From positions 5,755 to 69,754 of the forward strand of contig JBAXJB010000003.1 of the NCBI GenBank assembly GCA_037138055.1: a stretch of 64,000 nucleotides of DNA, written 5' to 3'. Shown here piece by piece: positions 1 through 64,000 of the stretch (the first letter of the stretch is position 1; the number at the start of each line of letters is the position of its first letter). This DNA comes from Alphaproteobacteria bacterium (GTDB lineage: Bacteria > Pseudomonadota > Alphaproteobacteria > Paracaedibacterales > CAITNM01). The translations under genes were made by a program, and so were the position numbers. The notes beneath the pieces were generated by a model. It had not been told where the DNA came from. It made no database searches and saw only the letters and a list, made by a program, of their open reading frames with translations.

Positions 1-451
1 CAGCCTGAATAAATTGTACTTGCTTCGCACTCTCACTGCTCAATTTATTCTCATTAATCATCTCAGCTAATCTTTTGGCAGCAATAAACAAGTGCCGCCC
101 TTCTAAATCACTAAGGGTATATTTTGTGTTTTTGCTCTGCTGCAAAGCAGCAAGCATTACACTACCGTATGTGCCACCAATTTCTAATACTGATTTTCCT
201 TTAGCAAATTTTAAAAATTCTATAGATGCATAATCAAATTTTGCTGTAGCTGCCCCTTTTTTGTTTAGGGTTTGAGTACGCCCATCTGCTTCCGGTGTTT
301 GAGGCTTCAAATTAAGTTCATCACACTTTGCTAATGCTAACTCATAGGTAAACACTCTATCATTAGCAGACTCTGCACAAACGTGTAACGAACACATAGC
401 GATAACAAATAGCGCTCTGATTTTTGCAAAATTATTCAACATAATCTTCAT
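1..451 (-). CDS. Class I SAM-dependent methyltransferase with a predicted signal peptide. Only the N-terminal part is in the window; the ORF continues past position 1.
   Basis: Absent from the ORF track because no stop lies inside the window. My minus-strand translation from the ATG (complement of 449-451) reads MKIMLNNFAKIRALFVIAMCSLHVCAESANDR...KGKSVLEIGGTYGSVMLAAL...KYTLSDLEGRH. VLEIGGTYG fits Rossmann motif I and the acidic end YTLSDLE fits beta-2. The N-terminus is hydrophobic with a VCA/ES-like cleavage site. Confidence 0.5.
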   Translation of the reverse strand, partial: MKIMLNNFAKIRALFVIAMCSLHVCAESANDRVFTYELALAKCDELNLKPQTPEADGRTQTLNKKGAATAKFDYASIEFLKFAKGKSVLEIGGTYGSVMLAALQQSKNTKYTLSDLEGRHLFIAAKRLAEMINENKLSSESAKQVQFIQA

Positions 452-640
452 GATAACTACCTTATTCATGAAACAACTGAAGTTACACTAGTCCTTTTTA
501 AAAAACCACTCCATTGTTTTTTTTATGTGGAAGTAGCAAACCGCAAAAGGTTGCGCTTGAGCGCTTTAACTAATACATCTATCACACAGCAATATACAGT
601 TTTTAAAAATTTCAACTTCAAACTAATTTTTTTCTTTTTT

Positions 641-1267
641 ATGGCCAGTCAGCTTCAAAGTTCAAACGATTTTGACCTTATCAATTATGCAAGGTCATTT
701 GCTGCAACTCAAGAAAAACCATTTTCTTGTTTTCAATTTGTGACCCATGTTCTTGCACAAAGCGCCCCTCTTGCACACCAGGAGTTAATGAAAAATCATA
801 AAATTATTTTGCAAAAATTACCTGCGGAACACTGCACTCAAGATTTTATCCCTTATTATTATTCTTTATTACCATTCCCAACTTTAAAATATTGGAAAAA
901 AATTGAAATCACAGATGTGCTATCGGGTGATGTTTTAATCTACATTGATAATGCTTACAATCCTGATCCTTTATCCAGAGGAGATAACATTCCCTCAGGA
1001 ACACATGTTGCTTTTGTAGACACTGTATTAAGCAATGATGGGACAGACTGTCTAAAATTAAAATTGCTTGATAGCTCAAACCGCGTACGAGGACGTCTTC
1101 TTTGTCATGCAGAGAAAGAACCTCCTGGTACTGGTTATGTTGCTTATAGTTTTGCAAAATTACTTTTTAAAAATTCAACTAATTCATGGGATATTAAATT
1201 TGATTATCAAAAACTTTTAACAAAAAAATACACCTATGCTTTTAGGATTTTTAAAAAAGTAAAATAA
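641..1267 (+). CDS. Hypothetical papain-fold (NlpC/P60- or CHAP-like) cysteine peptidase/amidase candidate with no signal peptide
   Basis: The track ORF is 527-1267. The first ATG is at 641 (MASQLQSS...), and the upstream part is a poly-T/low-complexity read-through. Candidate nucleophile is in PFSCFQFVTHVL. A GDVLIY strand is followed by SGTHVAFVD (candidate His) and LLDSS (candidate third polar residue). This C...GD(V/L)hhh...H(V/I)hh order is typical of NlpC/P60. Confidence 0.4.
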   Translation: MASQLQSSNDFDLINYARSFAATQEKPFSCFQFVTHVLAQSAPLAHQELMKNHKIILQKLPAEHCTQDFIPYYYSLLPFPTLKYWKKIEITDVLSGDVLIYIDNAYNPDPLSRGDNIPSGTHVAFVDTVLSNDGTDCLKLKLLDSSNRVRGRLLCHAEKEPPGTGYVAYSFAKLLFKNSTNSWDIKFDYQKLLTKKYTYAFRIFKKVK

Positions 1268-1322
1268 AGCTCCATAGAGCTTCATAATAGGTAAATATAA
1301 CGCATCCTGTGATAATCTGTTG

Positions 1323-2441
1323 CTACAACGCAGTGCCAACAACTATATCACGTGCCCAAGATGATCCTGCACCTAGCTTTAATACCGAACCACTATCAAA
1401 TAGTAAACCACCAGTAAATACATCTCCGGCAGTATGAGCTGCTGGAACTGAAATATTGTCATCTACTGAAAGCACTCCGTATTGCTGCACTTCCATTAGT
1501 CCTGGAACAGCTCCGGCAACAGTATTTGAACATAGTTCAAAAATTGCCCCAACACTTCCTGTAGCACCAATTGTCATAGCTGCAGTTGGTAATTTTCCAA
1601 CACCACTAACGCGCATAGTTCCTTCCACCACATCAATCGGTAACGATGCACTATGCAGATCTACAACAACTAGTATGTATCCAGATCCAGATTTTATTAA
1701 TAAGTTACTTCCTGTCGCTCCGTTAAGCGTTAAGGTATCAGCGTTCGCAATTGTACCTCCAGAAGCACTTGTATCTAAATTGTTTACAATAGTATCTCCA
1801 ACAATATCTGTAGTCAAAACTTTGCCACCCAAAATTAAGGAATCCATAGTTACTGCCTTAGTACTATTAATTGCTCCATCGAACGATAGTGTAACTTCTG
1901 GAAGATTAATATCAGTTGTCGCTTCTAATATGCAATTTGCACCATCAAAGTATAATCCAATTGCTGGAATAATATCAGACGCATCAACAATAACTCGCCC
2001 TCCTTGTATCCTTAAATAATCGATTATGCTTCCTACGCAATCAAAATCAAGCGTTCCTCCACCTTTTTTAGTAACTTCTGCTGCGATAATCGGTGCTGTG
2101 ACTCTTGAGCTATCTCCGGTATCAACTTCAAGATTAATCTGCGTGTAGTGAGTTATATACCTACCAAGACCCAAAGTAACCGGTTGCCTTAAATAAAGAC
2201 CTGGCGCTCCATGCACATAAACATGTCCATCCTGTACAGTTATATAGTCAATATTATAATCAGGCCCAGTAAGATCAAGTAAACCACTACCTTTTTTAAA
2301 CAATGTTTCTGTAGTAATGCCGGCGGATATTGTTCCGGTGTCAGTTCCATCTACCTCTACATCTAAAGAAGTAGCGCTAAGTTGGCCAGCCATAACCATG
2401 GTGGTCAAAAAGGCTAATGTAAAATTTTGAAAAATAGTCAT
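1323..2441 (-). CDS. Secreted beta-helix protein with autotransporter-associated beta-strand (PATR-like) repeats and no translocator barrel
   Basis: Signal peptide MTIFQNFTLAFLTTMVMAGQLSA. Recurrent segments are LFKKGSGLLDLTGPDYNIDYITVQDGHVYV, VTKKGGGTLDFDCVGSIIDYLRIQGGRVIV and LLIKSGSGYILVVVDL...VVEGTMRV. The sequence is G/T/V/I-rich, at 372 aa is too short to include a beta-barrel, and ends ...RDIVVGTAL. Confidence 0.55.
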   Translation of the reverse strand: MTIFQNFTLAFLTTMVMAGQLSATSLDVEVDGTDTGTISAGITTETLFKKGSGLLDLTGPDYNIDYITVQDGHVYVHGAPGLYLRQPVTLGLGRYITHYTQINLEVDTGDSSRVTAPIIAAEVTKKGGGTLDFDCVGSIIDYLRIQGGRVIVDASDIIPAIGLYFDGANCILEATTDINLPEVTLSFDGAINSTKAVTMDSLILGGKVLTTDIVGDTIVNNLDTSASGGTIANADTLTLNGATGSNLLIKSGSGYILVVVDLHSASLPIDVVEGTMRVSGVGKLPTAAMTIGATGSVGAIFELCSNTVAGAVPGLMEVQQYGVLSVDDNISVPAAHTAGDVFTGGLLFDSGSVLKLGAGSSWARDIVVGTAL

Positions 2442-2639
2442 TTTTAAGCTCCTAAAATAAAAAAATCAATTGTGAACTTTTAGTATTTCAAAGAATCATT
2501 AAAAATTAATAAATAGTAACTAAAATTATAAGTAATTTTTATGTTTTTGATATGTATATATTAAATATTAAAGAAAACACAAAGTATATCTATAATATTA
2601 TTAATAATGAGATCTGAATATTTTAGGAAAAATATAAGA

Positions 2640-4175
2640 TTAATGAGAGACGAGCGTCTCTGTCGTAGCATTAGGCTTTGGCGCTAACCATATAGCCATT
2701 GCAGCAAATGCAAATGCATAAGACACTACCAAAAAGATATGATTTGTTGCTAACATCACTGCTTGAGATTGCAATAGCTGATCTAGTAAGGGCAAGGCTA
2801 ATGATTCATTCATGTCCCCGGCCATTGATGCAATTTGATCAGGTACTGCAATTTTATCAACCAAGTCATTTCGCAAAATGTTTGTTCTATCTTCCCATGC
2901 AGTTGTTACTATAGATACAGCTATCGCACCAGAGAGGGTTCTTAAGAAATTCATTAACCCTGCTGCAGAAGCTACTTCTTCTGAGTCAACGCTAGAAAGT
3001 GCCAATGCTGTTAAAGGCACAAAGAAAAAAGGCATCCCAATTCCCTGTACCAGCATTGGAATTGACACCTGAAAATGTGTCATATCAGTTGAGCCAAATG
3101 AACGGTAAAAAGTTACCAACCCAAGCCAACCTACTCCGCAAAACACTAACATTCGTTGATCATACTTTGTTGAGAATTTTGCTGCAAAAGGAGCTGCGCA
3201 AACAGCTAAAACTCCTAGTGCAGCCGTTGTAACCCCAGACCAAGCTGCGGTGTAACCCATATAGTTTTGCAACCATAGGGGAGTTAAGACAATAGAGCAG
3301 TTAAAAGCACCAAAAGCCAAACTGATAGTCAGCACACTTGCAGCAAAACCTCTGTGCCGAAATACGCGCAAATCAACAATTGGGTGATCATGAGTTAGCT
3401 CCCAAATCATAAAGCATGCAAATCCTATAACAGCTATAAATAAAAGTGCCCATATTTCACTTGATTCAAACCAGTCATAATTTTTGCCTTCATCTAACAT
3501 AATTTGTAAAGCAGAAACCCAAATTATTAGTAAGGCAAGCCCAATAAAATCAATCTTATTTTTGATGATAACTGATTCAAATCGACGCAAAAGCTTCAGC
3601 AAAACAGCGCCGCAAACCAAAGCTAAAGGAATATTAATGAAGAAAATGTATCCCCACCCCCAATTATCACAAATATAACCGCCAACTACAGGCCCCATTA
3701 CTGGTGCTACGAGAGTTGTCATTGCCCATAATCCCAAGGCTGTACTTCTTTTTTCTTTGGGAAAAATTTGCATAAGTAAAGTTTGGGAAAGGGGCATTAA
3801 TGGCCCTCCTGCCAAACCTTGAAATACTCGACCTGCAACAAGCATACCAAGACTATTGGCAAATCCACACATTGCTGAAAACGCCCCAAATAGCATCATG
3901 CAGGTTGTAAAAACTCGCAGTGTGCCAAAACGGCTAGCAAGCCATCCAGTTAAGGGCACACAGATAGCTTCAGCTACCGCGTAAGAAGTAATGACGTAAG
4001 TTCCTTCTGATAAGGAAACAGCAAGACCACCTGCTATACTTGAAACAGAAACATTGGCAATGGTCATATCAAGCACAACAACAAAGTTTGCAAGAGCTAA
4101 TAACATAGCAGCAACTATTAATTTACCGCCTGTTAAAGGCTGTATTACATCTAAAGCTGAAGAGTTACCCTTCAT
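2640..4175 (-). CDS. emrB: DHA2-family (EmrB/QacA, 14-TMS) MFS drug efflux permease
   Basis: N-terminus ...ALANFVVVLDMTIANVSVSSIAGGLAVSLSEGTYVITSYAVAEAICVPLTGWLASRFG is the canonical EmrB signature. It is 511 aa and polytopic, with a 4-nt overlap with the upstream HlyD-family gene. Confidence 0.85.
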   Translation of the reverse strand: MKGNSSALDVIQPLTGGKLIVAAMLLALANFVVVLDMTIANVSVSSIAGGLAVSLSEGTYVITSYAVAEAICVPLTGWLASRFGTLRVFTTCMMLFGAFSAMCGFANSLGMLVAGRVFQGLAGGPLMPLSQTLLMQIFPKEKRSTALGLWAMTTLVAPVMGPVVGGYICDNWGWGYIFFINIPLALVCGAVLLKLLRRFESVIIKNKIDFIGLALLIIWVSALQIMLDEGKNYDWFESSEIWALLFIAVIGFACFMIWELTHDHPIVDLRVFRHRGFAASVLTISLAFGAFNCSIVLTPLWLQNYMGYTAAWSGVTTAALGVLAVCAAPFAAKFSTKYDQRMLVFCGVGWLGLVTFYRSFGSTDMTHFQVSIPMLVQGIGMPFFFVPLTALALSSVDSEEVASAAGLMNFLRTLSGAIAVSIVTTAWEDRTNILRNDLVDKIAVPDQIASMAGDMNESLALPLLDQLLQSQAVMLATNHIFLVVSYAFAFAAMAIWLAPKPNATTETLVSH

Positions 4176-5083
4176 TTTTTATAATCAGAAACATCAATAT
4201 CAACCTGCATTGACAAGCCAACTTGCAAAGGATGAAGTTTTAATTCTTCTGGATCAAGCTCAATTCGAACAGGAAGCCGTTGAACAACTTTTATCCAATT
4301 ACCTGTTGCATTTTGCGCTGGAATAATAGCAAAAGCAGCCCCTGTACCACCTGCAATACCAACAACTCTTCCATGAAAAATCACCGAAGAACCGTAAAAA
4401 TCTGCCGTGAGTTTGGCTGTTTGCCCCGCTTGAACCTTTCGCAACTGAACTTCTTTAAAATTAGCATTCACATGCATATTTTGCATTGGCACCACTGACA
4501 TTAAAGCTGAACCTGGCTGCACTCGTTGCCCCAATTGCACCTGACGCTTTGCAATTACCCCATCGATGGGCGAATGAACAGTTGTACGATCAAAATCAAC
4601 TTGCGCTTGCTCAAGGGAAACTTGAGCAATATCAAATACAGCTTGCGCTGCCTTAAAAGCATTTTTAGCATTGCTTACTTCTTCTGCAGAAACAGAACCT
4701 GACTTAGTGAGCGCTTGTCTGCGATCTGAAATTAGTTTTGTACGGTCTAAGTCTGCTTGTGCTTTACTAAGGTCAGCTTTAGCACGCGCAAGCACAAGAC
4801 GTGCATCTGTATCATCAATATTAACTAATACATCACCTGCATTTACAACGCTGGTATCTTTATAATGAATTGCTTTCACAATGCCACCAACTAATGAAGT
4901 AACCTGAGCAATTTCTGCACCTACATAAGCATTGTCAGTAGTTACATGCTTTGAACTCACAAAAAAGTAATAAACAAAAAAAACAAGAGCCATTAAAAAA
5001 ACACATAACCCAAGCAATACAAATAAACTTTTTCGTTTGTTGTCTTTATCAATTTTTACGCAATTAAACAATTTATTTTTCAT
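4172..5083 (-). CDS. emrA: HlyD-family membrane fusion protein (EmrA-like)
   Basis: Single N-terminal TM segment. TTDNAYVGAEIAQVTSLVGGIVKAI...GDVLVNIDDTDARL is a lipoyl/barrel-sandwich motif, followed by a coiled coil (AKADLSKAQADLDR). It is translationally coupled to emrB. Confidence 0.85.
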   Translation of the reverse strand: MKNKLFNCVKIDKDNKRKSLFVLLGLCVFLMALVFFVYYFFVSSKHVTTDNAYVGAEIAQVTSLVGGIVKAIHYKDTSVVNAGDVLVNIDDTDARLVLARAKADLSKAQADLDRTKLISDRRQALTKSGSVSAEEVSNAKNAFKAAQAVFDIAQVSLEQAQVDFDRTTVHSPIDGVIAKRQVQLGQRVQPGSALMSVVPMQNMHVNANFKEVQLRKVQAGQTAKLTADFYGSSVIFHGRVVGIAGGTGAAFAIIPAQNATGNWIKVVQRLPVRIELDPEELKLHPLQVGLSMQVDIDVSDYKK

Positions 5084-5138
5084 TAGTTTTCCTTGATACT
5101 AACACTAGAATATCAATTGTCTTTATAGACTAATTGCT

Positions 5139-6140
5139 CTAATAACCAGCATGAGAATGAGAAACTGCATCACTTCCAGTTTCTGCTATTTCTGCCCCCG
5201 TTAAAGCATTCAGTAATTTTGAGGCATTGAGATACTGTAAATTCTCACTCAAATTTGGAGAACCGTTAACCATTGCAACAGGAACCTCTGAAGACCAAGC
5301 CAAGCGTATAGGCAAACTTAACGACCCAGCAATATCAAGCTTACTCAAAATAATATGTCGAACTCCAAATTTTTTAATAAAACTCACATAATCAGGAGAC
5401 AAACTTACACAACCATCACATGGCACAACAAGCACGGGATCAAAAACAAACTTTTGTGCAGAAAGTAACCAATTTAAATCGTCAGAATTTTTTAGATTAA
5501 CACCTTGGGTGTCAATTAATTTAATAACATCTGTTTGATTTTTAATATTTTCCTGTAAAGAAAGCCAACCTTCTTGGCCAAAGTAGTAAGGTACATCTAA
5601 TTTGTGAGCATACGCTTGCAATAGGCCTTGACCAGATGTTTTTATGGTATCGATATTATAAATTTCAACAGCGCGATCACTTGCTTTTAATAAAGCTGCA
5701 ACTTTAGCCAGAATTTGCGTTTTGCCCACACCAAAAGAGCCCAAAAACACAACGGGTTTTAGACCCAAGATTTTGCGTATCCATTGAGGTTCAAAATTTA
5801 GACACTCAGATAGAGATTCAGCAATATTAATTCCAGTCAGTGTTAAATAAGGAGACAAGCACTTTAGCCAGAAATCTTGAAAATCCTGTCCAAGGTAATG
5901 TGAACTGCAAATTTCTTCGACCATTCGAATAGCTGACAAAGGATTATCAATACGATTTTTCTCAGCCTTTCTAAGAGATGGCACCAGAATAGGCTCTTCC
6001 CCTTCAAAAAGAGCTACGGTAACACGAACTTGATTATTAATTTCTTCTGTTCGTTCTATTGCGACATCTTCACCGAAGCGTTTTTTGACTTCTTGAAGAG
6101 CCTCATTTAATGTAGGAGCCGTAATTGTAATTTTTTGCAT
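5139..6140 (-). CDS. flhF: FlhF-like SRP-family GTPase
   Basis: N-terminus MQKITITAPTLNEALQEVKKRFGEDVAIERTEE resembles the FlhF B-domain. Motifs are G1 FLGSFGVGKT, G3 DTQG and G4-like ILSKLD. It is 333 aa and lacks an Ffh M-domain or an FtsY acidic domain. Confidence 0.6.
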   Translation of the reverse strand: MQKITITAPTLNEALQEVKKRFGEDVAIERTEEINNQVRVTVALFEGEEPILVPSLRKAEKNRIDNPLSAIRMVEEICSSHYLGQDFQDFWLKCLSPYLTLTGINIAESLSECLNFEPQWIRKILGLKPVVFLGSFGVGKTQILAKVAALLKASDRAVEIYNIDTIKTSGQGLLQAYAHKLDVPYYFGQEGWLSLQENIKNQTDVIKLIDTQGVNLKNSDDLNWLLSAQKFVFDPVLVVPCDGCVSLSPDYVSFIKKFGVRHIILSKLDIAGSLSLPIRLAWSSEVPVAMVNGSPNLSENLQYLNASKLLNALTGAEIAETGSDAVSHSHAGY

Positions 6141-6205
6141 ACGTAAACCGAAATTTTACTGATTGTGAATTATCATGACATTAGATTAAGTGTAAGAGTT
6201 ATCGG

Positions 6206-6565
6206 ATGAGTTTTACAATACGTTTGCTAATTTGGTTTAAAAGTAATTTTGTAGGTAGTGATAGTTATGGTAATCGCTACTACGAAGAGAAACATAAAAA
6301 AACATCTGATGGAAGTAAACCTAGACGTTGGATTGTGTACAAAGGAAACAGTGAAGCAAGCAAAATCCCCCCTGAATGGCATGCTTGGCTACATTACCGA
6401 GCAGACCAACCATTGCAAGGTCAGATTTATGCATGGCAAAAACCACATTTGCCTAACCTTACAGGAACACCATATGCATATAATCCTGAAAACACTCACG
6501 GAAAAGTTATAGAATTAAAAACTAAAAAGAACCCAGTTTACGAACCTTGGAAACCTAATGAATGA
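6206..6565 (+). CDS. NADH:ubiquinone oxidoreductase subunit NDUFA12 (B17.2)-family protein
   Basis: GSDSYGNRYYEEK...RRWIVYKG..EASKIPPEWHAWLHYRAD matches the NDUFA12 family pattern common in alphaproteobacteria. Confidence 0.8.
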   Translation: MSFTIRLLIWFKSNFVGSDSYGNRYYEEKHKKTSDGSKPRRWIVYKGNSEASKIPPEWHAWLHYRADQPLQGQIYAWQKPHLPNLTGTPYAYNPENTHGKVIELKTKKNPVYEPWKPNE

Positions 6566-7526
6566 AAAATATTATGAAGTAGTGGTAGAAGAGCATCACC
6601 ACGACCTTCGCCTAGATAAGTTTCTAACGCTTACCACCCCATTTAGTCGGACACGCATTCAAGACTTATTAAAGTCTAATGCGATTAGAGTTGAGCCTTT
6701 AAAAATTTTCGACGCAAAAACCAAAGCAAAGACAGGCGAGCATTATTTTATTGTTGAACCAGCCGCAATTGAAGCTGACCCACAACCTCAAGACATTCCA
6801 TTGGATATTCTATTCGAAGACGAGCATCTCTTAGTATTGAATAAACCAGCAGATTTTGTGGTGCACCCGGCCCCTGGTCATTATGACGGAACTTTGGTCA
6901 ATGCATTGCTGCATCATTGTGGAGATAGTTTATCTGGTATTGGAGGCGTTAAACGCCCAGGTATTATCCATAGATTAGATAAAGACACCAGTGGGATTCT
7001 TGTTGTTGCTAAAACGGATGCAGCTCATCACGGGTTGTCACAACAATTTCATGACCGCGAAGAACAATTAACAAAAATATATTGGACTATCGTGTTGGGT
7101 CGCCCCTACCCTACTTCGGGGATGATTAATGCTCCAATTGGTCGACACCATAAAGATAGACAAAAAATGGCTGTAAATGCAAATGGTAAGACGGCTCAAA
7201 CTAGCTATAAAGTTTTGAAAGTCTTCACATCACAAAAAGATCCACAAAGTCAGATTAGCTTTGTAGAATGCCAGCTACACACAGGCAGAACACACCAAAT
7301 TCGAGTGCACTTACAACACCTTGGCGTACCTGTTATTGGCGATGAAGTATATGGTAAAAAGCCCAAAAAAGGCTTGTGGCCAGAGAGCGTGTATGCATTT
7401 CCAAGACAAGCTTTGCATGCTTATTCACTATCTTTTATGCACCCCATATTACAAGAACAACTGTCTTTTCAAGCACCCTTAGCCAGTGACATGGAAGAAT
7501 TATTAAAAAATTTGAGTAATGACTAA
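6558..7526 (+). CDS. rluD: RluD/RluA-family 23S rRNA pseudouridine synthase with an N-terminal S4 domain
   Basis: Motifs LRLDKFL (S4), LVLNKPADFVVHPA, IIHRLDKDTSGILVVAKT (catalytic Asp motif) and HTGRTHQIRVHL. It overlaps the upstream gene by 8 nt. Confidence 0.88.
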   Translation: MNEKYYEVVVEEHHHDLRLDKFLTLTTPFSRTRIQDLLKSNAIRVEPLKIFDAKTKAKTGEHYFIVEPAAIEADPQPQDIPLDILFEDEHLLVLNKPADFVVHPAPGHYDGTLVNALLHHCGDSLSGIGGVKRPGIIHRLDKDTSGILVVAKTDAAHHGLSQQFHDREEQLTKIYWTIVLGRPYPTSGMINAPIGRHHKDRQKMAVNANGKTAQTSYKVLKVFTSQKDPQSQISFVECQLHTGRTHQIRVHLQHLGVPVIGDEVYGKKPKKGLWPESVYAFPRQALHAYSLSFMHPILQEQLSFQAPLASDMEELLKNLSND

Positions 7527-7626
7527 TTATTTATATGTTGTTTGTATAAATTTTATGTAAATTAACTTTTTATTTATATTGTTGTATTAGCATTGAAGCT
7601 AGAGATAATATTACAAAAATTGTATC

Positions 7627-8520
7627 ATGAAAATATTAAGCATTATATTCCTAAGCATTTTTTGCATGAGTTCAGCTAGCGCTAGCTGGTTCGGAGGCGG
7701 AAGCTCCGCACAAACAAAAACTAAAAATACAAATAGTGGATCTAGCTGGCTAGCTAAAGCAAAAGCAGCAATGCCTGGAAGTAACGCTGCACTTGAGAAA
7801 AATTGCAAAGATCCAAAATTTAAAAAAGCTAATGCAAAGAAGTGTACAGATTTTGCAGCTGCACAAAAAAAGAAAAAAGCAGATGCCGCACTTAAAAAAC
7901 AGTGTAAAAATCCAAAATTTAAGAAAGCTAATGCGAAGAAGTGCCAACATGTAGGTGGCTTACTTGGAAGTATAGGAAATGCGGCATCAGGTGCAGTTAA
8001 AAATTTAAAGACAAAAGCTTCAGGTATGATGACAAAAAAGCCTGCATCATCAGCAAATGCTAAGACTCCACCTGCTAAAAAGAGTTCTATGTTTGGAAAT
8101 ATGAACCCTTTTGCAAAAAAGACCTCAGCTCCTGCTGCAAGCGCCAAGAAGCCTCCTGCTACAATGAGTTCTAGGTTAGCAAGCATGAATCCTTTTGCAA
8201 AAAAGACCCCAGCTCCTGCAACGGATGATGATAGTGCAAGTATAGCTGATGATGATGCAACTGTAGATGATGAAAACACTGCTCCAGAAGATGATGATGC
8301 TGACGCTGCTACAGAAGATGATGATGCTGATGCTGCTACAGAAGATGATGATGCTGACGCTGCTCCAGAAGATGATGATGCTGACGCTGCTACAGAAGAT
8401 GATGATGTTGACGCTGCTACAGAAGATGATGATGCTGACGCTGCTCCAGAAGATGATGATGCTGACGCTGCTACAGAAGATGATGATGCTGATACTGGTG
8501 AGCAAGACGATTCTCAATAG
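7627..8520 (+). CDS. Secreted repeat protein with a basic Lys/Ala-rich N-terminal half and an acidic nonapeptide-repeat C-terminus
   Basis: Signal peptide MKILSIIFLSIFCMSSASA. Duplicated CK(D/N)PKFKKANAKKC and MNPFAKKT(S/P)APA modules. The tail is EDDDADAA(T/P) in about 8 copies. Confidence 0.6.
   Translation: MKILSIIFLSIFCMSSASASWFGGGSSAQTKTKNTNSGSSWLAKAKAAMPGSNAALEKNCKDPKFKKANAKKCTDFAAAQKKKKADAALKKQCKNPKFKKANAKKCQHVGGLLGSIGNAASGAVKNLKTKASGMMTKKPASSANAKTPPAKKSSMFGNMNPFAKKTSAPAASAKKPPATMSSRLASMNPFAKKTPAPATDDDSASIADDDATVDDENTAPEDDDADAATEDDDADAATEDDDADAAPEDDDADAATEDDDVDAATEDDDADAAPEDDDADAATEDDDADTGEQDDSQ
8287..8502 (+). repeat. 27-bp in-frame tandem repeat, 7 full and 1 partial copies (GAAGATGATGATGCTGACGCTGCTACA)
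   Basis: Direct reading gives units starting at 8287, 8314, 8341, 8368, 8395, 8422, 8449 and 8476, with 0-3 substitutions each. They encode EDDDADAAT/P. Confidence 0.95.
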
Positions 8521-8577
8521 TAATTAACCTTTAGGTACTTGTTGTTAACCTAGCTTTGTCAAAAAAGAAAAAATATT

Positions 8578-8961
8578 ATGTTTGATAAAACATTAACAAC
8601 AAGTACTTATATACAAGGCCTTCATGCAGAAGCGCGTGCCCTAAAATACTTGGAAGGTCTTGGCATGGCCTGTCTAGCTAAGCGGTTAAAAACTCCACAT
8701 GGGGAAATTGATCTACTTATGAAAGACGGAGAAACCATTGTTGCAGCTGAAGTGAAGTATCGGAAAATTTTAGAAAATGCTGCGTATAGCATTAGGCCAC
8801 CACAGCAAAAGCGTATTCAACACGCGCTTGAGTGGTGGATAGCCAATCATCCTAATTATATTCATCGTCCCCCTTTCCAACGTTTTGATGTTGTTTTAGT
8901 ATGTCCAGGACACGACATAAAGTATTACAAAAATGCATGGATTTCAGAAATTCCCAACTAA
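8578..8961 (+). CDS. yraN: YraN-family (UPF0102) endonuclease-like protein
   Basis: GLHAEARALKYLEGLGMACLAKRLKTPHGEIDLLMKDGETIVAAEVKYRK and RFDVVLV are the canonical YraN pattern. Confidence 0.85.
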   Translation: MFDKTLTTSTYIQGLHAEARALKYLEGLGMACLAKRLKTPHGEIDLLMKDGETIVAAEVKYRKILENAAYSIRPPQQKRIQHALEWWIANHPNYIHRPPFQRFDVVLVCPGHDIKYYKNAWISEIPN

Positions 8962-9634
8962 CATACTAATTCTATCAACACTTTTATGCCTGAATGGCTG
9001 TATTGCCCCATTTATAATGGGCGGAGCAGCAGCTGGTGCAATGGTAGCAACTCGCGAAAAAGGAATCGGCGGAACGATGTCCGATTCTAACCTTTGTACA
9101 AAAGTAAAAATGAATTTATATAATTTTAACGCAGATTTACACGCCAAAGTTTCCGTTAGTGTACAAAATCAAGAAGTCCTATTAACCGGTGTTGTGCAAG
9201 ATGCATCTTGGTCACAAGAAGCAGAACGCCTTGCAAAAAGCGTTGATGGTGTAAAAAGTGTCATCAACAATATTGAAACAGAGGGTGAAGAAGGCCTAGG
9301 CTCAATGAGTAGCGATAGCTGGATTACAACTCGTGTTCGATCAAGCCTATTGTTTGAAAAAGATTTATATTCCTTAAATTATACCGTTGAAACAGTGAAC
9401 GGCACTGTTTACTTAACTGGCGTTGGACAGGATGAAACCGAAATCAATCGTGTTGTTGAAATTGCACGAAATGTTGGTGGCGTTAAAAAAGTAGTTAATC
9501 ATGTGAAAATCAAAGGGCAAGAAACAACTCCTGATTCTGCACCAGAAGCTGCTGCGCCTGCAGAAAACACTTCAGTTGAAGTTGCGCCGATTGACCAAAG
9601 CAGCACCATACCAGACGTTGAAGATAGAGGGTAA
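8933..9634 (+). CDS. Dual BON-domain lipoprotein (DolP/YraP/OsmY-like)
   Basis: Lipobox LLCLNG|C. Two BON-like units are (a) VSVSVQNQEVLLTGVVQDASWSQEAERLAKSVDGVKSVINNI and (b) YTVETVNGTVYLTGVGQDETEINRVVEIARNVGGVKKVVNHV. It lies next to yraN, as yraP does in the yraN-diaA-yraP region of E. coli. Confidence 0.8.
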   Translation: MHGFQKFPTNILILSTLLCLNGCIAPFIMGGAAAGAMVATREKGIGGTMSDSNLCTKVKMNLYNFNADLHAKVSVSVQNQEVLLTGVVQDASWSQEAERLAKSVDGVKSVINNIETEGEEGLGSMSSDSWITTRVRSSLLFEKDLYSLNYTVETVNGTVYLTGVGQDETEINRVVEIARNVGGVKKVVNHVKIKGQETTPDSAPEAAAPAENTSVEVAPIDQSSTIPDVEDRG

Positions 9635-9647
9635 AAAGAACTTAAGA

Positions 9648-10925
9648 TTATATAGTTTTTCTCAAGGTTCTTTGTAAAAACCACAAGGCTGGCAATAGTG
9701 TTATTGATGATAATAGAAATAGCACTACCCAGCCAAAATGTGCAGCCACATACCCTGCCCCAATTGATGCTAAAACACGTGATAACGACCCCAGCGAATA
9801 CAGCAACGTAAAGTGACTTGCTACATAAGGGCTTTTGCAAAATAGTGACAAATAGCTAATAAACCCAGTTGCCAAAAGGCCCGATGAAAAACTTTCAATG
9901 CTTAACGTTAAAATAAGTAAATCTGTATGGTGCTGACCAAACGATGCTAGCAGAGCAAATAATGTACACGCTAACATCTGAAATACTGTGGCTAACTGCA
10001 AACAAAAGACAGTACCCCTACGATGCACTATTAATCCCCCGGCAAAGCTACCAAGTAGCATCAGGCCAACCCCATAAACTTTAGTAATAGAAGCGTATTC
10101 AAATTTTGAAAAACCAAGAGAAAACAAAAATGGTGCTCCTAGTGCATTCATTATTGTGCCAGCAACTTTTATTGTTAAAATGAATCCTATAAGGGGTATT
10201 AAAACAGGTGACTTCATTAAATCAATTAGTGGCGTTAAAAAAGTTTCCCGCCAAAACTTATTACTAAGTTTTTTTTGTTTTTGAAGAGCTGGGTCTGGCA
10301 TATTCAGCAACCCAATAATCCCAGTCGCACAACATAGTGCCATAACCAGATACGCCCCTTTCCAGCCCATTATCATAGACAGGTAGACAGCGCCCGCACC
10401 CGAAGTAATCATTCCGATACGAAAACCAATTGATTCTGATGCAGCTCCTCCTCCAACATGGCTTGGGTCTGATGCGTAAATACGTAATGCATCGAGCACA
10501 ATGTCATGGGTAGCTGCGAAAAAACTCACACAGGTTGCGGTGATAACAACGCTCATAAGATGCTCAACTGGGTTAAGCTGCGCCAAAACCACCAAGCTTG
10601 TAATAAGACATATAAGGGCTAGCAACCCGAAACGTTTAATCGGGTGCAAACTTGAAAAAATTGGAAGTTTAACTCTATCAAGAAAAGGGGCCCATAAAAA
10701 TTTCAAAGCATAAGGCAGACTTACAGCCGTAAACATTCCAATAGCTTTTGTATCAAATCCACTCTCGACAAGCCAAATACTAAGAGTTGAAAGGGTAAGT
10801 AAAAATGGAATACCACTAGCAAATCCCATAGCCATTAAGCACAAAAAAACAGGATTGCTGTAAAAGTGAAATACGCGTTTTATTTTAAATATCTGTCGAT
10901 GTAACGATACAATCATTAAACTCAA
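9648..10925 (-). CDS. ampG: AmpG-family muropeptide MFS permease
   Basis: MGFASGIPFLLTLSTLSIWLVESGFDTKAIGMFTAVSLPYALKFLWAPFLDR is the canonical AmpG N-terminal signature. It is 425 aa and polytopic. Confidence 0.85.
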   Translation of the reverse strand: MSLMIVSLHRQIFKIKRVFHFYSNPVFLCLMAMGFASGIPFLLTLSTLSIWLVESGFDTKAIGMFTAVSLPYALKFLWAPFLDRVKLPIFSSLHPIKRFGLLALICLITSLVVLAQLNPVEHLMSVVITATCVSFFAATHDIVLDALRIYASDPSHVGGGAASESIGFRIGMITSGAGAVYLSMIMGWKGAYLVMALCCATGIIGLLNMPDPALQKQKKLSNKFWRETFLTPLIDLMKSPVLIPLIGFILTIKVAGTIMNALGAPFLFSLGFSKFEYASITKVYGVGLMLLGSFAGGLIVHRRGTVFCLQLATVFQMLACTLFALLASFGQHHTDLLILTLSIESFSSGLLATGFISYLSLFCKSPYVASHFTLLYSLGSLSRVLASIGAGYVAAHFGWVVLFLLSSITLLPALWFLQRTLRKTI

Positions 10926-10994
10926 CTAAACTAAATGGATAAACAGCCCGCCTGTGCAGCAGGCATTTATCAACCTTACTTTAAAACAGTAAGA

Positions 10995-11084
10995 TGGCGG
11001 ATGGGGTGAGATTCGAACTCACGAAGAGCTTACACCCTCGCCGGTTTTCAAGACCGGTGCCTTCAACCGCTCGGCCACCCATCC
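10995..11084 (-). tRNA. tRNA-Ser (anticodon UGA), CCA encoded
   Basis: Minus-strand sequence is GGATGGGTGGCCGAGCGGTTGAAGGCACCGGTCTTGAAAACCGGCGAGGGTGTAAGCTCTTCGTGAGTTCGAATCTCACCCCATCCGCCA. Acceptor stem is GGATGGG/CCCATCC. The anticodon stem CCGGT/ACCGG has loop CTTGAAA. There is a long variable arm and T-arm GTGAG-TTCGAAT-CTCAC. Confidence 0.92.
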
Positions 11085-11191
11085 ACATGTGTGAATATAT
11101 AGAAGAATATTGCAGGCTTTTTCTAAAATCGCAAGTCTTTTTACAGCATTGCTCTTCAATTATATCGTTTGTCGCCTTCAAATTTGTAATC

Positions 11192-13366
11192 TTACTTAGT
11201 TTTCATATGATAAACGCCATCCCAATCCGCTGGGGGGGGAGTTTTTTTGAAAGCTTCACATCTTTCAATATAGAGTTCACATGGATCATCTTGGCCAAAT
11301 ATTTTTTGTAAATCGTGAAAAATAGTTAAAGCCTCATCCCAGCGTTGCTCAAGATAGAATCTAAAAGCTTTAGTAAATTCATTACAGAATTTTAGTTGAT
11401 CATCACTTGGCAACACCAAAGGGTTGGAATTTTTCAAAGCAACTAATTCGTAAATGGTAACCCCTTCGTTTTTACCTTTAACCGCAACAATATCTAATGG
11501 GCGAACAACCGCATGATCGTGCAAATGGTGAACTGTTGCTTCACTAAGCATAATATTTGTTCCATAAGCCTTGTTAGCTCCTTCGAGACGTGCAGCCAAG
11601 TTAACGGAATCACCAATAATTGTATAATTCATTCTTTCAGATGATCCTATGTTTCCAACAATCACTTCACCTGTATGAATACCAATTCTTGTTAAAAGCT
11701 CTGGCTTCTTCTCAAATACCCACTTTCGATTAAGATCCAACAATCGTTTTTGACAAAGCAATGCCGTTAAACAACAATTTAGGGAATGGGCATTATCTTG
11801 TTGTGGAGCGCCCCAAAAAGCCATGATTGCATCTCCAATATATTTATCTGTCGTTCCATTGTTTTCAGCTACAATAGAAGTCATTTCATCAAAATATTCA
11901 TACAAGTGTAACACCAGCTTTTCTGCAGGATAAGTTTCACTAATAGTTGTAAAATTGGCAATATCTGAGAAGAAAATTGACAATTGCTTTTTCTTACCGC
12001 CTATTTTTACTTCAACTCCCTTGTCCACAAGTTTTTTTACCAAATTTTTAGGCACAAATTTTCCAAATGAAATAAGGCTTTTCCGCATACGTGAAATAGA
12101 ATTTTGCAGTTTTTGTATTTCTTTAATTCCAGAAACCACTTCAGCCACTGGATCCAAATCAAAATTAGTTATCTTATCGGCCTGTAATGACAGATTATTA
12201 ATAGGTGCAGCTATACGCCTCGCCATAATCGCTATGACTACAATCGAAAGAATTAATATCAGAAGACAAATCAGCAGCGTATTACGTTGTGTAACCTTAA
12301 CAACCCCAATGTATTCATCAATAGGAGTTATCATTAGAAATTCCCACCCTTTAAAGCCTTCCAGAAGGAATTCTTTAAATAGAGCAATATACTCAACATC
12401 TCCTGATGTGAAAATAAAACGTTGCTGTTTATCAATTTGCTTTGCACGATATGCAACTGATGCAGTCTTGTCAGTTAAATCATCTATAGTAACTAATTTA
12501 GTTTCTGTACCAACAACTTTAGAATAGTTTTTTTCAGTGGGATGAGCGACTATTTCACCTTTTTGATTAAGCACCATAGATACGCCTTTTATATCACTTT
12601 TTTGAAGATCAACAGCCAGTTTAGGTAAACCTACAGTGGAAGAAATGACCCCTACAAAGTCTCCAGTATCTGAAAGTAAAGGCACACCACAAGCAATACT
12701 TGGTGCTTGTGTTACATCAGAAACAAAAATATCTGTCCAAATATTCGAACGATTTTGCGCCGTTTTTATGTACCATGGACGATTTTTGTGAACCATGGTA
12801 ATTTGCGCTTCAGGTATTTTTTCTTCGTCTATTTTTTTACCTTCATTGTCTAGATAGATCCATATTTCTGTTGGCTTTACATCGCTTCTATCAACGATTC
12901 TTAAAGCAAACACAGCTTTTTTAGGGAGAATTTTTGCTTGTTCAATACGATAGGTTGTACCTGGTGTTATTGGTTTTACTTGTACAAAATACCCTGACTC
13001 TGTGCCAACATATACACTATCCACAAGCTTATACTGGCGGCAATGTCCCATCATAAATTGAATTAAATCTTTGCTAATTACAGCAGCTTTTGAGGTATCT
13101 CGCACTAAGTACCCACCAAGTTCTGTTGAAGTTAGAACTTCACGAAAATTATCCGCAATACTTGAAACTTCAGAAATACTGGCATTTTCCATTAAACGAT
13201 TCGAAAAATCAACAATTGAACGAGAGTTATTAATATAGGTGTAGGTTACAATGGAAATAGCTGTGATAACCTGTAAAACAAAAAAACTACTTAAAATATC
13301 AAATCTAAGATTTCTACTTTTGAATCTATTCGTTAACACACTGAAAAAACTTTTAATAATCATCAC
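11192..13366 (-). CDS. Membrane-bound class III adenylate/guanylate cyclase with a periplasmic Cache-like sensor and a HAMP domain
   Basis: An N-terminal TM segment is followed by an extracytoplasmic domain of about 300 aa, a second TM segment (LLICLLILILSIVVIAIMA) and then HAMP (RRIAAPINNLSLQADKI). The catalytic core is LSIFFSDIANFTTISE...DKYIGDAIMAFWGAP...RIGIHTGEVIVGNIGSSERMNYTIIGDSVNLAARLEG. Confidence 0.85.
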   Translation of the reverse strand: MMIIKSFFSVLTNRFKSRNLRFDILSSFFVLQVITAISIVTYTYINNSRSIVDFSNRLMENASISEVSSIADNFREVLTSTELGGYLVRDTSKAAVISKDLIQFMMGHCRQYKLVDSVYVGTESGYFVQVKPITPGTTYRIEQAKILPKKAVFALRIVDRSDVKPTEIWIYLDNEGKKIDEEKIPEAQITMVHKNRPWYIKTAQNRSNIWTDIFVSDVTQAPSIACGVPLLSDTGDFVGVISSTVGLPKLAVDLQKSDIKGVSMVLNQKGEIVAHPTEKNYSKVVGTETKLVTIDDLTDKTASVAYRAKQIDKQQRFIFTSGDVEYIALFKEFLLEGFKGWEFLMITPIDEYIGVVKVTQRNTLLICLLILILSIVVIAIMARRIAAPINNLSLQADKITNFDLDPVAEVVSGIKEIQKLQNSISRMRKSLISFGKFVPKNLVKKLVDKGVEVKIGGKKKQLSIFFSDIANFTTISETYPAEKLVLHLYEYFDEMTSIVAENNGTTDKYIGDAIMAFWGAPQQDNAHSLNCCLTALLCQKRLLDLNRKWVFEKKPELLTRIGIHTGEVIVGNIGSSERMNYTIIGDSVNLAARLEGANKAYGTNIMLSEATVHHLHDHAVVRPLDIVAVKGKNEGVTIYELVALKNSNPLVLPSDDQLKFCNEFTKAFRFYLEQRWDEALTIFHDLQKIFGQDDPCELYIERCEAFKKTPPPADWDGVYHMKTK

Positions 13367-13502
13367 TAACTGCCTATATTTTTTATTTTAATTTTCGCTC
13401 CATTACTTAATTGTAAATAAAATGTATTAATTTGTTACTAACAAAAGCGTTAAAATACTTTGCATTCGATAATTTTATAGCTTATTGAACTAAAGGTTAC
13501 CT

Positions 13503-14315
13503 TTACCACTTAAGTGTTGCAGAAAAATAAGTTGCCTTACTTTCATTATCAACTTCATAAGAAGCTGTAATAAGCATTGCATCCATATTGTGTCTTAATG
13601 CGCCTTGAATATCTGTATATTCTGTATCACCTGTCATTAGCACACGATCAGGACATTTTAGTTTCTTCAGTGCTCGAATAAATATTTCAGGAAACGGTTT
13701 ACCAAAGCTAAGCACCTCGCCGCCTAGTTGCTGGTAGCGTTGTGATAATAAACCCGGACGTAAATGCTGTTTTTTCGAACAAAAAGCTAATAAATCAGGA
13801 TTAGCACATATAAATTTCAAATTTCGTTTTATGGCTTGCTTAAAGATTTCATCATAATGAAGAGCAATATCTTTTGGATCCTTCACAGCGTGCGGAACCG
13901 CCAAAGCTAAAATAACATCCGCTTCATGAATATTATCCGTAACACAGTGTAATTTGCTGAGTTCCTGCCATTTTTCCCAGTAGTGAGTATCAATTAGATA
14001 AATTTTTTTTGCGATTTTATACTCATTCTGAATATATTCAAAACAAAGATCACCCGCAGTTAATACTGTGTGGTACAAATCTGTAGGTAAACCACATTGT
14101 TCCAGATTTTTTCTGCAATCTCTCCCTAAAAACGGAGTGTTTGAAATTAAAATAACTGGTTTTTTTAAGGAATTTAAAATTTTTAGCACCTCTAACGCAT
14201 CTCTAAAAATCGCCCCTCCTTCATATAGGACCCCCCATAGATCAAATAAGAAACAGTCATACTTTTCTGAGACGTCACGAAAACCTTTTATAATTTTACT
14301 CATGCTATTTTTCAT
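13503..14315 (-). CDS. HAD-superfamily subfamily IIA hydrolase
   Basis: Motif I is FLFDLWGVLYEGG. ISNTP is the Ser/Thr motif II region. GDTEYTDIQGA is motif IV. Confidence 0.75.
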   Translation of the reverse strand: MKNSMSKIIKGFRDVSEKYDCFLFDLWGVLYEGGAIFRDALEVLKILNSLKKPVILISNTPFLGRDCRKNLEQCGLPTDLYHTVLTAGDLCFEYIQNEYKIAKKIYLIDTHYWEKWQELSKLHCVTDNIHEADVILALAVPHAVKDPKDIALHYDEIFKQAIKRNLKFICANPDLLAFCSKKQHLRPGLLSQRYQQLGGEVLSFGKPFPEIFIRALKKLKCPDRVLMTGDTEYTDIQGALRHNMDAMLITASYEVDNESKATYFSATLKW

Positions 14316-14476
14316 TTTATTAAAATTGTAAAAATTTTTATTTAATTTTTTTTATTACGTGTTAGCATTATAGAGGGAAAGTAAAAACCAAAAATTAAAA
14401 GTATTTATTTTGTGTTAATAATATCCATTATATTATTAACAGTTTAATTTTTTATTAATAAAACAAGTAATTTTAT

Positions 14477-16342
14477 ATGCACAAAGGATTTCCGATGACA
14501 GACAACGACATTATTGTCTCATTTATAGCTACAAATCCTGTATTTAAGATTTTAACACCAACTGATAAATCGCGCTTTATCAGTAAGTTAAGTGTTAAAA
14601 AATATAGTGTTGACGCTGTAATTCACAACAACTTTGATCACAGTTCTTCAGGATTTTTTGTAGTAAATGGGTCAGTTAATTTAAAAAACACAAATTTTGA
14701 AAAAAAAGTTAACGCAGGGCATTTCTTTTCTTGCGAAAGTGTTCTTGGGCTGCAAAATCACACAACTAAGGCCACTTGTATTGATGAATGCACAATTATT
14801 TCCCTGTCAGATGGTGCACTAAACACGCTGGTTAATTTAAATCCAGACGCGCTGGGTTATTTTAGCGAAAATACATTTGAAAATTTGGGAATAGTTGAAA
14901 AACAACCAGCCTCTGCCACAAAATTAAAAACATTCACAGAAACTGCTATGTTTGATTTTGAGGGTAGCATTTGGAGTTGGTTAGCCCTGCTTATTTGTAC
15001 TCCAGCACTATATGCTTATATGCAAACTCCTGCAATTTCAAGTGACGCCAGAATATTCCTTACGTTTTTAGCAGTATGCATTTTTATGTGGGTATTTCGT
15101 TTAGTTCCTTATTATATTCCAGCACTATTTACCATACTTGGAACTTTAGCTGTCGATATAGCCCCTGTAAAAGTGGTTTTAAGCGGCTTTTCATCTGAAA
15201 GCTTCATTATGATTATGGCCCTTTCTGCTGTTAGCTTGGTAGTGATCAAATCAGGTATTTTGTATCGAGCCTTAATTAAATTATTATCGATCAGCAAGTG
15301 TAGTTATAATTTCTACAACTTTATTTTATTTTTCATAGGGTCAATACTTACACTCTTTATTCCAGCAATTGTCACTCGTTGCCAAATTATGGCGCAATTA
15401 ACTAATGAGGCTAGAGACTTATTAAATACTAAAAAAACTGATTCGTTCAGCACAAGTTTGGCAGTTACAGGTTTTTTTGGAGCAAGCTTATTCTCAACCA
15501 TATTTTTTACCGGATCGTTAATGAACTTTTTGGTGCAAAATATTTTACCAACCCAAGAACAAACCCAATTTCAGTCATTAGGCTGGATTAAAGCATCAAT
15601 GATGATGGGAGCATTTTTTCTTGTTGGTTATTTAGTAGCATTTTGTGCAGTTTTTTTAAACAAGGAAAAATGCGAACTGAAGAAGGAAATCTTAATTTCA
15701 AAATTAAATGCTATTGGAAAAATCTCAATAATTGAATGGTGCGCAATTTCAGCTGTTGCTTTTTTGAGTGTAGGATTTTTCACATATTTTCAGCACCAAA
15801 TTCACCCTGCTTGGGTTGCCACCATAACTATGGTAGCGCTTGTAGGAGTTGGGGCATTCAGTAAAAAAGATTTTCAAACTGGAATAGACTGGGCATTTAT
15901 CATTTTCATAGCCACTTGCTCTGGAATTGGAGCAACTCTGAATTATCTAGGCTTAAATGATATTATTGCTAAAAATCTTGTTAATCTTTTAGGAACAAAC
16001 TTTAAAGATCCTTTTTATTTTATATCGCTAATAATCATATCAACACTATTGATTAGGATGTTTTTACCAATAACACCTTCTGTGCTCATTCTATGCACAA
16101 TATTTATTCCAATTTCAAACTTCTATAATATTAGCCCCTGGTTAGCCTCTATAGTGATACTAGTCACAGCGGATATGTGGTTCTTACCTTATCAAAACTT
16201 CTTCTATGTTATGTTTGAAGAATTTTCAAGCAGTAATTACAATCAGAAAAAATTTATTTTATTTAATATTATTATGAACATTGTACGTGTTGGGGCAATT
16301 TATTTATCGATGCCTTATTGGTCTAAACTTGGTTTGATGTAA
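14477..16342 (+). CDS. Fusion protein: N-terminal cyclic-nucleotide-binding-like domain plus an anion/Na+ symporter-type permease (DASS/ArsB-NhaD superfamily)
   Basis: Residues about 10-130 follow the cNMP-binding beta-roll pattern (FFVVNGSVNL...GHFFSCESVLG...TKATCIDECTIISL). The usual PBC Arg is replaced (TKAT instead of R-T/S-A). About 480 aa of polytopic permease follow. Confidence 0.65.
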   Translation: MHKGFPMTDNDIIVSFIATNPVFKILTPTDKSRFISKLSVKKYSVDAVIHNNFDHSSSGFFVVNGSVNLKNTNFEKKVNAGHFFSCESVLGLQNHTTKATCIDECTIISLSDGALNTLVNLNPDALGYFSENTFENLGIVEKQPASATKLKTFTETAMFDFEGSIWSWLALLICTPALYAYMQTPAISSDARIFLTFLAVCIFMWVFRLVPYYIPALFTILGTLAVDIAPVKVVLSGFSSESFIMIMALSAVSLVVIKSGILYRALIKLLSISKCSYNFYNFILFFIGSILTLFIPAIVTRCQIMAQLTNEARDLLNTKKTDSFSTSLAVTGFFGASLFSTIFFTGSLMNFLVQNILPTQEQTQFQSLGWIKASMMMGAFFLVGYLVAFCAVFLNKEKCELKKEILISKLNAIGKISIIEWCAISAVAFLSVGFFTYFQHQIHPAWVATITMVALVGVGAFSKKDFQTGIDWAFIIFIATCSGIGATLNYLGLNDIIAKNLVNLLGTNFKDPFYFISLIIISTLLIRMFLPITPSVLILCTIFIPISNFYNISPWLASIVILVTADMWFLPYQNFFYVMFEEFSSSNYNQKKFILFNIIMNIVRVGAIYLSMPYWSKLGLM

Positions 16343-16354
16343 AAAGGGATTATC

Positions 16355-17395
16355 ATGATTAAATTACGCTTATTATTTGTAGGGTTATTTGTGCTTGGTA
16401 GCACCTATTTTTTAGTCAAAGAAAGTATTTCAACACCTAGGATTCTTGTATTACAAAGTTATGGAAGTGATTATTCTTGGACACATGATGTTGATGTTGG
16501 TATCAAGAAAATTTTGGAAAAAGAAAGTACTGTTACCGTAAGATGGCACTATATGGACACAAAAAATCACCCAGAAAAGCATTACTTAGAAAAAATTGGT
16601 ATTGTTAGTAAACGAGTAATAGATCAATTCAAGCCATCCGTGATCATTGCAGTAGATGACGATGCTCAGGAATACGTGACTAAGTACTACAATAACGATC
16701 CAAACATTAAGATTGTTTTTTCTGGCGTAAACGCCACAAGGGAAGAATACGCCTTTGATAAGGCAAATAATGTCACCGGTATTTTAGAACGCTTACCAGT
16801 TGATGGCATTGTTGACTCACTACAGCTACTTGCAGGAACGACAAATACTATAAAAATAATTCATGTAAGTGATGAGTCAAAAACCGTAAAACTTGATGAT
16901 AAGTTTTTGCATGCATATAAAGGATGGAAAAATGTAAAAATGCTTCCTTCACTGCTTGTTTCAACTTTTGATGATTGGAAAATAGCTATTAAAAAAGCCT
17001 GCAAAGACGCTGATTATATCGTTATATCAAATTACAGAAAAATCTATGATGTTAAAGGTAGTGAGAAAAAAGTTCTCCCTAAAGAAATAATGGCATGGAC
17101 TATGACCAATGCTACTAAGCCAATTATAGGAATGAATGCGTTTATATTTGAAGATGGTGCGCGTTTAGCAATAGCAACATCCCCTTACGAACAAGGAGAG
17201 GTCGCAGCACAGTTTGCACTAGATATTATCAAGACAGGCGTTCTACCCCCGCATACTCAAACAAAGCAGTTCGTAGTAGGAATAGATGAAAAAGCTATCA
17301 TGCAAGGTGGAGAATTTTTTGGACTCCCAAAAACTTATGTAGCCTATGCTTTGTATTCAGGAAAATTCAGACAAAAGAAAAGTAATGCAAAATAA
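16355..17395 (+). CDS. Orphan periplasmic substrate-binding protein (ABC_sub_bind/COG2984-like)
   Basis: Signal/anchor MIKLRLLFVGLFVLGSTYF. RILVLQSYGSDYSWTHDV...KPSVIIAVDDDAQEYV...IKIVFSGVN follows the family pattern. No permease or ATPase gene is adjacent. Confidence 0.55.
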   Translation: MIKLRLLFVGLFVLGSTYFLVKESISTPRILVLQSYGSDYSWTHDVDVGIKKILEKESTVTVRWHYMDTKNHPEKHYLEKIGIVSKRVIDQFKPSVIIAVDDDAQEYVTKYYNNDPNIKIVFSGVNATREEYAFDKANNVTGILERLPVDGIVDSLQLLAGTTNTIKIIHVSDESKTVKLDDKFLHAYKGWKNVKMLPSLLVSTFDDWKIAIKKACKDADYIVISNYRKIYDVKGSEKKVLPKEIMAWTMTNATKPIIGMNAFIFEDGARLAIATSPYEQGEVAAQFALDIIKTGVLPPHTQTKQFVVGIDEKAIMQGGEFFGLPKTYVAYALYSGKFRQKKSNAK

Positions 17396-17411
17396 TACTC
17401 CTTCTCTTACG

Positions 17412-18299
17412 TCATAAGGTAGATGTTTGAAGCGCTGAATATTGCAATGCTTTCTTAAGCTTTTCAAAAGCAGAAATTTCTAACTGACGCACACGTTCAC
17501 GAGAAATTGTTAAGTTTTGACTCATTTCTTCAAGTGTTTTAGGTGGTTCATCTAAGCGCCTGCCGATGATAATTTCTTGCTCCCTAGCATTGAGTGCTTT
17601 CATGGCTCCTTGCAATGCGTCACGACGTTTATCGAACTCATCACGCTGGACGATTTGAATTTCTTGATTGTCGCTTTCATCCGCTAACCAATCCATCCAT
17701 TCCATAGTGCTTTCGCTATCATTAATTGGCGTATTTAAAGACGAATCGTGACTTGCTATGCGCTGTTCCATTGACCAGACTTCATCCTCTGACACATTAA
17801 GCTTTAACGCTATTTTTTGTACTAATTCTGGGGTAAGCTGGTCACTGTGAAGCTTACCATCCTTTTCTTGAGCTTCTTGGATAATTGCTCGTTTGGTTTT
17901 TTTTAAGGAAAAAAACAGCTTTTTTTGTGCGGCAGTTGTACCAATTTTTACCAACGACCAGGTATGTAAAATGTAGTCTTGCATGCTGGCCTTAATCCAC
18001 CACATAGCATAGGTAGAAAAGCGAAATCCACGGTCTGGCTCATAATGTTTCATGGCTTGCATCATGCCGATATTGCCTTCAGCAATTAAGTCACTAATAG
18101 GCAGACCATATCCGCGATAGCCTACTGCAACTTTTGCTACTAACTTTAGATGCGCTGCTGCCAATTTTTCCATAGCCTTATGGTCTTGGTTTTCACGCCA
18201 ATCTTTAGCTAGTTTATATTCTTCTTCAAGACTGAGAACCGCAAGGCTTCGAACCTTTTGTACATATTGATGGTGGTCATGATGCTGCTGCAAAATCAT
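17412..18299 (-). CDS. rpoH: RNA polymerase sigma-32 heat-shock factor
   Basis: Motifs AHLKLVAKVAVGYRGYGLPISDLIAEGNIGMMQAMKHYEPDRGFRFSTYAMWWIKA, the RpoH-box-like AAQKKLFFSLKK, and region 4 ISRERVRQLE. Confidence 0.9.
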   Translation of the reverse strand: MILQQHHDHHQYVQKVRSLAVLSLEEEYKLAKDWRENQDHKAMEKLAAAHLKLVAKVAVGYRGYGLPISDLIAEGNIGMMQAMKHYEPDRGFRFSTYAMWWIKASMQDYILHTWSLVKIGTTAAQKKLFFSLKKTKRAIIQEAQEKDGKLHSDQLTPELVQKIALKLNVSEDEVWSMEQRIASHDSSLNTPINDSESTMEWMDWLADESDNQEIQIVQRDEFDKRRDALQGAMKALNAREQEIIIGRRLDEPPKTLEEMSQNLTISRERVRQLEISAFEKLKKALQYSALQTSTL

Positions 18300-18364
18300 T
18301 TACAAATAAGACGCCTGCGTTAAGTTTAGCTAGTTTTTTATAGCGTATTCAAGCGGGGTATTTT

Positions 18365-20128
18365 TCAACTAGCAATCAGGCCTTCATTGATTTGTTGATT
18401 CCATAGTTTTGCATATAAGCCATTTTGTTGCAGTAATTTAGCATGGGTGCCTGATTCTGCAATTACACCTTGGTCTAATACAAAAATTTTATCAGCATCA
18501 ACAATGGTGCTAAGCCTATGGGCAATAATAATTGTCGTCTGATTTTTAGAAATTTTTTGCAAACTTTCTTGAATGCGCTTTTCAGTAGAACTATCAAGAG
18601 CTGAAGTTGCTTCATCAAAAATGAAAATCTTTGGTTTTTTAAGTAGCATTCTAGCAATTGCTACTCGCTGTTTTTCACCACCTGATAGTTTCAAACCTCG
18701 TTCGCCAACTTTGGTTTCAAGCCCTTCAGGAAGAGATGCTATAAAACCATCAAGCTCTGCATTTTTAGCAGCATCTTGAATTTCACTAGGAGAAGCTAGT
18801 GGAGCACCGTAAGCAATGTTGTAACCAAGTGTATCGTTGAATAATACAGTGTCTTGCGGCACCATTCCCAAAATATCCCGAAGGCTTGTCTGAGTGATCG
18901 ACTTTAGGTCTTGGTCATCAATGTAAATACTTCCTTTGCAAGGGTCATAAAACCGAAATAGTAAGCGAGACAACGTTGATTTTCCAGCGCCGGTTGCCCC
19001 AACAAACGCTGCTGTTTCACCTGACTGTATTTCAAAATTTATATTTTTTAAAATCTGACGATCGGTACCATAGTTAAAGCATATGTTTTCAAACACAACT
19101 TTGCCTGTTTTATAGACCAATGGTTTAGCACCTACAGTGTCTTTAATATCAGATTCTTGATCAAGCAATTCAAACATTTCCCCAAGATTGACGATTCCTT
19201 GTTTAATTTCCCGATAAGCAAACCCAAGGTTAAATAAAGGCATTACCAATTGCAGGGAAAAAGCAAACAATGCAGCAACATCTCCTGGTGTAATTGCACC
19301 TATTGCCGCGCGTTTTACAGCAAAAGCAAGCATTCCACCCAGGCCTATAGAGAATATGATCGCTTGTCCTGCATTTAAAAAGTTAAGGGACCCTCTCAAT
19401 TTGCGTGATGTTTTTTCATAAACGGCTTGCACTTCATCGTAACGCCTAACTTCAAATTCTTCATTTCCAAAATACTTTACCGTTTCAAAATTGAGCAAAC
19501 TATCAATTGCACGTGTTTGGGCTGTGTTATCATAAGCATTCATTTGCTTAACAATTTTCAAGCGCTTGGTTGATACAATGATTGTAAATACAACATAAGA
19601 GACCATGGTTAAAATCATAATCACACTGCACCACGGGCTATACCAGATCCATAATAAAACCGATAAAAATACTGTTTCAATTATGCTTGGGAAAATCGTC
19701 ATCATTAAAAACTGACTAATCATTTCTAGAGATTTTGTAGCTCGCTCAATAATACGACTAAGCCCACCCGTTTGTCGGTTCAGATGAAATTTTAAGCTTA
19801 AAGAATGTAAATGCTTAAAAGTAGTGACAGATATTTCACGAAAAACCCGCTGGGTGACAATGTTAAAAGTGTAATCACGAAGTTCGTTAAATGTTTGGGC
19901 CAATATACGCACGACAACAAAACCAACTAAAATGCCAACTGGGAAAATAGCTGGGGTTCTTTCCAGATGATCAATTAAGTATTTAAAAGCAATAGGTCCA
20001 CATAATACAAATATGCGGCCAATCAATAAAAACGAGAGTGCACTAACAAGATACATTTTCGCTTTGACCATATTTTTAGGCCATAAATAAACCTTAAGTT
20101 TTTTCAGTGTCAGTGTTTTAGTGTTCAT
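18365..20128 (-). CDS. Atm1/ABCB7-type half ABC exporter (TMD-NBD fusion)
   Basis: Six-TM domain with HLHSLSLKFHLNRQTGGLSRIIERATKS. Walker A is GATGAGKST. The signature LKLSGGEKQRVAIARMLLKKPKIFIFDEATSALD is typical of Atm1/HMT rather than CydD/CydC. Its start ATG overlaps the cydX stop (ATGA). Confidence 0.82.
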   Translation of the reverse strand: MNTKTLTLKKLKVYLWPKNMVKAKMYLVSALSFLLIGRIFVLCGPIAFKYLIDHLERTPAIFPVGILVGFVVVRILAQTFNELRDYTFNIVTQRVFREISVTTFKHLHSLSLKFHLNRQTGGLSRIIERATKSLEMISQFLMMTIFPSIIETVFLSVLLWIWYSPWCSVIMILTMVSYVVFTIIVSTKRLKIVKQMNAYDNTAQTRAIDSLLNFETVKYFGNEEFEVRRYDEVQAVYEKTSRKLRGSLNFLNAGQAIIFSIGLGGMLAFAVKRAAIGAITPGDVAALFAFSLQLVMPLFNLGFAYREIKQGIVNLGEMFELLDQESDIKDTVGAKPLVYKTGKVVFENICFNYGTDRQILKNINFEIQSGETAAFVGATGAGKSTLSRLLFRFYDPCKGSIYIDDQDLKSITQTSLRDILGMVPQDTVLFNDTLGYNIAYGAPLASPSEIQDAAKNAELDGFIASLPEGLETKVGERGLKLSGGEKQRVAIARMLLKKPKIFIFDEATSALDSSTEKRIQESLQKISKNQTTIIIAHRLSTIVDADKIFVLDQGVIAESGTHAKLLQQNGLYAKLWNQQINEGLIAS

Positions 20129-20217
20129 TCTGCGCTATCCATTTCTAGCCACATGGCATTTAAAATACTAAACGCACATGCAAGGCCTAGCCCTAATATC
20201 CAACTAAAGTACCACAT
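20125..20217 (-). CDS. cydX: Cytochrome bd oxidase small subunit CydX
   Basis: Below the ORF-track size cutoff. My translation is MWYFSWILGLGLACAFSILNAMWLEMDSAE. The MWYF.WILG start and single TM segment match E. coli CydX (MWYFAWILG...). A GAGGA Shine-Dalgarno lies 4 nt upstream, and the gene starts 7 nt after the cydB stop. Confidence 0.78.
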   Translation of the reverse strand: MWYFSWILGLGLACAFSILNAMWLEMDSAE

Positions 20218-20224
20218 AAATCCT

Positions 20225-21355
20225 CTAATACATTTGGGGGTCTGATAAATCTTTTAATACCAATCGTTTGCTGAAAACTTTATACGTCCAGGTGATATAA
20301 GCAAGCACAAACGGCAGGAATATCAGCACAGCGATAAGCATAATAAATAGGGTAAGCCTTGATGAAGAAGCATCCCAAATAGTTAAGCTATGATTTGGTG
20401 CAAGTGTTGATGGTAAAATAAAGGGAAAAGTTGCCAAACCAGCTGTAGCAATCACCCCGATAATACTAATTGAAGTTCCCAAAAAGCCAACGATGGCTTT
20501 TCTTTTACCTGAAACCATAGAAATCAAAAATCCAAAGCAAGCAATTAACGTTGAAATCATAGCGCTGCTACCAAAGAATCGCACCGACAACTCATCACTT
20601 TCTTCTATAAATTGCATGCCAACTATTTTTGCTAAAATATTTTGAGATCCAGATGTTTCTTCAAGAGTGAATCCAAAGCATGTTCTATTTAAAACAATTC
20701 CAGCGCTTGCAAAGCAAATAAGCGCCAGAAAAGAAAAAGCCTTTTGAACCCCATGCGCTTTTTGAGCAATGGGATGATCTACTTTTAACCGTAAATAAGC
20801 AGCGCCGTGCGCTATTAACATGTTCAGAGAAACCAAGCCTGCAAGCAAAGTAAATGGATTAAATAATTCAAAAAATACACTTTTTGTTTTGAGCATTAGG
20901 CTTTCGTCAAAAACAAAAGGAAGTCCCAGAATGGTGTTGCCAACAGCTATTCCAAAAACCAAACAAGGAATAATACTTGTAATACAAAGGGCCCAATCCC
21001 AGCGGTTTCGCCATTCTTGGCTCGGCATTTTACTACGAAATTTCAAACCAACCGGGCGTATAATTAAACACGCAAGTACCAAAAACATAGCTAAATACAT
21101 GGTTGAAAAGGCCACGGCGTACACAATTGGCCAAGCTGCAAAAATAGCCCCTGCCCCCAAGATAAGCCACACTTGGTTACTTTCCCAAACAGGTGCAATT
21201 GTGTTAATCATTAAACGACGCTCATCATCTGTTTTAGCTAAAGCTGTAAGAAGACTAGCGACACCTAAATCAAACCCATCAGTTAAAGCAAAACCTGTCA
21301 GTAAGACGCCAAGTAACACCCACCAGATGATTTGTAACATTTCAAGTGATGGCAT
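20225..21355 (-). CDS. cydB: Cytochrome bd ubiquinol oxidase subunit II
   Basis: LQIIWWVLLGVLLTGFALTDGFDLGV...AP.WESNQVWLILGAGAIFAAWP is the canonical CydB pattern. It lies directly downstream of cydA. Confidence 0.92.
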   Translation of the reverse strand: MPSLEMLQIIWWVLLGVLLTGFALTDGFDLGVASLLTALAKTDDERRLMINTIAPVWESNQVWLILGAGAIFAAWPIVYAVAFSTMYLAMFLVLACLIIRPVGLKFRSKMPSQEWRNRWDWALCITSIIPCLVFGIAVGNTILGLPFVFDESLMLKTKSVFFELFNPFTLLAGLVSLNMLIAHGAAYLRLKVDHPIAQKAHGVQKAFSFLALICFASAGIVLNRTCFGFTLEETSGSQNILAKIVGMQFIEESDELSVRFFGSSAMISTLIACFGFLISMVSGKRKAIVGFLGTSISIIGVIATAGLATFPFILPSTLAPNHSLTIWDASSSRLTLFIMLIAVLIFLPFVLAYITWTYKVFSKRLVLKDLSDPQMY

Positions 21356-21356
21356 G

Positions 21357-22904
21357 TTACGCTCCTTTTGTTTTTGAAAACATGTCAGGCCCCACTTTTA
21401 TATATTTTTTTAAAAGCATCACATCAAACACTAAAAGAATTGAATAGAACACCACGAACATTGATAAGGAAATAATAAGAGATGATTTATCAAGATTTGA
21501 AGCAGCCATAGAGGTTGGAAGCACGCCTTCAATAGCCCAAGGTTGCCGTCCATATTCTGCAACGAACCAACCGCTCATAATAGCAATCCACGGCATGGGC
21601 AAAATAACAAGACCGCAACGTAAATACCATGGGTGCTTTTCAAAACGACGTTTTATGGAATACCAAAAACCAAGCATAAAATACGCTAATAAAATAAATC
21701 CAAAAGCAACCATGACTCGGAAAGATATGAACAATGGCAAGACATTGGGGACGGTATCATGAGCAGCCTGCTTAATGGTAGCTTCACTTACTTGGTTTAG
21801 ATCAGAAGTATATTTCTTAAGCAGCAGCCCATAACCAAGATCATTTTTGTATTTCTCAAACTGTTCTGCAGCATGATGATTTTTTCGGTCTTTTCGAAGG
21901 TCTTGAAGGGCAAGATACGCTTTCTGTCCATTCCTAATACGGGGAATTGCTAATGCCTCAAGTTCAGTAATACCAGGAATTTCCGCGGAAAAAGAACGCG
22001 TAGCAATAATTCCTAATAAATAGGGTAATTTAACTTCTAAACGGTTTTCATATTTTTCTTGATTTGGAATAGCAAATAGTAAAAGACTAGCTGGCGCTTT
22101 TTCTGTATGCCACATAGCTTCCATGGCAGCAATTTTCATTTTTTGATTCTGGCTTGTTGTGTATCCGCTTTCATCACCTAACACAATCACGCTTAGGGCA
22201 GATGCTAAGCCAAAGCTTACAGCTACTGTCATTGAACGCTTAGCAAATTCAACATGACGTTTTTTCAATAAGTACCAAGAACTAATAGCCATAACGAACA
22301 TCGCACCAGTAACGTACCCAGCACTAACTGTGTGCACGAATTTACACTGCGCCACTGGGTTAAAGAATATTTCATAAAAATTAGTTAGTTCCATACGAAG
22401 TGTATCAACATTAAAAACGGAACCTATTGGGTTTTGCATCCATGCGTTAGCAATAAGAATCCAAAGGGCTGAAAAACTAGTACCAAAGGCTAACCCCCAA
22501 GTGACGCACAAGTGCGCCTGATGTGATAATTTATTCCACCCAAAGAAAAACAGCCCAATTAAAGTAGCCTCAAGAAAAAAGGCCATCAGCCCTTCAATAG
22601 CAAGTAAAGAGCCAAAAATATCACCAACGTAATGACTGTAATACGCCCAGTTCGTGCCAAATTGAAATTCCATAGTAATGCCAGTAGCAACACCCATGGC
22701 AAAGTTAATACCAAACAACAAACCCCAAAACTGCGTCATTTGCTTCCATATAGGATTTTTGGTCATTACATAAACGCTTTCCATAATGGCCAACAAAAAA
22801 CTTAAACCTAAGGTAAGCGGCACAAATAGAAAATGGTACATAGCAGTAACGCCAAATTGAAGACGAGCTAATTGAACGGCAGTTAACGATTCAAACATAT
22901 ACAC
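21357..22904 (-). CDS. cydA: Cytochrome bd ubiquinol oxidase subunit I
   Basis: LARLQFGVTAMYHFLFVPLTLGLSFLLAIMESVY is near-identical in pattern to the E. coli CydA N-terminus. Q-loop and GWFVAEYGRQPW motifs are present. The track start at 22904 is GTG; the ATG at 22898 (MFESL...) is an equally good start. Confidence 0.93.
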   Translation of the reverse strand: MYMFESLTAVQLARLQFGVTAMYHFLFVPLTLGLSFLLAIMESVYVMTKNPIWKQMTQFWGLLFGINFAMGVATGITMEFQFGTNWAYYSHYVGDIFGSLLAIEGLMAFFLEATLIGLFFFGWNKLSHQAHLCVTWGLAFGTSFSALWILIANAWMQNPIGSVFNVDTLRMELTNFYEIFFNPVAQCKFVHTVSAGYVTGAMFVMAISSWYLLKKRHVEFAKRSMTVAVSFGLASALSVIVLGDESGYTTSQNQKMKIAAMEAMWHTEKAPASLLLFAIPNQEKYENRLEVKLPYLLGIIATRSFSAEIPGITELEALAIPRIRNGQKAYLALQDLRKDRKNHHAAEQFEKYKNDLGYGLLLKKYTSDLNQVSEATIKQAAHDTVPNVLPLFISFRVMVAFGFILLAYFMLGFWYSIKRRFEKHPWYLRCGLVILPMPWIAIMSGWFVAEYGRQPWAIEGVLPTSMAASNLDKSSLIISLSMFVVFYSILLVFDVMLLKKYIKVGPDMFSKTKGA

Positions 22905-23035
22905 TACTTGGTTAGGTGTTGATCAATTTGTGTAGAACTTAATTGTATACGGTGGTTACGCACATAAACAATCAAAAGTGTCAAAATGACTAACTTGATG
23001 GCAATAGCTATTTTGATATCTTTAAATTTGGGCAT
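22904..23035 (-). CDS. Putative 43-aa single-TM protein encoded immediately upstream of cydA
   Basis: My translation is MPKFKDIKIAIAIKLVILTLLIVYVRNHRIQLSSTQIDQHLTK. A GGAGG Shine-Dalgarno lies 5 nt upstream of the ATG at 23035. Its TAG stop (22904-22906) abuts or overlaps the cydA start. No family is recognised. Confidence 0.35.
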   Translation of the reverse strand: MPKFKDIKIAIAIKLVILTLLIVYVRNHRIQLSSTQIDQHLTK

Positions 23036-23173
23036 TCATACCTCCACTTGACCTCAGTATAGCGTAAGTGAATACAATTTTATAAATATTTTAACAATAC
23101 TATAAAATATTCCTTGAAAATACAAATGAACATAATTATATATATTAAAGATAGTTTATTTTGGATCATTATT

Positions 23174-24697
23174 ATGTTTTTAAAAGTTTTTATTTGTCTA
23201 TGGACATACACTTTGTGTTCAACGGTTGTTAACGCAACTGACATTAACGTTTGGGAGCAAGCAAGCCAAGCGCTTCGATATCAAAATATCGACCTTATCA
23301 GACGCTTCAGTACAGAATTGAGCGACGAAAAAGCACCTTTAGAATTATTTACTTCTCAACAAAAAAAAAGTAATTGGGAAACTCCTGAAGCTTATAAGGA
23401 GCGCATGTTAGTACCGGCTCTGCTGTGCAAAGTAGGTTGGAAAGGTACTTTATTTTTAATGTCATCTGGAGAAAATATTCAAGAATTTTTTCAAGGAAAT
23501 CTTCCGCTCTGTTTGAAAAAACCCGATGCAAAAGAAGTTGTCAAAAAATATTTCAAAGATATTGAAAATGCTGCAGAGAAAGGCCAAACAGGAGCTGTGT
23601 TATGTTTCATGTCTCTTTTTTATACAGAAAAAGATTGTTGGCAGCACAGTTTTTCTCATGGATTTTTTAAATATTGCCAGAAAAACGGATACGGAAATTT
23701 TGCAAAATATGTACTTCATCATTCAGATGATTTTTCAGGACACAGCCGAAATATGCACAGCCAATTTAAGATTTGGAAAGGACAATGTTTAGCGGAGGCG
23801 TTTGTAACTGAGTTGAAAAAAGGAAATGCATATTATTTTGAGCATGAAAAAGAAAAACTTAAAAAATTAAAATTAGAACAACCATCTGTCAATGCGCTGT
23901 ATGTAGAGTTGGCCAAACAAGCTCGTTTTGACTTAATGGATTTTGTTCTAACACATAATTCATGGCCACAACCATCATCTGAGGCAAAACTTACTGCCTT
24001 ACAGATAGTAAATTCTACTTTCCACGAAGTATTGATGCAGAAAAACTATTCTAAAGCAAAGGCAATGCTCGCAAGAAAAACTGAAAACAAACCCGTACTA
24101 ACAGTTTTACACGCTGCTGCAGCAAAAGCAGCGCAAGAAAGATCATGGCAGACAGTTGATGATTTACTTGCTAACATGTACGACGAATCACGCCCTGTAC
24201 CACAAGCACTGACGGATGATTTATTTGTTTGTGCAGTGGCGTATCAAAATCATGAATACTTCAGCTTATTAACAGGCGAAAATCCTTTTGCAGTATTAAC
24301 AGGTGAAGAATGGGCATATGCCCCTCCAAGCCCTCCTGCATTTGATAGAGGATTATTAGAAACCGTAAAATTCAGACATCAAGATATGTTTGATAGCTTT
24401 TTGGATAGTTATAGTGAAAAACTATCAGAGACTGGAATGAAAGCAGCTTTAGAACAAGCTGGAAAGCCTAAAGTTAATGGAAGTTTGTATGAAATCAATG
24501 CATCTTCAGGATTCTTTGATAATCACTACCAAAAATGTTTAAAAAAGAAACTAGGTATTCCAACTATAGCTGATTTGATGCTTTCAAGTACGAATCTTGA
24601 TTTTGAACTAATTGCACATAATACCATAGATTTATCGTCTCTGGTTATTCCCGTAATTGATGCAGCAAATAGCGTTACTGCTGGAACTGAAGCGTAG
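23174..24697 (+). CDS. Hypothetical secreted protein, alpha-helical, with degenerate ankyrin-like segments
   Basis: The track ORF starts at 23114 (TTG). The in-frame ATG at 23174 gives a clean signal peptide MFLKVFICLWTYTLCSTVVNA|TD. Segments such as TVLHAAAAKAAQERSWQTVDDLL and DLFVCAVAYQNHEYFSLL loosely fit ankyrin helix pairs. No other motif is recognised. Confidence 0.45.
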   Translation: MFLKVFICLWTYTLCSTVVNATDINVWEQASQALRYQNIDLIRRFSTELSDEKAPLELFTSQQKKSNWETPEAYKERMLVPALLCKVGWKGTLFLMSSGENIQEFFQGNLPLCLKKPDAKEVVKKYFKDIENAAEKGQTGAVLCFMSLFYTEKDCWQHSFSHGFFKYCQKNGYGNFAKYVLHHSDDFSGHSRNMHSQFKIWKGQCLAEAFVTELKKGNAYYFEHEKEKLKKLKLEQPSVNALYVELAKQARFDLMDFVLTHNSWPQPSSEAKLTALQIVNSTFHEVLMQKNYSKAKAMLARKTENKPVLTVLHAAAAKAAQERSWQTVDDLLANMYDESRPVPQALTDDLFVCAVAYQNHEYFSLLTGENPFAVLTGEEWAYAPPSPPAFDRGLLETVKFRHQDMFDSFLDSYSEKLSETGMKAALEQAGKPKVNGSLYEINASSGFFDNHYQKCLKKKLGIPTIADLMLSSTNLDFELIAHNTIDLSSLVIPVIDAANSVTAGTEA

Positions 24698-24701
24698 CTA
24701 C

Positions 24702-25943
24702 TTACTTAATCAGTTCAATAACGATAATTGCAACACCACATAAGAAAACTAGCGCCAAAATGCCATTGCCTCCTACTACTTTATAGGGGGTAATGCTGTT
24801 AGACTGACGCAGTTTATATGCAACTGCCGCAGGTAGCAAAATTGCCAACACACTAAGCGCAATTGACGCGTACCCCAAAGCCATGATAAAACCATTTGGG
24901 TAAAATAGTGCAAAAAATAACGGAGGCACGAATGTTAAAAGTGCCGTTTGAAACCTTTGCCCTGATGTGTTTTTCTTCTTGAAACTTTCAGCTAAATAAT
25001 CAAATAATCCAATCGCTACCCCTAAAAATGAAGTAGAAACAGCAAAGAACGTAAAAATATTTGAACAATAGCCAATGGCACTGCTTTTGGTTACCTCGTT
25101 TAAATTGTGAATAAATGATGCAACGTTTTGTTCTTCTACCCCTGTTGATGGAGGTAAAACACCTAACGTAACCGTTTGCCATAAAATATATACAAATAGC
25201 GGAGCAATGCTTCCTGCAATAATAACTTTTCTTAAATATTTAGGATTCGGACCAACATAATTAACAAGTGTTGGGATACTTCCATGAAACCCGAATGATG
25301 TAAAAAACAGTGGTATTGCTAGCCAAAATGCGCTTGGTTCACTACCAGCACTAGCTAAATATTGAGTTTGTATAAAGGGGATAAGACAATAGACAAGGCT
25401 TAAGAAAATGCCAACTTTGAAAAACAGCAAAAAACGATTTGCAAAATCCACATGACGAGTCGATGAATAGACAAAAACCCCAAGCATAGCTGCAAATGCA
25501 AATGCCATTAGTGCAAAAGGAACTGAAACACCGAAAAAATTATCGATTCCTGTTTTAAGAAAGGCTGCTCCGCCAGTAGTATAGGCGGAGAGCAACGCAT
25601 AAAACAAAAAGCCAATGCTAAGGGACGCAATCCATTTTCCAAAACGACCAAAAGTTTTCTCAGCCAAATACGATATGCTATATCCGCCACCGAACCGCAA
25701 GTTTATTTCCAAAGTAATAAGTGCTGCAAAACAGGTAAAAATCCACATAGCAACCAATAGCAAAGAACTATTAAGAAACCCTGCTTTACCTGAAGTCATA
25801 GGAAGTGCGAGCATTCCTGCACCAAAAGTTGTGCCAGCAACGATGAGTGTTGCTCCTATAAACCTACTTTTTGATGGAACTTGCATTTGTTGAGGTGTTT
25901 CCTGATTAAGAGATTCAGATACTAAACGGGTGGCTGTTTGCAT
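24702..25943 (-). CDS. Aromatic amino acid permease (HAAAP family, TyrP/Mtr/TnaB-like)
   Basis: FIGATLIVAGTTFGAGMLALPMTSGKAGF is the HAAAP N-terminal signature. It is 413 aa with about 11 TM segments. Confidence 0.82.
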   Translation of the reverse strand: MQTATRLVSESLNQETPQQMQVPSKSRFIGATLIVAGTTFGAGMLALPMTSGKAGFLNSSLLLVAMWIFTCFAALITLEINLRFGGGYSISYLAEKTFGRFGKWIASLSIGFLFYALLSAYTTGGAAFLKTGIDNFFGVSVPFALMAFAFAAMLGVFVYSSTRHVDFANRFLLFFKVGIFLSLVYCLIPFIQTQYLASAGSEPSAFWLAIPLFFTSFGFHGSIPTLVNYVGPNPKYLRKVIIAGSIAPLFVYILWQTVTLGVLPPSTGVEEQNVASFIHNLNEVTKSSAIGYCSNIFTFFAVSTSFLGVAIGLFDYLAESFKKKNTSGQRFQTALLTFVPPLFFALFYPNGFIMALGYASIALSVLAILLPAAVAYKLRQSNSITPYKVVGGNGILALVFLCGVAIIVIELIK

Positions 25944-26018
25944 GAGAAACTTATCTAAATGGTTTCTTACATGGTAGGATGTTTTTACTTTTAAAATCTA
26001 GTCAAAATTATACTACCT

Positions 26019-26426
26019 ATGAACTTAGCTAATTTTTGGAAAAATTTTCCTGGTCAGTGGCACTTTGAAAGGTTTGTTTCTGATGAGAGCATACTGACTG
26101 GGTTTCTGAATGTGGAAAAAATAAATCCCTCCTTTTATAAAGCTCATGAAAACGGCACATACAAAAATAGTAATGAACAAACATTTTTTCGAGACTACCA
26201 GTTCAATTGGGAAAATGAGTGTTTAAATATTTCGGGATTCAATCCAAAAGATGGATACGTTCAGCTTCACAGTATAACTGGTGCATCAAGAATACATACA
26301 CACATTTGTAAGCAAGATGTGTATGAATTTGAGCTGAAGGAGTTTGGTTTGAATAGTTGGAAATCTGTTATTGTTATAACAGGTCCAAAAAAGAATTTAA
26401 TAATAAAAACAAACTACACACGTTAA
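26019..26426 (+). CDS. Hypothetical small cytoplasmic protein, possibly a beta-barrel of the DUF6314 type
   Basis: GQWHFERFVSD...G.L.V...Y.E.G...FFRDYQF...HxC.QDVYEFE...W.SV..ITGPKKNL.I.T.Y.R resembles that DUF as I remember it. This is not verifiable here. Confidence 0.4.
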   Translation: MNLANFWKNFPGQWHFERFVSDESILTGFLNVEKINPSFYKAHENGTYKNSNEQTFFRDYQFNWENECLNISGFNPKDGYVQLHSITGASRIHTHICKQDVYEFELKEFGLNSWKSVIVITGPKKNLIIKTNYTR

Positions 26427-26481
26427 TAATAATTGATTATGAAATAAAAATGCTGCATAATAATCATATGACTTTTATTGT

Positions 26482-27147
26482 TTGTTAATTGCTTTGATTT
26501 TTAAATTATTTATTATATTTAATGTTGTTTGCGTTGCTTATGGGGCAACTAATCTCGATGCATATCCAGTAGAACCACATTATAATTTAAGAACAAGAGA
26601 CAAAAGAGCGCATTCTCTACATGAAGAATCAACCACCTCCTCTGTAACCCCAGTAATCACTGCTACAAAACGAGCAAGAACTTCAAAGAAAAAACTTGCG
26701 CTAACTTTAACGAGATCAGAAATTGATGACGATTTTGATGCAATTATGAGTAGCTCAATAGAGGCCTCTGTAACAAAGAAACTTTCTTTTTCTAAAGCAT
26801 CTCTCCGTTTAGCAAAACGTGTTCAAGCTATTTTACCATCCACAGAAATTAATGAATTGGCACACATACTAGATAGAACAGGTAAACATTATCTCTTATC
26901 AAATGCAGTCTTTCAGAATGCACTCTTTAACTACGAAAAAGCTCTGGTAGATACAAAAAAATTCTTACAAGAAAAGTCAGAGCCACCATTTCCTTTGATT
27001 GGACTGACAGCTAGCAAAGGAACAAAAACATATGAAAGACAGCTTTTATCAAGAAGAAGATCTGCCATTCAATACTACATGTCAGATAAAAAATTCAAAG
27101 TGCTATCCGCCGTCCATATGCTTACAGGAAGATCAAATCACTTTTAA
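26482..27147 (+). CDS. Hypothetical secreted basic protein
   Basis: TTG start in the track. Hydrophobic N-terminus LIALIFKLFIIFNVVCVAYGA. Contains the basic cluster TKRARTSKKKL. No enzymatic motif is recognised. Confidence 0.4.
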   Translation: MLIALIFKLFIIFNVVCVAYGATNLDAYPVEPHYNLRTRDKRAHSLHEESTTSSVTPVITATKRARTSKKKLALTLTRSEIDDDFDAIMSSSIEASVTKKLSFSKASLRLAKRVQAILPSTEINELAHILDRTGKHYLLSNAVFQNALFNYEKALVDTKKFLQEKSEPPFPLIGLTASKGTKTYERQLLSRRRSAIQYYMSDKKFKVLSAVHMLTGRSNHF

Positions 27148-27150
27148 GAA

Positions 27151-27705
27151 TTATTTCAGCAACCGCTTCGCTGTTTTAATAACATTTTCAAGGGAATTTT
27201 CCACGTGTAAAAACTGCGCATGCTCTTTGCGTGCAAAGTCAGAATCAATAATATGATGAAATAGTGAAACCAGAGGATCCCAGAAATTATTAAGGTTAGC
27301 AATAATAATTGGTTTATGGTGTAGGTTAAGTTGTTTCCAGGTCAGAATTTCAAAAAATTCATCTAAAGTTCCAAACCCACCTGGCATAATGATGAAAGCA
27401 TCTGCTTTTTGAGACATTTGAAGTTTTCTAGTGTGCATAGTATCAACGACGTATATTTCGTGAAGCCCACTTTGCACACCTTCGCGTTCATCTAATTGTT
27501 CTGTCGTTACGCCCATAACAAGTCCGCCATTTTCAACAACAGCATTAGAAACACGCCCCATTAACCCAAGGCGCCCTCCTCCATAAACCATATTAAAGCC
27601 ATTTGTAGCAATTAGCTTTCCAAGCTCTTCCGCTGATTGATAGTAGAAGGGATCAACTCGTTCAGAAGCACCACAATATACACAAAGATATTTACCTTTA
27701 GTCAT
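27151..27705 (-). CDS. LOG-family protein (TIGR00730; cytokinin riboside 5'-monophosphate phosphoribohydrolase-like)
   Basis: CVYCGAS, VYGGGRLGLMG and PGGFGTLDEFFE are the signature LOG motifs. Confidence 0.85.
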   Translation of the reverse strand: MTKGKYLCVYCGASERVDPFYYQSAEELGKLIATNGFNMVYGGGRLGLMGRVSNAVVENGGLVMGVTTEQLDEREGVQSGLHEIYVVDTMHTRKLQMSQKADAFIIMPGGFGTLDEFFEILTWKQLNLHHKPIIIANLNNFWDPLVSLFHHIIDSDFARKEHAQFLHVENSLENVIKTAKRLLK

Positions 27706-27828
27706 GATTTACCTACCAGTTGGGCTTTATCTGTATGAATGACACTAGACAAAGGTTTTTCTTCTGTCTCAGAATGACAAACAGTACTTAACATTTCATT
27801 AAAATTATAATTTTTCAAGGGGAAGTGC

Positions 27829-44703: not shown

Positions 44704-44725
44704 GCAACACAAAGGAAAACTAAAT

Positions 44726-45565
44726 ATGAAAAATGTCATCAATACGACGTTGCTGTTATTACTTTTTCTCCTATGCTGCCTAGATGCGAAGATGCCTGAA
44801 GGTCAAAAAATTAGTGCTAAGGACTTTGTTCATAAACTCAGCACTTCTCTAGATAAGTCAGAAAAGTTAGATGATCTCGTAAAAGTATATAGGGATAAGC
44901 TATACGGTGATGTAGGTTTTACAGATGATAAACCTGTAATGAGTTATTTAGCCGTTCATAGCGATATGGAAAAACGAAAATTACCTGTTGAAATTGAAAA
45001 GGATTATAAAAAGCGCAAAGAAGTATTTAAGCATCGCCTTTCCTCAGTATCAACAAAAGGAAAATATGAAACATCAGATGAGCTAGAAATGTTTTATGCA
45101 GAGTTTATAAAAAAATTTCTTGCCTACCATAGGGATTATTTTAAAAATGAGCTTCTTTTAAAAATAAAAGGTAATAATGACCTTGATCATGTAGATAAAG
45201 CAATTTTTTGGATGCTTTTTGCCAGCACTAACTTATTTCCCTTTGAAATTCAAGCACTGCACATAGATATACAAATTTTCAAAATTGAAAGCACAAGTGA
45301 CTTGATTATTCTTTGTGGTGAAAAAGAAGATACAGGAATTGATTATGTTCCATACTATTACAACTTAGAAACGCAACAAATTTTTAGATGCACATCTGAC
45401 AAAGGTGAACCTATCACTTTCCTTCCAAGCTATAACGACAAAAGAGACAGTGTGCTAATGAACTGGAATGACCTAATACTTACATGCAATTACCAGGGTC
45501 ACACTAGCGAATACACGTTTAGTATCGGTAAAAAAACTTGGTCAAAAAATAACGAAACTAAATAG
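44726..45565 (+). CDS. Hypothetical secreted protein (orphan)
   Basis: Signal peptide MKNVINTTLLLLLFLLCCLDA. No recognisable motif. Confidence 0.45.
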   Translation: MKNVINTTLLLLLFLLCCLDAKMPEGQKISAKDFVHKLSTSLDKSEKLDDLVKVYRDKLYGDVGFTDDKPVMSYLAVHSDMEKRKLPVEIEKDYKKRKEVFKHRLSSVSTKGKYETSDELEMFYAEFIKKFLAYHRDYFKNELLLKIKGNNDLDHVDKAIFWMLFASTNLFPFEIQALHIDIQIFKIESTSDLIILCGEKEDTGIDYVPYYYNLETQQIFRCTSDKGEPITFLPSYNDKRDSVLMNWNDLILTCNYQGHTSEYTFSIGKKTWSKNNETK

Positions 45566-45671
45566 ATCAAAATGAATGAATCATTTTTTTCATTTTTTTT
45601 CAAATTCCCTATTGTGAAAGTTTTAAAAGTTTTGTGTACTATATGAAGGCGTCTTTTAATTTGGATTGTTG

Positions 45672-46082
45672 ATGAACCAAGAAATAAATGGTTACTTACC
45701 TGAAGATAACGAAACTTTCATGAACCCTAAACAGCTAGAGTACTTTAAAACCAAGCTCATTAGCTGGCGTGACCAAATATTAAAAGACTGTTCTGAAACT
45801 ATTACTGATTTGCAAGATAACCAAGTTGAAGCAGACGTTATTGATGCAGCAGCAAAAGAAGCGGACTATAAGCTAACTTTACGAGCTAGAAATCGTGATT
45901 TTAAGCTCCTTAAAAAAATAGACGAGGCCCTAAGCCGCATTGATAATGGAACTTATGGTTACTGCGAAGAAACCGGAGAACCAATTGGTGTAAAAAGACT
46001 AGAAGCTCGACCCATTGCCACCCTTGGCATTGAAGCACAAGAGCGTCATGAGCGTGAAGAACGCACTCATCGCGACGTTTAG
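45672..46082 (+). CDS. dksA: RNA polymerase-binding transcription factor DksA
   Basis: Coiled-coil with DxxDxA-type tip region (EADVIDAAAKEAD). C4 zinc finger region GTYGYCEETGEPIGVKRLEARP. The first ATG is at 45672; the track TTG start is at 45666. Confidence 0.9.
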   Translation: MNQEINGYLPEDNETFMNPKQLEYFKTKLISWRDQILKDCSETITDLQDNQVEADVIDAAAKEADYKLTLRARNRDFKLLKKIDEALSRIDNGTYGYCEETGEPIGVKRLEARPIATLGIEAQERHEREERTHRDV

Positions 46083-46176
46083 GTTAGCTTTTAATTACAC
46101 AGTATCTTGACGAAACAGCTCTATTTTGAGATAATTAGTAGCTGAAATTCTAATATTATTAATGTAGGAGGGGTTA

Positions 46177-47439
46177 TTGCTGGATTTACATCTACATTAT
46201 AAACGTTTAGGGACAGCCTTAGCTTTGGTTATGGTCCTTTTTGGGTCAACTCGCGCTTTTAAACATTATCATTCAGCAGAACAAATTCCATCAGAGCTAA
46301 CAGCAAACCCTACAACCCCCGTTGCACCAATCATAGAAGAAACCACGCTTACCCTTGCAAGCGGTGGTAGCGTACAAAAACTTTTAACCGGTTTTGGTGT
46401 TAATAAAGAGTCTGCACTTCAAATAGCAAATGCTTTTGCGCAATTCGTACCTCATAATAAATTAAAGTCAGGCCAAGATTTTAATGTTCGTTACAAACGT
46501 TCTGAACAAGGTGTGGAAATTGAATCATTCCATTCACAATCTTCAATTGATCAAAAAATTATCATCACAAAGGCAGATGGAAATTACATCAGCAAAGCTG
46601 AGAAAATTCACTTAACACCCGTTGTGCATGTTTTTGAAGGCAATGTTCATTCTAGTTTTTACAGCGCTGCTATGAAAGCTGGCGTACCCACAAAGCTAGT
46701 TCAAGAAGCCGTTGATGTTTTAAGTTATGTTGTAAACTTCCAGCATGGCATACAACCTGGCGCTTCCTTTAAAATTTTGTGTAATGCGTTACGCAATGAT
46801 AAAGGTGATATCGTAAAAATTGAACAATTGCGTTTTGTTTCATTAAAAACAGGACAACAAGATCATAAGCTTTTCGCTTTTACAGAAAATGGTAAAGTGC
46901 GTTTTTTCAATGAAAAAGGTGAAAGCGTTGTGCGCTCTCTTTTGCAAACTCCATTAAATGCCACAAAACTATGTGTGACTTCAGGCTTCGGCATGAGACG
47001 CCACCCAATTCTTGGCTATAATAAACAACACAAAGGCGTAGACTTTGGTGCACCAAGCGGCACACCAGTTCTAGCAGCTGGTGAGGGACGTGTCATTGCT
47101 TGCGGGTGGAGTGGTGGTTATGGTAATCGCGTGCATATTCGACATAGTGGTGGTTATGAAACTGTTTATGGTCACTTAAAGTATATAAATAAAAATATTA
47201 GACCTGGAGCTGTAGTTTCTCAACGCCAAGTATTAGGCGGAGTTGGTATGACAGGATCTGCCACAGCACCTCACTTACATTTTGAAGTTATTTTAAATAA
47301 GCACCATATTAACCCCATGAAGGTACAAGCGTTACCATCCTTAAAGCTTACAGGGGGATCATTGAAAAAATTTGAAACTGTAAAATCAGCTACTCAAAAA
47401 GAAATGGTAGACTTCATACAAACCAAAGCAGTTGCTTAA
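46177..47439 (+). CDS. M23-family metallopeptidase (murein DD-endopeptidase-like)
   Basis: GFGMRRHPILGYNKQHKGVDFGAPSGTPVLAAGEGRV...GYGNRVHIRHSGGYETVYGHL...GSATAPHLHFEV (HxxxD and HxH motifs). N-terminal TM anchor. Confidence 0.88.
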   Translation: MLDLHLHYKRLGTALALVMVLFGSTRAFKHYHSAEQIPSELTANPTTPVAPIIEETTLTLASGGSVQKLLTGFGVNKESALQIANAFAQFVPHNKLKSGQDFNVRYKRSEQGVEIESFHSQSSIDQKIIITKADGNYISKAEKIHLTPVVHVFEGNVHSSFYSAAMKAGVPTKLVQEAVDVLSYVVNFQHGIQPGASFKILCNALRNDKGDIVKIEQLRFVSLKTGQQDHKLFAFTENGKVRFFNEKGESVVRSLLQTPLNATKLCVTSGFGMRRHPILGYNKQHKGVDFGAPSGTPVLAAGEGRVIACGWSGGYGNRVHIRHSGGYETVYGHLKYINKNIRPGAVVSQRQVLGGVGMTGSATAPHLHFEVILNKHHINPMKVQALPSLKLTGGSLKKFETVKSATQKEMVDFIQTKAVA

Positions 47440-47664
47440 TTATACTTTTCTGACTTGAGTTTTCACTAAAGAACACCTATATACCTACTGGTGCTGGTAT
47501 TTTAATTAGGTTGGTATGTTTAGAAAATGGTCTTTTGTGATTTTAGGAATTTTGCATATGGGAACTGGTGTATACCTCAGCCTTGAAATACACACATGGA
47601 ACATGAATAGATTCTATCGACAGCTAAATCAAGGTCGTGAAAAAATTTAAACGAAAATTCTCAA

Positions 47665-49092
47665 CTACTGCAAATTTCCAAATTTTGTAAATTTACCATC
47701 AAAAAATAGCTTCACAGTTCCAACTGGGCCATGACGTTGTTTTGCAATAATGATTTCTGCTTGGTTCTGCACTTTAGACATGCGTTGCTGCCATTCAAGG
47801 TGTTTATCAGTACCAATGGGAGGTTCCTTACGAGCTTCGTAGTATTCATCACGATAAATAAACATCACTACGTCGGCATCTTGCTCGATTGACCCAGATT
47901 CACGCAGGTCAGCAAGCTGAGGACGCTTATCTTCACGTTGTTCTACCGCACGAGACAGCTGAGACATCGCAATAACAGGAACGTTTAGTTCCTTAGCCAA
48001 AGCTTTCAATCCTCGAGATATGTCAGAGATCTCCTGCACACGGCTATCTCCGCTTTTGTTTTTTCCTGAGCCTTCCAGCAGCTGTAGGTAGTCCACAACA
48101 ATCAACCCAATACCGTGCTGACGTTGTAAACGACGTGCACGGTTACGAAGTGCTGTTACCGTTAACGCTGGAGTATCATCAATGAATAGCCCCAAGTTTT
48201 CAATTAATCGGCTGGCTGAAACCAAGCCTGGAAAATCCTCAGCTTTAATGTCTCCACGACGAATTCGATCTGATGATATTTTTGATTGTGTTGCAAGAAT
48301 ACGGGTAGCCAATTGCTCGGCTGACATTTCTAATGAAAAGAAAACAGCATTTGCCCCTTCCTTAGGGTTTTCCATAAAGGCTTTTGCTGCATTAAAAGCA
48401 ATGTTTGTTCCTAAAACGGTTTTTCCCATTGAAGGACGCCCTGCAACAATCAGTAAATCTGATGGGTGCAAACCACCCAGCCATTTATCAATATCAGTTA
48501 AACCTGTTGTCACACCAACAATTGAACTGTCTCGACGGTAAGCAATTTCAGCCATTTTAACAGCTTCGGTTAGTGCTGTTTTAAAGGACACAGCCCCACG
48601 AGTTGTGTCTCCACTGCTTGCAAGATCATAAAGTTGCTTTTCAGCACCTTCAATTTTTTCCATTGCAGTATCTTCAGATTTCACATCATGAGCGTCACGA
48701 ATTATTGTATCGCCAATAGATGAAAGGCTACGTCGAAGGTAAAACTCATGAATCATCTGACCATAGTCACGCACGCTAACCGTGCTAGAAACACCAGAAA
48801 CCAAATCAACCAGGTACCCTACTCCACCTGCTTCTTGTATTAAGGGGTCGCCTTCTAATAACGGCTTAAGAGTGATAGGATCCGCCACTTGTGAACGTTC
48901 AATTAAGCGAGCTATCACTTCATAAATATTTTTATGCAAAGGGTGAGAAAAATGCTCAGGCTTTAGAAACTCTGTAATAACTTCAAATGCTTGATTATTA
49001 AGCATTAAAGCACCAAGCAACGATTGTTCAGCCTCTAAATTATGAAGGGCTTGAACTTGCTGCTGTTTATCAAAGGCTAAAACTTGAGCCAT
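47665..49092 (-). CDS. dnaB: Replicative DNA helicase
   Basis: NLEAEQSLLGALML, Walker A GRPSMGKT, VVDYLQLL, ISRGLKALAKELNVPVIAMSQLSR and IIAKQRHGP. Confidence 0.94.
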   Translation of the reverse strand: MAQVLAFDKQQQVQALHNLEAEQSLLGALMLNNQAFEVITEFLKPEHFSHPLHKNIYEVIARLIERSQVADPITLKPLLEGDPLIQEAGGVGYLVDLVSGVSSTVSVRDYGQMIHEFYLRRSLSSIGDTIIRDAHDVKSEDTAMEKIEGAEKQLYDLASSGDTTRGAVSFKTALTEAVKMAEIAYRRDSSIVGVTTGLTDIDKWLGGLHPSDLLIVAGRPSMGKTVLGTNIAFNAAKAFMENPKEGANAVFFSLEMSAEQLATRILATQSKISSDRIRRGDIKAEDFPGLVSASRLIENLGLFIDDTPALTVTALRNRARRLQRQHGIGLIVVDYLQLLEGSGKNKSGDSRVQEISDISRGLKALAKELNVPVIAMSQLSRAVEQREDKRPQLADLRESGSIEQDADVVMFIYRDEYYEARKEPPIGTDKHLEWQQRMSKVQNQAEIIIAKQRHGPVGTVKLFFDGKFTKFGNLQ

Positions 49093-49193
49093 AAATAGAT
49101 TCTCCTGTTGATTTTTAAAGTACCACAGAGACGTTTCTTTACCAACTATTAATACTATTTTTATATACTAAAAAAAATATAGTTTTTCATTTT

Positions 49194-50399
49194 ATGCGTT
49201 TTTTCATTGTTTTCTATTTGGCAATACACAGTGTGTGGGCAAGTCATTATGGAACTGGCTACTCATCTAGCGGACACTATTCTCAAAGTAGCTATTCAAG
49301 CAATAATTACTCTAATAATAACTCCAGCACAGGCATGTCATTAAATCTTCCTCGGATTGATATACGTATTGAAAAATTCATATCAACCCCCAGAGAAATG
49401 GAACGTAGAGAAAAAGAAAACGGTACCGAAGAAGAAATTGAAATAGATTGGTATAAGCGAGATAAAGACGGAGAACTTGTAAAAGGAAAAAATTTCCAAA
49501 ATCATGTTCTTAAAATTTTGATAGAAGAACTTACGGAGCGCTTTAGTAAATCAGAAACCAATCGTTCTGAAAGTGTTGAAAGTATTCTTTTGTACCTGAA
49601 TCAATTTATTGGAGAAAGGTTTATTCCTGTTGCTTACCAACCCGCTATAAAAAAGATTTTTAACCGAGCACAAGATCTACAAAATAAACCAGCACTACAA
49701 GTTACTAATATAGTTTTTAAGGAACTGACGGAAGCTGCGCAAAAAGCCTTTCGTGCAGGAAAGCGTGTTCAAGCTAGTGGAATAGAACGTTCTCAGTCAG
49801 TTAGGGACACTATGCAAGCTGATCCGTTACTTGTAGAACTTTTATTTATGCAACTAGTTTGGGACGCACAAAAAAGGAACAGCACACGTCAAGAGCTTTT
49901 AAATACCATTGAAAAAAGCATGGTGAAAATGGAACAACTATTTGGCAGTGACCCCGCTTATACAATAGTTGGAACATTTTCCAGTCTACGTGCGACATTA
50001 TTAGAAAAAGCTCAACAAGAATCACCCTTTCCTGCTTTACTGAAGTATGTTATTGGAATGGTGACAGAAGGAAAAAAAGAACTGGAAGAAGAACATGAGC
50101 AGCTGTTGGCTAACCAAGACCAAGATGATTGGGAAGAAATAATCAAAGAAAAAGCAGAACCTGCTGTTTCAGTTTGGATAAAAAAAGAAGTTGCTCCTAA
50201 AAAAAGTGAAGAAGAAGAACAAAAAGAATTAAAGAAAAAAAACAAAAAGAAAAAGAAATTAGTAGAAAAAGAACAGCTAGAGAATATAAAAGAAAACGCT
50301 GTTGATTCAGTAAAAAATAAAGGTATTAAGATTGCACAAGATAAATTTTCTAGCTTAATAGGAGATGTATTTGGCTCACTTGGTTCAATTGGTGGGTAA
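49194..50399 (+). CDS. Hypothetical secreted protein with an S/Y/N-rich low-complexity N-terminus and a K/E-rich C-terminus
   Basis: Signal peptide MRFFIVFYLAIHSVWA. This is followed by SHYGTGYSSSGHYSQSSYSSNNYSNNNSS, and the C-terminus reads KKSEEEEQKELKKKNKKKKKLVEKE. Confidence 0.45.
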   Translation: MRFFIVFYLAIHSVWASHYGTGYSSSGHYSQSSYSSNNYSNNNSSTGMSLNLPRIDIRIEKFISTPREMERREKENGTEEEIEIDWYKRDKDGELVKGKNFQNHVLKILIEELTERFSKSETNRSESVESILLYLNQFIGERFIPVAYQPAIKKIFNRAQDLQNKPALQVTNIVFKELTEAAQKAFRAGKRVQASGIERSQSVRDTMQADPLLVELLFMQLVWDAQKRNSTRQELLNTIEKSMVKMEQLFGSDPAYTIVGTFSSLRATLLEKAQQESPFPALLKYVIGMVTEGKKELEEEHEQLLANQDQDDWEEIIKEKAEPAVSVWIKKEVAPKKSEEEEQKELKKKNKKKKKLVEKEQLENIKENAVDSVKNKGIKIAQDKFSSLIGDVFGSLGSIGG

Positions 50400-50462
50400 A
50401 TTTCAAAAGTGGCATTTGCTGGATTTCCACTGAAAATCACATTAAACACCACGTTTCTTAAT

Positions 50463-52886
50463 TCACTGCACCGTTTGATTAGCAAGTGTTTCTGATGGAG
50501 TTAGAATTTCTTTTCCAGCCTCGTCTTCAGAATACTCAATTGGTTGAAGCTCCGTAGAAAGAGCCAATCGTAACACTTCATCAACATGTTTAACCGGAAT
50601 AATCGTTAACCCTTTTGTCACGTTATCTGGTATTTCAGCGAGATCTTTTTCGTTATCATAAGGAATAATAACAGTTTTAACTCCACCACGATGAGCAGCT
50701 AGCAATTTTTCCTTTAAACCGCCAATAGGCAACACGTTACCACGCAAAGTTACCTCACCTGTCATAGCAATATCTTTACGCACAGGTATGCCGGTTAGCA
50801 CAGATACAATTGACGTACACATGGTAATACCAGCTGATGGGCCATCTTTTGGAATAGCGCCTTCAGGCACATGAATATGAATGTCTTTACGTTCAAATAA
50901 ACTTGGCTTCAAGCCAAATTGTGTTGAACGAGACCGCACATAGCTGAGAGCCGCTTGAATAGACTCTTGCATTACATCACCAAGCTTACCGGTAATTTGG
51001 GTTTTTCCTTTTCCTGGCAACACAACAGCTTCGATACTCAACAATTCCCCACCTACTTCAGTCCAAGCAAGCCCAGTTGTAACACCGATTGTGTCATTTT
51101 CTTCAGCCAGTCCATATCGGAACCGCTTAATGCCTGCGTAGGTTTCTAAGTTTTCGTCAGTTACCGTTAGTTGCTTAATTTTAGAACTCATGATTTCTCG
51201 AACGGCTTTTCGGCATAAATTGGTAATCTCGCGTTCAAGACTACGCACACCTGCTTCACGCGTATAGTTACGAATAAGCGTCATCAATGCATCGTCATCA
51301 ACAGAAAATTCTGCCTTTTTTAGACCATGTTGTTCCATTTGTTTTGGTAACAGATGTTCTTTTGCTATAACCAACTTCTCGTCTTCTGTATAACCTGGAA
51401 TACGAATAATTTCCATACGATCAAGCAAAGGTTGAGGCATTTTCAACGTGTTCGCGGTTGTAATGAACATTACATCTGAAAGATCATAATCTACTTCTAG
51501 ATAGTGATCATTGAATGCTGCATTCTGTTCTGGATCTAGCACCTCTAGCAATGCTGATGCTGGATCACCACGGAAATCGCTACCCAATTTATCAATTTCA
51601 TCTAACAAAAATAATGGGTTAGATGTTTTAGCTTTTTTCATTCCTTGAATAATTTTACCTGGCATTGAACCAATGTATGTACGACGATGCCCACGAATTT
51701 CAGACTCGTCACGCACACCTCCCAAGGCCATACGTACAAAGCTACGCCCGGTTGCTTTTGCTAATGATTTTCCTAAGCTTGTTTTACCCACACCTGGTGG
51801 ACCAACTAAGCATAAAATTTGACCACGCACTTTGCCAACTCTTGCTTGCACAGCAAGATATTCAAGAATACGTTCTTTAACTTTATCAAGCGCGTAATGA
51901 TCTTTGTTTAGAATATTTTCAGCAACAGATAAATCATTTTTTGTACGACTACGCTGTTTCCATGGCAAGTTCAAAAGCCAATCTAGATAATTGCGTAATA
52001 CGGTTGATTCTGCAGAGGAAGCATTCATCGTTCGCAATTTACGAACTTCTGAAAGAGCTTTTTCTCTGGCTTCTTTCGAGAGCTTTACCTTTTTAATTTT
52101 ATCTTCAAGTTCAGCAATTTCGTCTTTGCCTTCTTCGCCTTCTCCCAGCTCACGATTAATCGCTTTCAACTGTTCGTTCAGGTAATACTCACGTTGAGTC
52201 TTTTCCATTTGTTTTTTAACACGTGTACGAATTTTTTTCTCAACGTGCAAAACAGCACTTTCACTTTCAATATAACCAAGCACTTTTTCTAAACGCTTGC
52301 TGATATTAGCTGTTTCAAGCAAAATCTGCTTGTCTGGAATCTTTAAACTAAAATATGAAGCAACTGTATCTGCAAGTTTTGCAGGATCTGTAATCTGATT
52401 AACAGTTACCAGCACTTCAGGAGGAATTTTTCTATTGAGCTTTATGTATTGTTCAAACTGCGAAACAACGGCACGTGTAAGGGCTTCCAGCTCTTCTTCA
52501 GCTCCGTCTTCCTCGTGAATAATAGAACCATACGCTTGAAAAAAAGGAGCATCATCAACGAATTGATTTAGCCGCACACGCTGTGTTCCTTCCACCAATA
52601 CTTTTACAGTACCATCTGGAAGTTTTAAAAGTTGTAATAGAGTGCCTAAAGTGCCCACTGAATACAAATCTTTTGCTTCTGGATTATCATCAGCAGGGCT
52701 TTTTTGAGTAACCAAAATAAGATCTTTTTGATTAGTAAGCATCATTTCTTCAAGTGCCAAAACCGACTTATCGCGCCCCACAAAAAGGGGAACAATCATA
52801 TGGGGGAAAACAACAATATCCCTTAAAGGTAATACTGGAAATATTTCCCCTTGATTAATTGAAAGTGGCCGGCTCTTTTTAACCAT
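50463..52886 (-). CDS. lon: ATP-dependent Lon protease
   Basis: [26 protein letters not shown], Walker [10 protein letters not shown] and the catalytic [11 protein letters not shown]. Its ATG overlaps the clpX stop by 1 nt. Confidence 0.96.
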
Positions 52887-54148
52887 TAACGTGCACCTTC
52901 TTTGCGCTTAGGTTCTTCAACTTTAACAATAACAACTGGATCAGCTTTGCTGTCTATTACTTCTTTGTTAATGATAACTTCTTCCACATCTTCACGTGAA
53001 GGAAGATCATACATTGTATCAAGTAAAACACTTTCCATAATGGAACGTAGTCCACGCGCACCTGTTTTACGCACGATAGCTTTTTTAGCTACAGCATGCA
53101 GTGCTTCATTATCAAAGGTTAACTTAACGTCTTCCATTTCAAATAAGCGCGCATATTGTTTTAGCAATGCGTTCTTAGGTGTAGACAAAATTTCAACCAA
53201 TGCTGCTTCATCTAAATCACCTAGGGTTGCAACGACAGGTAAACGACCGATAAATTCTGGAATCAAACCAAATTTTAATAAATCTTCTGGCTCAAGGTCA
53301 CGCAATAATTCGCCAACCTTATGATCTTGAGGACCTTTTACATCCACACCAAAACCTATGCCACTACCTTTTTTACGACCGGCAATAATTTTTTCCAAAC
53401 CAGCAAAGGCACCACCGCAGATAAACAAAATATTGGTTGTATCAACCTGCAAAAACTCTTGCTGTGGATGCTTTCTTCCACCTTGAGGAGGAACGGAAGC
53501 AACAGTACCTTCCATAATTTTAAGAAGCGCTTGTTGCACACCTTCACCTGAAACATCACGCGTGATAGAAGGGTTGTCGGATTTTCGAGAAATCTTATCA
53601 ACTTCATCAATATAAACAATGCCACGTTGTGCACGCTCGACATTATAATCAGCAGCTTGTAGAAGCTTCAATATGATATTTTCTACGTCTTCTCCTACAT
53701 AACCAGCTTCAGTTAATGTAGTTGCATCAGCCATTGTAAAAGGTACGTCAATAATACGTGCAAGTGTTTGAGCCAATAAGGTCTTACCACTACCTGTCGG
53801 ACCTACCAACATAATGTTTGATTTAGCAATTTCCACTTCACTTCCACGGACACCATGATTAAGGCGTTTGTAGTGGTTGTGCACAGCAACAGAAAGTACT
53901 TTTTTCGCATGATCTTGTCCGATTACATAGTCATCAAGAACTTTTCGAATTTCTTGAGGGGCTGGCACACCTTCAGTCAGCAAACGCGGTTTTGCACTTT
54001 CCTCTTGAATAATATCGGTACATAGATCGACGCACTCGTCACAAATAAATACTGTTGGTCCTGCAATTAACTTGCGAACCTCATGCTGACTTTTTCCACA
54101 AAAAGAGCAATACAAGGTATTTTTGCTATCACCAGTAGATTTGCTCAT
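52886..54148 (-). CDS. clpX: ATP-dependent Clp protease ATP-binding subunit ClpX
   Basis: Zinc finger [29 protein letters not shown], Walker A GPTGSGKT, the pore-loop region GYVGEDV and IYIDEVDK. Confidence 0.96.
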
Positions 54149-54320
54149 ATTTTCTCCACATCAAAAACTTATTAGCAGCGCCTAAACGCATCACTTCATA
54201 CTTCAACTATGCAGCCGAAAAGTCAAGAAATAGTTAACCAAATTGGCTTTTTTTGTGGATAAAGTGAAGTATTTTAAAGCAACTATTTAATTTTCAAAAT
54301 TCAGTATTTAAGATGCTCTA

Positions 54321-54986
54321 TTAAGAAATCTGCGTAATCATATGCCAGAGTTTTTGTGCGGCATCACGTTCCGCGTGTTTTTTATTTTTACCTTCACCTG
54401 TTGCAACGAAACCATTTTTTAAAGAAACTTCAAGCATGTACAAAGGCGCATGATCAGGGCCTGACCTTCCAATTTCTTTATATTCTGGAATATCCATCCC
54501 ACGCTTTTGTGCCCACTCTTGCACAAGGGCTTTAGGTTCCTTTGGCAATTCTTCCAGATCGTAAATAGCATCTCCCCAGTATTTATGGATGAAATTTTGC
54601 GATGCTTCCATTCCTCCATCAATGTATAGGGCAGCTATTACTGATTCTATGCAGTTTGCTAAAATTGATGTGCCTTTCAATTCGTCTTCTTTAATAGGAA
54701 TAAAAGACGCTAAATTTATACGTTCCGCGATAATATTGCAAAATTCCCTTGAAGTAAGATAAGAAAGGCGCTTGGCAAGTTTTCCTTCTTCATCATGGGT
54801 ATAATGAACATACAATGCCTCTGCTATTACCAATCCAAGAACACGATCGCCTAAAAATTCTAAACGTTCAAAAGCTTTACCTTGTTTGCGTTGTTGTAAA
54901 ACCGGTGGTGTTAGAGCTTGGGTAAGTAGTATTTTCCTTTTAAAGAAATACCCTAAAATATCTTCGAGCATCATTTTTAGATCCAT
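54321..54986 (-). CDS. rnc: Ribonuclease III
   Basis: The signature is ERLEFLGDRVLGLVIAEALY. The C-terminal dsRBD reads GPDHAPLYMLEVSLKNGFVATGEGKNKKHAERDAAQKL. Confidence 0.9.
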   Translation of the reverse strand: MDLKMMLEDILGYFFKRKILLTQALTPPVLQQRKQGKAFERLEFLGDRVLGLVIAEALYVHYTHDEEGKLAKRLSYLTSREFCNIIAERINLASFIPIKEDELKGTSILANCIESVIAALYIDGGMEASQNFIHKYWGDAIYDLEELPKEPKALVQEWAQKRGMDIPEYKEIGRSGPDHAPLYMLEVSLKNGFVATGEGKNKKHAERDAAQKLWHMITQIS

Positions 54987-55159
54987 TAAAGAATTATTTT
55001 TGCAAAAGTTAAAAAGGAAACATGAGCATATTCACTCATAAAAACTACATGTCGATAAGATATCTCAAAGTTTATTGGAAGTACAATTTTAAAATGGTGG
55101 ATTGAAATTTTTTTGCCAACCGGCTATTAAAACGTATCGTATTTTTATCAAGCAGCTGT

Positions 55160-56281
55160 ATGAGAATTGGCGTTCCAAAAGAAGTAAAAAATCATGAGTA
55201 CCGAGTTGGTCTAACAACTTTATCGGTAAAAGAGTTGATCAGTGCAGGTCATGAAGTCGTAGTTGAAACAAATGCTGGTGTGGGTATTGGGTTAACCGAT
55301 GCACATTACAAAGAAGTTGGAGCTAAAATTTTAGCTACAGCAAAGGAAGTGTTCGATACTGCCGATATGATTGTTAAGGTAAAAGAGCCGCAACCAAGCG
55401 AATACAACTTGCTAAGAGAAAATCAAATTCTATTTACTTATTTACATTTGGCTCCAGATCCAGATCAAGCCAAGGGTTTAATTGATTCTAAGTGCGTAGC
55501 TATTGCTTATGAAACAGTCACTGACGAACGCGGAGGATTGCCTCTTTTGGCACCAATGAGCGAAGTTGCTGGTCGCATGTCAGTTCAAGTTGGAGCTTGG
55601 ATGTTGGAAAAGAGCCAAGGTGGCAAAGGCGTGTTATTAGGCAGCGTACCAGGCGTTGAACCGGCCAGAGTTGTTGTTCTAGGCGGGGGTGTGGTTGGAG
55701 CAAATGCTGCTCGTATGGCAGCTGCACTAGGCGCAGATGTAACTATAGTAGACCGTAATTTAAAGCGTTTGAATGAATTAGATTGGATGTTCATGGGACG
55801 CTTAAAGACTGCTTATTCAACACAAGCGATGATTGAAAAACTTGTTTCAAAAGCTGATCTTGTAATTGGAGCAGTGCTAGTTGTAGGTGCTTCTGCCCCA
55901 AGATTAGTCACTAAAGATATGTTAAAAACAATGAGCCCTGGCAGTGTGTTAGTTGACGTTGCTATTGATCAAGGTGGGTGTTTTGAAACAAGTCGCCCTA
56001 CTACTCACGCAGATCCATACTATGAAGTTGACGGTGTATTGCATTATTGCGTTACCAACATGCCTGGCGCAGTAGCCAGAACATCAACTTTTGCACTTAA
56101 CAATGCGACCTTACCCTTCACAATGGCGCTAGCAAACAAAGGCTACAAACGCGCATTAATGGACGATAAGCATTTGCTTAATGGCTTAAATGTGTGCAAA
56201 GGACGAATTACTCATGAAATTGTAGCTCGTGACTTAAGCATGGAATATGTTGAACCAGGGGTAGCCATCGTTGAAGCTTAA
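55160..56281 (+). CDS. ald: Alanine dehydrogenase
   Basis: MRIGVPKEVKNHEYRVGLT, the NAD-binding motif VVLGGGVVGANAA and DVAIDQGGCFETS. Confidence 0.92.
   Translation: MRIGVPKEVKNHEYRVGLTTLSVKELISAGHEVVVETNAGVGIGLTDAHYKEVGAKILATAKEVFDTADMIVKVKEPQPSEYNLLRENQILFTYLHLAPDPDQAKGLIDSKCVAIAYETVTDERGGLPLLAPMSEVAGRMSVQVGAWMLEKSQGGKGVLLGSVPGVEPARVVVLGGGVVGANAARMAAALGADVTIVDRNLKRLNELDWMFMGRLKTAYSTQAMIEKLVSKADLVIGAVLVVGASAPRLVTKDMLKTMSPGSVLVDVAIDQGGCFETSRPTTHADPYYEVDGVLHYCVTNMPGAVARTSTFALNNATLPFTMALANKGYKRALMDDKHLLNGLNVCKGRITHEIVARDLSMEYVEPGVAIVEA

Positions 56282-64000: not shown

Follow-up and report, generated by a model that had tools for sequence, protein, structure and literature searches.

The locus examined here lies in a 64-kb stretch of DNA (the window) whose host genome resembles Candidatus Finniella/Odyssella (Holosporales), and it raises the question of which of its genes form a functional unit. 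An earlier note had proposed a cAMP circuit made up of three genes, and all three open reading frames were found where it had placed them: a membrane adenylate cyclase gene (11192-13366, minus strand, 724 aa), a permease gene with an N-terminal cNMP-binding (CNB) fold and a DASS-fold membrane domain (14477-16342, plus strand, 621 aa), and a gene for a solute-binding protein (SBP; 16355-17395, plus strand, 346 aa), which starts 12 nt after the permease stop. A HAD-IIA hydrolase gene (13503-14315, minus strand; NCBIfam TIGR01459, 144.5 bits, cut-off 103.75) lies between cyclase and permease. The AT-rich divergent intergenic region of 161 nt that follows (14316-14476) splits the HAD(-cyclase) from the permease-SBP transcription unit; a consensus promoter scan was uninformative, with 35 sites compared with 26 ± 5 in shuffles. 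The ATG at 14495 (M7) of the permease is preceded, 7 nt upstream, by the SD-like AAAGGA and is probably the start codon rather than 14477.

The domain assignments made earlier were upheld by profile searches for Guanylate_cyc, HAMP, CitMHS and ABC_sub_bind, but dCache_1 and cNMP_binding stayed under their Pfam cut-offs. The cyclase, described previously as a membrane class III enzyme with a periplasmic sensor, agreed with that description: Guanylate_cyc (92.4 bits) and HAMP (25.9 bits) were both past cut-off, and dCache_1 reached 36.2 bits against a cut-off of 45. Its two hydrophobic segments (residues 22-45 and 355-390) give the order TM1, a Cache-like periplasmic sensor of ~310 aa, TM2, HAMP and catalytic domain (residues 459-636; 11459-11992, minus strand), the last assigned from the Guanylate_cyc match and the catalytic residues. 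All six of these residues (D468, K508, D512, T582, N589 and R593) are present, and the protein is predicted to be a class IIIb adenylate cyclase with a complete catalytic set.

Comparison of related loci indicated which of the genes stay together. Permease and SBP homologs were adjacent in 83 of the 83 loci holding both, representing 68 independent lineages or clusters from the Alpha-, Beta- and Gammaproteobacteria, Nitrospirae, Geobacteraceae, Holophagaceae and others. When the SBP was used as query, a permease was found beside all three homologs looked up and at every assessable metagenome locus. Gene order was reversed in two loci with adjacency kept, and the CNB-less permeases of L019, L032 and L077 keep their SBP. 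In the 20 pairs measured, from 18 loci, the permease stop and the longest SBP reading frame were -73 to +12 nt apart, mostly -25 to +12, a tight spacing that suggests translational coupling. The flanks examined contained neither ABC membrane or ATPase genes nor any other third gene conserved alongside the pair. PF04392 proteins with just 26-31% identity had no such permease near them, and the pairing is therefore specific to this SBP subfamily. The SBP had been regarded as an orphan, which is correct in that it has no ABC partner; however, the permease is its constant neighbour, and an obligate genomic partner of this kind does not agree with the role of orphan co-sensor.

The possibility was considered that the adjacency is incidental: the SBP might serve a conventional ABC importer whose genes lie elsewhere, and the permease might be an ordinary DASS carrier that works by itself. 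Proteins of PF04392 (COG2984) are usually ABC components, and the genomes were inspected in part only. However, the linkage is complete across 68 lineages and several phyla whichever gene is the query, the frames overlap or nearly abut where measured, and ABC importer genes occur in none of the flanks examined, making this explanation very unlikely.

The cyclase is less constant. In the 415.5 kb of flank searched, a membrane sensor class III cyclase adjoined the permease-SBP pair in 10 of the 68 independent lineages, within 1.5 kb in nine and on the same strand in most; the dCache-HAMP-cyclase architecture of the window was seen in five lineages with GC contents from 33 to 62%. The neighbourhood is conserved to that extent in relatives, but the co-occurrence of all three genes did not extend to the ~85% of lineages that lack an adjacent cyclase, including a 68%-identical relative (L001) and Ca. 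Odyssella thessalonicensis (L021). Cyclase, HAD, permease and SBP genes are linked in three arrangements, in the window and in L030 and L032, all low-GC Holosporales-like contigs, and the catalytic domain of the window cyclase is 59% and 84.5% identical to the cyclases following the pair in L030 and L032, respectively. The same HAD gene adjoins the pair, in differing arrangements, in L001, L021, L026 and L032, and its linkage is confined to Holosporales-like genomes. Three other lineages have, in place of the cyclase, a sensor kinase or a PP2C phosphatase whose sensor domain is PF04392-like. A paralogous PF04392-like periplasmic domain is found in the neighbouring HK of L023, the cyclases of L049 and L061 and the PP2C proteins of L069 and L077. 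The cyclase is outside the conserved core, and gene linkage identifies the permease-SBP pair, not the three-gene set, as the predicted functional unit.

The membrane domain of the permease (residues ~161-621; 14957-16339, plus strand), supported by profile comparison with the PDB and by the Pfam matches of relatives, has a DASS fold in the predicted structure, in line with the DASS type assigned earlier. The protein scored 46.8 bits for CitMHS, past the Pfam cut-off, and NCBIfam dass matched its full length at 72 bits, under the cut-off of 198.6 bits; its relatives exceeded the Na_sulph_symp cut-off with 75-113 bits. In Foldseek searches the AF2 model (pLDDT 92.1, pTM 0.90) matched NaCT, DiT2.1 and VcINDY at TMt 0.80-0.82, and a family profile of the TM region only found DiT2.1 (3e-26), LaINDY (4e-23) and VcINDY (1e-14) in the PDB. 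The model also matched the TRAP SiaQM membrane component (7qha_B, TMt 0.70); DctM matches were weak, the scoring being that of DASS/Na_sulph_symp. Although the fold is shared with DASS/SLC13 proteins (VcINDY, LaINDY, NaCT, plant DiT1/DiT2) and a P-S-x-x-x-R hairpin motif resembles PSNSAR and PSTTAR of LaINDY and DiT2.1, identity to them is ~14-17%, canonical SNT motifs are not evident, and the permease family differs in that a CNB-like domain precedes the carrier and an SBP gene is its obligate neighbour. The hairpin motif, P-[ST]-x-N-G-R in the family, is PAIVTR in the window; permeases of the Finniella clade deviate from the family consensus at both the hairpin and the cassette motifs.

The window permease alone scored only 17.2 bits for cNMP_binding (E 0.005) against a cut-off of 27.5. 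However, a five-sequence family profile matched the CNB domains of PKA-R, PKG, MlotiK1 and CRP in the PDB (single-domain E ~1e-6), PF00027 was matched by five of five family members (best E 2.4e-10), and the AF2 model, with beta-roll strands at 38-111 followed by helices at 112-136, superposed on the MlotiK1 CNBD with a TM of 0.85. On these grounds the cytoplasmic CNB-fold (CAP-effector-like) domain (residues ~8-140; 14498-14896, plus strand) is accepted as real, and the beta-roll recognized earlier was confirmed. Its 'phosphate-binding cassette' (residues 84-101, F-S-C-E-S-V-L-G-L-Q-N-H-T-T-K-A-T-C; 14726-14779, plus strand) is non-canonical. Column statistics for 110 non-Finniella family representatives showed G85 in 100, E87 in 97, Y95 in 85 (His in 7) and A101 in 83, and the phosphate-binding Arg in none, Tyr or His being present instead. 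The window protein has S85, C86, E87 and H95 and so has neither the cassette Gly nor the Glu directly after it. The absence of Arg noted previously was verified throughout residues 81-118, but the equivalent position, at the G+10 spacing of PKA RI-alpha, is H95 and not T97 of the TKAT singled out before. Because the Arg is lost family-wide, canonical cAMP or cGMP binding appears unlikely, as the earlier note had suspected.

Such a domain might bind no ligand at all and persist as a structural, oligomerisation or partner-docking relic of an ancestral cNMP-regulated transporter. The loss of Arg across the family and of the Gly and following Glu in the window clade would be explained, and the canonical RSA or RRTAS cassettes kept by the distant relatives P0012 and P0145 are consistent with a canonical ancestor. 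The domain also evolves ~3 times faster than the membrane domain, and some members are without it altogether or begin with GAF, 4HB_MCP or another N-terminus instead. However, the replacement motif is kept across phyla, which would be expected of a re-tuned pocket and not of a decayed one, and a dN/dS (omega) of ~0.12-0.27 places the domain under purifying selection, a constraint that indicates a working domain. A ligand-free relic is therefore considered improbable.

The cAMP circuit proposed in the earlier note, in which the cyclase senses an external ligand and the resulting cAMP binds the N-terminal domain and gates the permease directly, with delivery by the SBP optional, retains part of its basis: the full class IIIb catalytic set, the recurrent and mostly co-oriented adjacency, the linkage of four genes in the window, L030 and L032, and a genuine CNB fold under selection in a window that encodes no second CNB protein. 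Moreover, Popeye-domain proteins have a CAP-like fold that binds cAMP although the canonical Arg cassette is missing. Against the circuit, the cyclase lies outside the core, HK or PP2C sensors stand in for it elsewhere, and the L032 permease is cyclase-linked although CNB-less. The cassette, furthermore, has Tyr/His for Arg in all representatives together with a conserved extra Glu, and that of the window has also lost its Gly and following Glu. In the CNB domains of the kinetoplastid PKA regulatory subunit, where the Arg is lost and the cassette has a Glu, cAMP is no longer bound and the ligand is shifted to nucleosides (PMC10959531). The likeness extends to the replacement of Arg by a polar residue, which is Tyr or His in the permease family, but the extra Glu is at G+3 in the kinetoplastid protein and at G+2 here. 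Taken together, direct gating by cAMP seems rather doubtful.

The SBP matched ABC_sub_bind (PF04392) with 29.8 bits against a Pfam cut-off of 25.9. AF2 (pLDDT 95.9) predicted the two lobes of a PF04392 fold preceded by a helix at the N-terminus, and the top Foldseek matches were the PF04392 structures 3LKV, 3LFT (Trp-bound) and CD0873; LuxP and TorT were also retrieved, among type-I binding-protein folds. Residues 2-26 (16358-16432, plus strand) form one continuous helix with a single hydrophobic segment (2-22), which is likely to be an uncleaved membrane anchor; no lipobox Cys is present. A corresponding helix occurs in every member of the family, with KPR[IV]L[IV]LHS after it. Characterised PF04392 proteins work with ABC importers (COG2984/COG4120/COG1101; PMC5615194) and bind aromatic amino acids (PMC10443332). 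The window SBP shares Pfam family and fold with TrpX/3LFT, 3LKV and C. difficile CD0873 at ~13-16% identity, but its subfamily has no ABC partner, carries the anchor helix and always has the permease adjacent.

When the same lineages were compared, the SBP was ~40-47% identical and the permease 26-30%, and this difference may instead be due to a signalling interface that is conserved. The SBP might then be a co-receptor that docks on a neighbouring sensor, as LuxP does on LuxQ or TorT on TorS, or on the permease as a transceptor, while the permease transports alone. The LuxP and TorT matches and the recurrence of neighbouring sensors, several with a paralogous PF04392-like domain, are in keeping with this role. 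However, at most loci there is no sensor gene beside the pair, sensors that own an SBP-like or dCache domain need no separate SBP, and the close spacing or overlap of the two genes points to a stoichiometric complex, so a signalling role of this kind is unlikely.

The preferred reading, to which a probability of about one half is assigned, is that the SBP hands solute to the DASS-fold permease, while the CNB-fold domain tunes transport through an intracellular ligand. The SBP, tethered by its helix to the periplasmic side of the inner membrane, would bind a periplasmic solute and pass it to the elevator-type permease, which would drive it across the membrane, in a putative direction, by an ion or exchange gradient. 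The cytoplasmic domain would adjust transport on binding a small ligand, probably ribose-containing because the family cassette retains Gly and Glu but has Tyr/His at the Arg site. An adenylate cyclase that senses the periplasm is encoded beside the pair in this genus and in no fewer than nine further lineages, with a kinase or PP2C phosphatase bearing an SBP-like sensor domain substituting elsewhere; all of these neighbours most likely relay one and the same external cue, and where a cyclase is present cAMP would be a candidate ligand for the CNB-like domain. Several observations weigh against this reading. The closest solved relatives of the membrane domain, DiT2.1 and LaINDY, work by exchange, which is not an obvious match for delivery by an SBP. 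The ABC importers and aromatic amino acids of characterised PF04392 proteins, the far greater conservation of the SBP and the off-consensus hairpin and cassette of the Finniella-clade permease also count against it, as does the absence of an SBP-permease fusion among the top 150 permease and top 120 SBP homologs.

A CNB fold joined to a membrane transport protein is also found in MlotiK1/SthK, HCN/CNG channels and sperm SLC9C1, the MlotiK1 CNBD being the closest structural match; in these the cassette is the canonical G-E...R-[ST]-A and the ligand is cAMP or cGMP, whereas here the Arg is replaced and a DASS carrier follows the domain. According to reviews, fusions of a CNBD to a transporter, among them MFS-CNBD (PMC10710835), exist but are uncharacterised. 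The SBP-dependent secondary transporters described are TRAP, TTT and, since 2025, TAXI-GltS (PMC12344293), and the system proposed here would follow their overall logic with different protein families. TRAP (DctPQM, SiaPQM) likewise combines a periplasmic SBP with an elevator-type carrier whose membrane domain has a DASS fold (PMC12344293), encoded by adjacent genes and with no ATPase. The window system, however, has no Q subunit, its SBP is a type-I PF04392 protein with an anchor helix and not DctP or TAXI, and its permease carries a cytoplasmic CNB-like domain. In TAXI-GltS (Bordetella pertussis BP0403; Commun Biol 2025) a non-TRAP elevator carrier of the Na+-symporter type is translationally coupled with its SBP, and that class was also proposed from gene linkage and modelling; there the families are TAXI and GltS and not PF04392 and DASS, fusions exist, and GltS has no regulatory domain. 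The authors of that study foresaw more classes among elevator transporters (PMC12344293), and the linkage and predicted folds of the permease-SBP pair point to a binding-protein-dependent secondary transporter whose parts have not been paired before.

The analysis, which was computational throughout, centered on a four-gene region. A class III cyclase (11192-13366, minus strand, 724 aa) and a HAD-IIA (TIGR01459) hydrolase (13503-14315, minus strand, 270 aa) are followed on the plus strand by a permease with an N-terminal cyclic nucleotide-binding (CNB) fold (14477-16342, 621 aa) and a solute-binding protein (SBP; 16355-17395, 346 aa), which begins 12 nt past the permease stop. The flanking genes include AmpG (9648-10925, minus strand), RpoH (17412-18299, minus strand), an ABC exporter and CydB. 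The nearest public contigs were MAGs labelled Candidatus Odyssella sp. or Candidatus Finniella inopinata, with protein identities of 96-98%, and the GC content of about 0.33-0.41 is that of a low-GC Holosporales-type bacterium. Promoter and terminator scans of the AT-rich window DNA gave no signals above shuffles. The annotated permease start, ATG 14477, is probably wrong; the more likely codon is ATG 14495, which is preceded by AAAGGA at a distance of 7 nt and at which the nearest proteins in the database (615 aa) begin. Elsewhere in the window, an ORF of 297 aa (7627-8520, plus strand) was found to have an N-terminus resembling a signal peptide, repeats rich in Lys and Ala (KNPKFKKANAKKC twice) and, at its C-terminus, about nine tandem copies of an acidic unit, DDDADAATE/APE. 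Its product may be a secreted repeat protein, and the antisense ORFs that overlap it are repeat artefacts.

The earlier note had described the SBP as an orphan with no ABC partner genes. The missing partners were confirmed, in that no ABC membrane or ATPase genes lie beside the SBP, either in the window or at the related loci that were inspected. In a set assembled from the permease side, consisting of 17 genome loci and 2 metagenome contigs from Alpha-, Beta- and Gammaproteobacteria, Thiomargarita, Geobacteraceae, Holophagaceae and a sponge symbiont, an SBP homolog was found directly after the permease in every case. Look-ups from the SBP side showed a preceding CNB-DASS permease in 3 of 3 (Ca. 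Odyssella thessalonicensis, Ca. Magnetomonas and a Rhodocyclaceae MAG). A metagenome scan placed the permease next to the SBP at every assessable locus with an SBP identity of at least 32%, and beside none of the PF04392 proteins of 26-31% identity. The two genes were adjacent in 83 of the 83 loci that hold both, representing 68 independent clusters (loci collapsed at < 85% nucleotide identity). The gap between the permease stop and the longest SBP reading frame, determined for 20 pairs, ranged from -73 to +12 nt and was mostly between -25 and +12 nt. The order was reversed, SBP before permease, at two loci. Permeases that have no CNB domain (L019, L032 and L077) retain the SBP, and among the loci examined no third gene was conserved beside the pair, except for the HAD gene within Holosporales-like contigs. 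Since adjacency was invariant and neither an ABC component nor any other conserved gene accompanies the pair, the SBP is not an orphan, and permease and SBP together constitute a self-contained two-gene module. The marks of an SBP-dependent secondary transporter, constant linkage, a gene spacing suggestive of translational coupling and the lack of an ATPase, were all found. The parts specific to TRAP systems were not, there being no DctQ-like subunit and the SBP belonging to PF04392 rather than to DctP or TAXI.

A betaproteobacterial MAG (L010, 9787-15546) carries two permease-SBP pairs in tandem. The HAD-IIA (TIGR01459) gene adjoins the pair in every low-GC Holosporales-like contig: in addition to the window copy, it was located at 8991-9788 in L001, the locus of a 68%-identical relative, at 3147-4025 in L021 of Ca. 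Odyssella thessalonicensis, at 1149-1961 in L026 and at 5152-5955 in L032. Its orientation varies: it is divergent from the pair in the window, L001, L021 and L026, whereas in L032 it sits between SBP and cyclase and runs in their direction. The substrate of the hydrolase might be the transported compound or a nucleotide.

The SBP passes the PF04392 profile (29.8 bits vs. a cut-off of 25.9), and its AF2 model (pLDDT 95.9) starts with a long helix (residues 2-26) and continues into the two alpha/beta lobes of a type-I fold. The top Foldseek matches were the three PF04392 proteins with known structures: 3LKV, the Trp-bound 3LFT, and CD0873 (6HNJ). The sequence likeness to these structures is marginal; a single-sequence phmmer search of the PDB sequences with the SBP gave no match, and only a 68-sequence profile reached 3LKV (E 5e-4). 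In all members of the SBP family a single hydrophobic helix at the N-terminus precedes the motif KPR[IV]L[IV]LHS, and none has a lipobox. The helix is probably a membrane anchor that would leave the lobes in the periplasm. Conservation of the SBP subfamily between phyla is unusually high: the mean column identity is 47%, as compared to 25-30% for the partner permease, and the motifs include HS-Y..DY.W, HYMDTK, DDDAQ, SNYRK and SPYEQGE (alignment A5; window residues 35-42, 66-70, 101-105, 226-228 and 276-282).

The membrane domain of the permease was assigned to the DASS fold by several approaches. The window protein passes PF03600 CitMHS (46.8 bits vs. a cut-off of 31.9) and aligns end to end with NCBIfam TIGR00785 (DASS), at 72.2 bits, under the cut-off of 198.6. 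PF00939 (Na_sulph_symp) was not reported for it; relatives scored 75-113 bits vs. a cut-off of 27, and relatives exceed the Pfam cut-offs of cNMP_binding and Na_sulph_symp alike. A word-indexed search recovered 12 permease relatives and an exhaustive profile search 461 cluster representatives at E < 1e-30. Most representatives are 600-640 aa long and align from about residue 10-20, and therefore carry the same N-terminal domain; some family permeases of about 470-490 aa are without it and others have longer N-termini. The AF2 model, built with 115 family sequences, had a pLDDT of 92.1 and a pTM of 0.90. Foldseek matched its membrane domain to NaCT, DiT2.1 and VcINDY with TMt values of 0.80-0.82, and more weakly to ArsB and a TRAP SiaQM component; the DASS fold so recognized is one with a scaffold domain, a transport domain and a pair of re-entrant hairpins. 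A membrane-only profile recovered DiT2.1 (E 3e-26), LaINDY (4e-23) and VcINDY (1e-14). Ser-Asn-Thr motifs at the tips of both hairpins form the Na+ and substrate site of VcINDY. At the first hairpin the family motif P-[ST]-x-N-G-R aligns with PSNSAR of LaINDY and PSTTAR of DiT2.1, and the window permease departs from it with PAIVTR; the second hairpin is marked by a PYQ motif. The fusion of a CNB fold to a DASS-fold permease, claimed in the earlier note, is thus real, as shown by the AF2 model and Foldseek matches, the family profiles and the relatives that pass the Pfam cut-offs.

Several variants of the permease were encountered. The long family representatives P0042, P0050, P0087, P0088, P0097 and P0145 carry GAF, 4HB_MCP, CstA or unknown N-termini, and no SBP-permease fusion was found among them. 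P0145 (1380 aa) is a fusion of a CstA carbon-starvation transporter, a CNB domain whose RRTAS cassette is canonical, and a DASS domain, while P0050 (823 aa) and P0042 (842 aa) are GAF-CNB-DASS and 4HB_MCP sensor-CNB-DASS variants. Two contigs about 92-95% identical to the window have a second permease paralog of 494 aa, without a CNB domain, between the SBP gene and rpoH (L026, 5073-6557, and L027, 1423-2907, both minus strand); this paralog shares about 30% identity with family members and scores above the Na_sulph_symp cut-off, and the window has no second paralog at that place. In the Ca. Odyssella thessalonicensis assembly the permease (L021, 4157-5988) is split into two ORFs, of 420 and 212 aa, that overlap, owing to a frameshift, to pseudogenization or to an error in the sequence.

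The N-terminal domain was compared with known CNB domains. The CNB fold, an eight-stranded beta-roll with flanking helices, was modeled with an AF2 pLDDT > 90 over residues 10-135, and Foldseek matched it to the CNB domain of MlotiK1 (TMt 0.85) and to those of HCN and PKA-R. The N-terminal family profile recovered the CNB domains of PKA-R, PKG, MlotiK1, HCN and CRP from the PDB. The profile check proposed in the earlier note gave a divided result: the window sequence scored 17.2 bits on cNMP_binding (PF00027), below the gathering threshold of 27.5, but the relatives P0014 (42.9 bits), P0042 (37.1) and P0050 (30.3) exceed the threshold and the fold was confirmed. The best of a 5-member set on PF00027 had an E of 2.4e-10.

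The phosphate-binding cassette, residues 84-101, departs from the canonical form. An Arg in this segment (R209 of PKA RI-alpha, R82 of CAP) binds the cyclic phosphate, and the Gly-Glu pair contacts the ribose 2'-OH. The window cassette reads S85-C86-E87 ... H95 ... K98, with His at the Arg position and no Arg anywhere in residues 81-118, so that the non-Arg cassette noticed earlier was verified. Cassette statistics were obtained from 110 non-Finniella representatives, with the Arg-equivalent position set by the Gly-to-Arg spacing of PKA RI-alpha (G+10). The family motif is [FLV]-G(100/110)-x-E(97/110)-A-x-x-G-x-x-x-Y(85/110; H in 7)-x-x-[TSD]-A-x-A(83/110); Tyr or, less often, His thus occupies the Arg-equivalent position, and no cassette position has a conserved Arg in these 110 sequences. 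The residue following the conserved Gly is variable (E in 51/110), and the conserved Glu comes one residue later and may have been shifted by one position. In a relative of 89% identity, residue 95 is Tyr. Because the Arg is missing family-wide, its absence is a family trait and not decay in the window genome. Against four relatives, dN/dS was 0.12-0.27 over residues 8-140, as compared to 0.065-0.09 over the membrane domain (L004 and L005 were excluded because their comparisons were out of frame), values that point to a CNB domain under constraint.

Canonical cassettes do occur in distant relatives, namely P0012 (...PRSAS...) and the CstA-CNB-DASS fusion P0145 (...RRTAS...). At locus L003 (4797-7448, 9730-10428, 10445-12292), P0012, an 883-aa protein with a 300-aa linker, has no adjacent SBP, but genes for a Crp-like regulator and a CHASE2 cyclase are found 2-3 kb away; this DASS carrier may be one that is truly regulated by cAMP. 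As for the Arg-less form, Popeye domains have a CAP-like fold and bind cAMP without the canonical cassette, and for this reason cAMP is a possible ligand on sequence alone. The best documented parallel is kinetoplastid PKA, in which the Arg is replaced by a polar residue, a cassette Glu shuts out the cyclic phosphate and the domain has switched to nucleosides (PMC10959531). Overall, cAMP is a doubtful candidate for the physiological ligand of the CNB-like domain.

The cyclase proved to be as originally described, a membrane class III enzyme with a periplasmic sensor. It scored 92.4 bits on Guanylate_cyc (PF00211) and 25.9 bits on HAMP, with dCache_1 and MCP-like PDC slightly under their Pfam cut-offs, and hydrophobic segments at residues 22-45 and 355-390 flank a periplasmic domain of about 310 residues. 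Class III cyclases use two metal-binding Asp, a substrate-binding Lys and Thr, and a transition-state Asn and Arg. The window protein has the complete catalytic set of a class IIIb adenylate cyclase, six residues in all (D468, D512, K508, T582, N589 and R593). No other cyclase or cAMP receptor was found within the 64-kb window.

The possibility was considered that cAMP made by this cyclase acts on the CNB-like domain of the permease, as the earlier note had proposed for a circuit of three co-occurring genes. Within the genome set only the Finniella clade had an adjacent cyclase. At L001, from the 68%-identical relative, HAD, permease and SBP are retained and the place of the cyclase is taken by an unrelated gene of 789 aa; Ca. 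Odyssella thessalonicensis has HAD, permease and SBP without the cyclase. A restriction of the link to one genus, as suggested by the genome contigs alone, was overturned by the SBP-side metagenome scan, which showed a membrane class III cyclase immediately beside the pair at eight loci with GC of 0.33-0.62 (L030, L032, L035, L037, L044, L049, L061 and L069). Five of these have the dCache_1-HAMP-cyclase architecture seen in the window, and in two a PF04392-like periplasmic domain precedes the cyclase domain. At L030 the order is permease-SBP-cyclase with 12-nt spacing, and the catalytic domain of the 724-aa cyclase is 59% identical to that of the window; at L032 permease, SBP, HAD and cyclase lie on one strand and the catalytic identity is 84.5%. 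In total, a cyclase was found in the flanks of 10 of the 68 independent lineages, including Finniella and L011, where a REC-cyclase lies 8.7 kb away. L010, L014 and L016 were discarded as cyclase neighbours, their receiver domains having been joined via the L011 REC-cyclase by single-linkage clustering. With 415.5 kb of summed flank searched, the density is about one cyclase per 41 kb, which was judged to be several-fold above a plausible, assumed genomic background. A cyclase is thus present near the pair in these 10 lineages and absent in the 68%-identical relative and in most lineages, a distribution suggesting that the cyclase link is enriched and not conserved.

The recurrent cyclase adjacency and the constrained CNB fold favor an action of cAMP on the permease. 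However, the cassette is Arg-less with an extra Glu, one cyclase-linked permease (L032) has no CNB domain at all, and some lineages have kinase or phosphatase neighbours instead; the proposal is considered rather unlikely. Cyclase-linked permeases have the same Tyr-type cassette as the remaining family. That in the cyclase-linked lineages, including that of the window, the module is gated post-translationally by the cAMP of the neighbouring periplasm-sensing cyclase via a new, Arg-less Tyr/His-type cassette is decidedly improbable.

Sensors of other kinds also adjoin the pair: at L023 a histidine kinase, and at L069 and L077 DUF3369-SpoIIE (PP2C) phosphatases, all with a PF04392-like sensor domain. 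Sensors with a PF04392-like periplasmic domain, a paralog of the SBP, were located at L023 7032-8984, L069 3-1667, L077 1-2562, L049 5056-7077 and L061 5011-7056, and their outputs are of three types: histidine kinase, DUF3369-SpoIIE PP2C phosphatase, and class III cyclase with TPR. The variable neighbours, several of which have sensor domains paralogous to the SBP, can be read as cognate signalling that would respond to the same external cue as the pair, and the cyclase would be one among several interchangeable outputs. The best explanation for the conserved permease-SBP core is a secondary transporter that depends on its binding protein, and a probability of roughly 0.5 is assigned to the fuller reading that this transporter is regulated through its CNB-like domain.

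The described SBP-dependent secondary transporters are TRAP, TTT and, since 2025, TAXI-GltS (PMC12344293). The membrane components of TRAP share the DASS elevator fold with the window permease, and TAXI-GltS, like the present pair, was proposed from translational coupling; its authors suggested that elevator-type carriers are perhaps predisposed to SBP recruitment and asked about further classes (PMC12344293). PF04392 proteins are otherwise tied to amino acid ABC importers, whereas the window SBP pairs with a DASS permease. Fusions of CNB domains to transporters have been reviewed as existing and uncharacterised (PMC10710835). No published PF04392-DASS pairing or CNB-DASS family was found in the literature on PF04392/ABC_sub_bind/COG2984 and on cNMP with Na_sulph_symp. 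An SBP-dependent secondary carrier and a CNB-regulated membrane protein are thus already known in kind; what appears to be new is the way in which the parts are combined, together with the tethering of a type-I SBP and a cassette of the Tyr type.

[quoted passage not shown] Its CNB-fold domain, with a systematically re-tuned cassette and located beside sensor cyclases, kinases and phosphatases, is an unusual regulatory domain. The module is tractable for the study of post-translational transporter control by second messengers or metabolites and of the ligands of Arg-less CNB domains. Moreover, because the genome that carries it is of the Holosporales type, a group of protist endosymbionts, the module may bear on the uptake of host-derived nutrients.

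Follow-up and report, generated by a model that had tools for sequence, protein, structure and literature searches.

The cyd locus described here raises two questions: whether a 43-aa open reading frame (ORF) immediately upstream of cydA encodes a component of the cytochrome bd oxidase, and whether the single ABC half-transporter gene that follows cydX has taken over the role of CydDC, the exporter needed for bd assembly in E. coli. The locus lies within a 64-kb stretch of alphaproteobacterial DNA (64,000 nucleotides) from a Candidatus Finniella-like MAG (Paracaedibacteraceae), hereafter called the window, and its features, all of which are on the minus strand, are as follows.

23036..23104, minus strand: cyd promoter and 5′ leader with the GGAGG Shine-Dalgarno sequence; left end of the 2975-bp block that relatives have or lack.
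22904..23035, minus strand: cydP, a 43-aa single-TM putative bd small subunit and divergent NF045611 member.
21357..22898, minus strand: cydA, cytochrome bd-I subunit I, 513 aa from the conserved ATG (PF01654, 563 bits; PRK15097, 728.8 bits).
20225..21355, minus strand: cydB, cytochrome bd subunit II (TIGR00203, 364 bits, cut-off 117; PF02322, 312 bits).
20125..20217, minus strand: cydX, a 30-aa small subunit (TIGR02106, 63.9 bits, cut-off 31.6; PF08173, 61.4 bits, cut-off 26.2).
18365..20128, minus strand: atm1, an Atm1/ABCB7-type ABC half-transporter of 587 aa, TMD-NBD (4mrn, PF00664, PF00005).
17412..18299, minus strand: rpoH (sigma-32), the conserved downstream neighbor, outside the oxidase (NF005143, 333.9 bits, cut-off 241).
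20130..23104, minus strand: the 2975-bp leader-cydP-cydA-cydB-cydX block, absent at the same locus in sister lineages.

A sequence-only reading of this DNA had reported these genes and their junctions, and all of its coordinates proved correct. cydA and cydB are separated by 1 nt, cydX starts 7 nt past the end of cydB behind a GAGGA site, and the cydX stop codon overlaps the atm1 start codon (ATGA). Both cydB and cydX have their own Shine-Dalgarno sites. The reading had also picked out the unannotated 30-aa CydX, for which both family models score above their cut-offs, and had placed rpoH 65 nt downstream of the ABC gene on the same strand, as we found. cydX is likewise uncalled in the gene calls of some relatives. 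We found no match to a strong sigma-70 consensus in the cyd leader (23036..23104).

The 43-aa ORF had been described as a single-TM frame with a GGAGG Shine-Dalgarno sequence, ending at or overlapping the cydA start, and the coordinates bear this out. The GGAGG is spaced 5 nt from the ATG of the ORF, and the TAG stop codon of the ORF (22906-22904) shares 1 nt with a GTG at 22904. The ATG at 22898, 5 nt beyond that stop, is the cydA start kept in relatives and has no Shine-Dalgarno sequence of its own. The maximum 17-residue hydropathy of the product is 2.97, consistent with a single TM helix. Amino-acid conservation in relatives had been proposed as a check, and the ORF is indeed conserved: dN/dS values of 0.06 to 0.39, mostly 0.1 to 0.2, indicate purifying selection, and an alignment of six sequences from the clade has 17 invariant columns, among them a TM-helix lysine and a C-terminal QH. 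Judged by this coding constraint, the 43-aa ORF is a real gene under selection.

We then asked to which family this gene belongs. The only NCBIfam match was NF045611, the CydP family, at 14.5 bits (E 0.026), with residues 5-41 aligning to positions 3-41 of the 45 in the model; this score does not reach the curated cut-off of 29.6 bits. When the clade alignment was compared by hhalign with 21 ORFs found upstream of cydA outside the clade, the match had a probability of 93.3% and an E value of 2.7e-7 over 41 columns. An HMM built from those 21 out-clade sequences alone scored the window ORF at 30.2 bits, and 2000 shuffles scored 8.7 bits or less. K14 of the window protein aligns with the sole invariant column of the out-clade alignment. 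Scored against NF045611 itself, four of the out-clade ORFs upstream of cydA reached 36 to 55 bits, and others gave 24, 13, and 11 bits. A CydP-like ORF was present in 63 of 75 out-clade cydABX loci, ending no more than about 15 nt from the cydA start in nearly all of these 63, and a CydP ORF was also present in Holosporales L115 and in Paracaedibacteraceae L111 and L113. The window ORF occupies the corresponding position, directly ahead of a cydA in the same orientation within a cydABX operon, with its stop codon abutting the cydA start. By these profile matches and this position, the 43-aa ORF is a divergent member of CydP family NF045611, a putative bd small subunit.

CydP was named in Burkholderia cenocepacia as a putative small subunit of the bd oxidase, is a Tn-seq fitness determinant there, and was reported as confined to the Burkholderiales (PMC9104464). 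In the literature that we searched, we found no structure of CydP and no pull-down with CydAB, and the Tn-seq phenotype in Burkholderia might reflect polarity on cydAB. The window operon shares with cydPABX of B. cenocepacia H111 the order small ORF, cydA, cydB, cydX, the small-ORF stop that abuts or overlaps the cydA start, and a CydA of the E. coli bd-I type accompanied by CydX. The two small proteins likewise share a single TM helix, a core of the pattern [RK][DE][IV]xxAxxxK...L, and a hydrophilic tail at the C terminus. They differ in length, at 43 aa in the window versus about 55 to 90 aa for the proteins of the out-clade loci, and in the tail: of the FFxPxHRP / AAIEQHLLAP type, the window protein keeps only a residual IDQHL. 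The host also differs, being a member of an alphaproteobacterial lineage of protist endosymbionts, and the window operon, unlike that of H111, continues into atm1. The E. coli cydABX operon is similar in encoding a bd-I-type oxidase with small single-TM accessory subunits, and its CydX is clearly orthologous. However, no ORF precedes cydA in E. coli, whose second small subunit, CydH (YnhF), is encoded elsewhere. For the 43-aa ORF, the only family that NCBIfam and Pfam scans returned was CydP. The earlier suggestion that the micro-ORF might be an additional small subunit or assembly factor of the oxidase therefore held, in that the ORF is a conserved, divergent homologue of CydP, itself a putative subunit.

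Alternatively, the 43-aa ORF might serve only as a translated upstream ORF that loads ribosomes onto cydA, its peptide playing no part in the oxidase. The junction fits such a device, since cydA lacks a Shine-Dalgarno sequence and starts 5 nt past the stop of an ORF that has a GGAGG, and abutting or overlapping stop-start geometry is common to the whole CydP family. However, the dN/dS values of about 0.1 to 0.2 and the 17 invariant columns, with the TM lysine and the C-terminal QH among them, show constraint on the peptide itself. Moreover, the motif is recognizable between the alphaproteobacterial clade and GC-rich out-clade loci, which speaks against a pure coupling device, as this would need no such motif. 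We therefore consider it quite unlikely that the ORF is a leader and nothing else.

We turn now to the ABC gene, which the sequence-only reading had called Atm1/ABCB7-like rather than CydD/C-like. The window protein has both PF00664 and PF00005, the architecture of a half-transporter, and carries an LSGGEKQR signature. Its best match among solved structures was NaAtm1, the heavy-metal/glutathione exporter of Novosphingobium aromaticivorans (PDB 4MRN), at 527.7 bits over residues 7-583, followed by AtATM3, ABCB7, and ABCB6, all full-length; the TMD-NBD protein thus aligns along its whole length with NaAtm1 and with mitochondrial Atm1/ABCB7. Scores fell far below cut-off against the CydD model TIGR02857 (251.7, cut-off 435) and the CydC model TIGR02868 (224.2, cut-off 329), as well as against PRK11160 (249.7, cut-off 630) and PRK11174 (219.2, cut-off 684). 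These matches uphold the earlier call, and on them the gene is Atm1-type, not CydD/C-type. NaAtm1 residues R206, N269, Q272, G319, and R323, which we take to be glutathione contacts, are conserved in the window protein, and R210, D316, M317, and M320 are replaced. The cavity residues of ABCB7 equivalent to R206, N269, Q272, and R323 are R315, N378, Q381, and R432 (PMC13376393). The window TM6 reads PLFNLG where NaAtm1 has PLNFLG, a swap that is common to relatives not linked to cyd genes as well. By homology, the window protein would be a homodimeric exporter of glutathione-linked species. Its gene differs from that of NaAtm1 in being translationally overlapped with cydX.

Like this protein, CydDC is a type I ABC exporter, and in other bacteria it too adjoins cydAB, in cydABDC or cydDCAB operons; its possible substrates, thiols and heme, show chemical overlap with the substrates of the Atm1/ABCB7 family. 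But CydDC is a heterodimer encoded by two paralogous genes, whereas the window has one ABC gene, an Atm1 orthologue that persists after cyd loss.

We examined relatives to determine how far the linkage of atm1 to cydX is conserved, a check proposed by the sequence-only reading, and found it only in a narrow clade in which Atm1 identity is at least 78%. The ATGA overlap is kept in most cyd-bearing members of this clade. In the 75 out-clade cydABX loci, cydX is never next to an Atm1-type gene. Atm1 orthologues lie between dnaJ and radA (87% identity), after an acyl-CoA ligase gene (68%), after hemB (57%), and after gcvTHP (52%), and in one Paracaedibacteraceae MAG cydPABX lies about 930 kb from atm1 on the same contig. 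In L113, the basal cyd-bearing relative, and in L114, two unrelated genes, not atm1, lie between cydX and rpoH. Conversely, L010 and L011 (Atm1 97% and 94% identical, respectively) keep the atm1-rpoH pair but have lost the 2975-bp cyd block, and several assemblies have cydA frameshifted (T6 to T5) beside an intact atm1. In the Atm1 tree, the cyd-less lineages are nested among the cyd-bearing ones. The cavity motifs of TM5 and TM6 do not distinguish Atm1 copies linked to cyd genes from unlinked ones.

The cyd-less loci might be read as ancestral empty sites, with cydPABX a lateral cassette recently inserted before atm1. Homology of L010 to the window stops at 23105, where 105 bp replaces the block, giving a clean boundary (23104/20130) such as an insertion would leave; CydA identity also falls sharply, from at least 75% within the clade to at most 69% outside it, and the reported restriction of CydP to the Burkholderiales would point the same way. 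L011, however, retains a 40-nt stretch with 87.5% identity to 23094-23055, together with the first codons of cydP, and this remnant of promoter and cydP start marks a deletion. The nesting of the cyd-less lineages inside the cyd-bearing ones also runs against an insertion. So does the finding that CydP also occurs in the Holosporales and Paracaedibacteraceae MAGs whose CydA is, among named relatives, the nearest, and that L113 has the same flanking Trp/Tyr permease and rpoH genes. The GC content of the block equals that of its flanks, and we saw no repeats or mobile-element genes at its boundaries in the sequence and ORF listings. A recent lateral gain is, on balance, very improbable.

The sequence-only reading had further proposed that a homodimeric Atm1-type exporter may replace CydDC, and a location in the cyd operon would follow if the exporter supplied heme or reduced thiol to the periplasm for bd assembly. 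Within the 64-kb window we found neither cydDC nor any ABC ATPase other than atm1. Retention of the ATGA overlap across most cyd-bearing members is the pattern expected of a functional operon partner, and the cyd deletion in L011 left the cyd promoter ahead of atm1, which suggests that atm1 is expressed from it. ABCB7 binds and is stimulated by heme/CoPP with glutathione, and ABCB7 and ABCB6 handle heme or porphyrin with glutathione (PMC13376393); CydDC, for its part, is now regarded as a heme transporter (PMC10374445). Functional overlap between Atm1 and CydDC is therefore chemically plausible, and the one distant Atm1 orthologue after hemB is in keeping with it. Yet Atm1 is retained at 94 to 97% identity where the cyd block is deleted, and is retained where cydA is frameshifted. 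The four more distant orthologues are unlinked, there is no linkage in basal L113 or in any of the 75 out-clade loci, and linked and unlinked copies share their cavity motifs. These observations weaken the proposal, though they do not refute it, and we consider replacement of CydDC unlikely. The specific version, in which an Atm1 homodimer co-translated with CydX supplies heme and/or glutathione periplasmically for bd maturation in cydDC-less Finniella-like endosymbionts, is likewise unlikely. We read the linkage of atm1 as a lineage-specific gene-order and compaction event that brought co-transcription without a dedicated cyd function; every lineage with deleted or inactivated cyd genes still has an intact atm1.

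The locus is thus probably an ordinary bd-I-type cydPABX operon with a divergent CydP, which a housekeeping atm1 adjoins through lineage-specific gene order. CydP, with its one TM helix, would be translated from its strong Shine-Dalgarno sequence. Because cydA has no such sequence and starts 5 nt past the cydP stop, we infer that termination-reinitiation coupling with cydP is its most likely mode of translation. Both CydP and CydX most likely act in the membrane as small subunits of CydAB or as helpers in its assembly, a role that for CydX follows from E. coli and for CydP rests on family position and the Burkholderia Tn-seq data. In the Finniella-like lineage (Paracaedibacteraceae), the cyd operon would then have become contiguous with atm1, upstream of rpoH, and the window atm1 would be an ordinary alphaproteobacterial Atm1 orthologue that is co-transcribed with the cyd genes.

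If Atm1 did serve in place of CydDC, a mitochondrial-type Atm1 would be a natural functional substitute for CydDC, and the newly reported heme export by ABCB7 would be linked to oxidase assembly in relatives of the mitochondrial ancestor. The idea would be important if true, but present evidence favors gene-order happenstance. The assignment of CydP would give an identity to a hypothetical 43-aa gene (MEI7493167.1-type) and to many uncalled ORFs before cydA. It would also extend the family well beyond the Burkholderiales to Holosporales and Paracaedibacteraceae endosymbionts, whose short, diverged versions the current NCBIfam cut-off misses. Being nearly always stop-start coupled to a cydA without a Shine-Dalgarno sequence, CydP makes a good candidate, either as a fourth subunit of bd-I or as an assembly helper acting co-translationally. 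Finally, this protist-associated clade shows the bd oxidase at each stage of an ongoing loss, with genes that are intact, frameshifted, or deleted down to a promoter remnant.

All of the features that the sequence-only reading had listed for a five-gene cyd unit were present on the minus strand, at the coordinates claimed for them.

Genes of the cyd unit and the adjoining rpoH gene
22904 to 23035, minus strand: 43-aa ORF (putative cydP), behind a GGAGG site
21357 to 22898 (likely ATG start), minus strand: cydA, identified by family scans
20225 to 21355, minus strand: cydB, 1 nt after cydA, identified by family scans
20125 to 20217, minus strand: cydX, 30 aa, 7 nt after cydB, identified by family scans
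18365 to 20128, minus strand: atm1, encoding an ABC half-transporter of 587 aa; start overlaps the cydX stop as ATGA
17412 to 18299, minus strand: rpoH, 65 nt 3' of atm1, identified by family scan

The gene order, overlaps and Shine-Dalgarno sites are read directly from the DNA. The TAG of the 43-aa ORF overlaps a GTG at 22904 and lies 5 nt before an ATG at 22898; since the relatives keep that ATG and not the GTG, cydA most likely starts at 22898. CydX, at 63.9 bits, was above the TIGR02106 cut-off of 31.6, and it scored 61.4 bits on PF08173. A scan of 17300-23300 for promoters and terminators gave match counts no higher than in shuffles, and G+C was 33-43% throughout the window. Among genome records, those of Candidatus Finniella and "Odyssella" MAGs (Paracaedibacteraceae) come closest, and database proteins identical to the window's are MEI7493167.1 (43-aa ORF) and MEI7493163.1 (ABC protein).

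The 43-aa ORF is clearly a real gene under purifying selection. Conservation among relatives at the amino-acid level, which the proposal of a functional micro-ORF presupposed, was evident from six distinct clade sequences, which share 17 invariant positions (F4, D6, K8, A10, I11, K14, I17, L18, L20, I22, Y24, V25, R26, L32, S33, Q39 and H40), and from pairwise dN/dS values of 0.06-0.39 for pairs with unsaturated dS. In direct homology searches, a word-indexed comparison with 5.8 billion proteins returned only the ORF's own 95% cluster, an exhaustive phmmer run on 1.84 billion representatives gave two relatives from within the clade, a spurious repeat protein and nothing else, and a Pfam scan gave no match even at E up to 1. 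Kinship with CydP was recognized only through position 5' of cydA in 75 out-clade loci. Most of these carry an ORF of about 55-90 aa that ends at the cydA start, with a common motif, [RK][DE][IV]xxAxxxKxxLL..., and then a tail such as AAIEQHLLAP; of those scanned against NF045611 ("cytochrome oxidase putative small subunit CydP"; cut-off, 29.6), four scored 36-55 bits.

On the same model the window's ORF scored 14.5 bits over its full length, below the cut-off of 29.6. Profile-profile comparison of the clade alignment with 21 out-clade sequences gave a probability of 93.3% (E = 2.7e-7; 41 columns), and an HMM built from out-clade sequences alone scored the window's ORF at 30.2 bits, with 2000 shuffles at or below 8.7 and CydX at about -2. 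With this HMM, 63 of the 75 out-clade loci had a CydP-like ORF at ≥30 bits, its stop nearly always within ~15 nt of the cydA start. CydP-like ORFs were also found in two further relatives, the Holosporales locus L115 (53 aa) and L113 (43 aa), and 5' of cydA in the Paracaedibacteraceae locus L111 (L111:1050-1200; GCA_019636035.1), where the ORF, MRRYFKHLGIIILIKVAVV...VQHQFLD, has no gene call, suggesting systematic underannotation of CydP in Holosporales-type genomes. Because of the NF045611 match, the profile-profile and HMM tests and the ORFs of out-clade loci and relatives, we assign the 43-aa ORF by homology as a short, diverged CydP. The same homology lends support to the earlier suggestion that its product may be an additional bd small subunit or assembly factor. 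CydP would act as a single TM helix that inserts beside nascent CydA and either stays as a subunit or helps assembly, and cydA, which lacks a Shine-Dalgarno site, may be translated by reinitiation after CydP.

The description of the ABC exporter as Atm1/ABCB7-like rather than CydD/C-like also held up. Its best solved-structure match was NaAtm1 (4mrn; 527.7 bits, residues 7-583), then AtATM3, ABCB7 and ABCB6, and it fell far below the cut-offs of the CydD and CydC family models. Aligned to NaAtm1, it keeps R206, N269, Q272, G319 and R323, and not R210, D316, M317 and M320; the conserved cavity residues agree with the glutathione-contacting R/N/Q/R set of ABCB7 (PMC13376393). The protein is, as judged from these comparisons, Atm1-type.

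The suggestion had been that this exporter may have taken over the CydDC role; its homologues were collected, with their gene contexts, to see whether atm1 is tied to cyd. The order cydP-cydA-cydB-cydX-atm1(-rpoH) was found at loci L001-L009, L013-L016 and L031-L035 (Atm1, 78-97% identical); L013 shows no rpoH, L034 ends within cydB and L035 ends inside atm1. An Atm1-type gene followed cydX in 0 of the 75 out-clade cydABX loci, all from metagenomes. At L012, atm1 (87% identity) stands alone between dnaJ and radA; an atm1 at 68% identity lies 3' of an AMP-binding ligase gene; another, at 57%, lies directly 3' of hemB (porphobilinogen synthase, ALAD) on the same strand (L027:6508-9253), a heme-biosynthesis neighbor that may or may not be meaningful; and in a Paracaedibacteraceae MAG with Atm1 at 52% identity, atm1 is 3' of gcvTHP, on a contig where ~930 kb separates it from the cyd operon. 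The basal cyd-bearing loci L113 and L114 (CydA, 78%) have flanks as in the window, with two unrelated genes and no atm1 between cydX and rpoH. A conserved two-gene module after cydX was considered and rejected, the pairs in L113 (430 and 255 aa) and L115 (438 and 247 aa) having no BLAST similarity.

The cyd genes have also been lost beside an intact atm1. L010 (a Ca. Finniella inopinata MAG; Atm1, 97%) and L011 (Atm1, 94%) keep the Trp/Tyr permease gene, atm1 and rpoH and lack the window block 23104..20130 (2975 bp). A deletion scar remains in L011: a 40-nt stretch matching the window's leader (23094-23055) at 87.5% identity, and then ATG-CTC-AAA-TTT (MLKF...). The L010 junction was inspected for cyd remnants and direct repeats, and its 105-bp filler could not be convincingly matched to the cassette; it is only from the Atm1 tree that we read it as a loss and not an empty site. 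In that neighbor-joining tree, cyd-bearing lineages surround L010, L011 and L012, which are cyd-less, a pattern that implies repeated cyd loss. What looks like cydA pseudogenization in progress was seen in four or five assemblies from different samples (L001, L002, L006 and L007/L009, the last two being the same contig), in which a T6-to-T5 deletion disrupts cydA at about codon 35 and cydP, cydB, cydX and atm1 are intact. The frameshift lies 3' of the codon for the conserved histidine of the N-terminal MYHFLF, so translation could resume only internally, at about Met 40, and the product would lack that histidine. The site is at L001:3405-3580, equivalent to window ~22795-22800, and the assemblies that carry it are independent ones from a near-identical strain.

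The cavity motifs compared, those of TM5 and of TM6 with its unusual PLFNLG, are the same whether or not Atm1 is linked to cyd. Taken together, the unlinked orthologues, the cyd-less sisters, the tree, L113/L114 and these unchanged motifs lead us to conclude that atm1 is a housekeeping orthologue that lies behind cydX in one subclade by chance of gene order. The proposal of a dedicated CydDC replacement is not borne out, the linkage being confined to that subclade and atm1 being intact where cyd genes are lost or frameshifted. Within the subclade atm1 is probably cotranscribed with the cyd genes; it would be reached by readthrough from the cyd promoter, which agrees with L011, whose deletion left the promoter in place 5' of atm1. 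Alphaproteobacterial bd-I operons usually come with cydDC, in the order cydABDC or cydDCAB (PMC5322542), whereas the window's operon has no cydDC, and no ABC ATPase other than atm1 was found in the 64-kb window. A literature search on cytochrome bd or cydDC in Finniella/Holosporales yielded nothing usable. Moonlighting of Atm1 in bd maturation is chemically plausible by analogy, because ABCB7 was recently shown to handle heme/CoPP with glutathione (PMC13376393) and CydDC is regarded as transporting heme (PMC10374445), but we regard it as improbable.

Among out-clade loci (L036-L110) with adequate upstream sequence, seven lacked a CydP-like ORF, and ABC-ATPase-like genes occurred in six of them (L049, L084, L089, L094, L096 and L100), with cydDC-like pairs flanking the cyd operon in L089, L094, L096 and L100. 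CydP-bearing out-clade loci mostly had no full-length exporter gene nearby; L076, L078, L090, L097 and L098 had an ATPase-domain-only match within a few kb. This pattern could be phylogenetic or a real either/or.

The neighborhood has been rearranged among relatives, as indicated by a dCache_1/cyclase gene directly after rpoH in L113/L114; the homologous architecture in the window, a 724-aa protein with a dCache_1 sensor and an adenylate/guanylate cyclase domain, is at 11192-13366 (minus strand). In L011, ~640 bp with a 139-aa ORF (L011:9894-10313) is inserted between atm1 and rpoH, where the window spacer is 65 nt. Divergent from the cyd unit, a gene at 23114-24697 (plus strand) that may be effector-like encodes a 527-aa protein with no family match and only a weak CAMSAP_CH hit; it varies among close relatives, with 518 aa in L010 and 367 and 95 aa in L001, and L011 has at this place a 202-aa protein that is unrelated. 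Type VI secretion genes for VgrG (Phage_GPD, Phage_base_V and Gp5_C domains) and TssF lie at 27829-30000 and 37774-39585 (plus strand), ~5-20 kb from the cyd unit, and VgrG also adjoins the cyd locus in L113.

The cyd genes could instead have come as a cassette from Beta- or Gammaproteobacteria by lateral transfer. This origin is unlikely, as the nearest named CydA relatives (63-68% identity) belong to Alphaproteobacteria, Holosporales and Paracaedibacteraceae MAGs. Given these relatives, and given that CydP is present in those of them examined, a recent transfer is less likely than vertical descent. We conclude that the locus is an alphaproteobacterial cydPABX operon with a divergent CydP and a lineage-specific fusion to atm1. 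The name CydP comes from B. cenocepacia H111; cydP was a Tn-seq fitness determinant there, as were cydA and cydB, and was reported to be absent outside Burkholderiales (PMC9104464; PMC11742914). The CydP family is much wider than reported.
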